Source: Trichinella spiralis
Lineage: Eukaryota
Direction: 5' to 3'
Assembly: GCF_000181795.1 (NCBI RefSeq)
Contig: NW_003526940.1
Span: 3,385,703 to 3,433,721, forward strand
DNA: 48,019 nucleotides
Under the pieces are notes generated by a model. It was not told the origin of the DNA. It was given only the letters and a program-made list of their open reading frames with translations, and did no database searches. The position numbers and the translations under genes are program-made. Below are positions 1 to 48,019 of the stretch, one piece after another (the stretch's first letter is position 1; every line of letters begins with the position of its first letter).

Positions 1-949
1 AAAAATAACAAACAATATACATGATGTGATGAAGAAGGTTCAATATATATGCTATATATTTATGATATTTTATAAATTCATTATACTATTCATAGTGAAT
101 TTATAATATTGGGGTGAAGATGTTCGTTTGCATGAAAAACCAAATGAGAACGAAACCAAATATTAATATATACATAAGTAAGTGAAGAGTTGTTGGCAAA
201 GATTGAATGTGAAATATTTTGAAACTGGATTCGAAATTTTCTTTCATGTTTCTGGCATTTAAATTACCTCGCCATAGATGTGCACATTTAGGGCTTCAGT
301 AGGGCTCTTTGAATTGTTTCTGGCTTCCATTTTACATAAACCGCCAATTACACTTCAAAAGAGCAATGTTTATTAAGAATAATGTCTATTCAAAAGTTCT
401 ATTTCTGAAACCACTTGCATCTTCATTTTACCTCAATGATAGACTGAGTTACAATTTCCAACATGTGCACATTTGGTGAAACATTACTTCCTCTTTCGAT
501 CAACACACTGATCAGCTAAGTAAAGCGTAATTTTTTTTGAGGCTGGTCTCTCTTTAATCGTTGTTAACTTGAAACTGCCGCCCGATTATTTCCGATTGTA
601 ATAAACACTGATGTTAAAGCAGCAGAAATTTGCAAACTATCATCTATCTCTCAGCTTTCAATACCAGCATTCATAAGTAAGAACATGATGTGACACAGAG
701 ATACCAAAGCGGCTGATTTTTATTGGCAGCTTGTTTGCAAAACAACCAGTAGTCAAATGTCCAGTCTCTGATGCTTTATTGCAATTTCGCCCGCTAAACT
801 TTGACCTCATTTTTCTGATTGGTTGTTCGCCGATGGCAGTAATTGGCAGTTCAATTAACCTACTTTATTAATTTATTAGATTTTGAAGTAGAATTATTGA
901 TCAGAATTGCATAATCAATGAAATGGCATAAATAAGGTTTAGTCTGAAC

Positions 950-1600
950 TCATCCGCAATAATTCGACCCATTTTTGTGATTGGCTGGTTGCTGATTGGT
1001 TGTCGTTGTGTTGTGCGTTAAATGGCTAATGTCTTCTGCTATTTTATTAGCTAACTATTTTGATAAGTGATTGGGTGAATAACTGTGCTATTTGATTAGC
1101 TATTCAGCTGTGATCTAGGATTGGGTGATTGTTGTTTATCAATTCATGACCAAATATGGGTGCATCACCATAAAAATACCTTATATGGACATAAAAAGGC
1201 ATTTACTATTTGTTAAAGAGAAAGCATTTAGCTATAACCTGGAAATGTGTATATTTGTTTTTAGACTTTGCTAATGATGCTTTTAAAAAGCTTTTGCGTT
1301 TTACATTTACGGTTACTGATTTACATTCTTGTAAGTTTGCTTTTGCATTTTATTTTTTACAACTATGCTGATCAACAGACTGTTTTCGCAGAAACTTTTC
1401 TGCTATTCGTTATAAGCGCTTTAGAACTTAGCAAATGTATAGTACAGAAATTTCCATTTTACAACAACAAGAAAATGTGAACTTTATTACAATATATACC
1501 ATGGGCAAGATGGGCAATGCAACATTAACGTGGAATAAGTCCATTTCTAAATTTGTAGACACTGTTCCACGGCAACCAACTAATCGTTATGTTGAAAAAA
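950..1600 (-). repeat. Diverged inverted copy of 29590-30260 (MULE-associated flank)
   Basis: catccgcaataattcgacccatttttgtgattgg through ccacggcaaccaactaatcgttatgttgaaaaa matches the reverse complement of 29590-30260. Confidence 0.75.
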
Positions 1601-1639
1601 TGGAGGTTCGGTCCCACTTGGCCTCAATTTTGTTCCCAT

Positions 1640-2287
1640 TCGGTCCCACTTTTCATTTATTGGTCGGTGACCTCGCTATCTTATTAGCCCGTACAGTCTT
1701 TTTCGTATTGGTTTTCCTTGTCTAATTTGCTCATTGATTCAAATCTTTTCCCTTGTGATTATCAGTAATATTTTTTAATTTCATTGGTTCAAATATTCCA
1801 TTTAGGATTACGTAACTTTAATAATAGTGACGTAACATAAAAAATGAAAATATTTATTATTCCAAAATTTTATTGCCTGTTTGAAGTTTCGTCATTCATT
1901 GAAATTTTGTTTATTTAAATATATTATTTGTGGTGTAGTCTATACTTTTTTATTATCAGTATTTTTGAAAATAATTTTTATCATTGTCCTCTATTTTATT
2001 GTACTAAAGTGACGTTCTATCAAATGCGATAGTAATCATTCAGAAAAAAACATTACAAAAAATAAGTTAAATAGTGATTTTTATTTTTCACTAGCCAACA
2101 GCAGTAACAACAACAACAGTAAACAACATATCAGTGAACGACATTAATAAAGAGGAAACAACGAAAAAGGAAAAAATTAAATAATACAATAGAATGAAAT
2201 AAAAAACTAATATAAATAAGCGGTGGCCAGGGGCATTTTTATCTTCTTCCTTGTTTCTTCTTCGGTCTATTACCGATTTCCCTCCTG
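1640..2287 (-). mobile_element. 3' end/subterminal region of a MULE-family DNA transposon
   Basis: Reverse complement matches 31490-32100 (end of transposase ...EEETR.KI.M.LATA, AT-rich tail, GATTACGTAAC motif, end ...agtgggac). Confidence 0.7.
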
Positions 2288-2840
2288 NNNNNNNNNNNNN
2301 NNNNNNNNNNNNNNNNNNNNNNNNNNNNNNNNNNNNNNNNNNNNNNNNNNNNNNNNNNNNNNNNNNNNNNNNNNNNNNNNNNNNNNNNNNNNNNNNNNNN
2401 NNNNNNNNNNNNNNNNNNNNNNNNNNNNNNNNNNNNNNNNNNNNNNNNNNNNNNNNNNNNNNNNNNNNNNNNNNNNNNNNNNNNNNNNNNNNNNNNNNNN
2501 NNNNNNNNNNNNNNNNNNNNNNNNNNNNNNNNNNNNNNNNNNNNNNNNNNNNNNNNNNNNNNNNNNNNNNNNNNNNNNAATATTAAAGATATAAAGTGAC
2601 GGGGTCAGACAACCAAAATACCGGTAGCGAAAATTTTTTCTAAAATCAAAATATTATATATCAATACATATACTCTTATTATATATTCATATAGAGGTAT
2701 GTGTATTTTATTCATATTTTGAAGTAAGCAGTTGCTAGCCAATGATTCCAAATGCTGTAGAACAACACGGAAGTTGCACGTTTTTATTGTAAATTACAAA
2801 TTTTTTCATAAAACCATAAGCATAAGCTAAGAAAGCGTGT

Positions 2841-4955
2841 CAAACGACTTCTATAATTCGAGTATGCTAATGAGATTTAAAATAATGATAATAGTAATTA
2901 ATAAATTGTTGCATTTAGTATGCTTCGACAGACGCTCTTACTCGAATTTTAAATTGTGTTGAAATGGTCAAGAAATCAAATTTCAATAGTGATCCATTCT
3001 TGAAAAATTTTGGTTTTGCAATTAAAGGCGAACCAATGATTTTTAGTGGATGAGTTTAGCCTGCGCCTAAGTTGGAATATGGTGAAGGAAATGGAGACGT
3101 GTAAATAATAATTGTTGAAATCACTACTTTTGGAAAAATATTTGTTTCACAATTGGTTTTACATTTCTAGAAAATTATTCTTACACCAAAAGATGGAGCA
3201 TGGAATTCGAATGAATTTAAATTTTTTGAATCTGCTCATTGTGAATCATTCGCATTTGTATCGTTTCTACCACCAAATAAAGTATCAATGTTACAGTGAG
3301 TATTGAAAAATGTGTAAATAAGTCAAATCAGCTTTGTTGTTTGCATGCCTCATTTTTAGGGAATTTTGTCTGCAAATTGTCAAAACATGTCGTAGTACAG
3401 GAATTCAAATGCCAGACAATCCAAAAATTTTTTGAACAAGCGGGAAGAAATGATAGTGTAGAAATGATATTCAAACGTATTGCTGACAAATGTGACAGAG
3501 ATGGCATGAAATGTGATTTGGTGTTTGTTGCGTTGTTTTCATCCGAACAATACGGTAATAATTATTTTGTAGTTTTATGATGAAATTTATATTATTAATG
3601 TTAAATGTATTTTTACCATTTTAAGGTCAAGTGAAATCTTGTGGCAATATCACTTTTGGATTGGTCACTCAGTGTTTATTACCGAAAACAATAAGTGATG
3701 TAGCAGTAAAGAAGAGTTATTCGACGATGTTAAATATTGCGATGAAAATAAATATGAAAATTGGTGGCATCAATGCAAAATTACTGAAAGATGAAGTGTA
3801 AGATATTGAATTCAAGAATGCGTTTGAAAAAGTTTAAAATGAAAGATTTTTCTTTAGTTTAAATAATTATTTGTATAAAAATAATACATTGGTAATTGGT
3901 GTGGATGTGGTTCATCCATCTGCTGTAGAGACGTATTTACCATCAGTTGCTGCGGTGCGTATTCATTGCTTTGTTATTCAAAATTATTCGAGAAATATTT
4001 TTGATTTCAAGGTTGTTGGAAACGTGGATGTAACAGTTACAAAATTTAAAGCATCGGTGAAAATCCAATCAGCTAGGCAAGAAGTGATCACCGATTTTGT
4101 TGATCAGTTTTCTGAACGAATAATGGAATACTCTGATGTTAATTGTTCAGCACTGAAAAACATTATTGTTTTTCGAGATGGAATATCGAAAGGTCAATTC
4201 AAGCAGGTGAAATTGTGTTCTATCATTAATTAAAGCAAAGTAAGAATTCATTTTTTAAACAGGTTTTGGAAGAAGAATTGCTTGCTCTTCGTCGGGTGTG
4301 CAAAAAATTTGCATCAAATTACAGGCCGTTAATAACGTTTATTGTAGTTGAAAAGCGACATTATGCTCGATTTGTTTGTTATGATAAAGCTGCAGCACGA
4401 GGACGGGGGAAAAACATCCCTGTTGGTACTGTCATCGATAGAGTAGTGACATCTCTTGATGAATATGATTTCTTTTTGTGCAGTCATCATGGAATTCAAG
4501 TATGACTTTGTGAAATGTTCTGAATATTTATTATTATTTTCATTTCAATTGCAGGGAACTAGTAGACCGACGCGATATTATGTGCTGTTTGATGAAAGCA
4601 ACTTGGATGTGAATGCAATGCAGTTGATCGCATACTATTTATGCCATATATATGGTAGATATGATCGTTCTGTTAGTATACCAGTACCGGTATATTTTGC
4701 ACATTTAGTTTGCGCCCGTGCTCCTTATCATTTTCTTGCTGCATTGTAAGTTGGATTAATTAACTTATTTAAAAATGAATGAATTATTGAATTTTATTTT
4801 TTAGCAATTCTGTTCAAGTGAAAAGGTTATCTGATGAAAACAGTAACAGTAGTAGTAGTAGTAGTTCCAGCAGTAATTCTGAATCTGTGAAAACAAAATT
4901 GGCTAACATAATTGCACTGCACAGCAGAGTTGAAAAAATCATGTACTACGCATAA
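2841..4955 (+). pseudogene. Argonaute (AGO clade) 3' half, L2-MID-PIWI, multi-exon, copy 1
   Basis: Spliced motifs QTTSIIR, DPFLKNFG, TQC, MKINMKIGGIN, GVDVVHP, FRDGIS, DFFLCSHHGIQGTSRPTRY, SIPVPVYFAHL, MYYA*. In-frame TGA 3051-3053 and TAG 3057-3059 fall in the GRVLPAP motif. Confidence 0.9.
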
Positions 4956-6416
4956 CGTGCAGCGACGGCCGATGCTTAATATATTCTAGTGCTTAGTTAT
5001 TTAGTGCTTATTTAAAAACAGTAAATATATTTGTGTATGTGTTTACCTCTAGATCATAGCTTTTTCATTCTGCATATTGTTGTGGGTGAAAAAATAAACA
5101 AACNNNNNNNNNNGAAAACAAAATTGGCTAACATAATTGCACTGCACAGCAGAGTTGAAAAAATCATGTACTACGCATAACGTGCAGCGACGGCCGATGC
5201 TTAATATATTCTAGTGCTTAGTTATTTAGTGCTTATTTAAAAACAGTAAATATATTTGTGTATGTGTTTACCTCTAGATCATAGCTTTTCATTCTGCATA
5301 TTGTTGTGGTGAAAAATAACAAACAATATACATGATGTGATGAAGAAGGTTCAATATATATGCTATATATTTATGATATTTTATAAATTCATTATACTAT
5401 TCATAGTGAATTTATAATATTGGGGTGAAGATGTTCGTTTGCATGAAAAACCAAATGAGAACGAAACCAAATATTAATATATACATAAGTAAGTGAAGAG
5501 TTGTTGGCAAAGATTGAATGTGAAATATTTTGAAACTGGATTCGAAATTTTCTTTCATGTTTCTGGCATTTAAATTACCTCGCCATAGATGTGCACATTT
5601 AGGGCTTCAGTAGGGCTCTTTGAATTGTTTCTGGCTTCCATTTTACATAAACCGCCAATTACACTTCAAAAGAGCAATGTTTATTAAGAATAATGTCTAT
5701 TCAAAAGTTCTATTTCTGAAACCACTTGCATCTTCATTTTACCTCAATGATAGACTGAGTTACAATTTCCAACATGTGCACATTTGGTGAAACATTACTT
5801 CCTCTTTCGATCAACACACTGATCGGCTAAGTAAAGCGTAATTTTTTTTGAGGCTGGTCTCTCTTTAATCGTTGTTAACTTGAAACTGCCGCCCGACTAT
5901 TTCCGATTGTAATAAACACTGATGTTAAAGCAGCAGAAATTTGCAAACTATCATCTATCTCTCAGCTTTCAATACCAGCATTCATAAGTAAGAACATGAT
6001 GTGACACAGAGATACCAAAGCGGCTGATTTTTATTGGCAGCTTGTTTGCAAAACAACCAGTAGTCAAATGTCCAGTCTCTGATGCTTTATTGCAATTTCG
6101 CCCGCTAAACTTTGACCTCATTTTTCTGATTGGTTGTTCGCCGATGGCAGTAATTGGCAGTTCAATTAACCTACTTTATTAATTTATTAGATTTTGAAGT
6201 AGAATTATTGATCAAAAGTGCATAATCAATGAAATGGCATAAGTAAATCACCAACTACCGATCAAACCCGGTACATGCTATAAGTGAACGACCAATCACA
6301 CGGAGGGGGCAGAGTGGCAAAAATGGGAGCTGGTGAAATCAGATAACGCTATCTATGAAGCAGCCACTTTTTGTTGAATGTGCGCCATATTTTAATGAAA
6401 CTTCAANNNNNNNNNN

Positions 6417-6810
<394 letters not shown>

Positions 6811-6842
6811 CTTTGTTATGCCTATTTTGTTCATAATCCAAC

Positions 6843-6858
6843 GGTCCTTTTCAGGACC
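6843..6858 (+). terminator. Histone 3' stem-loop (H3 copy 1)
   Basis: CCAAC-GGTCCT-TTTC-AGGACC-AC: 6-bp stem, 4-nt loop, 32 nt after the stop. Confidence 0.95.
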
Positions 6859-7769
6859 ACTTCAATCTGTTTTCATCAGCTACATTCCATTGATTAAGCA
6901 TCATTTTTCTGAGAAATTAAATATTTAAATGAATTCAAATTCTAAGGTTGTTCAAAATAATGATGATCATTTTTACAAACTTTCCATAAAAATATTGTTT
7001 TTGAAACAATTTCTGTTATTGTCATTTTATTGTACCACATTAAACCAATACAGAATGAGGGTAAAACCTGTGCTGAGAATAATCAGGTTGATGATTTTCA
7101 AGTTCAATACAACTGCGCGCAAGACAGTTGAGTATAACAAACTGAGTCGCTGGCCCTTCTCAGGCTTAAAAAATTTGCTTAAATTGAGCTGTAATTTGAG
7201 AACAAGAAAACACACAGAAGCTGAGATTTATTCAGGCATGACCAATACAAATCAAAAGCACAGACAGTCAGACACAATCAAAGCAATCATTCATTCACAC
7301 GCCACCAACAACACGATCACATTGCTCAGTCATGTTCACGCGTAAAAACGTGACTCTGACGTCACAACTAACCAAACAACCTCAAGTTACGGTAGCGGAT
7401 TCAGATTATCAGGCTTGAGCGAAAGAGGTTTTAACAACCTGTATCTGCCTACGTGTTTACAATAAATTTCATTGGTTGTCAGTCTGATGCGTTCTATTTG
7501 TTAATTTTTCATTTTCTATCAGTGATCAGCTTTCAGATTCAATTCAAAGCATTAATACTTTCAATTCAATATTAATTATTATATATTGAAAAATTGTAAG
7601 GTTTTTAAAATTAGAAATCTAATTAAATTTTACTGCAGTTGAGTAAAATAATAAATTTATATGCAAATAGAAGGAATAAAACAATTAACTACCAGAAATT
7701 GGCAGATTCTATGTGACACAAGCAAATGTTCTGGTTAATGCTTTGCTGTCTAATATCTCAACATACAAC

Positions 7770-8160
7770 TGTTACTGACTTTTCTGTTGTCGGCAGCTCG
7801 ACGCTCAGGTTAATAATGGACTGTATTTGATTCGGCGGGAATTCGATTCTCCCAGCGAAGTAATAAACTTATTACGTCTGTCTACACGAACTCTCAATTA
7901 GTTCGTTCTAGTAGCCTAGATAAGCTTCGCTCAACTAGTTCACAGAGAACTATTCGTCGAACGCGTCAATTCAATACAAGGGTTAAAGTGAATCCTTTAC
8001 TCTTGTAGTCACAAATACAATACAAAAAGCGACACGCTCGTCTCAAAAATGGCAAATCTAGCACTACTCGATCACACGTTGTTGCCACGATTACAACGAC
8101 AATACAATTACAGTACACTTTCGATAGTCAAGTATCAATCATTTCTTACTGTCTGTAACA
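7770..8160. mobile_element. Solo LTR (391 bp) with 5-bp target-site duplication
   Basis: TGTTAC...GTAACA inverted termini flanked by ACAAC at 7765-7769 and 8161-8165. Confidence 0.8.
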
Positions 8161-10874
8161 ACAACTTTAACTCTATGCAAAATTCTAACTTCAAAAAATT
8201 GCAATGGCATTTAAAACCAGATAGGCAGCTATCACGTTCCTTGACAGTATTTTTGATTAATACAAAAGAAAAATGTCATTTTGCGCAAATTTTTTGTAAA
8301 CTAATAATTTCATTATTGAAAATTAAATTTCATCAAATAAGTTAATTATGAGCTGTTTAAAATTCTTTGAAAGTCATCATTCATTGTTCAGGTATGTTGA
8401 GTTTTTGGTCAGTTCGATCTGTATTATCACGTAAATCAAGACAACAGACTTAAGATCGAGTAGCAGAAACACAAGAGCTAGAGAGAGGATTCAAAGAAGC
8501 ACTACAAAGAAATTAACGGAAATAAGTTTTACTATCACGTAAGGTACTTTGACAAACACACACACGTACACTTACCTATTAGTGTATATATATATATATA
8601 TACACTCAGTAATACAGTATAATGAATTTCAGGTTTCAACATGAATTCTTCATTTCATCAACAAGCAATCAACAAGAACAACATATAGTAGGTAACTTAA
8701 ACGCAAACAAATATCACAACTAGGAATACAGCATTAAGCAATGAGCAAGACGCTCAGCAATAACGACAACTCCGTGAGGAAGTGTCTGCCCATTGTTTTC
8801 AACGTTCCAATTATATTCTACTTCCAAATCAACAAAACTGAGAACTTCACGAAAGCCATTCACTCTTTTGCTGATTATGGAAGACATTAATCTGGTTGTT
8901 GCTTACTCCCCATTCACCTTTCTATTAAACTTCCTGATAAATTAACGTACCACCATTTTGTTAAACTAATCGTCAAAACTACATGGAGATGTACCAATGT
9001 CTTTTAAGATCACCATACTGCTGGTACCTACTTGGTATTGCATACAAAAACTGAGTCATTGCTAATTGTGAACACTTTGGATAGAATTTCAGAACAGGAT
9101 TGTACATTCTGCCATTTTGTAAATGGTCAATCTCGATAGCTGCTGTTATTATGAAAATCGTTGGTATAGATTTCACGTGTTTTCTTTATTGAATTTTAAG
9201 CCTGCCAATTTTTTTCACTTCTGCTATTAATCACCAACTTCTACCAGGTCAAAAATGCACGGCTATTGAAAATTTGATGATCATGTCAAACGTATCAAAC
9301 ACATAATAGAGCTGCTATGTAATACTTTGGTACTAGGATCGATTTCCTCCAACGAACTGCGCCTACTTTTTCTAATCTAAATTTCATTGGTTGTCAGTCT
9401 GATCCGATTAGGTTGCCTTGAGAATGGACTGCTTAACTATGAATTGCCGAAGCTAACAGGACACGTCGCTGACAGTCACTATGCAAATTCATAAGCAAAC
9501 ACCATTTTTCAATTCAATGAAATTTAGTTGCGTGCATCAGAGCAGCAACCAATGACATTTGCTGCGAAAAGTAGGCAGAGTTCATTGGGGGAAATCAGGT
9601 CTATCCTAATATTTTGCCTCATGGTGGAACAAATAAATTCCTTGAAATTTTCAAATCTGACAATTTTATTGAAATTCAACTTCAATTTTACAAGTCTGTA
9701 GTATATCATTATGTTGATGCATTTAGCATCGTGGCAATTGCTGTTATTATAATAATCTTTGATTTAGATTTCACATCTTTCCTTGATTAACTTCTAAATT
9801 AGTCAATTACAAATAAACTATGTATATACTTTAGAACATGAACATTTTGCGTTCTTGTTCAACCATTGTTGAAAGTCAAAATTTTTTCCTCTGGCTATTT
9901 TAAATATTAAAATTGCAAATTTGGTCACTTTGTTATCGTCAATTCTAATCAATTTCTTGTTTTTGAACATCTGCCTCAGCACTGACGTTGGCGTTATTTG
10001 TGAATAAATTAAAGTTGTTGACGCTACATTTAGGATTTTCCAGACAAATTCTGAATTTTACCCAGAAGTGTTGTTAAGCTTTAGTGCGTGAAGCAATTGC
10101 TGGAAACCTGAATCACATCTGAACAACTTGCAAAACGCAAATGCGACAGTTGTAAATTTGCTTAGCTTATCACTTCCGGAAGTATGATTTTATTCTAAAA
10201 TTTATTCTTTCACTGATCACTAAGCTGTTCTTGTACTTTGTGCATTATAACATTCTAATAAAATTGATTGCTTATCGCAAGAACCCTTTGAGGCATAACG
10301 TCACATATTTAATAATCTGTTTTCAATTATTCCTATGAAATTATTATCGACTTCAAGATAATAGTAATATTTAACAACACAATTATATATGAAAAAATGA
10401 AATAATAACATAAGCAATAATAGATCATCAGGTTGATAAAAACTAGTTTGTATTGTAGACAGTATTTGTTCATCATATACATCGCAATGAATTCTTTACT
10501 TTATAGAATTTGAATGATTGTTCTCATAACATTTCAAAAAAAAGACGACAGTTTCTGGCAAAGCAAGTCGAAGAAATAAGATATACAACTGAGAACTGTG
10601 GGACCAGAAGAATATTAAAGATATAAAGTGACGGGGTCAGACAAACCAAAATACCGGTAGCGGAAAATTTTTTCTAAAATCAAAATATTATATATCAATA
10701 CATATACTCTTATTATATATTCATATAGAGGTATGTGTATTTTATTCATATTTTGAAGTAAGCAGTTGCTAGCCAATGATTCCAAATGCTGTAGAACAAC
10801 ACGGAAGTTGCACGTTTTTATTGTAAATTACAAATTTTTTCATAAAACCATAAGCATAAGCTAAGAAAGCGTGT

Positions 10875-12989
10875 CAAACGACTTCTATAATTCGAGTATG
10901 CTAATGAGATTTAAAATAATGATAATAGTAATTAATAAATTGTTGCATTTAGTATGCTTCGACAGACGCTCTTACTCGAATTTTAAATTGTGTTGAAATG
11001 GTCAAGAAATCAAATTTCAATAGTGATCCATTCTTGAAAAATTTTGGTTTTGCAATTAAAGGCGAACCAATGATTTTTAGTGGATGAGTTTAGCCTGCGC
11101 CTAAGTTGGAATATGGTGAAGGAAATGGAGGACGTGTAAATAATAATTGTTGAAATCACTACTTTTGGAAAAATATTTGTTTCACAATTGGTTTTACATT
11201 TCTAGAAAATTATTCTTACACCAAAAGATGGAGCATGGAATTCGAATGAATTTAAATTTTTTGAATCTGCTCATTGTGAATCATTCGCATTTGTATCGTT
11301 TCTACCACCAAATAAAGTATCAATGTTACAGTGAGTATTGAAAAATGTGTAAATAAGTCAAATCAGCTTTGTTGTTTGCATGCCTCATTTTTAGGGAATT
11401 TTGTCTGCAAATTGTCAAAACATGTCGTAGTACAGGAATTCAAATGCCAGACAATCCAAAAATTTTTGAACAAGCGGGAAGAAATGATAGTGTAGAAATG
11501 ATATTCAAACGTATTGCTGACAAATGTGACAGAGATGGCATGAAATGTGATTTGGTGTTTGTTGCGTTGTTTTCATCCGAACAATACGGTAATAATTATT
11601 TTGTAGTTTTATGATGAAATTTATATTATTAATGTTGAATGTATTTTTACCATTTTAAGGTCAAGTGAAATCTTGTGGCAATATCACTTTTAGATTGGTC
11701 ACTCAGTGTTTATTACCGAAAACAATAAGTGATGTAGCAGTAAAGAAGAGTTATTCGACGATGTTAAATATTGCGATGAAAATAAATATGAAAATTGGTG
11801 GCATCAATGCAAAATTACTGAAAGATGAAGTGTAAGATATTGAATTCAAGAATGCGTTTGAAAAAGTTTAAAATGAAAGATTTTTCTTTAGTTTAAATAA
11901 TTATTTGTATAAAAATAATACATTGGTAATTGGTGTGGATGTGGTTCATCCATCTGCTGTAGAGACGTATTTACCATCAGTTGCTGCGGTGCGTATTCAT
12001 TGCTTTGTTATTCAAAATTATTCGAGAAATATTTTTGATTTCAAGGTTGTTGGAAACGTGGATGTAACTGTTACAAAATTTAAAGCATCGGTGAAAATCC
12101 AATCAGCTAGGCAAGAAGTGATCACCGATTTTGTTGATCAGTTTTCTGAACGAATAATGGAATACTCTGATGTTAATGGTTCAGCACTGAAAAACATTAT
12201 TGTTTTTCGAGATGGAATATCGAAAGGTCAATTCAAGCAGGTGAAATTGTGTTCTATCATTAATTAAAGCAAAGTAAGAATTCATTTTTTAAACAGGTTT
12301 TGGAAGAAGAATTGCTTGCTCTTCGTCGGGTGTGCAAAAAATTTGCATCAAATTACAGGCCGTTAATAACGTTTATTGTGGTTCAAAAGCGACATCATGC
12401 TCGATTTGTTTGTTATGATAAAGCTGCAGCACGAGGACGGGGGAAAAACATCCCTGTTGGTACTGTTATCGATAGAGTAGTGACATCTCTTGATGAATAT
12501 GATTTCTTTTTGTGCAGTCATCATGGAATTCAAGTATGACTTTGTGAAATGTTTTGAATATTTATTATTATTTTCATTTCAATTGCAGGGAACTAGTAGA
12601 CCGACGCGATATTATGTGCTGTTTGATGAAAGCAACTTGGATGTGAATGCAATGCAGTTGATCGCATACTATTTATGCCATATATATGGTAGATGTGATC
12701 GTTCTGTTAGTATACCAGTACCGGTATATTTTGCACATTTAGTTTGCGCCCGTGCTCCTTATCATTTTCTTGCTGCATTGTAAGTTGGATTAATTAACTT
12801 ATTTAAAAATGAATGAATTATTGAATTTTATTTTTTAGCAATTCTGTTCAAGTGAAAAGGTTATCTGATGAAAACAGTAACAGTAGTAGTAGTAGTAGTT
12901 CCAGCAGTAATTCTGAATCTGTGAAAACAAAATTGGCTAACATAATTGCACTGCACAGCAGAGTTGAAAAAATCATGTACTACGCATAA
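10875..12989 (+). pseudogene. Argonaute (AGO clade) 3' half, L2-MID-PIWI, multi-exon, copy 2
   Basis: Same exons as copy 1, with stops TGA 11085-11087 and TAG 11091-11093. D-E-D-H positions are present (GVDV, RQEV, RDGI, AHL). Terminal stop TAA 12987-12989. Confidence 0.9.
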
Positions 12990-14671
12990 CGTGCAGCGAC
13001 GGCCGATGCTTAATATATTCTAGTGCTTAGTTATTTAGTGCTTATTTAAAAACAGTAAATATATTTGTGTATGTGTTTACCTCTAGATCATAGCTTTTCA
13101 TTCTGCATATTGTTGTGGTGAAAAATAACAAACAATATACATGATGTGATGAAGAAGGTTCAATATATATGCTATATATTTATGATATTTTATAAATTCA
13201 TTATACTATTCATAGTGAATTTATAATATTGGGGTGAAGATGTTCGTTTGCATGAAAAACCAAATGAGAACGAAACCAAATATTAATATATACATAAGTA
13301 AGTGAAGAGTTGTTGGCAAAGATTGAATGTGAAATATTTTGAAACTGGATTCGAAATTTTCTTTCATGTTTCTGGCATTTAAATTACCTCGCCATAGATG
13401 TGCACATTTAGGGCTTCAGTAGGGCTCTTTGAATTGTTTCTGGCTTCCATTTTACATAAACCGCCAATTACACTTCAAAATAGCAATGTTTATTAAGAAT
13501 AATGTCTATTCAAAAGTTCTATTTCTGAAACCACTTGCATCTTCATTTTACCTCAATGATAGACTGAGTTACGATTTCCAACATGTGCACATTTGGTGAA
13601 ACATTACTTCCTCTTTCGATCAACACACTGATCAGCTAAGTAAAGCGTAATTTTTTTTGAGGCTGGTCTCTCTTTAATCGTTGTTAACTTGAAACTGCCG
13701 CCCGATTATTTCCGATTGTAATAAACACTGATGTTAAAGCAGCAGAAATTTGCAAACTATCATCTATCTCTCAGCTTTCAATACCAGCATTCATAAGTAA
13801 GAACATGATGTGACACAGAGATACCAAAGCGGCTGATTTTTATTGGCAGCTTGTTTGCAAAACAACCAGTAGTCAAATGTCCAGTCTCTGATGCTTTATT
13901 GCAATTTCGCCCGCTAAACTTTGACCTCATTTTTCTGATTGGTTGTTCGCCGATGGCAGTAATTGGCAGTTCAATTAACCTACTTTATTAATTTATTAGA
14001 TTTTGAAGTAGAATTATTGATCAAAAGTGCATAATCAATGAAATGGCATAAGTAAATCACCAACTACCGATCAAACCCGGTACATGCTATAAGTGAACGA
14101 CCAATCACACGGAGGGGGCAGAGTGGCAAAAATGGAAGCTGGTGAAATCAGATAACGCTATCTATGAAGCAGCCACTTTTTGTTGAATGTGCGCCATATT
14201 TTAATGAAACTTTCAAGAAACAACTACAATCTGATTGTTCAACGCATATTTTCATTTGGAAAACAGTTAATCTCTGAACTAGATTTTCAAATTGAATAAG
14301 AAATTTCATCTTGTACAAAGTGAAACAGTTCTCATGTGAATTAATTTTTATCAACTATATTGGTTGAATATTCGCACAAAGTAGTGAATAAATAAAGTTA
14401 CTCTTAATTGGCATTCCTAACGAAAAAGAGTATTTACAACTGAAATTGTACATCTGTTCTTCAACATGTTGTTCATAGTTAGTAAATCAAAATTTGTTTT
14501 AAAATTCTAGTTGTTTAATATTGACGCTTGTTGCCATATATAAAAATTATTATGACAATTTTTTAGCCAATTTAATAGTCACAGTTACAATTTGATTACT
14601 GTGCTTACTGTAAATCATTGGCGAGTAAACTCTTAATTCGGTTGTTAACAAGAAAATGATTTTCACTAGCA

Positions 14672-15530
14672 ATGGCTGAACGAAGTAAGTATTGTTGTTT
14701 CTTTGTGTAAAAGGTTGAATAGTATCGTCAATTGTGGTCTGATTTTTAATCTCTGAAAAAGCGGTGGCTTAATTGCCAACAATATTTGGCCAAAATCATG
14801 GACCGCATCTTATTCCAGCATTTCTTGAACAGTTTGTAATCGGTGAATTACTTGTAGGCAAAGAAGTGAAATCAATTTCTGATAATCTGTCCCAGTTACG
14901 TTTAGTAAGTGTTAGCTAATGTTTTATTTCATTATTTAGTATTGTTATTGTGGTTGTGGCTATTTTAGAAAGAATTAGTGAAACGTCCTGACTACGGGAC
15001 TGTTGGCATGCCGATAAAATTAGCTTGCAATTATTTTCCACTGGTAAAACTGCAGACCGGTGATTTTGTTGTTCACAGATATCACATCCTCATACAACAT
15101 CCTCGTTTAAATTTGAATAGGTTCGATTTTAATTTGTTGTCAAGTTTTATCATAATTTTAATCAGTTTATTTTTTCTATTTTAGTATGGCTTCAAGGGCC
15201 ATATTTTGGGCATATGTAGTGAAGCGTTTAGATATTTTTGGTGATCCATTTAAATTAGTATACGATGGGAAGAGTACTTTGTATACAGTTGAAAAATTGC
15301 GTTTGAATCAAGTCGCTGAAGAAGCAGTTACGATTCGTTTTAGAAATTTATTCTTTGATTTTATAAATTGCAATTTTAAAATATGAATATTTTTATATTT
15401 TAAGGATAAATTTTTTTTCAAAACTGTTCGAGAAAATAAAGAAACAGAAGTGTCTATATTGATTAAACCCACTGGTCTGGCTCGCTTGGATTTCCGAAAT
15501 GCAGAAGCCGGTTCCCTGGATGGACGATGA
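14672..15530 (+). CDS. Argonaute 5' fragment (N domain only), 5 exons, 159-aa open frame; truncated gene or pseudogene
   Basis: Exons 14672-14684, 14858-14904, 14969-15120, 15185-15326 and 15405-15530 splice GT-AG in frame. Motifs KRPDYGTVGMPIKLACNYF and VYDGKSTLYT. Ends at TGA 15528-15530. Confidence 0.75.
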
Positions 15531-15544
15531 CTTCAAGCCAACAT

Positions 15545-15834
15545 ATGCGATGTGACGAGAAACGTGAACAATGTTTGACAAAGGAATTTGAGTGAAATCA
15601 AGCGTGAAATTCAGTGAAATTGCGAGCTGAAATGTAACGTTAGCATTAGTGCCATTTTTAAGCCGGAAATTGGAAGTATAGCCACAATATTCCGGATTTT
15701 TCCAACAGATCATTCAGTATTCTGACATTACACCCGGAAGTTAACATCCAATCTTGATAAATTTCAACAGGCAAATTTATTTACAAACACTGGGAGCAGA
15801 TTGCTATATCACTAGGGAAATCAGTATTAGACCC
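15545..15834 (+). repeat. ~290-bp dispersed repeat, part of a non-autonomous MULE-related family
   Basis: Clear similarity to 42306-42586, where it runs directly into the MULE transposase 3' end sequence (also seen at 2220-2287). Confidence 0.75.
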
Positions 15835-15889
15835 ACCACTAACGTTGAGATCATGCACGCTACTACGAGAGGTTTATCTCAAACCCAAC

Positions 15890-15905
15890 GGCCCTTTCTA
15901 GGGTC
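15890..15905 (+). terminator. Orphan histone-type stem-loop with no histone ORF upstream
   Basis: CAAACCCAAC-GGCCCT-TTCT-AGGGTC-A, with the same 5' flank as the H2A stem-loop and one G-U pair. Confidence 0.65.
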
Positions 15906-16971
15906 ATAATTTTGGTCTTATGGTGCAGATCTTTTTTTGTCTGAATGAACTGCCGCTTTTGAATCTACCCAATTTTAACATATAATTTAAAATAACGATG
16001 AAAAAGTTCCGCTAAATTTTGAGGATGTATCATAGTCACTCTTCTCATTACAGTCATAATTATTGACACTGCCTATATTCACTTTCCTCAAGAAAATCAT
16101 TCAGGAAGTCTAAGGAACTATCACTACCATATCCTGTGAGTGACATTTTTAAATTTTTGCGACATTTGACATGAAATAGAGGAAACTTTGCATAAAATGG
16201 TGTAAATGATACTAAACTTAGATCAAACTTTGCATACAATAATGTAAATGATAGTAAAAGTATGGCACATTTTCCATAAAAAGTTAACAAAAAAACCACT
16301 AATAATAACTGTTCACAATCAAGTGGAAAACATGTAGACAAAAAAAAAGATGGTGACTCACCAGTATGAGAGAAAATTAGATAAATGAGAACGATATATG
16401 AAAGGCAACGGCTCAACACGTTTCGCAGACATGACCGCGCAAACTGAAAAAATATTCTGTGATCATTTCTAGGAAAATATGAAAAACAACAGCTGTCATC
16501 ATTTAGAAATTCTGCTAAAGCAGAAAGTTTTCGGGGTTTTCTGGACCCCACACCACCTCTAAAGTTTAATAAAAGTTAAAAAATAAAATATAAATAATAG
16601 TATAAAAATTAATGAGAGATGTAATATGTTAATTTTAGCACTTTTTTTAAATTCTGATGTAACCGCAAGTGATTAAAGATGGCTGATTAGTAAATTGTAC
16701 TTTCGGCAGTTAAATTACAGTAAAATATTTTCACTTTTTTTACTTCCTGTTTTCCAACGTTTTATACCATTTTTAACTTTTAACATTAATGATTCAATCA
16801 CCATGTGCTGCACGTCATCCTGCTACGTTTACAAAATAAATTCTATTCTCATTTTAACGAAATGAACAACGTCATGTGATAAATATAAAATGAAAAATAA
16901 TTTAAAATAAACTATGTAACAAGATACTTTAATAAAATGGCACTATAAAAGTACATGATACAAAAAATTTT

Positions 16972-16987
16972 GGCCCTAAAAAGGACC
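16972..16987 (-). terminator. Histone 3' stem-loop (H2A)
   Basis: Minus strand CAAACCCAAC-GGTCCT-TTTT-AGGGCC-AA. Confidence 0.9.
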
Positions 16988-17013
16988 GTTGGGTTTGGAA
17001 AAAAATGTACAAT

Positions 17014-17409
17014 CTACGGTGATGATTTAGTCTCTTTTGACAGATCTTCAGCTTTCCTTGGAAAAAGATTTGCATTGATGTTCGGAAGAACACCACCTTG
17101 AGCAATAGTTACACCCCGGAGGAACTCGCTCAACTCTTCATCATTTCGTATTGCCAACTGTAGATGCCGTGGAGTGATGCGAGTCTTCTTGTTATCACGG
17201 GCGGCGTTTCCAGCCAATTCGAGTACTTCAGCGGTCAAGTATTCCATGACAGCGGCAAGATAGACAGGACCTCCAGCACCAATACGCTCAGCGTAATTTC
17301 CCTTTTTCAAAAGACGATGAATGCGACCAACAGGGAACTGGAGTCCAGCTCGACTAGATCGAGTTTTTGCTTTTCCTTTAACTTTTCCACCTTTCACGCG
17401 ACCAGACAT
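17014..17409 (-). CDS. Histone H2A, divergent, intronless, 131 aa
   Basis: MSGRVKGGK...[15 protein letters not shown]...[13 protein letters not shown] at 17409-17407; followed by a stem-loop. Confidence 0.97.
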
Positions 17410-17673
17410 CTTCAATTGACAAACACCAGGCAAACTAAAATCTTTCAACAATGAACGTTTCCCCTGAAATTCCGTTTAAATACTTTGGAAATCAAGAATT
17501 AGGTCAAAGTGCAAATTGAAACAATTTTCGCTAAATGCTATTGGCTATCGCGCATCAATTTAAAATCTGGTTACTGAGAAACGCTATTGGCTAGTTTCCC
17601 CTTGGTTTCAGTATAAAAATTCTCATTTTAGAAATTTCATTTTCTTTTTGACGTTTCAGCGGTGTGGAATAAC
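17410..17673. promoter_or_regulatory. Bidirectional H2A/H2B promoter
   Basis: Head-to-head genes, two GCTATTGGCTA (CCAAT) boxes near 17537 and 17583, TATAAAAA at 17612, and TATTTAAA on the minus strand near 17475-17482. Confidence 0.75.
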
Positions 17674-18033
17674 ATGACTCCGAAAGGTGTAAAGAAAGCA
17701 GGTCAACTCCAGAAAGTGGCCAAGTCTGGTGATCGCAGACGACGTCGTTTGAGGAAAGAATCGTTCGCTGGTTACATCTACAAGGTCTTGAAGCAAGTTC
17801 ATGCTGATACTGGCATCAGCAGCAGGGCGATGTCAATCATGAACAGTTTTGTGAATGACATTTTTGATCGCCTTGCCGCTGAGGCGAGTCGTCTTGCCCA
17901 ATACAATCAACGCCACACGATCACTTCACGGGAAATTCAAACGGCTGTCCGTTTACTTTTGCCTGGTGAACTTTGCAAACATGCGGTCAGCGAAGGGACC
18001 AAAGCTGTTAGCAAGTACAACAGTGGAAGGTAA
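17674..18033 (+). CDS. Histone H2B, divergent, intronless, 119 aa
   Basis: [29 protein letters not shown]...[26 protein letters not shown]; followed by a stem-loop. Confidence 0.97.
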
Positions 18034-18075
18034 ACTGTGTTGCCAGCATATTTAAGTAAATAACAATAACCCAAC

Positions 18076-18091
18076 GGTCCTTTTCAGGACC
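18076..18091 (+). terminator. Histone 3' stem-loop (H2B)
   Basis: CCCAAC-GGTCCT-TTTC-AGGACC-AC. Confidence 0.95.
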
Positions 18092-18312
18092 ACATTAATT
18101 TTTATTCAAATCGATGAAATTCAATAAATAAAAACTATACTTTTGTTAAAATTTATTTTTCACTTACATAAAGTAAATTTTTACCAGTTAACCTAATGTT
18201 TAATCATTAATGGGATACTGTAAACTAATAAGATTGTTTATAAAACATTTGAAATTATTGTTAAAAACTGTGTAAGCTGAAAGGGGCAAGGAGAAACCTC
18301 CATCGCAAATCG

Positions 18313-18426
18313 TTTCCCGCCTTTTTCCCCAGCCAATCATTTTTGAAAACTCAGTTCACCACTTACAGTTAAAGGTCAATTGCAGTTATGTATATAAAGG
18401 AGTGAACATTTATTTTGCTCTCAGTT
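18313..18426 (+). promoter_or_regulatory. H3 promoter: E2F-like site, CCAAT box, TATA box, initiator
   Basis: TTTCCCGC 18313-18320, AGCCAATCA 18331-18339, TATATAAA 18391-18398, and TCAGTT 18421-18426 about 30 nt after TATA. Confidence 0.7.
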
Positions 18427-18444
18427 GAGAGTTTTCGAGTAAAA

Positions 18445-18855
18445 ATGGCGCGTACTAAGCAAACCGCTCGCAAAAGTACTGGTGGAAAAGCCCCACGTAA
18501 GCAGTTGGCCACTAAAGCGGCTCGGATGATTGCCACCAATGCTGATAGAGTAAAGAAACTACGTCGTTATCGTCCAGGGACAGTGGCTCTTCGTGAAATT
18601 CGGCGTTATCAAAAAAGTACAGAACTGTTGATCAGAAAGCTGCCATTCCAGCGTTTGGTTCGGGAAGTTGCTCAAGATTACAAAACTGAGTTGCGATTCC
18701 AATCGTCAGCAGTTTTCGCTTTACAAGAAGCGGCTGAAGCTTACCTGGTTGGCCTGTTCGAAGACACAAACTTGTGTGCTATTCACGCAAAACGTGTCAC
18801 CATTATGCCAAAGGATGTTCAGTTGGCTCGTCGTATACGGGGTGAACGCGCCTAA
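18445..18855 (+). CDS. Histone H3 variant, full length (136 aa), with K27M, S28I, P30T, A31N, T32A, G33D, G34R, P38L, H39R
   Basis: [45 protein letters not shown]...; M27 = ATG 18526-18528 and R34 = AGA 18547-18549. The fold differs only by a few changes (I74V, F78Y, D81E, M90F, I124V; A96). Confidence 0.97.
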
Positions 18856-18887
18856 CTTTGTTATGCCTATTTTGTTCATAATCCAAC

Positions 18888-18903
18888 GGTCCTTTTCAGG
18901 ACC
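18888..18903 (+). terminator. Histone 3' stem-loop (H3 copy 2)
   Basis: CCAAC-GGTCCT-TTTC-AGGACC-AC. Confidence 0.95.
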
Positions 18904-19814
18904 ACTTCAATCTGTTTTCATCAGCTACATTCCATTGATTAAGCATCATTTTTCTGAGAAATTAAATATTTAAATGAATTCAAATTCTAAGGTTGTTCAA
19001 AATAATGATGATCATTTTTACAAACTTTCCATAAAAATATTGTTTTTGAAACAATTTCTGTTATTGTCATTTTATTGTACCACATTAAACCAATACAGAA
19101 TGAGGGTAAAACCTGTGCTGAGAATAATCAGGTTGATGATTTTCAAGTTCAATACAACTGCGCGCAAGACAGTTGAGTATAACAAACTGAGTCGCTGGCC
19201 CTTCTCAGGCTTAAAAAATTTGCTTAAATTGAGCTGTAATTTGAGAACAAGAAAACACACAGAAGCTGAGATTTATTCAGGCATGACCAATACAAATCAA
19301 AAGCACAGACAGTCAGACACAATCAAAGCAATCATTCATTCACACGCCACCAACAACACGATCACATTGCTCAGTCATGTTCACGCGTAAAAACGTGACT
19401 CTGACGTCACAACTAACCAAACAACCTCAAGTTACGGTAGCGGATTCAGATTATCAGGCTTGAGCGAAAGAGGTTTTAACAACCTGTATCTGCCTACGTG
19501 TTTACAATAAATTTCATTGGTTGTCAGTCTGATGCGTTCTATTTGTTAATTTTTCATTTTCTATCAGTGATCAGCTTTCAGATTCAATTCAAAGCATTAA
19601 TACTTTCAATTCAATATTAATTATTATATATTGAAAAATTGTAAGGTTTTTAAAATTAGAAATCTAATTAAATTTTACTGCAGTTGAGTAAAATAATAAA
19701 TTTATATGCAAATAGAAGGAATAAAACAATTAACTACCAGAAATTGGCAGATTCTATGTGACACAAGCAAATGTTCTGGTTAATGCTTTGCTGTCTAATA
19801 TCTCAACATACAAC

Positions 19815-20205
19815 TGTTACTGACTTTTCTGTTGTCGGCAGCTCGACGCTCAGGTTAATAATGGACTGTATTTGATTCGGCGGGAATTCGATTCTCCCAG
19901 CGAAGTAATAAACTTATTACGTCTGTCTACACGAACTCTCAATTAGTTCGTTCTAGTAGCCTAGATAAGCTTCGCTCAACTAGTTCACAGAGAACTATTC
20001 GTCGAACGCGTCAATTCAATACAAGGGTTAAAGTGAATCCTTTACTCTTGTAGTCACAAATACAATACAAAAAGCGACACGCTCGTCTCAAAAATGGCAA
20101 ATCTAGCACTACTCGATCACACGTTGTTGCCACGATTACAACGACAATACAATTACAGTACACTTTCGATAGTCAAGTATCAATCATTTCTTACTGTCTG
20201 TAACA
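19815..20205. mobile_element. Solo LTR with ACAAC TSD, second copy carried by the tandem unit
   Basis: Same sequence, termini and TSD as 7770-8160. Confidence 0.8.
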
Positions 20206-21559
20206 ACAACTTTAACTCTATGCAAAATTCTAACTTCAAAAAATTGCAATGGCATTTAAAACCAGATAGGCAGCTATCACGTTCCTTGACAGTATTTTTG
20301 ATTAATACAAAAGAAAAATGTCATTTTGCGCAAATTTTTTGTAAACTAATAATTTCATTATTGAAAATTAAATTTCATCAAATAAGTTAATTATGAGCTG
20401 TTTAAAATTCTTTGAAAGTCATCATTCATTGTTCAGGTATGTTGAGTTTTTGGTCAGTTCGATCTGTATTATCACGTAAATCAAGACAACAGACTTAAGA
20501 TCGAGTAGCAGAAACACAAGAGCTAGAGAGAGGATTCAAAGAAGCACTACAAAGAAATTAACGGAAATAAGTTTTACTATCACGTAAGGTACTTTGACAA
20601 ACACACACACGTACACTTACCTATTAGTGTATATATATATATATATACACTCAGTAATACAGTATAATGAATTTCAGGTTTCAACATGAATTCTTCATTT
20701 CATCAACAAGCAATCAACAAGAACAACATATAGTAGGTAACTTAAACGCAAACAAATATCACAACTAGGAATACAGCATTAAGCAATGAGCAAGACGCTC
20801 AGCAATAACGACAACTCCGTGAGGAAGTGTCTGCCCATTGTTTTCAACGTTCCAATTATATTCTACTTCCAAATCAACAAAACTGAGAACTTCACGAAAG
20901 CCATTCACTCTTTTGCTGATTATGGAAGACATTAATCTGGTTGTTGCTTACTCCCCATTCACCTTTCTATTAAACTTCCTGATAAATTAACGTACCACCA
21001 TTTTGTTAAACTAATCGTCAAAACTACATGGAGATGTACCAATGTCTTTTAAGATCACCATACTGCTGGTACCTACTTGGTATTGCATACAAAAACTGAG
21101 TCATTGCTAATTGTGAACACTTTGGATAGAATTTCAGAACAGGATTGTACATTCTGCCATTTTGTAAATGGTCAATCTCGATAGCTGCTGTTATTATGAA
21201 AATCGTTGGTATAGATTTCACGTGTTTTCTTTATTGAATTTTAAGCCTGCCAATTTTTTTCACTTCTGCTATTAATCACCAACTTCTACCAGGTCAAAAA
21301 TGCACGGCTATTGAAAATTTGATGATCATGTCAAACATATCAAACACATAATAGAGCTGCTATGTAATACTTTGGTACTAGGATCGATTTCCCCAAACGA
21401 TCTCCGTCTACTTTTTCTAAGCTAAATTTCATTGGTTGTCAGTCTTATCAGATTAGGTTGCCTAGAGAATGGACTGCTTGACTCTCACTTTCCAAAGCTA
21501 ACAGGACACGTCAGTGACAATCACTATGCAAATTCATAAGCAAACACAGTGTTTCAATT

Positions 21560-23635
21560 TGTGACGGCCACCGTGAAATTGTACCTGCATATCACGCCCA
21601 CATTTTTGTAGGACATCGACAGTAGGGGACGCCTGATCGAAAGCCGGTGATCGTGAGCGGTGCGGCTGTTATTCCGTCTTTCTTATTTTGTCATTGTTCT
21701 TTTCGCTGTTCTGTGCTTTGTCTAATAAACTCTTAACCTCTCGCGATGGTGTGAAATCACGTAGCATCGACGAACTCTACAAATGGCGAGCGCGGCAGGA
21801 TCGATGGGACGGAATGGATTAGCCCGTCAGAGATACTTACCATGTCATTGAACGTGGAGACCTGGTTCGAACACTTGGAAAAGTACTTCTGTGCCTCCCG
21901 TATAGCCCCGGAGAGACGAGCTTCCCTTTTTCAGTATCATACTGATGAGGAGGTGCCGGGCGTAATGAGGGCTATGCACGTCCAGGTAACGGACGATTAC
22001 GATGGACTGAAATCAGCCCTGTTGGAAGCCTTCGGTGTGCGCAGCGGTTAAGAGAGGTTCTCCGCTGAGTTTTTCCGGCGTTAACAGCAACGGGGTGAAA
22101 GCGTGCGGATTTATGCTAGTCACTCGCGCTGGCTGTTCACGAAGGCGTTTACCGGACTGAGTGGTACGCCGCCAAGACCCTGCTGTAACAATTTAAAGCA
22201 GGACGTATAGTTTAACGGATGCGATCGATGTTACAGCCCGGGAAGAGCGCATTTGGACAGGGCTCACCGCGCTCAAGTAGAGCGTCTCTTCAGTCAAAGC
22301 AGACGCTGACCAGGAAGACCTGCAGCCAGCGGTCGACGTCACAGAGGCAATAGCTGCCCCGGTAACGACGCGAAAGGAAGTTGGAGAAGAACTGGCGGAA
22401 GTGGCGCGGCAGTTGAAGCAGCTGCTGATGACGGACATAACTGCGGCTGCAAAGAGAGCGACTCCCCAGCAGCGACGCAGGCAGGAGAAGAAAGACCGCA
22501 GAACGTGTTGGACATGCGGAAGAACGGGCCACATCAGTAGGGTCTGCCAAGCTTCCCCCCTCCTTGACGACCGAACGTCCAGGGGAAGCAGTACTGCCTG
22601 AACCTTTAACGCCGTTGACACACGATGCCCTGAGATTGAAATACTGACTGTGGAAGGCTCTGTGGGAGATGTGCGATACAGCGTGCTCATGGACACTGGG
22701 TCCGCGGTAACCCGAGCGGACGGAAAATTTATGCGGGACTCGGAGACCCTGTGGGACGTCATTCGCACCGGAGACGCCAAGCCAGGGCGGTGGTCCCCAA
22801 CGCGGATCGCCCACTACCAGCGAACGCAGGTGGAATCTCTCCTGCTCGAAATGTTGAGGCGAGACGTTGTGGAGCCGTCGAGCAGCCCCTGGGCGTGGCC
22901 AATTTGTTGGTCGAGAGGTACATCGCGGTCAAGGTCGCTCATTTGAAGCGTCGGTGGTGATGGAGATGTGCCTCTTGTTCTGCACCAGGAAGACGCGATT
23001 CTCTGCATACCACCCGCAAGGGAATGGACAAGCGGAGAGGTTCATGTGAACGCTCCTCGACATGCTGTCCATCATGTTCGATGGGAACCGGCACCAGTGG
23101 GACGACATGCAGCCGTTTGTCATGCTGGCGTACAACAGCAACGTTCACGAGAGCACGGGGATGACGCATGCTATCGCCATGTATGGCGGAGAGCCGCGGC
23201 TACCGTTGGACGTGCACATTGGGAACCCGCAGGAGCAAGAAACCCAAAGGCTGCCGGAATACATGCGGAAAACCTGAGAGCGCATCGACCGTGTGCACGA
23301 GCTCGTGAAGGGCCACCTGTAAACGCAGCAGCGTCGACAGAAGTGCCTGTACGACCGCCATGCAAATGAGACGCATTTCCGCCAGAACGACTTTGTGTGG
23401 TTGACCTTGCCAAGAAGACGGAAGCTCGACCTCGGCTGGGAAGAGCCCTACATGATAATGTACGTAATGGGGTCACAAACATTCCGGGTGCGTCACCAGG
23501 AGCAAAAGTGCCGCTCACTGGTGGAACACTCTGACCGGATGAAGCGGTACTACACCAGAGAGTTCGCTGGAGAGCGGTCTTTCCGAGGCGGCACCACCAG
23601 GCAGCAGGAACATCACCCGTTTGCGGCGGAACGTA
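21560..23635 (+). mobile_element. Defective Ty3/Gypsy LTR retrotransposon (5' LTR, PBS, gag, protease, RT/RNaseH deleted, integrase C-part)
   Basis: LTR TG..CA 21560-21781 with AATAAA. PBS TGGCGAGCGCGGCAGGAT 21784-21801 (tRNA-Arg-like). Zinc knuckle CWTCGRTGHISRVC, protease LMDTGS, RT start VVEPSSSPWA, integrase YHPQGNGQAERF and LAYNSNVHESTG. Stops and frameshifts throughout. Confidence 0.92.
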
Positions 23636-25385
23636 CGTCATATTGTTCAACTAAATCGTCAAAACTACATGGAGATGTACCAATGTCTTTTAAGATCACC
23701 AGACCGCTGGTACCTACTTGGTATTGCATGCCAAAACTCAGTGAGTGCTAACTGTGAACAGCATTCTGGATAGAATTCCAGAATAGGATTCTGTTCTACC
23801 ATTTTGTAAATGTTCCATCTCGATAGCTGCTGTTATTATGAAAATCGTTGGTATAGATTTCACGTGTTTTCTTTATTGAATTTTAAGCCTGCCAATTTTT
23901 TTCACTTCTGCTATTAATCACCAACTTCTACCAGGTCAAAAATGCACGGCTATTGAAAATTTGATGATCATGTCAAACGTATCAAACACATAATAGAGCT
24001 GCTATGTAATACTTTGGTACTAGGATCGATTTCCTCCAACGAACTGCGCCTACTTTTTCTAATCTAAATTTCATTGGTTGTCAGTCTGATCCGATTAGGT
24101 TGCCTTGAGAATGGACTGCTTAACTATGAATTGCCGAAGCTAACAGGACACGTCGCTGACAGTCACTATGCAAATTCATAAGCAAACACCATTTTTCAAT
24201 TCAATGAAATTTAGTTGCGTGCATCAGAGCAGCAACCAATGACATTTGCTGCGAAAAGTAGGCAGAGTTCATTGGGGGAAATCAGGTCTATCCTAATATT
24301 TTGCCTCATGGTGGAACAAATAAATTCCTTGAAATTTTCAAATCTGACAATTTTATTGAAATTCAACTTCAATTTTACAAGTCTGTAGTATATCATTATG
24401 TTGATGCATTTAGCATCGTGGCAATTGCTGTTATTATAATAATCTTTGATTTAGATTTCACATCTTTCCTTGATTAACTTCTAAATTAGTCAATTACAAA
24501 TAAACTATGTATATACTTTAGAACATGAACATTTTGCGTTCTTGTTCAACCATTGTTGAAAGTCAAAATTTTTTCCTCTGGCTATTTTAAATATTAAAAT
24601 TGCAAATTTGGTCACTTTGTTATCGTCAATTCTAATCAATTTCTTGTTTTTGAACATCTGCCTCAGCACTGACGTTGGCGTTATTTGTGAATAAATTAAA
24701 GTTGTTGACGCTACATTTAGGATTTTCCAGACAAATTCTGAATTTTACCCAGAAGTGTTGTTAAGCTTTAGTGCGTGAAGCAATTGCTGGAAACCTGAAT
24801 CACATCTGAACAACTTGCAAAACGCAAATGCGACAGTTGTAAATTTGCTTAGCTTATCACTTCCGGAAGTATGATTTTATTCTAAAATTTATTCTTTCAC
24901 TGATCACTAAGCTGTTCTTGTACTTTGTGCATTATAACATTCTAATAAAATTGATTGCTTATCGCAAGAACCCTTTGAGGCATAACGTCACATATTTAAT
25001 AATCTGTTTTCAATTATTCCTATGAAATTATTATCGACTTCAAGATAATAGTAATATTTAACAACACAATTATATATGAAAAAATGAAATAATAACATAA
25101 GCAATAATAGATCATCAGGTTGATAAAAACTAGTTTGTATTGTAGACAGTATTTGTTCATCATATACATCGCAATGAATTCTTTACTTTATAGAATTTGA
25201 ATGATTGGTTCTCATAACATTTCAAAAAAAAAGACGACAGTTTCTGGGCAAAGCAGTCCAAAGAAATAAGATATACAACCTGAGAAACTGTGGGAACCAG
25301 AAAGAATATTAAAGATATAAAGGGACGGGGGTCAGACCAAACTCAAAATTACCGGGTAGCTGGGCAAGTTTTTCTNNNNNNNNNN

Positions 25386-25438
25386 GACGGCCCAATAAAA
25401 TAGCGCGGTAAACGACCTATAAGAGAAAAGTGGGACCG
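25386..25438 (+). mobile_element. MULE-family end sequence
   Basis: ggcccaataaaatagcgcgg...agtgggac, as at 32053-32100 and inverted at 1642-1692. Confidence 0.6.
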
Positions 25439-25444
25439 GTCTAA

Positions 25445-26070
25445 ATCAAACCGGCGGTATGATGAAACCCGGGTTATGGTCACCACGAACAGCTGGCAAA
25501 CCACCTTTATGAGCACACACTCTGATATGCTCTGACCCTGATATGAGTATAGAGTCTCCGGTGATTCATAGCGGCAAAAAATACCATTAATCAGTGCCGT
25601 AGCTTCCATGCGCGCCTGCGTGATCAGCAATGAAAACGCCACCGGCAACATCAAGAATAAATCGCTTGAATTGTGATAAATCACACAGGATGTAGTGATT
25701 GCCGTAAGGCGTCTCGTCCATCAGTATCACTACATTCATATCCACTGGTTGAAAGGGGTGACTGACCGGTTGAAGTTGCATAGAGACATGGAGCTTCCTC
25801 AACATAGCTGTGCCCGGAGCGCACGGATCCTATGCAACGCAAAAGTAATTGACGTCATCCCGTTCCTGGGGCAAGTAATACCGCAAGCGCATCTTCACCA
25901 GCGTTTTGCACACACAAAAGGTTAGTAACTGAGAGTGCACTGCAGCTTATGGCAAAAATCTCCGGGATCTTCTGCCTAGGGATAACCTGAAACAGCCCTG
26001 TCTCTCCCGTGTCAGTGAATTTCCACATACGGCATATACTCCTTTCATTAGAAGCTGCCCCGAAACGCCA
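25445..26070 (-). mobile_element. Degenerate Gypsy integrase fragment
   Basis: HPFQPVDMNV...ETPYGNHYIL and IFCRYESPETLYSYQGQ resemble the rve core (PF..GMD, GN.YIL, P..LHSDQG). Confidence 0.75.
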
Positions 26071-26073
26071 TCA

Positions 26074-26722
26074 AGTAAAGTATCAATGTTACAGTGAGTA
26101 TTGAAAAATGTGTAAATAAGTCAAATCAGCTTTGTTGTTTGCATGCCTCATTTTTAGGGAATTTTGTCTGCAAATTGTCAAAACATGTCGTAGTACAGGA
26201 ATTCAAATGCCAGACAATCCAAAAATTTTTGAACAAGCGGGAAGAAATGATAGTGTAGAAATGATATTCAAACGTATTGCTGACAAATGTGACAGAGATG
26301 GCATGAAATGTGATTTGGTGTTTGTTGCGTTGTTTTCATCCGAACAATACGGTAATAATTATTTTGTAGTTTTATGATGAAATTTATATTATTAATGTTG
26401 AATGTATTTTTACCATTTTAAGGTCAAGTGAAATCTTGTGGCAATATCACTTTTGGATTGGTCACTCAGTGTTTATTACCGAAAACAATAAGTGATGTAG
26501 CAGTAAAGAAGAGTTATTCGACGATGTTAAATATTGCGATGAAAATAAATATGAAAATTGGTGGCATCAATGCAAAATTACTGAAAGATGAAGTGTAAGA
26601 TATTGAATTCAAGAATGCGTTTGAAAAAGTTTAAAATGAAAGATTTTTCTTTAGTTTAAATAATTATTTGTATAAAAATAATACATTGGTAATTGGTGTG
26701 GGATGTTGGTTTCATCCATCTG
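26074..26722 (+). pseudogene. Argonaute MID/PIWI-start fragment, copy 3, 5'-truncated at the integrase junction
   Basis: Near-identical to 11314-11956; ends at a gap. Confidence 0.9.
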
Positions 26723-26733
26723 NNNNNNNNNNC

Positions 26734-27386
26734 CCCTGAAAGTTCCCATCCAATTCCCCCAGGTTCGCCTGGTTTCCTTCGTTCTGAGTTAGAACCCGTA
26801 GCCAATACCAATATATGACTGATGCATTTGGCCACAGCAAAAAATTTTCACCGGGCCATTGTTGTCCTGAAGGCGTCAGGAATTTGCTAGTTCCGACGAT
26901 GTTCAGGCAGTTTTAGGTATCGCTTTGACCGATGACTGTACATCGTGGACTTCACCCGCTTGAAAAGCGTAAAATGGCCAGATGCAGATGGCACAGCGGA
27001 CGCGGCGGAAACTTCTTCATCGTAAATGGCGAGGATGGGTTTTGTTTCTTCCGCGATTCGTTTTTTCAAAACCGCCTTTTTTTCCATTCTGTATGCTAAA
27101 TGCACATCCACTGGGCAGCTTTCGATGTGATCCTTCAGCGTGATCACATATGTCACATCAAGGTTTGTCCATATGACACCCTTGCCGCCTTTTTTGCCCT
27201 ATATCAAAGTAACCTAACCCTTAATAACGAAGGACACACACTGTACATTTAGCGCATACTTTTGAGCAAACCCAATGTTTTCTCTGTTTATTATTGTATC
27301 TCAATTCATATATGTCCTTCCTTGAGAAACAAGAACGTACTTCCGCCAGGATTTGAAACAGAACGCAGCTCAGAAATATCAGCCAT
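26734..27386 (-). mobile_element. FLYWCH-MULE transposase pseudogene (near-duplicate of 37120-37761)
   Basis: MADISELR...KHWVCSK/intron/GKGVIWTNLDVTYV...DHIESCPVD; internal stop after PEHRRN. Confidence 0.85.
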
Positions 27387-28399
27387 TGAAAAATGATGAA
27401 CAGAACAGAAAATGATTCAAATAACTCTTGAACGCAAAACACAAAACTCAAACGCAGGACCAAACAAAAATGAATTGGACGGTTTTGAATTCCATTTTTA
27501 ATAACTGTTGCAACAATTAGTTTTCATTCCTAATTTTATCTACAATTGGACATCAACTTGTGATATTCCTTGTGGCACTAATGCCTCTTGTGGATTCTGA
27601 TTAAATAAAATTAATCACATACAATTGGTGCACAAATACTGATATCAAAGAACGGGATGTCCACTGAAGAAAGAATTTGAAGCAGCTTTAACTGCTATTC
27701 TGCTTGGTACTGTTCATCGCTTTCATTCCGTTTTCAAAATGTTTTACTTTCATTTATCTGAGTTCATCAGATAAATTTCGTTTTAACTGGCAATTATATA
27801 AGATTTATGTTTAAGATGCGCTTATCCATTTGTTAGAAATTGCTCTAATACAAAGGGAAAGTCAACAAGTGATAAATTGTCCAATGCTGCTGTTTGAATT
27901 AAAACCAGGACAAGCAACTGCTAATTTTTGTTAGCATTGAAATCCTTTTCTTATTTTGCTTGGCCGATATCTGAAAATGTTTCTCGTTTGCAAACGAATT
28001 TTATCTTTAATCTTACCAATGTTTCTTTTGCTCCTGTTCACCAGAATTATTGTTTTCCTTCGTATATTTTATTTAAATAAAAAATAAAAACCCCCCCCCC
28101 ACTAAAAATCTGCAATATTATTTACCAATCAAAAAAATTTAGTATTATATATTTGGGGAAAATTGTAAACTTTTCTATTTTTTACAACTGAACGAAACCG
28201 ACTTATGCGTTGGGGAGCACTTAAATTGCTATCTGGGTTTCTTTCCCTTTTGCAAACTTTCAACCAACAATTGGGCATATAAAAAGGAGAAGAAAGGACG
28301 TCTTTAAAAAAAGAAGGGCTGAAGAAAAAGAATCCCCAACCCCNNNNNNNNNNACTTAAAATTATATCTTTATCATTTATTTTGTTTGTTATTGCCTTT

Positions 28400-29050
28400 T
28401 TGTGTATCTTTATATTCTGCGATGTGCTTTTCATATCTATTAATGTTGTGTTATGTTTGCTTATACTGAGTTGATTTATTGCGAGAATGGATTCGACTGT
28501 TGTATTAGTGTTGGTCTGTTGTTAGCTTCCTATTTGTTTGTTCCTCAGTTCGATGAGGCTATCTTGCTTTGATTCCTGAGCTTACACCTGGCACAGCTGA
28601 TTATGGAAGCTATTTGGAAAACAGATCATGTGGATCTGTAATCTCGCTATGTTTCTCTATTATTTAATTGTTCATATTTTTACGAATGCATTCACGGTAT
28701 TTACAAAAAATCTTTGAATATCGCAATGCTGAATTTGTTCATGGTATCAAATGTCGATCAATACCACGTCTCACCATGACACCTTGAAGGAATTTAGGTT
28801 TGCGCCTACGAATAAAGCTCTTCGAACTATAACTAATGAAATTTTAACCGGCGTGAATACATATAAAATTTATGGCCAATCAAATGTCGAGCGGCATGCC
28901 TTTGAAGAATACTCGGGGAGTACACCAATGACAAAACTTCAAACAGACACAATAAATTTTGGAATAATATTTCTATTTTTTATGTTACGTCAAACTATTA
29001 AAGGTTACGTAATCCAAAATGGAATATTTGAACTAATGAAATGAAAAAAT
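28400..29050 (+). repeat. Non-coding repeat homologous to 45900-46515
   Basis: Shared block gccaatcaaatgtcgagcggcatgcctttgaagaatactcggggagta...acaaaacttcaaacagacacaataaa. Confidence 0.7.
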
Positions 29051-29172
29051 GTTGCAGCGTCGTGAGTAGTGGTGTGCTTGTCATTCTGTATTCTTTTTTG
29101 TTGCTTTCCCAATTTTGACCTTTTAAACTTTGCATTATTCTGTTTCTATTACTTTTGAGTGAATATTTGTAT

Positions 29173-29310
29173 TGTGACGACGGTGGATTATAATTGTACC
29201 TGCACATCCTGCCGACATTTTTGTAGGACATCAACAGTAGGAGATACCAAGTCTGAAGCCGGTGATTGTGTGTGGTGCGGCTGTTATTCCGTTTTTGTTA
29301 TATCGTCATT
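29173..29310 (+). mobile_element. Truncated LTR of the 21560 Gypsy family
   Basis: tgtgacg...aattgtacctgca...catttttgtaggacatc.acagtagg...agccggtgat...ggtgcggctgttattccgt aligns to 21560-21695. Confidence 0.8.
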
Positions 29311-30537
29311 CAACCGTCAATTCTATTTTTCATTTATTTCACTTCTCAATGCTTATCATTAGCTTGTGCTATTTTCCGTATCCTAGGTTTGAGATGTGAT
29401 ATCGTATGATGAGAATAAATAATAATGAATTTCAGTTTGTATCTCAAAGAACCAACATAAGCCAATACACAAAGGGAGATGCCACACGCTCAAGTGCACA
29501 AATCATAATGATAAATACGGGTTGTAAATAAACATACAAACAATGGCTTAATGTAGCACATTATTATTGTAATATTACAGCTAATCCATTTTTTCAACAT
29601 AACGATTAGTTGGTTGCCGTGGAACAGTGTCTACAAGTTTAGAAATAAACTTTTTCCACGTTATTGTTGTATTGCCCATCTTGCCCATGGTATATATTGT
29701 AATAAAGTTCTGATTTGCTTGTTGTTGTGAAATGGAAATTTCTGTACTATACATTTGCTTAGTTCTGAAGCGCTTATATCGAATAGCAGAAAAGTTTCTG
29801 CGAAAACAGTGTGTTGATCAGCATAGATGTGAAGAAGTAAAATGCGAAAGCAAACTTAAAAGAATAAAATTAAGCGATAAGATAATCTTTTGTTAACAGT
29901 GAAATTCAAAACGCAAAAGCTTTTTAAAAGCATCATTTGCAAAGTCTAAAAACAAATATACACATTTCCAGGTTATAACTAAAAGCTTTTTCTTTAAAAC
30001 ATAGTAAATGCTTTTTATGTCCATATAAGGTATTTTAATAGTAATGCACCCATATTTGGCAAAGATTTGATAAACAACAATCATCCAATCCTAGATCATA
30101 GCTGAATATCTAATCAAATGGCACAGTTATTCACTCAATCGCTAATCTGAATAATTAGCTAATAAAATAGCAGAAGTTAGTAGGCAATTACCGAACAATA
30201 CCCATACAACCAATCAGCGATCCACCAATCACAAAAATGGGTCGAATTATTGCGGATGTGGACACCAAACCTTCAGTGGACATCGCATATTTTGATGTAA
30301 GCATTTGTGCGCCATTTGTTTGTGATTAATAATCTTCTGTCAACATCAATGAAAGGCATTGGTACCACAAGGAATATCTGAAGTTGATCTTCGATTGTTG
30401 ATAAAATGAGAAATGAAAACTAAATGTTACAAAACGGTTGTTTAAAATGAAATTCAAATTATTTCTGTTTGGTGTTGGGTTTGCGTTCAGTGCTTTTCGT
30501 TCCAGAGTTATTCGAATCATTTTGTATTCTGTTTCTT

Positions 30538-32100
30538 ATGACTGATGATTCTGACTTACACGTTGTTCCAAATTGTTGCGGTGGCATGTCCCTTGTTTAT
30601 GAAGGCATGGCATACAAATTAAAATGTGCAGGCATATAGAAATATTGGAGATGCTCAAAAGTATGTGCTAAATGTACGCTTTGTTTCCTTAGTTATTAAG
30701 GATTAGTTTATTTTTGTAAAGGATAAAAAAGGCTGCAGTGGTGCCATATGGACCAACCTTGATGTGACATCGGTGATGAAGCGAAATGATCACATCAAAA
30801 GCTGCCCGGTGGATGAGCACTTGGCATACAAAATGGAAAAGAAGGCGCTTTTGAAAAAGCGAAGAGCGGAAGAAACAAAGCCAATGCCGGCCATTTATGA
30901 TGAGGAAGTTTCCGCCGCGTCCGCTGAGCCATCCACATCTGGCCACTTTTCGCTCTTTAAACGGGTAAAATCCACGATGTACAGCCACCGGGCAAAGCTA
31001 TACCCAAAACTGCCCAGTCATCGTCGGGACCTGCAAATCCCTGTCTCGTTCAGGACAACGTAGGCCGGTGAAGATTTTTTATTGTGGTAGTGTGCGTCAA
31101 AGCATATCCTGATCTTTTCGACGGCCGATAAAATTAGACTACTGGCAGCCATGAAAACTTGGGCCATGCATTGAGGTTGTACGACAGTGGTATCAACAAC
31201 TGTTTACCATCCATGCCTTTGTGGCGGGTAAGCTGGTGCCAGAAGTCTACCGTTTATGTACGGGTAAAGATATTGGAACATACGGATTTATATTTCAAGC
31301 TTTACTAAACAAAGTGGCAGCCCTCGGGGTCAATCTCAATCCAAAAACAATAATTTGTGATTTTGAAACAGCCCTGATACCCGTGATTCAGTGCTACATA
31401 CCGAATACGCGGGTACAGGGCTGCTACTTCCACTTCTGCCAGGCGGTTCATAGGAAAGTCGGTGAGCTGGGATTGAAAACACGATATAGAACAGAAGAAG
31501 AAACAAGGTAGAAGATAAGAATGCTCCTGGCCACCGCTTATTTATATTAGTTTTTTATTTCATTGTATTGTATTATTTAGTTTTTTTCTTTTTCGTTGTT
31601 TCCACTTTGTTAGTGATGTTCACTGTTGTATTTTATTGTTGTTGTTGGTGCTGTTGGCTAGTAAAAAATAAAAATTACTATTTAACTTATTTTTTGTATT
31701 GGTTCTTCTGAATTGTTTCTATCGCATTTGGTATAACGTCACTTTTGTACAATAAAATAGAGAATAATGATAAAAATTATTTTCGGGAATGCTGATCATG
31801 AAAAAGTATGAACTTCACCACAAATAGTATATTTAAATAAACAAAATTTCAGTGAATGACGAAACTACAAACAAAATAAAATTTTGGAATAATAAATATT
31901 TCTATTATTATTACGTCACTACTATTAAAGTTACGTAATCTTAAAAGAAATATTTGAACCAATGAAATGAAAAAAATTACAGCTAATCACAAGAGAAAGA
32001 TTTGAATCAATGAGCAATTACACAAGGAAAACTAATAAGACAACGACTTGCCGGCCCAATAAAATAGCGCGGCCAACGACCAATAAGTGACCAGTGGGAC
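30538..32100 (+). mobile_element. FLYWCH-MULE (Mutator-like) transposase pseudogene plus 3' end
   Basis: LVYEGMAYKL...YWRCSK/intron/GCSGAIWTNLD...H (FLYWCH); IICDFETAL and QGCYFHFCQA (MULE D and CxxH); several stops. Confidence 0.9.
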
Positions 32101-34689
32101 TGGGCTGGACCATCCTATGCGATCCATTCGAAAGATGCAGCTATAATAGTGTTACGGATTGGAGCCGCCTGATTTTCAAGAATCTACAGTAAGGAAGGAT
32201 ATTTTTAGAAAGTGCTGTTGGCTAACTTAGTGTTGCATTTTGTATATTCCTTGCGTTTGTATTCGCTGTTGTTTGTACAGTTTTTTTAACTGAATAAAAC
32301 GTTAGTCGGTTAAATAAAAATACTGAATTTGCTATAAATGAAAAAATTTAACTGCTGACAGGTGCCGGCGAATCAGCTTCGGTTTCTATTATATTCCACC
32401 CTATGGCATATTATTCCTCTACGTCGTACGATCACGTCTGCTCGATGACATTTCCAATGGAATATTCGTTTAATCAGATCATCACTGATCAATAAATCAC
32501 AACAGTTTAGTAATGAGAGTTATTAAGTTTGATCACTGTGCACGCATGAAAAAATTGCAATTATTATCATAATCAATGATGCTCATAGAAATGTATATCA
32601 TTTACAGGGTAAAGAAAAAAAAATAAATTTCAACGTTCAAAAAAATACCATCGTACAATATTTCAAATTTTGGCAATCACTGTTGCATGTCAACTTAAGC
32701 AAATCACTCACTAGGTCATATTGTTATTAATCAAATAATAATAAGTTATTGGGCCAAATGAAGCCCATTCTGAACGGATCGTTTCAAAATGTTCATACTT
32801 AAAGTAGCTCTGATAGTCTCGCTTGATGCGTACGACAGGCGCATGATATCCTCTATGCGCAACAACCAGAATATGGAAAACCAAATTCCCCAGTTGCATC
32901 TGAAGGCATCATCTAGTTCTAGATGCTGTATTTCTTCGGTCGGCAACATTTTTTGACCATAAAAGAGAAAAAAACAAAATTCATAAAAAGTATAATTTCA
33001 CGAAACTGATTTGCGTTGAAAACGGCACGATTTGAACTAGATGATTTGAGAGGTTGAAAACGACGAGCATATGCACTTGAATTAGAAATATTAGAAATGA
33101 AAAAATATTTAGCTGATTGAAAAACAACAACACCAAAAGATACATCGGCGTCGTCAATTACAATTGAACAACCATATCTGGTCAATGACTTGATGTCATG
33201 CTAATGGATTTTTTTCAAAAATAAAAAACTACTTTTCAATATGCTTTTTGGAATTGAAAAATATGTTTAAAAATCATCTTTATTAGAAACTGAAAAAAAT
33301 TAATTCTGTTAAAAATAAATTTAATAATTTACCGTGGTGATCGGTTGTTTTCATGAGAGAAATGAATGTGCCGGGCTTCTACTAAAGTCAGATTTCTTCA
33401 TTTTTTGCTGCCTCTGTTGTCGTAGATGGCGTCTTGGGCATTGTACAATAAATGCACCATAGAACTGAACGTCAGGAATACCAACCTTAAAAAGTGTATA
33501 ATAAAATGAGCAACCCACGAGCAGGAGTTTTACAAACTAACGCACACACATGCAAGTACACTCACCAACAAATTGTCTTCATGTTCATGATGCAGGTCAT
33601 ACCGGTCGATAACCAATGGACGCCGCCACATGATGGACGCTTGAACAGCTCGATGGTGAGAGCAGGCGCACCAATTGATGCATCCATTCAGTTCCCGCGA
33701 CTAATCGATGGAGAGTAGCGTGTTAGCCGTTTGACTCTAACCGACAGCTGCGCCTTTTTTTGTTGTGAAGCAGAGCTGGAACATGCTGGTTTTCGTTACA
33801 ATAGTGACAGGGAAAGGTGAGTCGACCGGTGGTTTCGTCTCCGTAGTCATATTGTACATACGGCTGCTGCCGTTCCTGCTGTCCCTTGTTTCCTAGTTCG
33901 CGTTTTACCGATGAAATTCTCTTATTAAAAATGGACAAAAATACAATACTGATTTGGAAATACCAACAAGGATCCCTATTGATCCGTCACAGTATATGCC
34001 AACAACCACCTTTAACACTGCCACACTGCAGGCCCAACCCAGGCTACCGTATCCTTCCATGATCTTCAAGTATTTATCTGCTTACGGTAACTTCATTTTT
34101 CTTCCTTATCGTGCTCTACAGTTATTGCCACGCTTTTGCCTGCGTCCGCTACTCTACTTCCCTGGTCATGCAGCGCACGTCCGCTGCTCACCGTCCCCTG
34201 TGCAAATAAAAAATATCGCAACCACGCTGATCAACGCGTACTTCTCTTATTTCGCCCTACTTCCCACGTCTCAGCGTTCTGCTGCCATTCGGGGAATAGT
34301 TTCAGGCGGTGGAAATGGACTACCATATGGTCCCTTCCCTTACAGACCTTGTTTAGCATGTACTTACTGCAGTCCAACAAAGATACACAGACAACACACG
34401 CGTCAAAAAAATTGCTATTACCGCAACTTTACACCCACGCTGTTACTGAAAACCTTCCTACTGTAGATTCTTTATATTCATGTTTTTATGTTCTGTTGGA
34501 ATTTGTAACATCCTCCCCTCACGATGGAGGAACTCCATCTACTATTGCAAATTCCAACAGTCGCAATTTCTTTGTCAGTCATATTATCTCACCAATTGCT
34601 ACCTTCAACCGTACTGATCTCGCTATTCAATCTGTAAGAACCGTAGGAGAGTTCTGAACGCATGTGATGCTTAAGTACAATTTGCCAGA

Positions 34690-34900
34690 CGTTCATTCAT
34701 CAGGCAAATGAGAGTGGACTGTATGGTTTAGATTCTCCTTGGCCAACTGAATGTGGGTAGTCAAGAAGAAGGTCGCATAAGGTAAAAATGTAAGCAGATC
34801 AAAACACACAAACGAAAATACGTTCGTTTTATTGGACTACGAATAATCAGATGAACACACTCCATCGACAGCAGCGAACCGAGAATCAGTAGATACAACA
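34690..34900 (-). mobile_element. Highly decayed Gypsy integrase remnant
   Basis: SMECVH..DY (cf. PWERVHIDY) and DYPHSVGQGE (cf. YHPQSNGQAE) across frameshifts. Confidence 0.4.
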
Positions 34901-35729
34901 GGACCAAATGACAGCATGAGAATCGATGGTTACGCAAACGACAGTGAGTTCGAATAACTTCGACAACTTCCACGGATCTTTTTTTTCGCGGCACGCGTTT
35001 GTAGCCAAATATATAGAGCTCGGGCAGCCAATGAACGGCTCGCTCAAAGCAGGTGAGCTGGCTATCTATGGAGCTGATCTAAATCACCGTCGACTTATGG
35101 TTTAGCTGTTATGCATTCGGCCTGTTTGATCTATCGATGGTCATTTGGCGTGCTCATCCATCTGGCGGCTTCTTCAAATACTTTATTGACGAGCAACTGG
35201 CGCAATGGCGTAAACAGCCGTTGTCAGGCGCGCAACGGTCATCGGTGAACGTCAGCGCAAGGAGTCTCTCCGACCCCGCCCAGGGGCCGCTAGACGCCGA
35301 GATAACGATCTGTACAACGGTGCGCGGATATTGCTCTTCCTCCGTCCGCGGCCGTTGGGCACCAGTAGCGCGGGTGGGGTCACGCCGACGGGGTCGTTGA
35401 CGTTCCGTACGGAACACCATCTCTTCCATAGAATAGTTCTAATACGCGTCCCATCATCCAACGACGTTTATTCAAGTTGTCCTCCTCTTTTAGAATGATG
35501 TCAAATACCTTCGGTTCTATACCATCACTACTCCACTTCGGTCGAGTGCAAAACGTAACTGTAACGAGCCGCTCTCCCGGGCGGGCTCGTTGCGCGCCTC
35601 ACCAGGGTTGCCGCCAAGGTCATTATTAAATGACGACACGCCGGTGTCGATCTGCGGGTTCGTCTCGGCGTCTGTATCGTCCCTCCGGTTACTACCGGCC
35701 CTGCCGCCCCTTTTAGCTAATTCACGCTT

Positions 35730-35979
35730 TGTTGGTAACATACTCGCACACAAAGTAGCAGAACAGGAATACAATATTTATTCGCAATCACAACAGCAAC
35801 CACCACCGTAAAGCGCAATGCAACAACTTACGCTCCACACTGCTAATCATAATCCGTTCCACCGTACTCCTTCCTGATCTTCAAGTACCGGTCGGCTTAC
35901 GGTAGCTGTGTTCTTCTTCCTCATCTTCGTTATCTTGAGAAGCACAGCAGTTGTTAGCTGTCGGTCTGCGTCTGCTACA
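35730..35979 (-). mobile_element. Probable LTR; partial diverged copy near 34045-34110
   Basis: Minus strand TGTAGC...AATAAA...CCAACA; no TSD found. Confidence 0.4.
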
Positions 35980-36028
35980 TAACTATATACTCTGATCTCT
36001 ATCATTTCCAGAAGTAGGGATCAGTTTC

Positions 36029-36400
36029 TGTAATGTATTGTGATCCTATGTGATCAAAATATCTACAAAAAGAACCCGCAGAAACATATTACAGTAGTTT
36101 CACGTCACCAGTGTCCGCGTTCGCTCAGTGTGCATTGTTTCCCTATGTGTGCGTTATCTGTGTGTGTAATCTCGTGTGCGTTATACATTAGCTTGGTATT
36201 GTGTTGTCATTATAAGTAAAGTCTCTGTATATATTAACCATTTCACATACCTAACAATTGGCGATGAGGATGGGAAACATTAAAAAGGTGCGTTATGATC
36301 CGTGTGACTACTGATGAACATGTTGGGCAACATCGAAGAGTTTGATATCTCTAAGCCAAAAGAATGGACGGCATACGCTCCTGTTTGATTTTCATCTTAG
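36029..36400 (+). mobile_element. Gypsy 5' remnant: LTR, PBS, gag start
   Basis: ...CCTAACA-AT-TGGCGATGAGGATGGG (36259-36274, tRNA-Leu-like PBS), then MLGNIEEFDISKPKEWTAY. Confidence 0.7.
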
Positions 36401-36479
36401 AGGGGTTTAGTCTACTCAGTGACAAATTCTCACCGCCTTTTCTTACTGGTCTTTGAACTCGCTATTTCATTGGACCTTC

Positions 36480-37960
36480 AATTCATCGTCTTATTAGTTT
36501 TCCTTATCTAATTGCTCATTGATTCAAACTCCTCAGTTGTGATTAGCTGTAATATTCTTCACTTCATTGGTTCAAATATTCCATTTAGGATTACGTAACT
36601 TTAATAGTGGTGACGTAACATTAATAATGAGAATATTCCTAATTTGGGAATTGTTTCAATCAAGATTTATAAGTTTTATCATTCATTGAAATTTTGTTTT
36701 TCCAATATATTATTTAGTTTATACTTTTTAGTGATCAACATTTTCAATAATAATTTTTATCATTATTCTATATTTTATTATACCAGAGTGACGTTATATC
36801 ACATGCGATAGTAATAATTCAGAAAAAACGATACAATACAAAAATAAATTAAATAGTGATTTTGATTTTTCACGAATCAAGAGCAGAAACAACAACAGTA
36901 AAGAACAGTCAACAACAACAACAACAAATAATCTAACAGTGAACAATATTAACAAAGTGGTATCAGAGAGATTTCAAAATCACAAATTATTGTTTGTGGA
37001 TTAAGACTGACGTAAGATCTTTATCCATACATAAACAATAGACTGCTGGCACCAGCTTGCCCGCTAAAAAGGTATGGATGGTAAGCAGTTTTTGATACAA
37101 TTGTGGTACAACCTTGAATGTACCATCCAATGCCCAGGTTCGCCTGGTTTCCATCAGTCTGATGTTAGAACCCGTAGCCAATACCAATATATGACTCGAT
37201 GCACTTTGCCACAGCAAAAAATCTTCACCGGCCATTGTTGTCCTGAATGCGTCAGGGATTTGCTAGTTCCGACGATGTTCAGGCAGTTTTAGGTATCGCT
37301 TTGACCGATGACTGTACATCGTGGACTTCACCCGCTTGAAAAGCGTAAAATGGCCAGATGCAGATGGCACAGCGGACGCGGCGGAAACTTCTTCATCGTA
37401 AATGGCGAGGATGGGTTTTGTTTCTTCCGCGATTCGTTTTTTCAAAACCGCCTTTTTTTCCATCTGTATGCTAAATGCACATCCACTGGGCAGCTTTCGA
37501 TGTGATCCTTCAGCGTGATCACATATGTCACATCAAGGTTTGTCCATATGACACCCTTGCCGCCTTTTTTGCCCTATATCAAAGTAACCTAACCCTTAAT
37601 AACGAAGGACACACACTGTACATTTAGCGCATACTTTTGAGCAAACCCAATGTTTTCTCTGTTTATTATTGTATCTCAATTCGTATATGTCCTTCCTTGA
37701 GAAACAAGAACGTACTTCCGCCAGGATTTGAAACAGAACGCAGCTCAGAAATATCAGCCATTGTGAAAATGATGAACAGAACAGAAAATGATTCAAATAA
37801 CTCTTGAACGCAAAACACAAAACTCAAACGCAGGACCAAACAAAAATGAATTGGACGGTTTTGAATTCCATTTTTAATAACTGTTGCAACAATTAGTTTT
37901 CATTCCTAATTTTATCTACAATTGGACATCAACTTGTGATATTCCTTGTGGCACTAATGC
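36480..37960 (-). mobile_element. Internally deleted FLYWCH-MULE (coding remnant 36987-37761)
   Basis: WALDGTFKVVP...AGKLVPAVYCLC; a deletion after KD gives the ending LTSVLIHKQ*. Confidence 0.88.
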
Positions 37961-38395
37961 CTCTTGTGGATTCTGATAAAATAAAATTAATCACATACAA
38001 TTGGTGCACAAATACTGATATCAAAGAACGGGATGTCCACTGAAGAAAGAATTTGAAGCAGCTTTAACTGCTATTCTGCTTGGTACTGTTCATCGCTTTC
38101 ATTCCGTTTTCAAAATGTTTTACTTTCATTTATCTGAGTTCATCAGATAAATTTCGTTTTAACTGGCAATTATATAAGATTTATGTTTAAGATGCGCTTA
38201 TCCATTTGTTAGAAATTGCTCTAATACAAAGGGAAAGTCAACAAGTGATAAATTGTCCAATGCTGCTGTTTGAATTAAAACCAGGACAAGCAACTGCTAA
38301 TTTTTGTTAGCATTGAAATCCTTTTCTTATTTTGCTTGGCCGATATCTGAAAATGTTTCTCGTTTGCAAACGAATTTTATCTTTAATCTTACCAA

Positions 38396-39886
38396 TGTTT
38401 CTTTTGCTCCTGTTCACCAGAGTTATTGTTTTCCTTCGTATATTTTATTTAAATAAAAAATTAAAAATCTGCAATATTATTTACAAATCAAAAAAATTTA
38501 GTATTATATATTTGGTGAAAATTGTAAACTTTCTATTTTTACAACTGAACGAAACCGACTAGTGCGTTGGTGAGCACTTAAATTGCTATCTGTTTTCATT
38601 TCCATTTGCAACCTTTCAACGAGCAATTGGCATATAAAATGGAGAAGAAGGCACGTCTTAGAAAAGGAAGTGCTGATGAAATGAATCCCAACCCCGCAAT
38701 ATATGATGAAGAAGCCTCTGTAGCGTCCGCTGAGCTTTCTCCATCCGGGCATTTTCCGGTTTTCAAGCGGTTGCGAGCCACAATGTTTANNNNNNNNNNT
38801 TAAACCCGTCTTAAGTCACCCAACGGTAGCGTTTCCTGATAGCATATGCTGAATCAGGGTGTCCATCACACCCCGTAGTGCCTGTTTCAAGCAGTCTAGC
38901 ACTCGTATCAATTTCCCGTACCGGAAGGAAAGCGGTAGCCAGGAACATTCTTATCTTTCTTCTTGTTCCTTCTTCTGTTCGATATTGTGTTTTCAGTCCC
39001 AGCTCACCGACTTTCCTATGTATTGCCTGGCATAAGTGGAACTAGTAGCCCTGTAGCCGATTATTCCGGAAGTAACCCTGAATCGCGGGTATCAGGGCTG
39101 TTACAAAATCACAGATAATGGTATCTGGATTAAGGCCGACCTTCAGAACTGCCGCTTTGTCTATTAAAGCTTGAAAAATATACCGGTACGTTCCAATGTC
39201 TTTACCCGTACATAAACAATAGACTGCTGGCACCAGCTTGCTCGCTACAATGGCATGTATGGTAAATAGCTGTTGATACCATTTAGGTACAATCTTGAAT
39301 GTTCCATCCATCCCCCAGGTACGACAGGCTGCCAGCAGTCTAATGTTGGTACCCGTCGAAAATACCAGTATATGCCTGGAGTTACTTTGGCACAATAAAA
39401 CGTCTTCCGCAGACTTCGTTGTTTTGAACTGATCTGGTATTACCAGATCATGGCGGTGTCCAGGAAGTCTGGGGACGCGCTTCACCCGATGTTTAAACAT
39501 TGTGGCTCGCAACCGCTTGAAAACCGGAAAATGCCCGGATGGAGAAAGCTCAGCGGACGCTACAGAGGCTTCTTCATCATATATTGCGGGGTTGGGATTC
39601 ATTTCATCAGCACTTCCTTTTCTAAGACGTGCCTTCTTCTCCATTTTATATGCCAATTGCTCGTTGAAAGGTTGCAAATGGAAATGAAAACAGATAGCAA
39701 TTTAAGTGCTCACCAACGCACTAGTCGGTTTCGTTCAGTTGTAAAAATAGAAAGTTTACAATTTTCACCAAATATATAATACTAAATTTTTTTGATTTGT
39801 AAATAATATTGCAGATTTTTAATTTTTTATTTAAATAAAATATACGAAGGAAAACAATAACTCTGGTGAACAGCAGCAAAAGAAAC
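38396..39886. repeat. Near-perfect ~390-bp inverted repeat (38396-38789 vs 39494-39886) across an N-gap
   Basis: ORFs 38606+ and 39677- encode identical peptides. Confidence 0.85.
38800..39680 (-). mobile_element. MULE transposase pseudogene, second subfamily, 5'-truncated
   Basis: WGMDGTFKIVPKWYQQLFTIH, IICDFVTAL; stop inside the CxxH motif (QGY*FHLCQA). Confidence 0.88.
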
Positions 39887-39892
39887 AGAATC

Positions 39893-41985
39893 TCATTGCA
39901 AGTTATGGCGTAATAGCATTGGTTCTATCGCCTAAACCAGGGATAGTCAAACTTCTTATATCATCGAACTCCTCTGGTTCCTCGCGACGCCTCATTGATT
40001 CCCTATGGATTCTTTGATACCTCCTCGACCCCCAAGCTCATAAAACAAGTTTTATTAATAATAAATTTCTTTATTACAATGTATTACACTTTTATTTATT
40101 TTTAATTAATCAAAAATTTTAATCCATCATAATTTTTAATCAAATTTATTCTTTCATTTATTCATTGTTTTCATCATTCCACACGTAATGACGTTTTACA
40201 ATGGCAGCAATGCTAGCCTTGTCAACGAATTTGGTAATGAAGAAAGCTATGCAGCGATTATCATGAGCAAAGTCAAAATTCATTACACAAGATTTTCTGA
40301 ATTTTCACTAGATCAACAATACACATATGAATTAAATTTCCTCTAAGCTAGCCAAATCATTTTCAGTTCAATCTGTGCAGCAGCTACGCTGCATCTGCAT
40401 AATTTTTAACAGACCCTTGTATATAATGTGAAGTCCGTACATACTGCACCAAATGTTTATTAAACATTTCACGATACCTTACATGAGCTGGAATTTCAGT
40501 ATTTGTGACCAGCATGATGCCATAGAAATGCGCAACGCATAGATTTAAGCGATAATACTGCTAGTCTGGAATTTTAACAATACATGCGGCACAATGTGGT
40601 TTTACAATACATTACAATTGGCGCTGTTCATTGCTTTCTTTCTGCTTTCAAAGTGCTTCACTTTTATTTAGCCATAAGAGTTTAAAATTAAAAATACAGT
40701 TTAAAAGAAGTGTCAGCCAACAGTTGCTTTCACTCGTCATATAAATTACCTTCTTAGCTAACAATTAAATAAGATTTACGCTGAATGTTCTTTTTTGTTT
40801 GACAGATATTGTTCTGATGAAGGCTGGTTGAAGTCTATTAAGTACAAAGAGAAAATCTAAAATTGATAAATTGTCTACAGCTGCAATTTTCAGCTAAAAC
40901 TGGGAGTGATGATTGCTGAATTTTAGCATCAAAACACTTTTCTGATTTTGCCTGCCTGTTCACTGAAAATGTTTCTAGTTTACAGAAGAATTTAATCTTT
41001 CCAATCTTTCTTTCGCTCCGGTTTACAAGAGTTATTGCTTTTCTTCTTATGTTTCATTTAAATAAAAAATAAAATCTGGTATTTTGTACAAAATACAAAT
41101 TTGTGATTATACATTTTGTGTAAACTGTATTAAATTTGTTTTTCAATATCTAATATAAACCGACATCTGGGTTGACTAAACATTCAAGTTGCAATTGTTG
41201 TATTACGATGATAACCAAATGTTGAACATTCCAGATCGAAAAGGATCTGTTGGATTTTGAAAACATTTCACCAAACAAATATGAAAGCAAAGAAAATTAT
41301 TTTTCATCTCACGCTATCTTCCTCTAGCAATGCATATGTTCCACCAAAATATTATCATTGCTAATTATCATCGACGGCAGGCATAAAGCATTTATTGATC
41401 TTTTATTTCCCGGCCTTGACCCTTCTGCAATGCAGCTAAAGCCTATTCAAGTACAAAGGGAGAATCTACAAGTGATAAACTTTTCAGATGCTGAAATCAG
41501 AAAAATAAGTCGATGCTAACATTAAGCAATCACCACTCCTTGTATTGACGGGCAACTGCAGTTGTGGAAAATTGCGTTCTATTTTTAGATGCCGGTGTGT
41601 CCTGTTTACATCAGTTTGGATGAAAGAAATAAGCGTTGTTTGCTTCATTTCTGTCCATCAAACTTGACAGTAGACAGAGAACATGCAACGGCGGTGAAAT
41701 TTTTTAAATCATATTACAAATACTAATCACTAAAAGTGCAAAGTGGAAAAGAAAATAAATAGAAGAAAAAGCAGCTAAAAACAATTTAAAAATTCCACTT
41801 ATCAAATTGGTAACGTCACTGATAAAACACTAAAAGAAATAAAAGATTACGTAATGAATTCTTATGTAATTAAAAATTTGGACATATGAAATGAAAAAAC
41901 TTGTAGCTAATCAAAGCAGAACAATTTTAATCAATGAAAAGTGTAGGCGGTAGGACCAATGCTATTCGCCATAACTATGCAATGA
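39893..41985. mobile_element. Putative non-autonomous element bounded by ~42-bp inverted repeats
   Basis: tcattgcaagttatggcgtaatagcattggttctatcgccta (39893-39934) vs the reverse complement of 41944-41985. Confidence 0.5.
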
Positions 41986-42305
41986 AAAGCAATCCAATGA
42001 AAACTCAATTTTTTTGCGAAACAATAGAACATTAGCTCTGAAAATTTTACCTAGAGAGACTATCCCTATAAAAATACATATATGCATGTTTCATAATGAA
42101 AGAAACTTTGTAAATATTGAAGTAAAATTCTTGGATTGTAAACGAGAAAGATTCAAATAAAACACTCCGCGTAAAATCAAGAAATTAATCAGATGCAAAC
42201 AATTTAGTAGTTGTCACTCCTTGATTAAGCTTGAAAGCAGCAACTGTGAACAATTTGTCAATTGTGCATTTTTCCTTTGTATTAAAATCGCCTTTACCAA
42301 CAGAT

Positions 42306-42637
42306 ATGATGTGACGAGAAAAGCGAACAATGTTTGACAAAGGTATATGCGTGAAATCATGCGTAAAATTAAGTGAAATTGCAAGCGTAACATTAGCATT
42401 TGTGCTATTTGTAACCCGGAAATTGGAAGTGCCACAACATTCCAGATTTTTCAAACAGATTGTTCAGCATTCTGACATTACACCAGAAAGTTAACATCCA
42501 ATCTTAATAAATTTCAACAGGCAACAAGTTTATTTACAAACAGTGGGGGCAGATTTATATATCAGGAGGGAAATCGGTAATAGACCGAAGAAGAAACAAG
42601 GAAGAAGTTAAGATTCACCTGGTTACTGCTTATTTAT
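42306..42637 (+). repeat. Copy of the 290-bp repeat fused to the MULE transposase end
   Basis: Matches 15545-15834, then continues agaccgaagaagaaacaaggaagaag as at 31490 and 2220-2287. Confidence 0.7.
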
Positions 42638-43468
42638 TTGGTAGACCTGGAGTATACATCATTGATGTGGTTTGATCACACTTTGTATACTTCACACTTT
42701 GATTGGTTGTATATTTTGCGAAGAACTCTGATTGGTTTTAAATTTTATTGGTTTACACAGGGGCTAAATTTCATTAAACGTTTTTTTTTTCAGCAAACGT
42801 TTTTTAAATTGCTATTCAGATTATTGCCAAATGAATTGTAATTAATAATGACCAGGTTGTTGAAAAATGCATTCCAATTAAAATACCAAACGCTCATTGC
42901 ATCGAAGCATGCACAGAACTGAAAATTTGCACCATATTATATTTTAATAACTTTCTAATTGAATTACATTTCGGAAACAAATTCAAAATAGTAAAAAAGG
43001 TTTTAAATCATTATAGTACACAATTAAAAAAAACTTATAACTTTTTGAATCAAACATTTAAGCACTTGCTTAAACAATACAAACAGATAAAAATAATGAT
43101 GAATAATAAATAAAATAAAAATTATCAACGGCTAACACTTTATTTAAATATGCTTTACTAAGAATAAACATTTTTTGCTATGACAAAAAATTTCTGCTAT
43201 CATACTAGCATAGATTACATATAGATGTGAAGCCCAAGTGCTTATCTTACAGTACGTCTTGTAATTTTCAGCATACAACTTGATTGTAAACCAAATTAAA
43301 ATGACAAAGATGTTGTTGATATGTCAAAGTCATTTAAGTCATACGTCTAAAACTTAATTATACATCTGATAAATTTAAAACCAAAAGTAAATAAACTGAT
43401 TGCACTAATATTTAAAGTAAATTCTTAAAATGTAGAGCGGAAAATTTCAAAACACAGAATCGTGAAAT

Positions 43469-44229
43469 ATGTACTTTAAATTTCACCTTCTTCTGGTTCT
43501 TTCTGTTGCTGCTTTCTGCATTCAACTACACAAGAAGAGTAAGTAATTGATTAACTAATCTTACAGACTGGATAAAAATCACAAATTCAGTTTGTTGGTT
43601 CTTTTCTTCTTAATTAATCCGTTCTAATAAAATCTTTTATTTTAGAAATAAGAACTTAAAATAACGGTCTCATTTACAGAATGTCGCGTGCATACTGATT
43701 GTACTGGTCAGCAGATGTGTGTAGAAGGTAGCTGCTTACCCTCAGAACCAGCAGGAGGATTGTGTTCGAAAGACAATGACTGCCTTTTGTCAAAGGGGCA
43801 GGCTTGTCGTTATGGAATCTGCATGATACCATCAGGTAATTCTGCTTTAGACTTCATACATTTTAATATTTTTCATTTCAAATTGATATGATTGCCAGTA
43901 TAAAAAACAATCAATGAGGAAAAGATACGTCATTAAATTTACTTCAGAAAATTACAAGCAAAATTTTGCATATACTCATGTTTTCAGAACCTCCAAAGGA
44001 ATGCATTAAACATACTGATTGCAAAGGACAGACAATATGTGTAAATTACAAATGCAAACCGGCAGTCCCAACTGGCTTTTCATGCTTTGGAACAGGAATA
44101 TGTCCATACTGTGGAGCATGCAAATTTGACATATGTTGGACAGAGTTACCAACAGTTGATAAAAAGCCAATGAAAGATGTTGAAAATATAATCACATCAA
44201 AATCAAAAATTCTAAACGTAACGTCCTAA
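43469..44229 (+). CDS. Secreted cysteine-rich protein, 3 exons, 155 aa
   Basis: Exons 43469-43538, 43680-43835 and 43988-44229 join in frame (phase-1 GT-AG introns, TTTTCAG acceptor). Hydrophobic N-terminus MYFKFHLLLVLSVAAFC; four C-x5-C-x5/7-C-x4-C repeats. Confidence 0.85.
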
Positions 44230-44829
44230 AAATATTGAACTTCATTTTATTCGGTTATTACATAAGCATTATTCATGTTAAACGTTAAAAGTTATAATAC
44301 TGACAGTATTAAAATTACAAAAAGCAATCCAACTTTGTAGAGAATTCAGCATACACAGTATTCTGCGTAAAATATTTTTTCAAATAATTATTCCAAGTCT
44401 CTATTTTACAGCTCATTTGTATTTTGAAATATTCTATATGCTCTTCCAAGAGGAAGGAAATTATAAAATTTTTGCGACACATCTACACTTTTTACTTGAT
44501 TCCATATGGACGCTGTTACTATTCAGACGTTCCGCAATTTCAGCACATTTATAACGCCAAGCAAACCTTGTTCTTAAATAACAAAAGTACAAACAGGAAA
44601 ATAAAGTAGAAGATACACGAATACAATGAAGGCTAGCCACTACGAAATTTACAATTCATCCATATTTCTTCTATATTGTCGTCACCACTACCACTGCAGA
44701 AACAGCAGACCTTGATAACGTAGAACACAAAAACATATGCGCGAACATAAATAAACGCCAAGATGACAGACAACTCAAGCACTGCAGTGGTGTATGAAGA
44801 GTCGAGTGGTTTCCTGTGCCACACATAAA

Positions 44830-45350
44830 AAATTATCGAAAGTTGTTTCCTCCTTTTCTACATTTCTTCAAAAATTCACCAATATGGTTCCGCATCTATT
44901 TCCAAATCACGCTTAAACTTAATCCAGCGAACCATATCTGAGTCCGTTTAAAAATTTTTTTCTTCTACTGCTTAAATGTATGCAGAATTTCCGCAACTCA
45001 TTTCAAAGTTAATTTGTCAGTTACATTAGTAGCATCATCTTCATAGGAGTCTTTTTCTTCATCAAGTCATTTTTACAAGATCTTCATCTGTAAGTTCACT
45101 CGAGTGCGATTCACTTAATTCCATTACTTCTAATTTTTGTAAGTCTTTCAAACTTTTGTTATCCACATGATGTGTCAACTTGACAGTCATCTTCACTGCA
45201 AGTACCTCTCCATCGGCAGGAAAAAACGTAGTTTTTGTTTCTACGCAATCTAGCTACAGATTAACTGTCTCAGCTTTCAATTTCCTAACGGATTTGTTAA
45301 CCGCTTAAAGGCTAAATTAAGTTCCTCTTGGCTGAGGGTCTCAATGTTTT
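44830..45350 (-). mobile_element. Tigger/pogo (TIGD1-like) transposase C-terminal remnant
   Basis: EVMELSESHSSELTDEDLVKM...KLTLK...DMVRWIKFKRDL...PY..IFEEM*KRRKQLSI, with stops. Confidence 0.7.
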
Positions 45351-45534
45351 AAAAATGGCTTAATTAGAAGGATATGAGGTACCTATGATAGATAATACGA
45401 CCTCATTCTGATTGAGAAAATGCACTTTTCTGGCATGTTAAAAAAGGGTACATTGGCATTCTGACTAATCAATTTTCAAAATAATATTCAAGATTACATA
45501 TTTTACATCATACTGTATGTAATACAAATGGCGT

Positions 45535-46402
45535 AGACCCTGAGTATTCATCAAAGACATGCCGCTTCACACTTTGATTGGTTGTATATTTTGCGTAGGA
45601 CTGTGATTGGTTTTGAATTTTATTGGTTTACACGGCTGCTAAATTTCATTAGATGCTGTTGCGATGAATTTTACTCGCTGTTGGGAATCTATATTTTACT
45701 GGTTCTCATTTTCCATGCATTCTATTTGTCAAATTTTGGTTTCTTTTTAATGGTCACTTTTTTATTCTAAGCTTTACTGTTTATCTTCTATATGTATATT
45801 AGTAGTAGCTAAATTATACATTTAAAAGCTGACTAGCACCTTAAAATTATACGTTTATTAACAAATTTGCTTGTGGTTTCATTTTTGTGTATAATTATAT
45901 TCATAGAACTGCTGATCAGATCTAAGAAATTTGTTTTACTTTAATTTAAACTGACTTGGTTTATTGCGTGTATAATATTGAGCATTTTAAAGGCCTTGTT
46001 CAAAAGTTTGCTTCCTATTTATTTGTTTCTTAATTTGATGAAGCTAAACATAAGTTTAAATTAAAGTATAAACTGAATTTAGAAGTTATGGAAGCTATTT
46101 GTAAGAAAGATCACGTGGATTCACCATTTCACTAAATTTCATTAAATAATTAATTGTAATTAATTTTACAACATAAATATCATAAAATAGTAAAGCTTTG
46201 AATATCAGAAAACTGACCATTAAAATGATATCAAAATTTGACAAATAGCACGCGTTACAATGACAACAAGTAAAAATTTAGGTTTGCGGCAACGAATAAA
46301 GCTCATCGAACAGCAACTAATGAAATTTAGCCGGCGTGAAAACCAATAAAATTTAAGGCCAATCAAATGTCGAGCGGCATGCCTTTGAAGAATACTCGGG
46401 GA
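45535..46402. mobile_element. Foldback/MITE-like element with ~200-240-bp diverged inverted arms
   Basis: 45535-45757 aligns with the reverse complement of 46212-46402; another arm copy is at 42645-42780. Confidence 0.6.
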
Positions 46403-46529
46403 GTAGACCAATGACAAAACTTCAAACAGACACAATAAAATTTTGGGAAATAATATTTCCTATTTTTTTTATGTAACGTCCAAACTATTTAAAGTTACGT
46501 AATCCAAAATGGGAAANNNNNNNNNNATT

Positions 46530-48019
46530 TTATTGTTCCAGTATCAACAAAAGCATTAGGACACAAGAATTTCACAAGTTGATCTTCGATTGTAGATAAA
46601 ATATGAAATGAAGACTAATTGTTGCAACAGTTATTAAAAATAGAATTCAAAACCGTCCAATTCATTTTTGTTTGGTCCTGCGTTTTGCATTCGAGAGTTA
46701 TTTGAATCGTTTTCTGTTCTGTTCATCATTTTCACAATGGCTGATATTTCTGAGCTGCGTTTTGTAACAAATCGTGGCGGAAGTACGTCTCTTGTTTCTC
46801 AAGGAAAGACATATACAAATTGAGATATACCAATAAACAGAGAAAACATTGGGTTTGCTCAAAAGTATGCGCTAAATGTACAGTGTGTGTCCTTCGTTAT
46901 TAAGGGTTAGGTTAGTTTGGTATAGGGCAGAGAAGGCTGCAAGGGTGTCATATGGACAAACCTGGATGTGACATATGTGACCACGCAAAAGGATCACATC
47001 AAAAGCTGCCCAGTGGATGAGCATTTAGCATACAAAATGGAAAAAAAGGCGGTTTTGAAAAAACGAAGCGCGGAAGAAACAAAACCCATCCTCGCCATTT
47101 ACGATGAAGTTTCCGCCGCGTCCGCTGTGCCATCTGCATCTGGCCATTTTCCGCTTTTCAAGCGGATGAAGTCCACGATGTACAGCCATCGGACAAAGCG
47201 ATACCTAAAACTGCCTGAACATCGTCGGAACTAGCAAATCCCTGACACATTCAGGGCAACAATGGCCGGTGAATATTTTTTGCTGTGGCAGAGTGCATCG
47301 AGTCATATATTGGTATTGGCTACGGGTTCTAACATTAGACTGATGGCAACCAGGCGAACCTGGGCATTGGATGGTACATACAAGATTGTACCACAATGGT
47401 ATCAAAAACTGTTTCCCATCCATGCCTTTTTGGCGGGAAAGCTGGTGCCAGCAGTCTATTGTTTATGTACGGGTAAAGATCTTACGTCAATCTTAATCCA
47501 CAAACAATAATTTGTGATTTTGAAATCTCTCTGATACCACTTTGTTAATATTGTTCACTGTTATGTTGTTTATTGTTGTTGTTGTTGACTGTTCTTTACT
47601 GTTGTTGTTGCTGCTCTTGATTCGTGAAAAATCAAAATCACTATTTAATTTATTTTTGTATCGTATCGTTTTTTTCTGAATTATTACTATCGCATTTGAT
47701 ATAACGTTACTGTGGTACAATAAAATATAGAATAATGATAAAAGTTATTATTGAAAACGTTGATCACTAAAAAGTATAAACTTCACTAATAATATATTGG
47801 AAAAACAAAATTTCAATGAATGATAAAACTTATAAATCTTGATTGAAACAATTCCCAAATAAGGAATAATTTCATTATTAATGTTACGTCACCACTGTTA
47901 AAGTTACGTAATCCTAAATGGAATATTTGAACCAATGAAATGAAGAATATTACAGCTAATCACAACTGAAGAGGTTTGAATCAATGAGCAATTAGATAAG
48001 GAAAACTAATAAGACGACG
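46530..48019 (+). mobile_element. Internally deleted FLYWCH-MULE (coding remnant 46737-47510), inverted relative to 36480-37960
   Basis: Same internal stop (PEHRRN*) and same deletion ending (LTSILIHKQ*). Confidence 0.88.

What the first reader, a model, noticed from the sequence alone, without database searches (positions are those of the whole stretch)
18445..18855. Genome-encoded histone H3 carrying both oncohistone substitutions K27M and G34R
Seen: residues 1-26 are canonical, then 27-39 read [13 protein letters not shown] instead of KSAPATGGVKKPH. M27 is ATG at 18526 and R34 is AGA at 18547. The ORF is full length with no indel, K4/K9/K14/K18/K23/K36/K37/K79 are kept, the fold is nearly canonical, and promoter and stem-loop are intact. 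The second copy shows the same codons at 6478-6502. Established: H3K27M dominantly inhibits the EZH2/PRC2 SET domain, mammalian EZHIP mimics it, and G34R blocks SETD2-type K36me3 in cis. Inference: nine changes packed into 13 residues beside a conserved fold fit an evolved variant better than random decay. It may be a natural PRC2 antagonist or a Polycomb-insensitive nucleosome component. P30T and S28I may weaken EZH2 binding, so inhibition is not assured.
Basis: partly seen in the sequence, partly recalled or inferred. Interest (0 to 1): 0.97.

Follow-up and report, generated by a model that had tools for sequence, protein, structure and literature searches.

The report
Trichinella histone H3 with natural K27M
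This genome, most likely that of the trichinosis worm Trichinella spiralis, carries an intact extra histone H3 gene, found in several copies in that species, with methionine in place of lysine 27 (the change that jams Polycomb gene silencing in childhood brain tumours); it likely builds germline chromatin that cannot take the K27 and K36 marks, but whether it is expressed or blocks Polycomb is untested.

Summary
Real, not a sequencing error. The ORF encodes a full-length H3 with M27 and R34; a contig of one public run matches it letter for letter, and seven T. spiralis protein records carry the same M27-R34 tail. It lies in a variant H2A-H2B-H3 trio with promoter motifs and stem-loops, inside a ~12 kb tandem unit. 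Against the K27-intact H3 of Trichinella, 8 of 11 changes fall in residues 27-39, while the fold is under purifying selection (rough dN/dS 0.05). Corrections: the window's second copy is frameshifted beside a gap and is no independent support; A32 is ancestral; P38L/H39R are peculiar to this copy; M27 was seen in no other Trichinella species. Best reading: a stage-restricted, probably germline, H3 blind to K27 and K36 methylation (0.5). R26 is kept, so trans-inhibition of PRC2 stays plausible (0.22 as the selected role); local drift in a weakly used array is 0.2. Expression and inhibition are unshown. Natural K27M H3s also occur in metagenomes (8 of 9 hits), and the scan noted viral ones before on other DNA. 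No paper on the worm gene turned up in my searches.

The parts
18445..18855 (+). Variant histone H3 ORF, 136 codons, intronless, M27/R34
   Evidence: PF00125, 154 bits; identical contig in run X1
18526..18564 (+). Rewritten tail segment, residues 27-39 (K27M, S28I, P30T, S31N, G33D, G34R, P38L, H39R against the Trichinella K27 H3); each change needs one base
18333..18398 (+). H3 promoter motifs: CCAAT (18333) and TATA-like box (18391)
   Evidence: consensus match only
18883..18928 (+). Histone mRNA 3' stem-loop of the H3 gene (hairpin 18888-18903)
   Evidence: RF00032, 26.6 bits, E 9.5e-05, below gathering score 34
17674..18033 (+). Variant H2B of the same unit, with an RRRRRLRK basic patch; stem-loop 18071-18116
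   Evidence: groups with T. spiralis and T. murrelli variant H2B at 100/97
17014..17409 (-). H2A of the same unit, divergently transcribed from H2B; stem-loop 16948-16992
6417..6810 (+). Second, 5'-truncated copy of the H3 at an assembly gap; frameshifted as assembled by ten one-base insertions next to the gap
14857..15527 (+). Argonaute 5' exons (N domain) upstream of the histone trio in the tandem unit
10962..12977 (+). Argonaute 3' exons (L2-MID-PIWI) downstream of the H3 in the tandem unit; further copies at 2925-5168 and 26174-26721

Best explanation
The gene is an intact, multi-copy variant histone H3 whose residues 27-39 are rewritten while the rest is conserved, and it likely works as a stage-restricted, probably germline, nucleosome part that cannot be methylated at position 27 and is predicted to escape K36 methylation as well. 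Shown: sequence, copy family, cluster context, conserved fold. Inferred steps: (1) it is transcribed like a replication-type histone (promoter motifs, stem-loop) together with its variant H2A and H2B, using H4 from elsewhere; (2) its H3-like chaperone motif (SAVF/SAVL at 87-90, not AAIG) leads to bulk deposition; (3) M27 removes K27 methylation and acetylation in cis, I28 removes the S28 phospho-site, and D33/R34 (plus L38 here, R37 in most copies) block SETD2-type K36 methylation; (4) where it is deposited, the K27/K36 domain memory is diluted, with some PRC2 damping as a likely side effect because R26 is kept; (5) expression has to be narrow, since broadly expressed K27M sterilises C. elegans.
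For: Family: M27-R34 tail under 7 T. spiralis accessions, one holding two tandem copies; window form in contigs of 2 of 4 runs laid. K27-intact H3 persists in T. spiralis (P0254) and in all 8 Trichinella H2B-H3 models that show the tail, so the variant is an addition. Constraint: residues 1-26 unchanged, 3 changes in 40-135; rough dN/dS 0.05 over codons 74-135, about 31 replacements expected under neutrality against 3 seen (resting counts). Clustering 2 of 200000. The unit predates the T. spiralis/T. murrelli split by its H2B (100/97). T. pseudospiralis has a separate duplicate that changes the same zone (G33S, K36N, K37R). G34 and P38 are needed for SETD2 binding (PMC5335568, passages). A sperm H3 altered near K27 is known in Arabidopsis (H3.10; PMC8015243, passage). 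K27M at 1/50 of H3 transcript level gives semidominant sterility in C. elegans (PMC6555832, passages).
Against: No transcript or peptide was shown. Germline restriction rests on analogy only. M27 was seen in no other species; the H3 beside the T. murrelli variant H2B is not in its gene model. In residues 27-39 rough dN (0.28-0.33) lies between half of and the full dS (0.22-0.45), so relaxed constraint fits as well as selection. Copies differ among themselves at 37-39 and 90, and one related contig carries a 2-base deletion near the start. The unit sits inside a broken-looking Argonaute in a repeat-rich region.
Confidence: 0.5

Rival explanations
1. Selected trans-acting PRC2 inhibitor: M27 enters the EZH2 lysine channel, R26 sets the register, and the worm uses the variant to lower H3K27me3 at one stage, as mammals use EZHIP.
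For: Residues 22-27 and A29 equal those of the K27M peptide; residues 22-30 are ordered in the human complex and R26 is worth 22-fold in binding (PMC4853476). An H3 with residues 24-41 swapped for EZHIP still lowered H3K27me2/3, and +1 is less critical (PMC6513997). Nematode PRC2 is sensitive to K27M. A figure legend places SUZ12 in T. spiralis among conserved PRC2 core parts (Snel bioRxiv). M27 recurs in unrelated H3s: 8 of 9 metagenome hits, sharing at most one other change with this gene; in one pair M27 is kept across 12 synonymous codon differences.
Against: No assay. Six to eight neighbours changed too, which an inhibitor would not need. M27 not seen outside T. spiralis. No control scan for other residues at 27, so enrichment of M is not shown. 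Trichinella EZH2 was not examined; PRC2 has been lost in another nematode (PMC11075575).
Confidence: 0.22
2. Locally relaxed or now silent array: a histone trio was caught in a 12 kb unit with a split Argonaute and amplified; the fold stayed constrained but the 27-39 stretch drifted, and M27 and R34 are chance outcomes.
For: All tail changes are single-base steps; M plus R expected in 3.5-6% of such double hits; tail dN near dS; copy-specific P38L, H39R, L90F; repeat-rich setting.
Against: K27 and G34 were invariant in 360 of 360 other tails parsed; none of about 13 expected replacements in residues 1-26; promoter motifs and three stem-loops intact; the same M27-R34 core in all 8 family tails seen.
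Confidence: 0.2
3. Host-directed effector: the larva releases the variant and it dampens PRC2 in the muscle cell that becomes the nurse cell.
For: Only the biology of the parasite (recalled: the larva lives inside and reprogrammes a muscle cell) and the predicted fit to mammalian EZH2.
Against: No signal peptide; ordinary replication-type histone architecture with partner histones; nurse-cell formation is genus-wide (recalled) while M27 was seen in one species.
Confidence: 0.04
4. Assembly or sequencing artefact.
For: The window has 10-N gaps and the second copy shows read-end errors. Some T. spiralis records may share the window's source (same longest-contig length).
Against: Identical contig in X1, one difference in X5; the same tail in a record from a differently sized contig and another accession series (KRY36453.1).
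Confidence: 0.02

Closest known systems
H3K27M oncohistone (somatic H3.1/H3.3 mutant; PMC4853476, PMC6555832)
   Same: Full-length H3 with R26-M27 and A29; H3-like chaperone motif.
   Different: Inherited, multi-copy gene family; S28I, P30T, S31N, G33D, G34R on the same tail; inhibition untested.
H3G34R oncohistone (PMC5335568)
   Same: R at 34 with K36 kept, predicted cis block of SETD2.
   Different: One of a cluster of changes, with D33 and L38 or R37; on an H3-like, not H3.3, backbone.
EZHIP / K27M-like peptide (PMC6513997, PMC12713659)
   Same: Genome-encoded R-M motif that could occupy the EZH2 active site.
   Different: EZHIP is a disordered non-histone protein of placental mammals with shown inhibition; this is a true histone in a nematode.
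Arabidopsis sperm H3.10 (PMC8015243, passage); H3.15 lacking K27 (recalled)
   Same: Natural H3 variant altered around K27 that escapes K27 methylation.
   Different: H3.10 is H3.3-like and, as recalled, keeps K27; here K27 itself is M and the K36 context is changed; germline expression not shown here.
Trichinella K27-type H2A-H2B-H3 unit (e.g. KRY31199, KRX42894, KRZ65705)
   Same: Same trio layout as far as the fused models show; H3 differs at only 9-11 of 135 residues; shared V74, Y78, S31/A32 background.
   Different: Those H3s keep KSAPSAGGVKKPH; the variant unit has a distinct H2B clade and E81, V124.
Unpublished natural K27M H3s in metagenomes (L121-L129) and in giant viruses (earlier scan notes)
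   Same: M27 after R26 in an H3 tail, several in full-length H3.
   Different: Separate origins by sequence; they keep G34 and mostly S28-A29-P30; none is shown to be animal.

Membership tests
Replication-dependent (canonical-type) histone H3 genes | Intronless gene clustered with other core histones | tested here: met
   H2A, H2B, H3 within 2 kb; no H4 in the window
Replication-dependent (canonical-type) histone H3 genes | 3' stem-loop | tested here: met
   RF00032 E 9.5e-05, under gathering score, hairpin identical to the H2B one that passes
Replication-dependent (canonical-type) histone H3 genes | H3-type chaperone motif at 87-90 (SAVM-like, not AAIG) | tested here: met
   SAVF here, SAVL in other copies and in the Trichinella K27 H3; motif definition from PMC6555832
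Replication-dependent (canonical-type) histone H3 genes | S-phase expression and incorporation into nucleosomes | not testable with these tools
   No raw RNA reads or proteomes available
K27M-type PRC2 inhibitors (oncohistone) | M at 27 with R at 26 | tested here: met
   role of R26 in PMC4853476
K27M-type PRC2 inhibitors (oncohistone) | Otherwise wild-type context at 22-30 | tested here: not met
   S28I and P30T; this lowers membership, not necessarily the working likeness
K27M-type PRC2 inhibitors (oncohistone) | A PRC2 with conserved active site in the same cell | tested here: inconclusive
   Only a figure legend naming SUZ12 in T. spiralis; EZH2 sequence not examined
K27M-type PRC2 inhibitors (oncohistone) | Dominant lowering of H3K27me3 | not testable with these tools
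   Needs an assay
EZHIP | Disordered non-histone protein with conserved KLP, placental mammals | tested here: not met
   Full histone fold; definition
Germline K27-evading H3 variants (H3.10 kind) | Changes around K27 that prevent its methylation | tested here: met
   K27 absent
Germline K27-evading H3 variants (H3.10 kind) | Sperm or germline-restricted expression | not testable with these tools
   No stage-resolved data obtained
Histone pseudogene | Broken frame or neutral evolution of the fold | tested here: not met
   Open frame; rough dN/dS 0.05 in the fold
Centromeric H3 (CenH3) | Divergent N-tail and lengthened loop 1 (recalled) | tested here: not met
   Residues 1-26 canonical, no indel against H3

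The most novel reading that the evidence does not exclude
T. spiralis has domesticated the K27M oncohistone: an amplified, inherited H3 family that the worm switches on at one stage to shut down its own PRC2 and wipe the K27/K36 memory, the first animal case of a true histone doing EZHIP's job, and one of several independent natural K27M histones across eukaryotes and their viruses.
Probability: 0.25. Interest if true: 0.92.

Novelty: new variant of a known kind. Interest (0 to 1): 0.74.

Why it matters
K27M is known as a tumour driver and sterilises C. elegans at low dose, so an animal that keeps and amplifies an intact K27M H3 needs an explanation. Either the worm uses it for programmed Polycomb shut-down, or the flanking changes detoxify it, or it is kept silent. 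The first two are directly testable with a peptide and a transgene, and the second would show how neighbouring residues neutralise K27M. Databases label the protein merely 'histone H3, embryonic'.

Tried and rejected
No whole genome was held, so copy number, EZH2 and H4 could not be searched genome-wide. Expression: the run search gave no RNA holder of more than 0.10 of the words; in the two runs guessed to be RNA (X15, X16; 6 of 6 laid records listed for each) no contig matches the window's H3 closely (nearest 11 of 191, 12 of 206 and 28 of 437 bases different), while H2A contigs with 3 differences are present; contigs drop rare variants and the run type is a guess, so this is no evidence of silence. 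Depth in X5 (107-122 for window-type pieces against 11-13 for paralogous pieces) and X1 (6.05 against 2.9 for a D81 H3 piece) hints at several copies but the tool warns that depth is no copy number. Codon 27 of the diverged H3 contigs in X5, X15 and X16 could not be read from the truncated table and stays unknown. Tail-focused search of longer proteins was crowded out by fused multi-H3 models; none of the 120 listed (of 2131) exceeded 80% identity. A short K27M pattern on viral contigs gave chance matches only (120 stretches; none of the 80 stored loci hit H3); a longer one gave 0. No solved structure of this tail among the 60 of 111 rows shown. Argonaute PAZ exons were not found in five intervals searched. 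A recalled red-algal K27M variant was not confirmed. No Trichinella entry in two PRC2 surveys. Brown 2014, Ardehali 2017, Jain 2020 and the H3.15 paper are not held. No structure or complex prediction was run: the fold is near-canonical and no EZH2 sequence was at hand. Rejected: artefact, CenH3, classical pseudogene, the second copy as independent support.

Full report
OBSERVATION. The ORF at 18445-18855 is a 136-codon intronless H3 with 27-39 = [16 protein letters not shown] at 18526 and AGA at 18547. CCAAT and TATA-like motifs lie upstream and a histone stem-loop downstream (26.6 bits, E 9.5e-05, below Rfam's cut-off; its hairpin is identical to the H2B one that passes). An H2A (17014-17409, minus) and an H2B (17674-18033) with their own stem-loops precede it; no H4 is in the window. 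It is frameshifted as assembled, probably through read-end errors (inference), and gives no independent support.

IS IT REAL. Yes. Of 4 runs laid, X1 has a contig with 0 differences over 18205-19100 and X5 one with 1 difference over 18332-18781 (contigs only, run type not on record, either may be the window's source). The nearest named protein is T. spiralis 'histone H3, embryonic', 97% identical. Its cluster has 13 members; five distinct sequences under seven accessions (six XP_ numbers and KRY36453.1, the last with two tandem copies) read [13 protein letters not shown]. The organism is therefore most likely T. spiralis (inference from homology). Some XP_ records may share the window's source; KRY36453.1 is from another accession series and contig size. 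P38L, H39R and L90F are peculiar to the window's form; most copies have K37R instead. Among 368 tails parsed from the 252 proteins fetched by then, 360 had K27 and G34 and 8 had M27 and R34, all 8 the window's own or T. spiralis (the set is biased to close H3 hits and to tails that fit my pattern).

WHERE IT CAME FROM. Searching with the H2B N-terminus among long, fused gene models gave 15 hits, 10 from Trichinella. Eight show the H3 tail and all eight keep K27: T. spiralis itself, T. britovi/murrelli, T6, T. patagoniensis, T. nativa, T. papuae and two T. pseudospiralis models; one model lacks that part and one has no H3. Three further members also keep K27. The genus H3 reads KSAPSAGGVKKPH, so A32 is ancestral and the variant has 8 tail changes, each one base away. 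In an H2B tree of 14 rows the window's H2B groups with the T. spiralis variant and a T. murrelli H2B at 100/97, apart from the K27-unit H2Bs: the unit is older than that species split, but the H3 beside the T. murrelli gene is not in its model, so the age of M27 is unknown. Contigs in X5 and X16 share the variant's E81 yet have P30 and H39, which suggests intermediate forms; their codon 27 could not be read, and the X5 one has a 2-base deletion near the start. T. pseudospiralis has a different duplicate, placed elsewhere in the tree (97/92), with G33S, K36N and K37R: the same zone changed twice in the genus.

SELECTION. Against the T. spiralis K27 H3 the window's protein has 11 changes, 8 within 13 residues (2 of 200000 uniform placements); the majority form has 9, 7 within 27-37 (2 of 200000). 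A rough estimate takes the D81-type contig of X1 (18 differences over 18665-18855) as the K27 gene, which is an assumption: 15 synonymous and 3 replacement differences give dS 0.45, dN 0.02, ratio 0.05; neutral decay along one of the two lineages would give about 31 replacements there and about 13 in residues 1-26, against 3 and 0. In 27-39 dN is 0.28-0.33, between half of and the whole dS. So the fold and the K4-R26 tail are being kept, while the 27-39 stretch is either released or driven; these data cannot tell which. If codons 27 and 34 each change by one base, M plus R results in 3.5-6% of cases (ancestral codons assumed), so the match to two oncohistones is notable but not overwhelming.

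SETTING. The trio lies in a tandem unit of about 12 kb (6417 corresponds to 18472), between the 5' exons (N domain) and the 3' exons (L2-MID-PIWI) of an Argonaute whose PAZ part was not found. A third partial unit follows after a GC-rich insertion. The region is rich in MULE-type repeats.

HOW IT MOST LIKELY WORKS. Shown: intact gene, copy family, partner histones, conserved fold. From the literature read: SETD2 needs G34 and P38 (PMC5335568, passages); in the PRC2-K27M structure residues 22-30 are ordered and R26 contributes 22-fold to binding (PMC4853476, passages and part 2 of 5); R at -1 is preferred, +1 is less critical, and an H3 whose residues 24-41 were replaced by EZHIP still lowered H3K27me2/3 (PMC6513997, passages); K27M in a C. 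elegans H3.3 expressed at 1/50 of the H3 level gives semidominant sterility, and an H3-like version also lowers H3K27me3 (PMC6555832, abstract and passages); C. elegans sperm keep nucleosomes carrying epigenetic memory (PMC6193031, abstract); Arabidopsis sperm H3.10 is altered near K27 and helps remove H3K27me3 (PMC8015243, passage). Inference: nucleosomes with this H3 cannot carry K27 marks and probably not K36me3, keep the K4 and K9 code, and may also trap PRC2. Because an unrestrained K27M would be costly, expression is probably confined to one stage; the arginine-rich H2B patch and the habit of fast-evolving amplified histones to be male-germline genes (recalled) point to the germline. I put 0.5 on a mark-blind stage-restricted variant, 0.22 on PRC2 inhibition as the selected role, 0.2 on local drift or silence, 0.04 on a host-directed role, 0.02 on artefact. 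That T. spiralis has PRC2 rests on one figure legend (Snel, bioRxiv 10.1101/2022.04.07.487461, passages; figure and supplements not seen); PRC2 was lost in Pristionchus pacificus (PMC11075575, passages), so this needs checking.

COMPARISON AND NOVELTY. It works, by prediction, like K27M or H3.10 and is not a member of EZHIP (PMC12713659, passages). It is not unique in nature: a degenerate scan of metagenome contigs gave 9 hits, 8 of them H3-derived with M27 (six full-length in three sequence types, one cut at a contig end, one tail-only) and one chance match; they share at most N31 with this gene's other changes, and one pair keeps M27 across 12 synonymous and 2 replacement codon differences. 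No control scan for other residues was possible. Earlier scan notes describe K27M tails and histones in giant viruses (unchecked AI notes); none concerns this genome or look-alike DNA beyond a generic histone match. In print I found nothing on the worm gene: Trichinella with H3K27M, K27, H3 variants or H3K27me3 (listings only), natural K27M variants and six of its accessions (0 papers). The library lacks most subscription papers and supplements were not searched, so proteome tables could list the protein.

VERDICT. Observation confirmed; interpretation partly supported. A real, constrained, multi-copy H3 variant with natural K27M in an animal, function untested. New variant of a known kind; interest 0.74.

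Noticed in passing
window 14857-15527, 10962-12977, 2925-5168, 26174-26721: The histone trio sits between the 5' and 3' exons of an Argonaute whose PAZ exons were not found; the whole ~12 kb unit is tandemly repeated. An unnamed relative (P0272) is a two-copy Argonaute model that also lacks PAZ in both copies.
   Followed up: partly
P0259, P0261, P0269, P0270 (T. pseudospiralis records): A separate H3 variant with A21V, G33S, K36N, K37R, I130M beside a divergent H2B: a natural K36-less H3 in several records.
   Followed up: partly
L121, L126 (547-951): Intronless divergent full-length H3 with M27 in two metagenome contigs 95% alike, next to a RING-like ORF; may be viral (inference).
   Followed up: partly
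L123, L128, L129: Intron-bearing eukaryotic H3 with M27 (MSAPNIGG), K14N and K79M-like changes (QDMMTD); at least two alleles; organism not identified.
   Followed up: partly
L122 547-633; L125 547-951; L127 547-708: H3 tail ending at M27 followed by unrelated sequence (L122); a full H3 with M27 and A34 that reads through its normal end (L125); an M27 H3 cut by the contig end (L127).
   Followed up: no
window 17014-17409 and 17674-18033: The partner H2A has a changed C-terminal tail ([11 protein letters not shown], one of the two ubiquitination-site lysines reads R by recalled numbering) and the H2B an arginine-rich N-terminal patch; neither exact sequence is in the protein collection.
   Followed up: partly
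window 21560-23630: GC-rich insertion interrupting the third tandem unit, with retrotransposon-like ORFs (by eye; no Pfam hit for the one ORF scanned).
   Followed up: no
window 26700-48019: Many related MULE-type transposon pieces (PF10551 at 39045-39644) and a small cysteine-rich DUF7107 ORF at 43978-44229.
   Followed up: no
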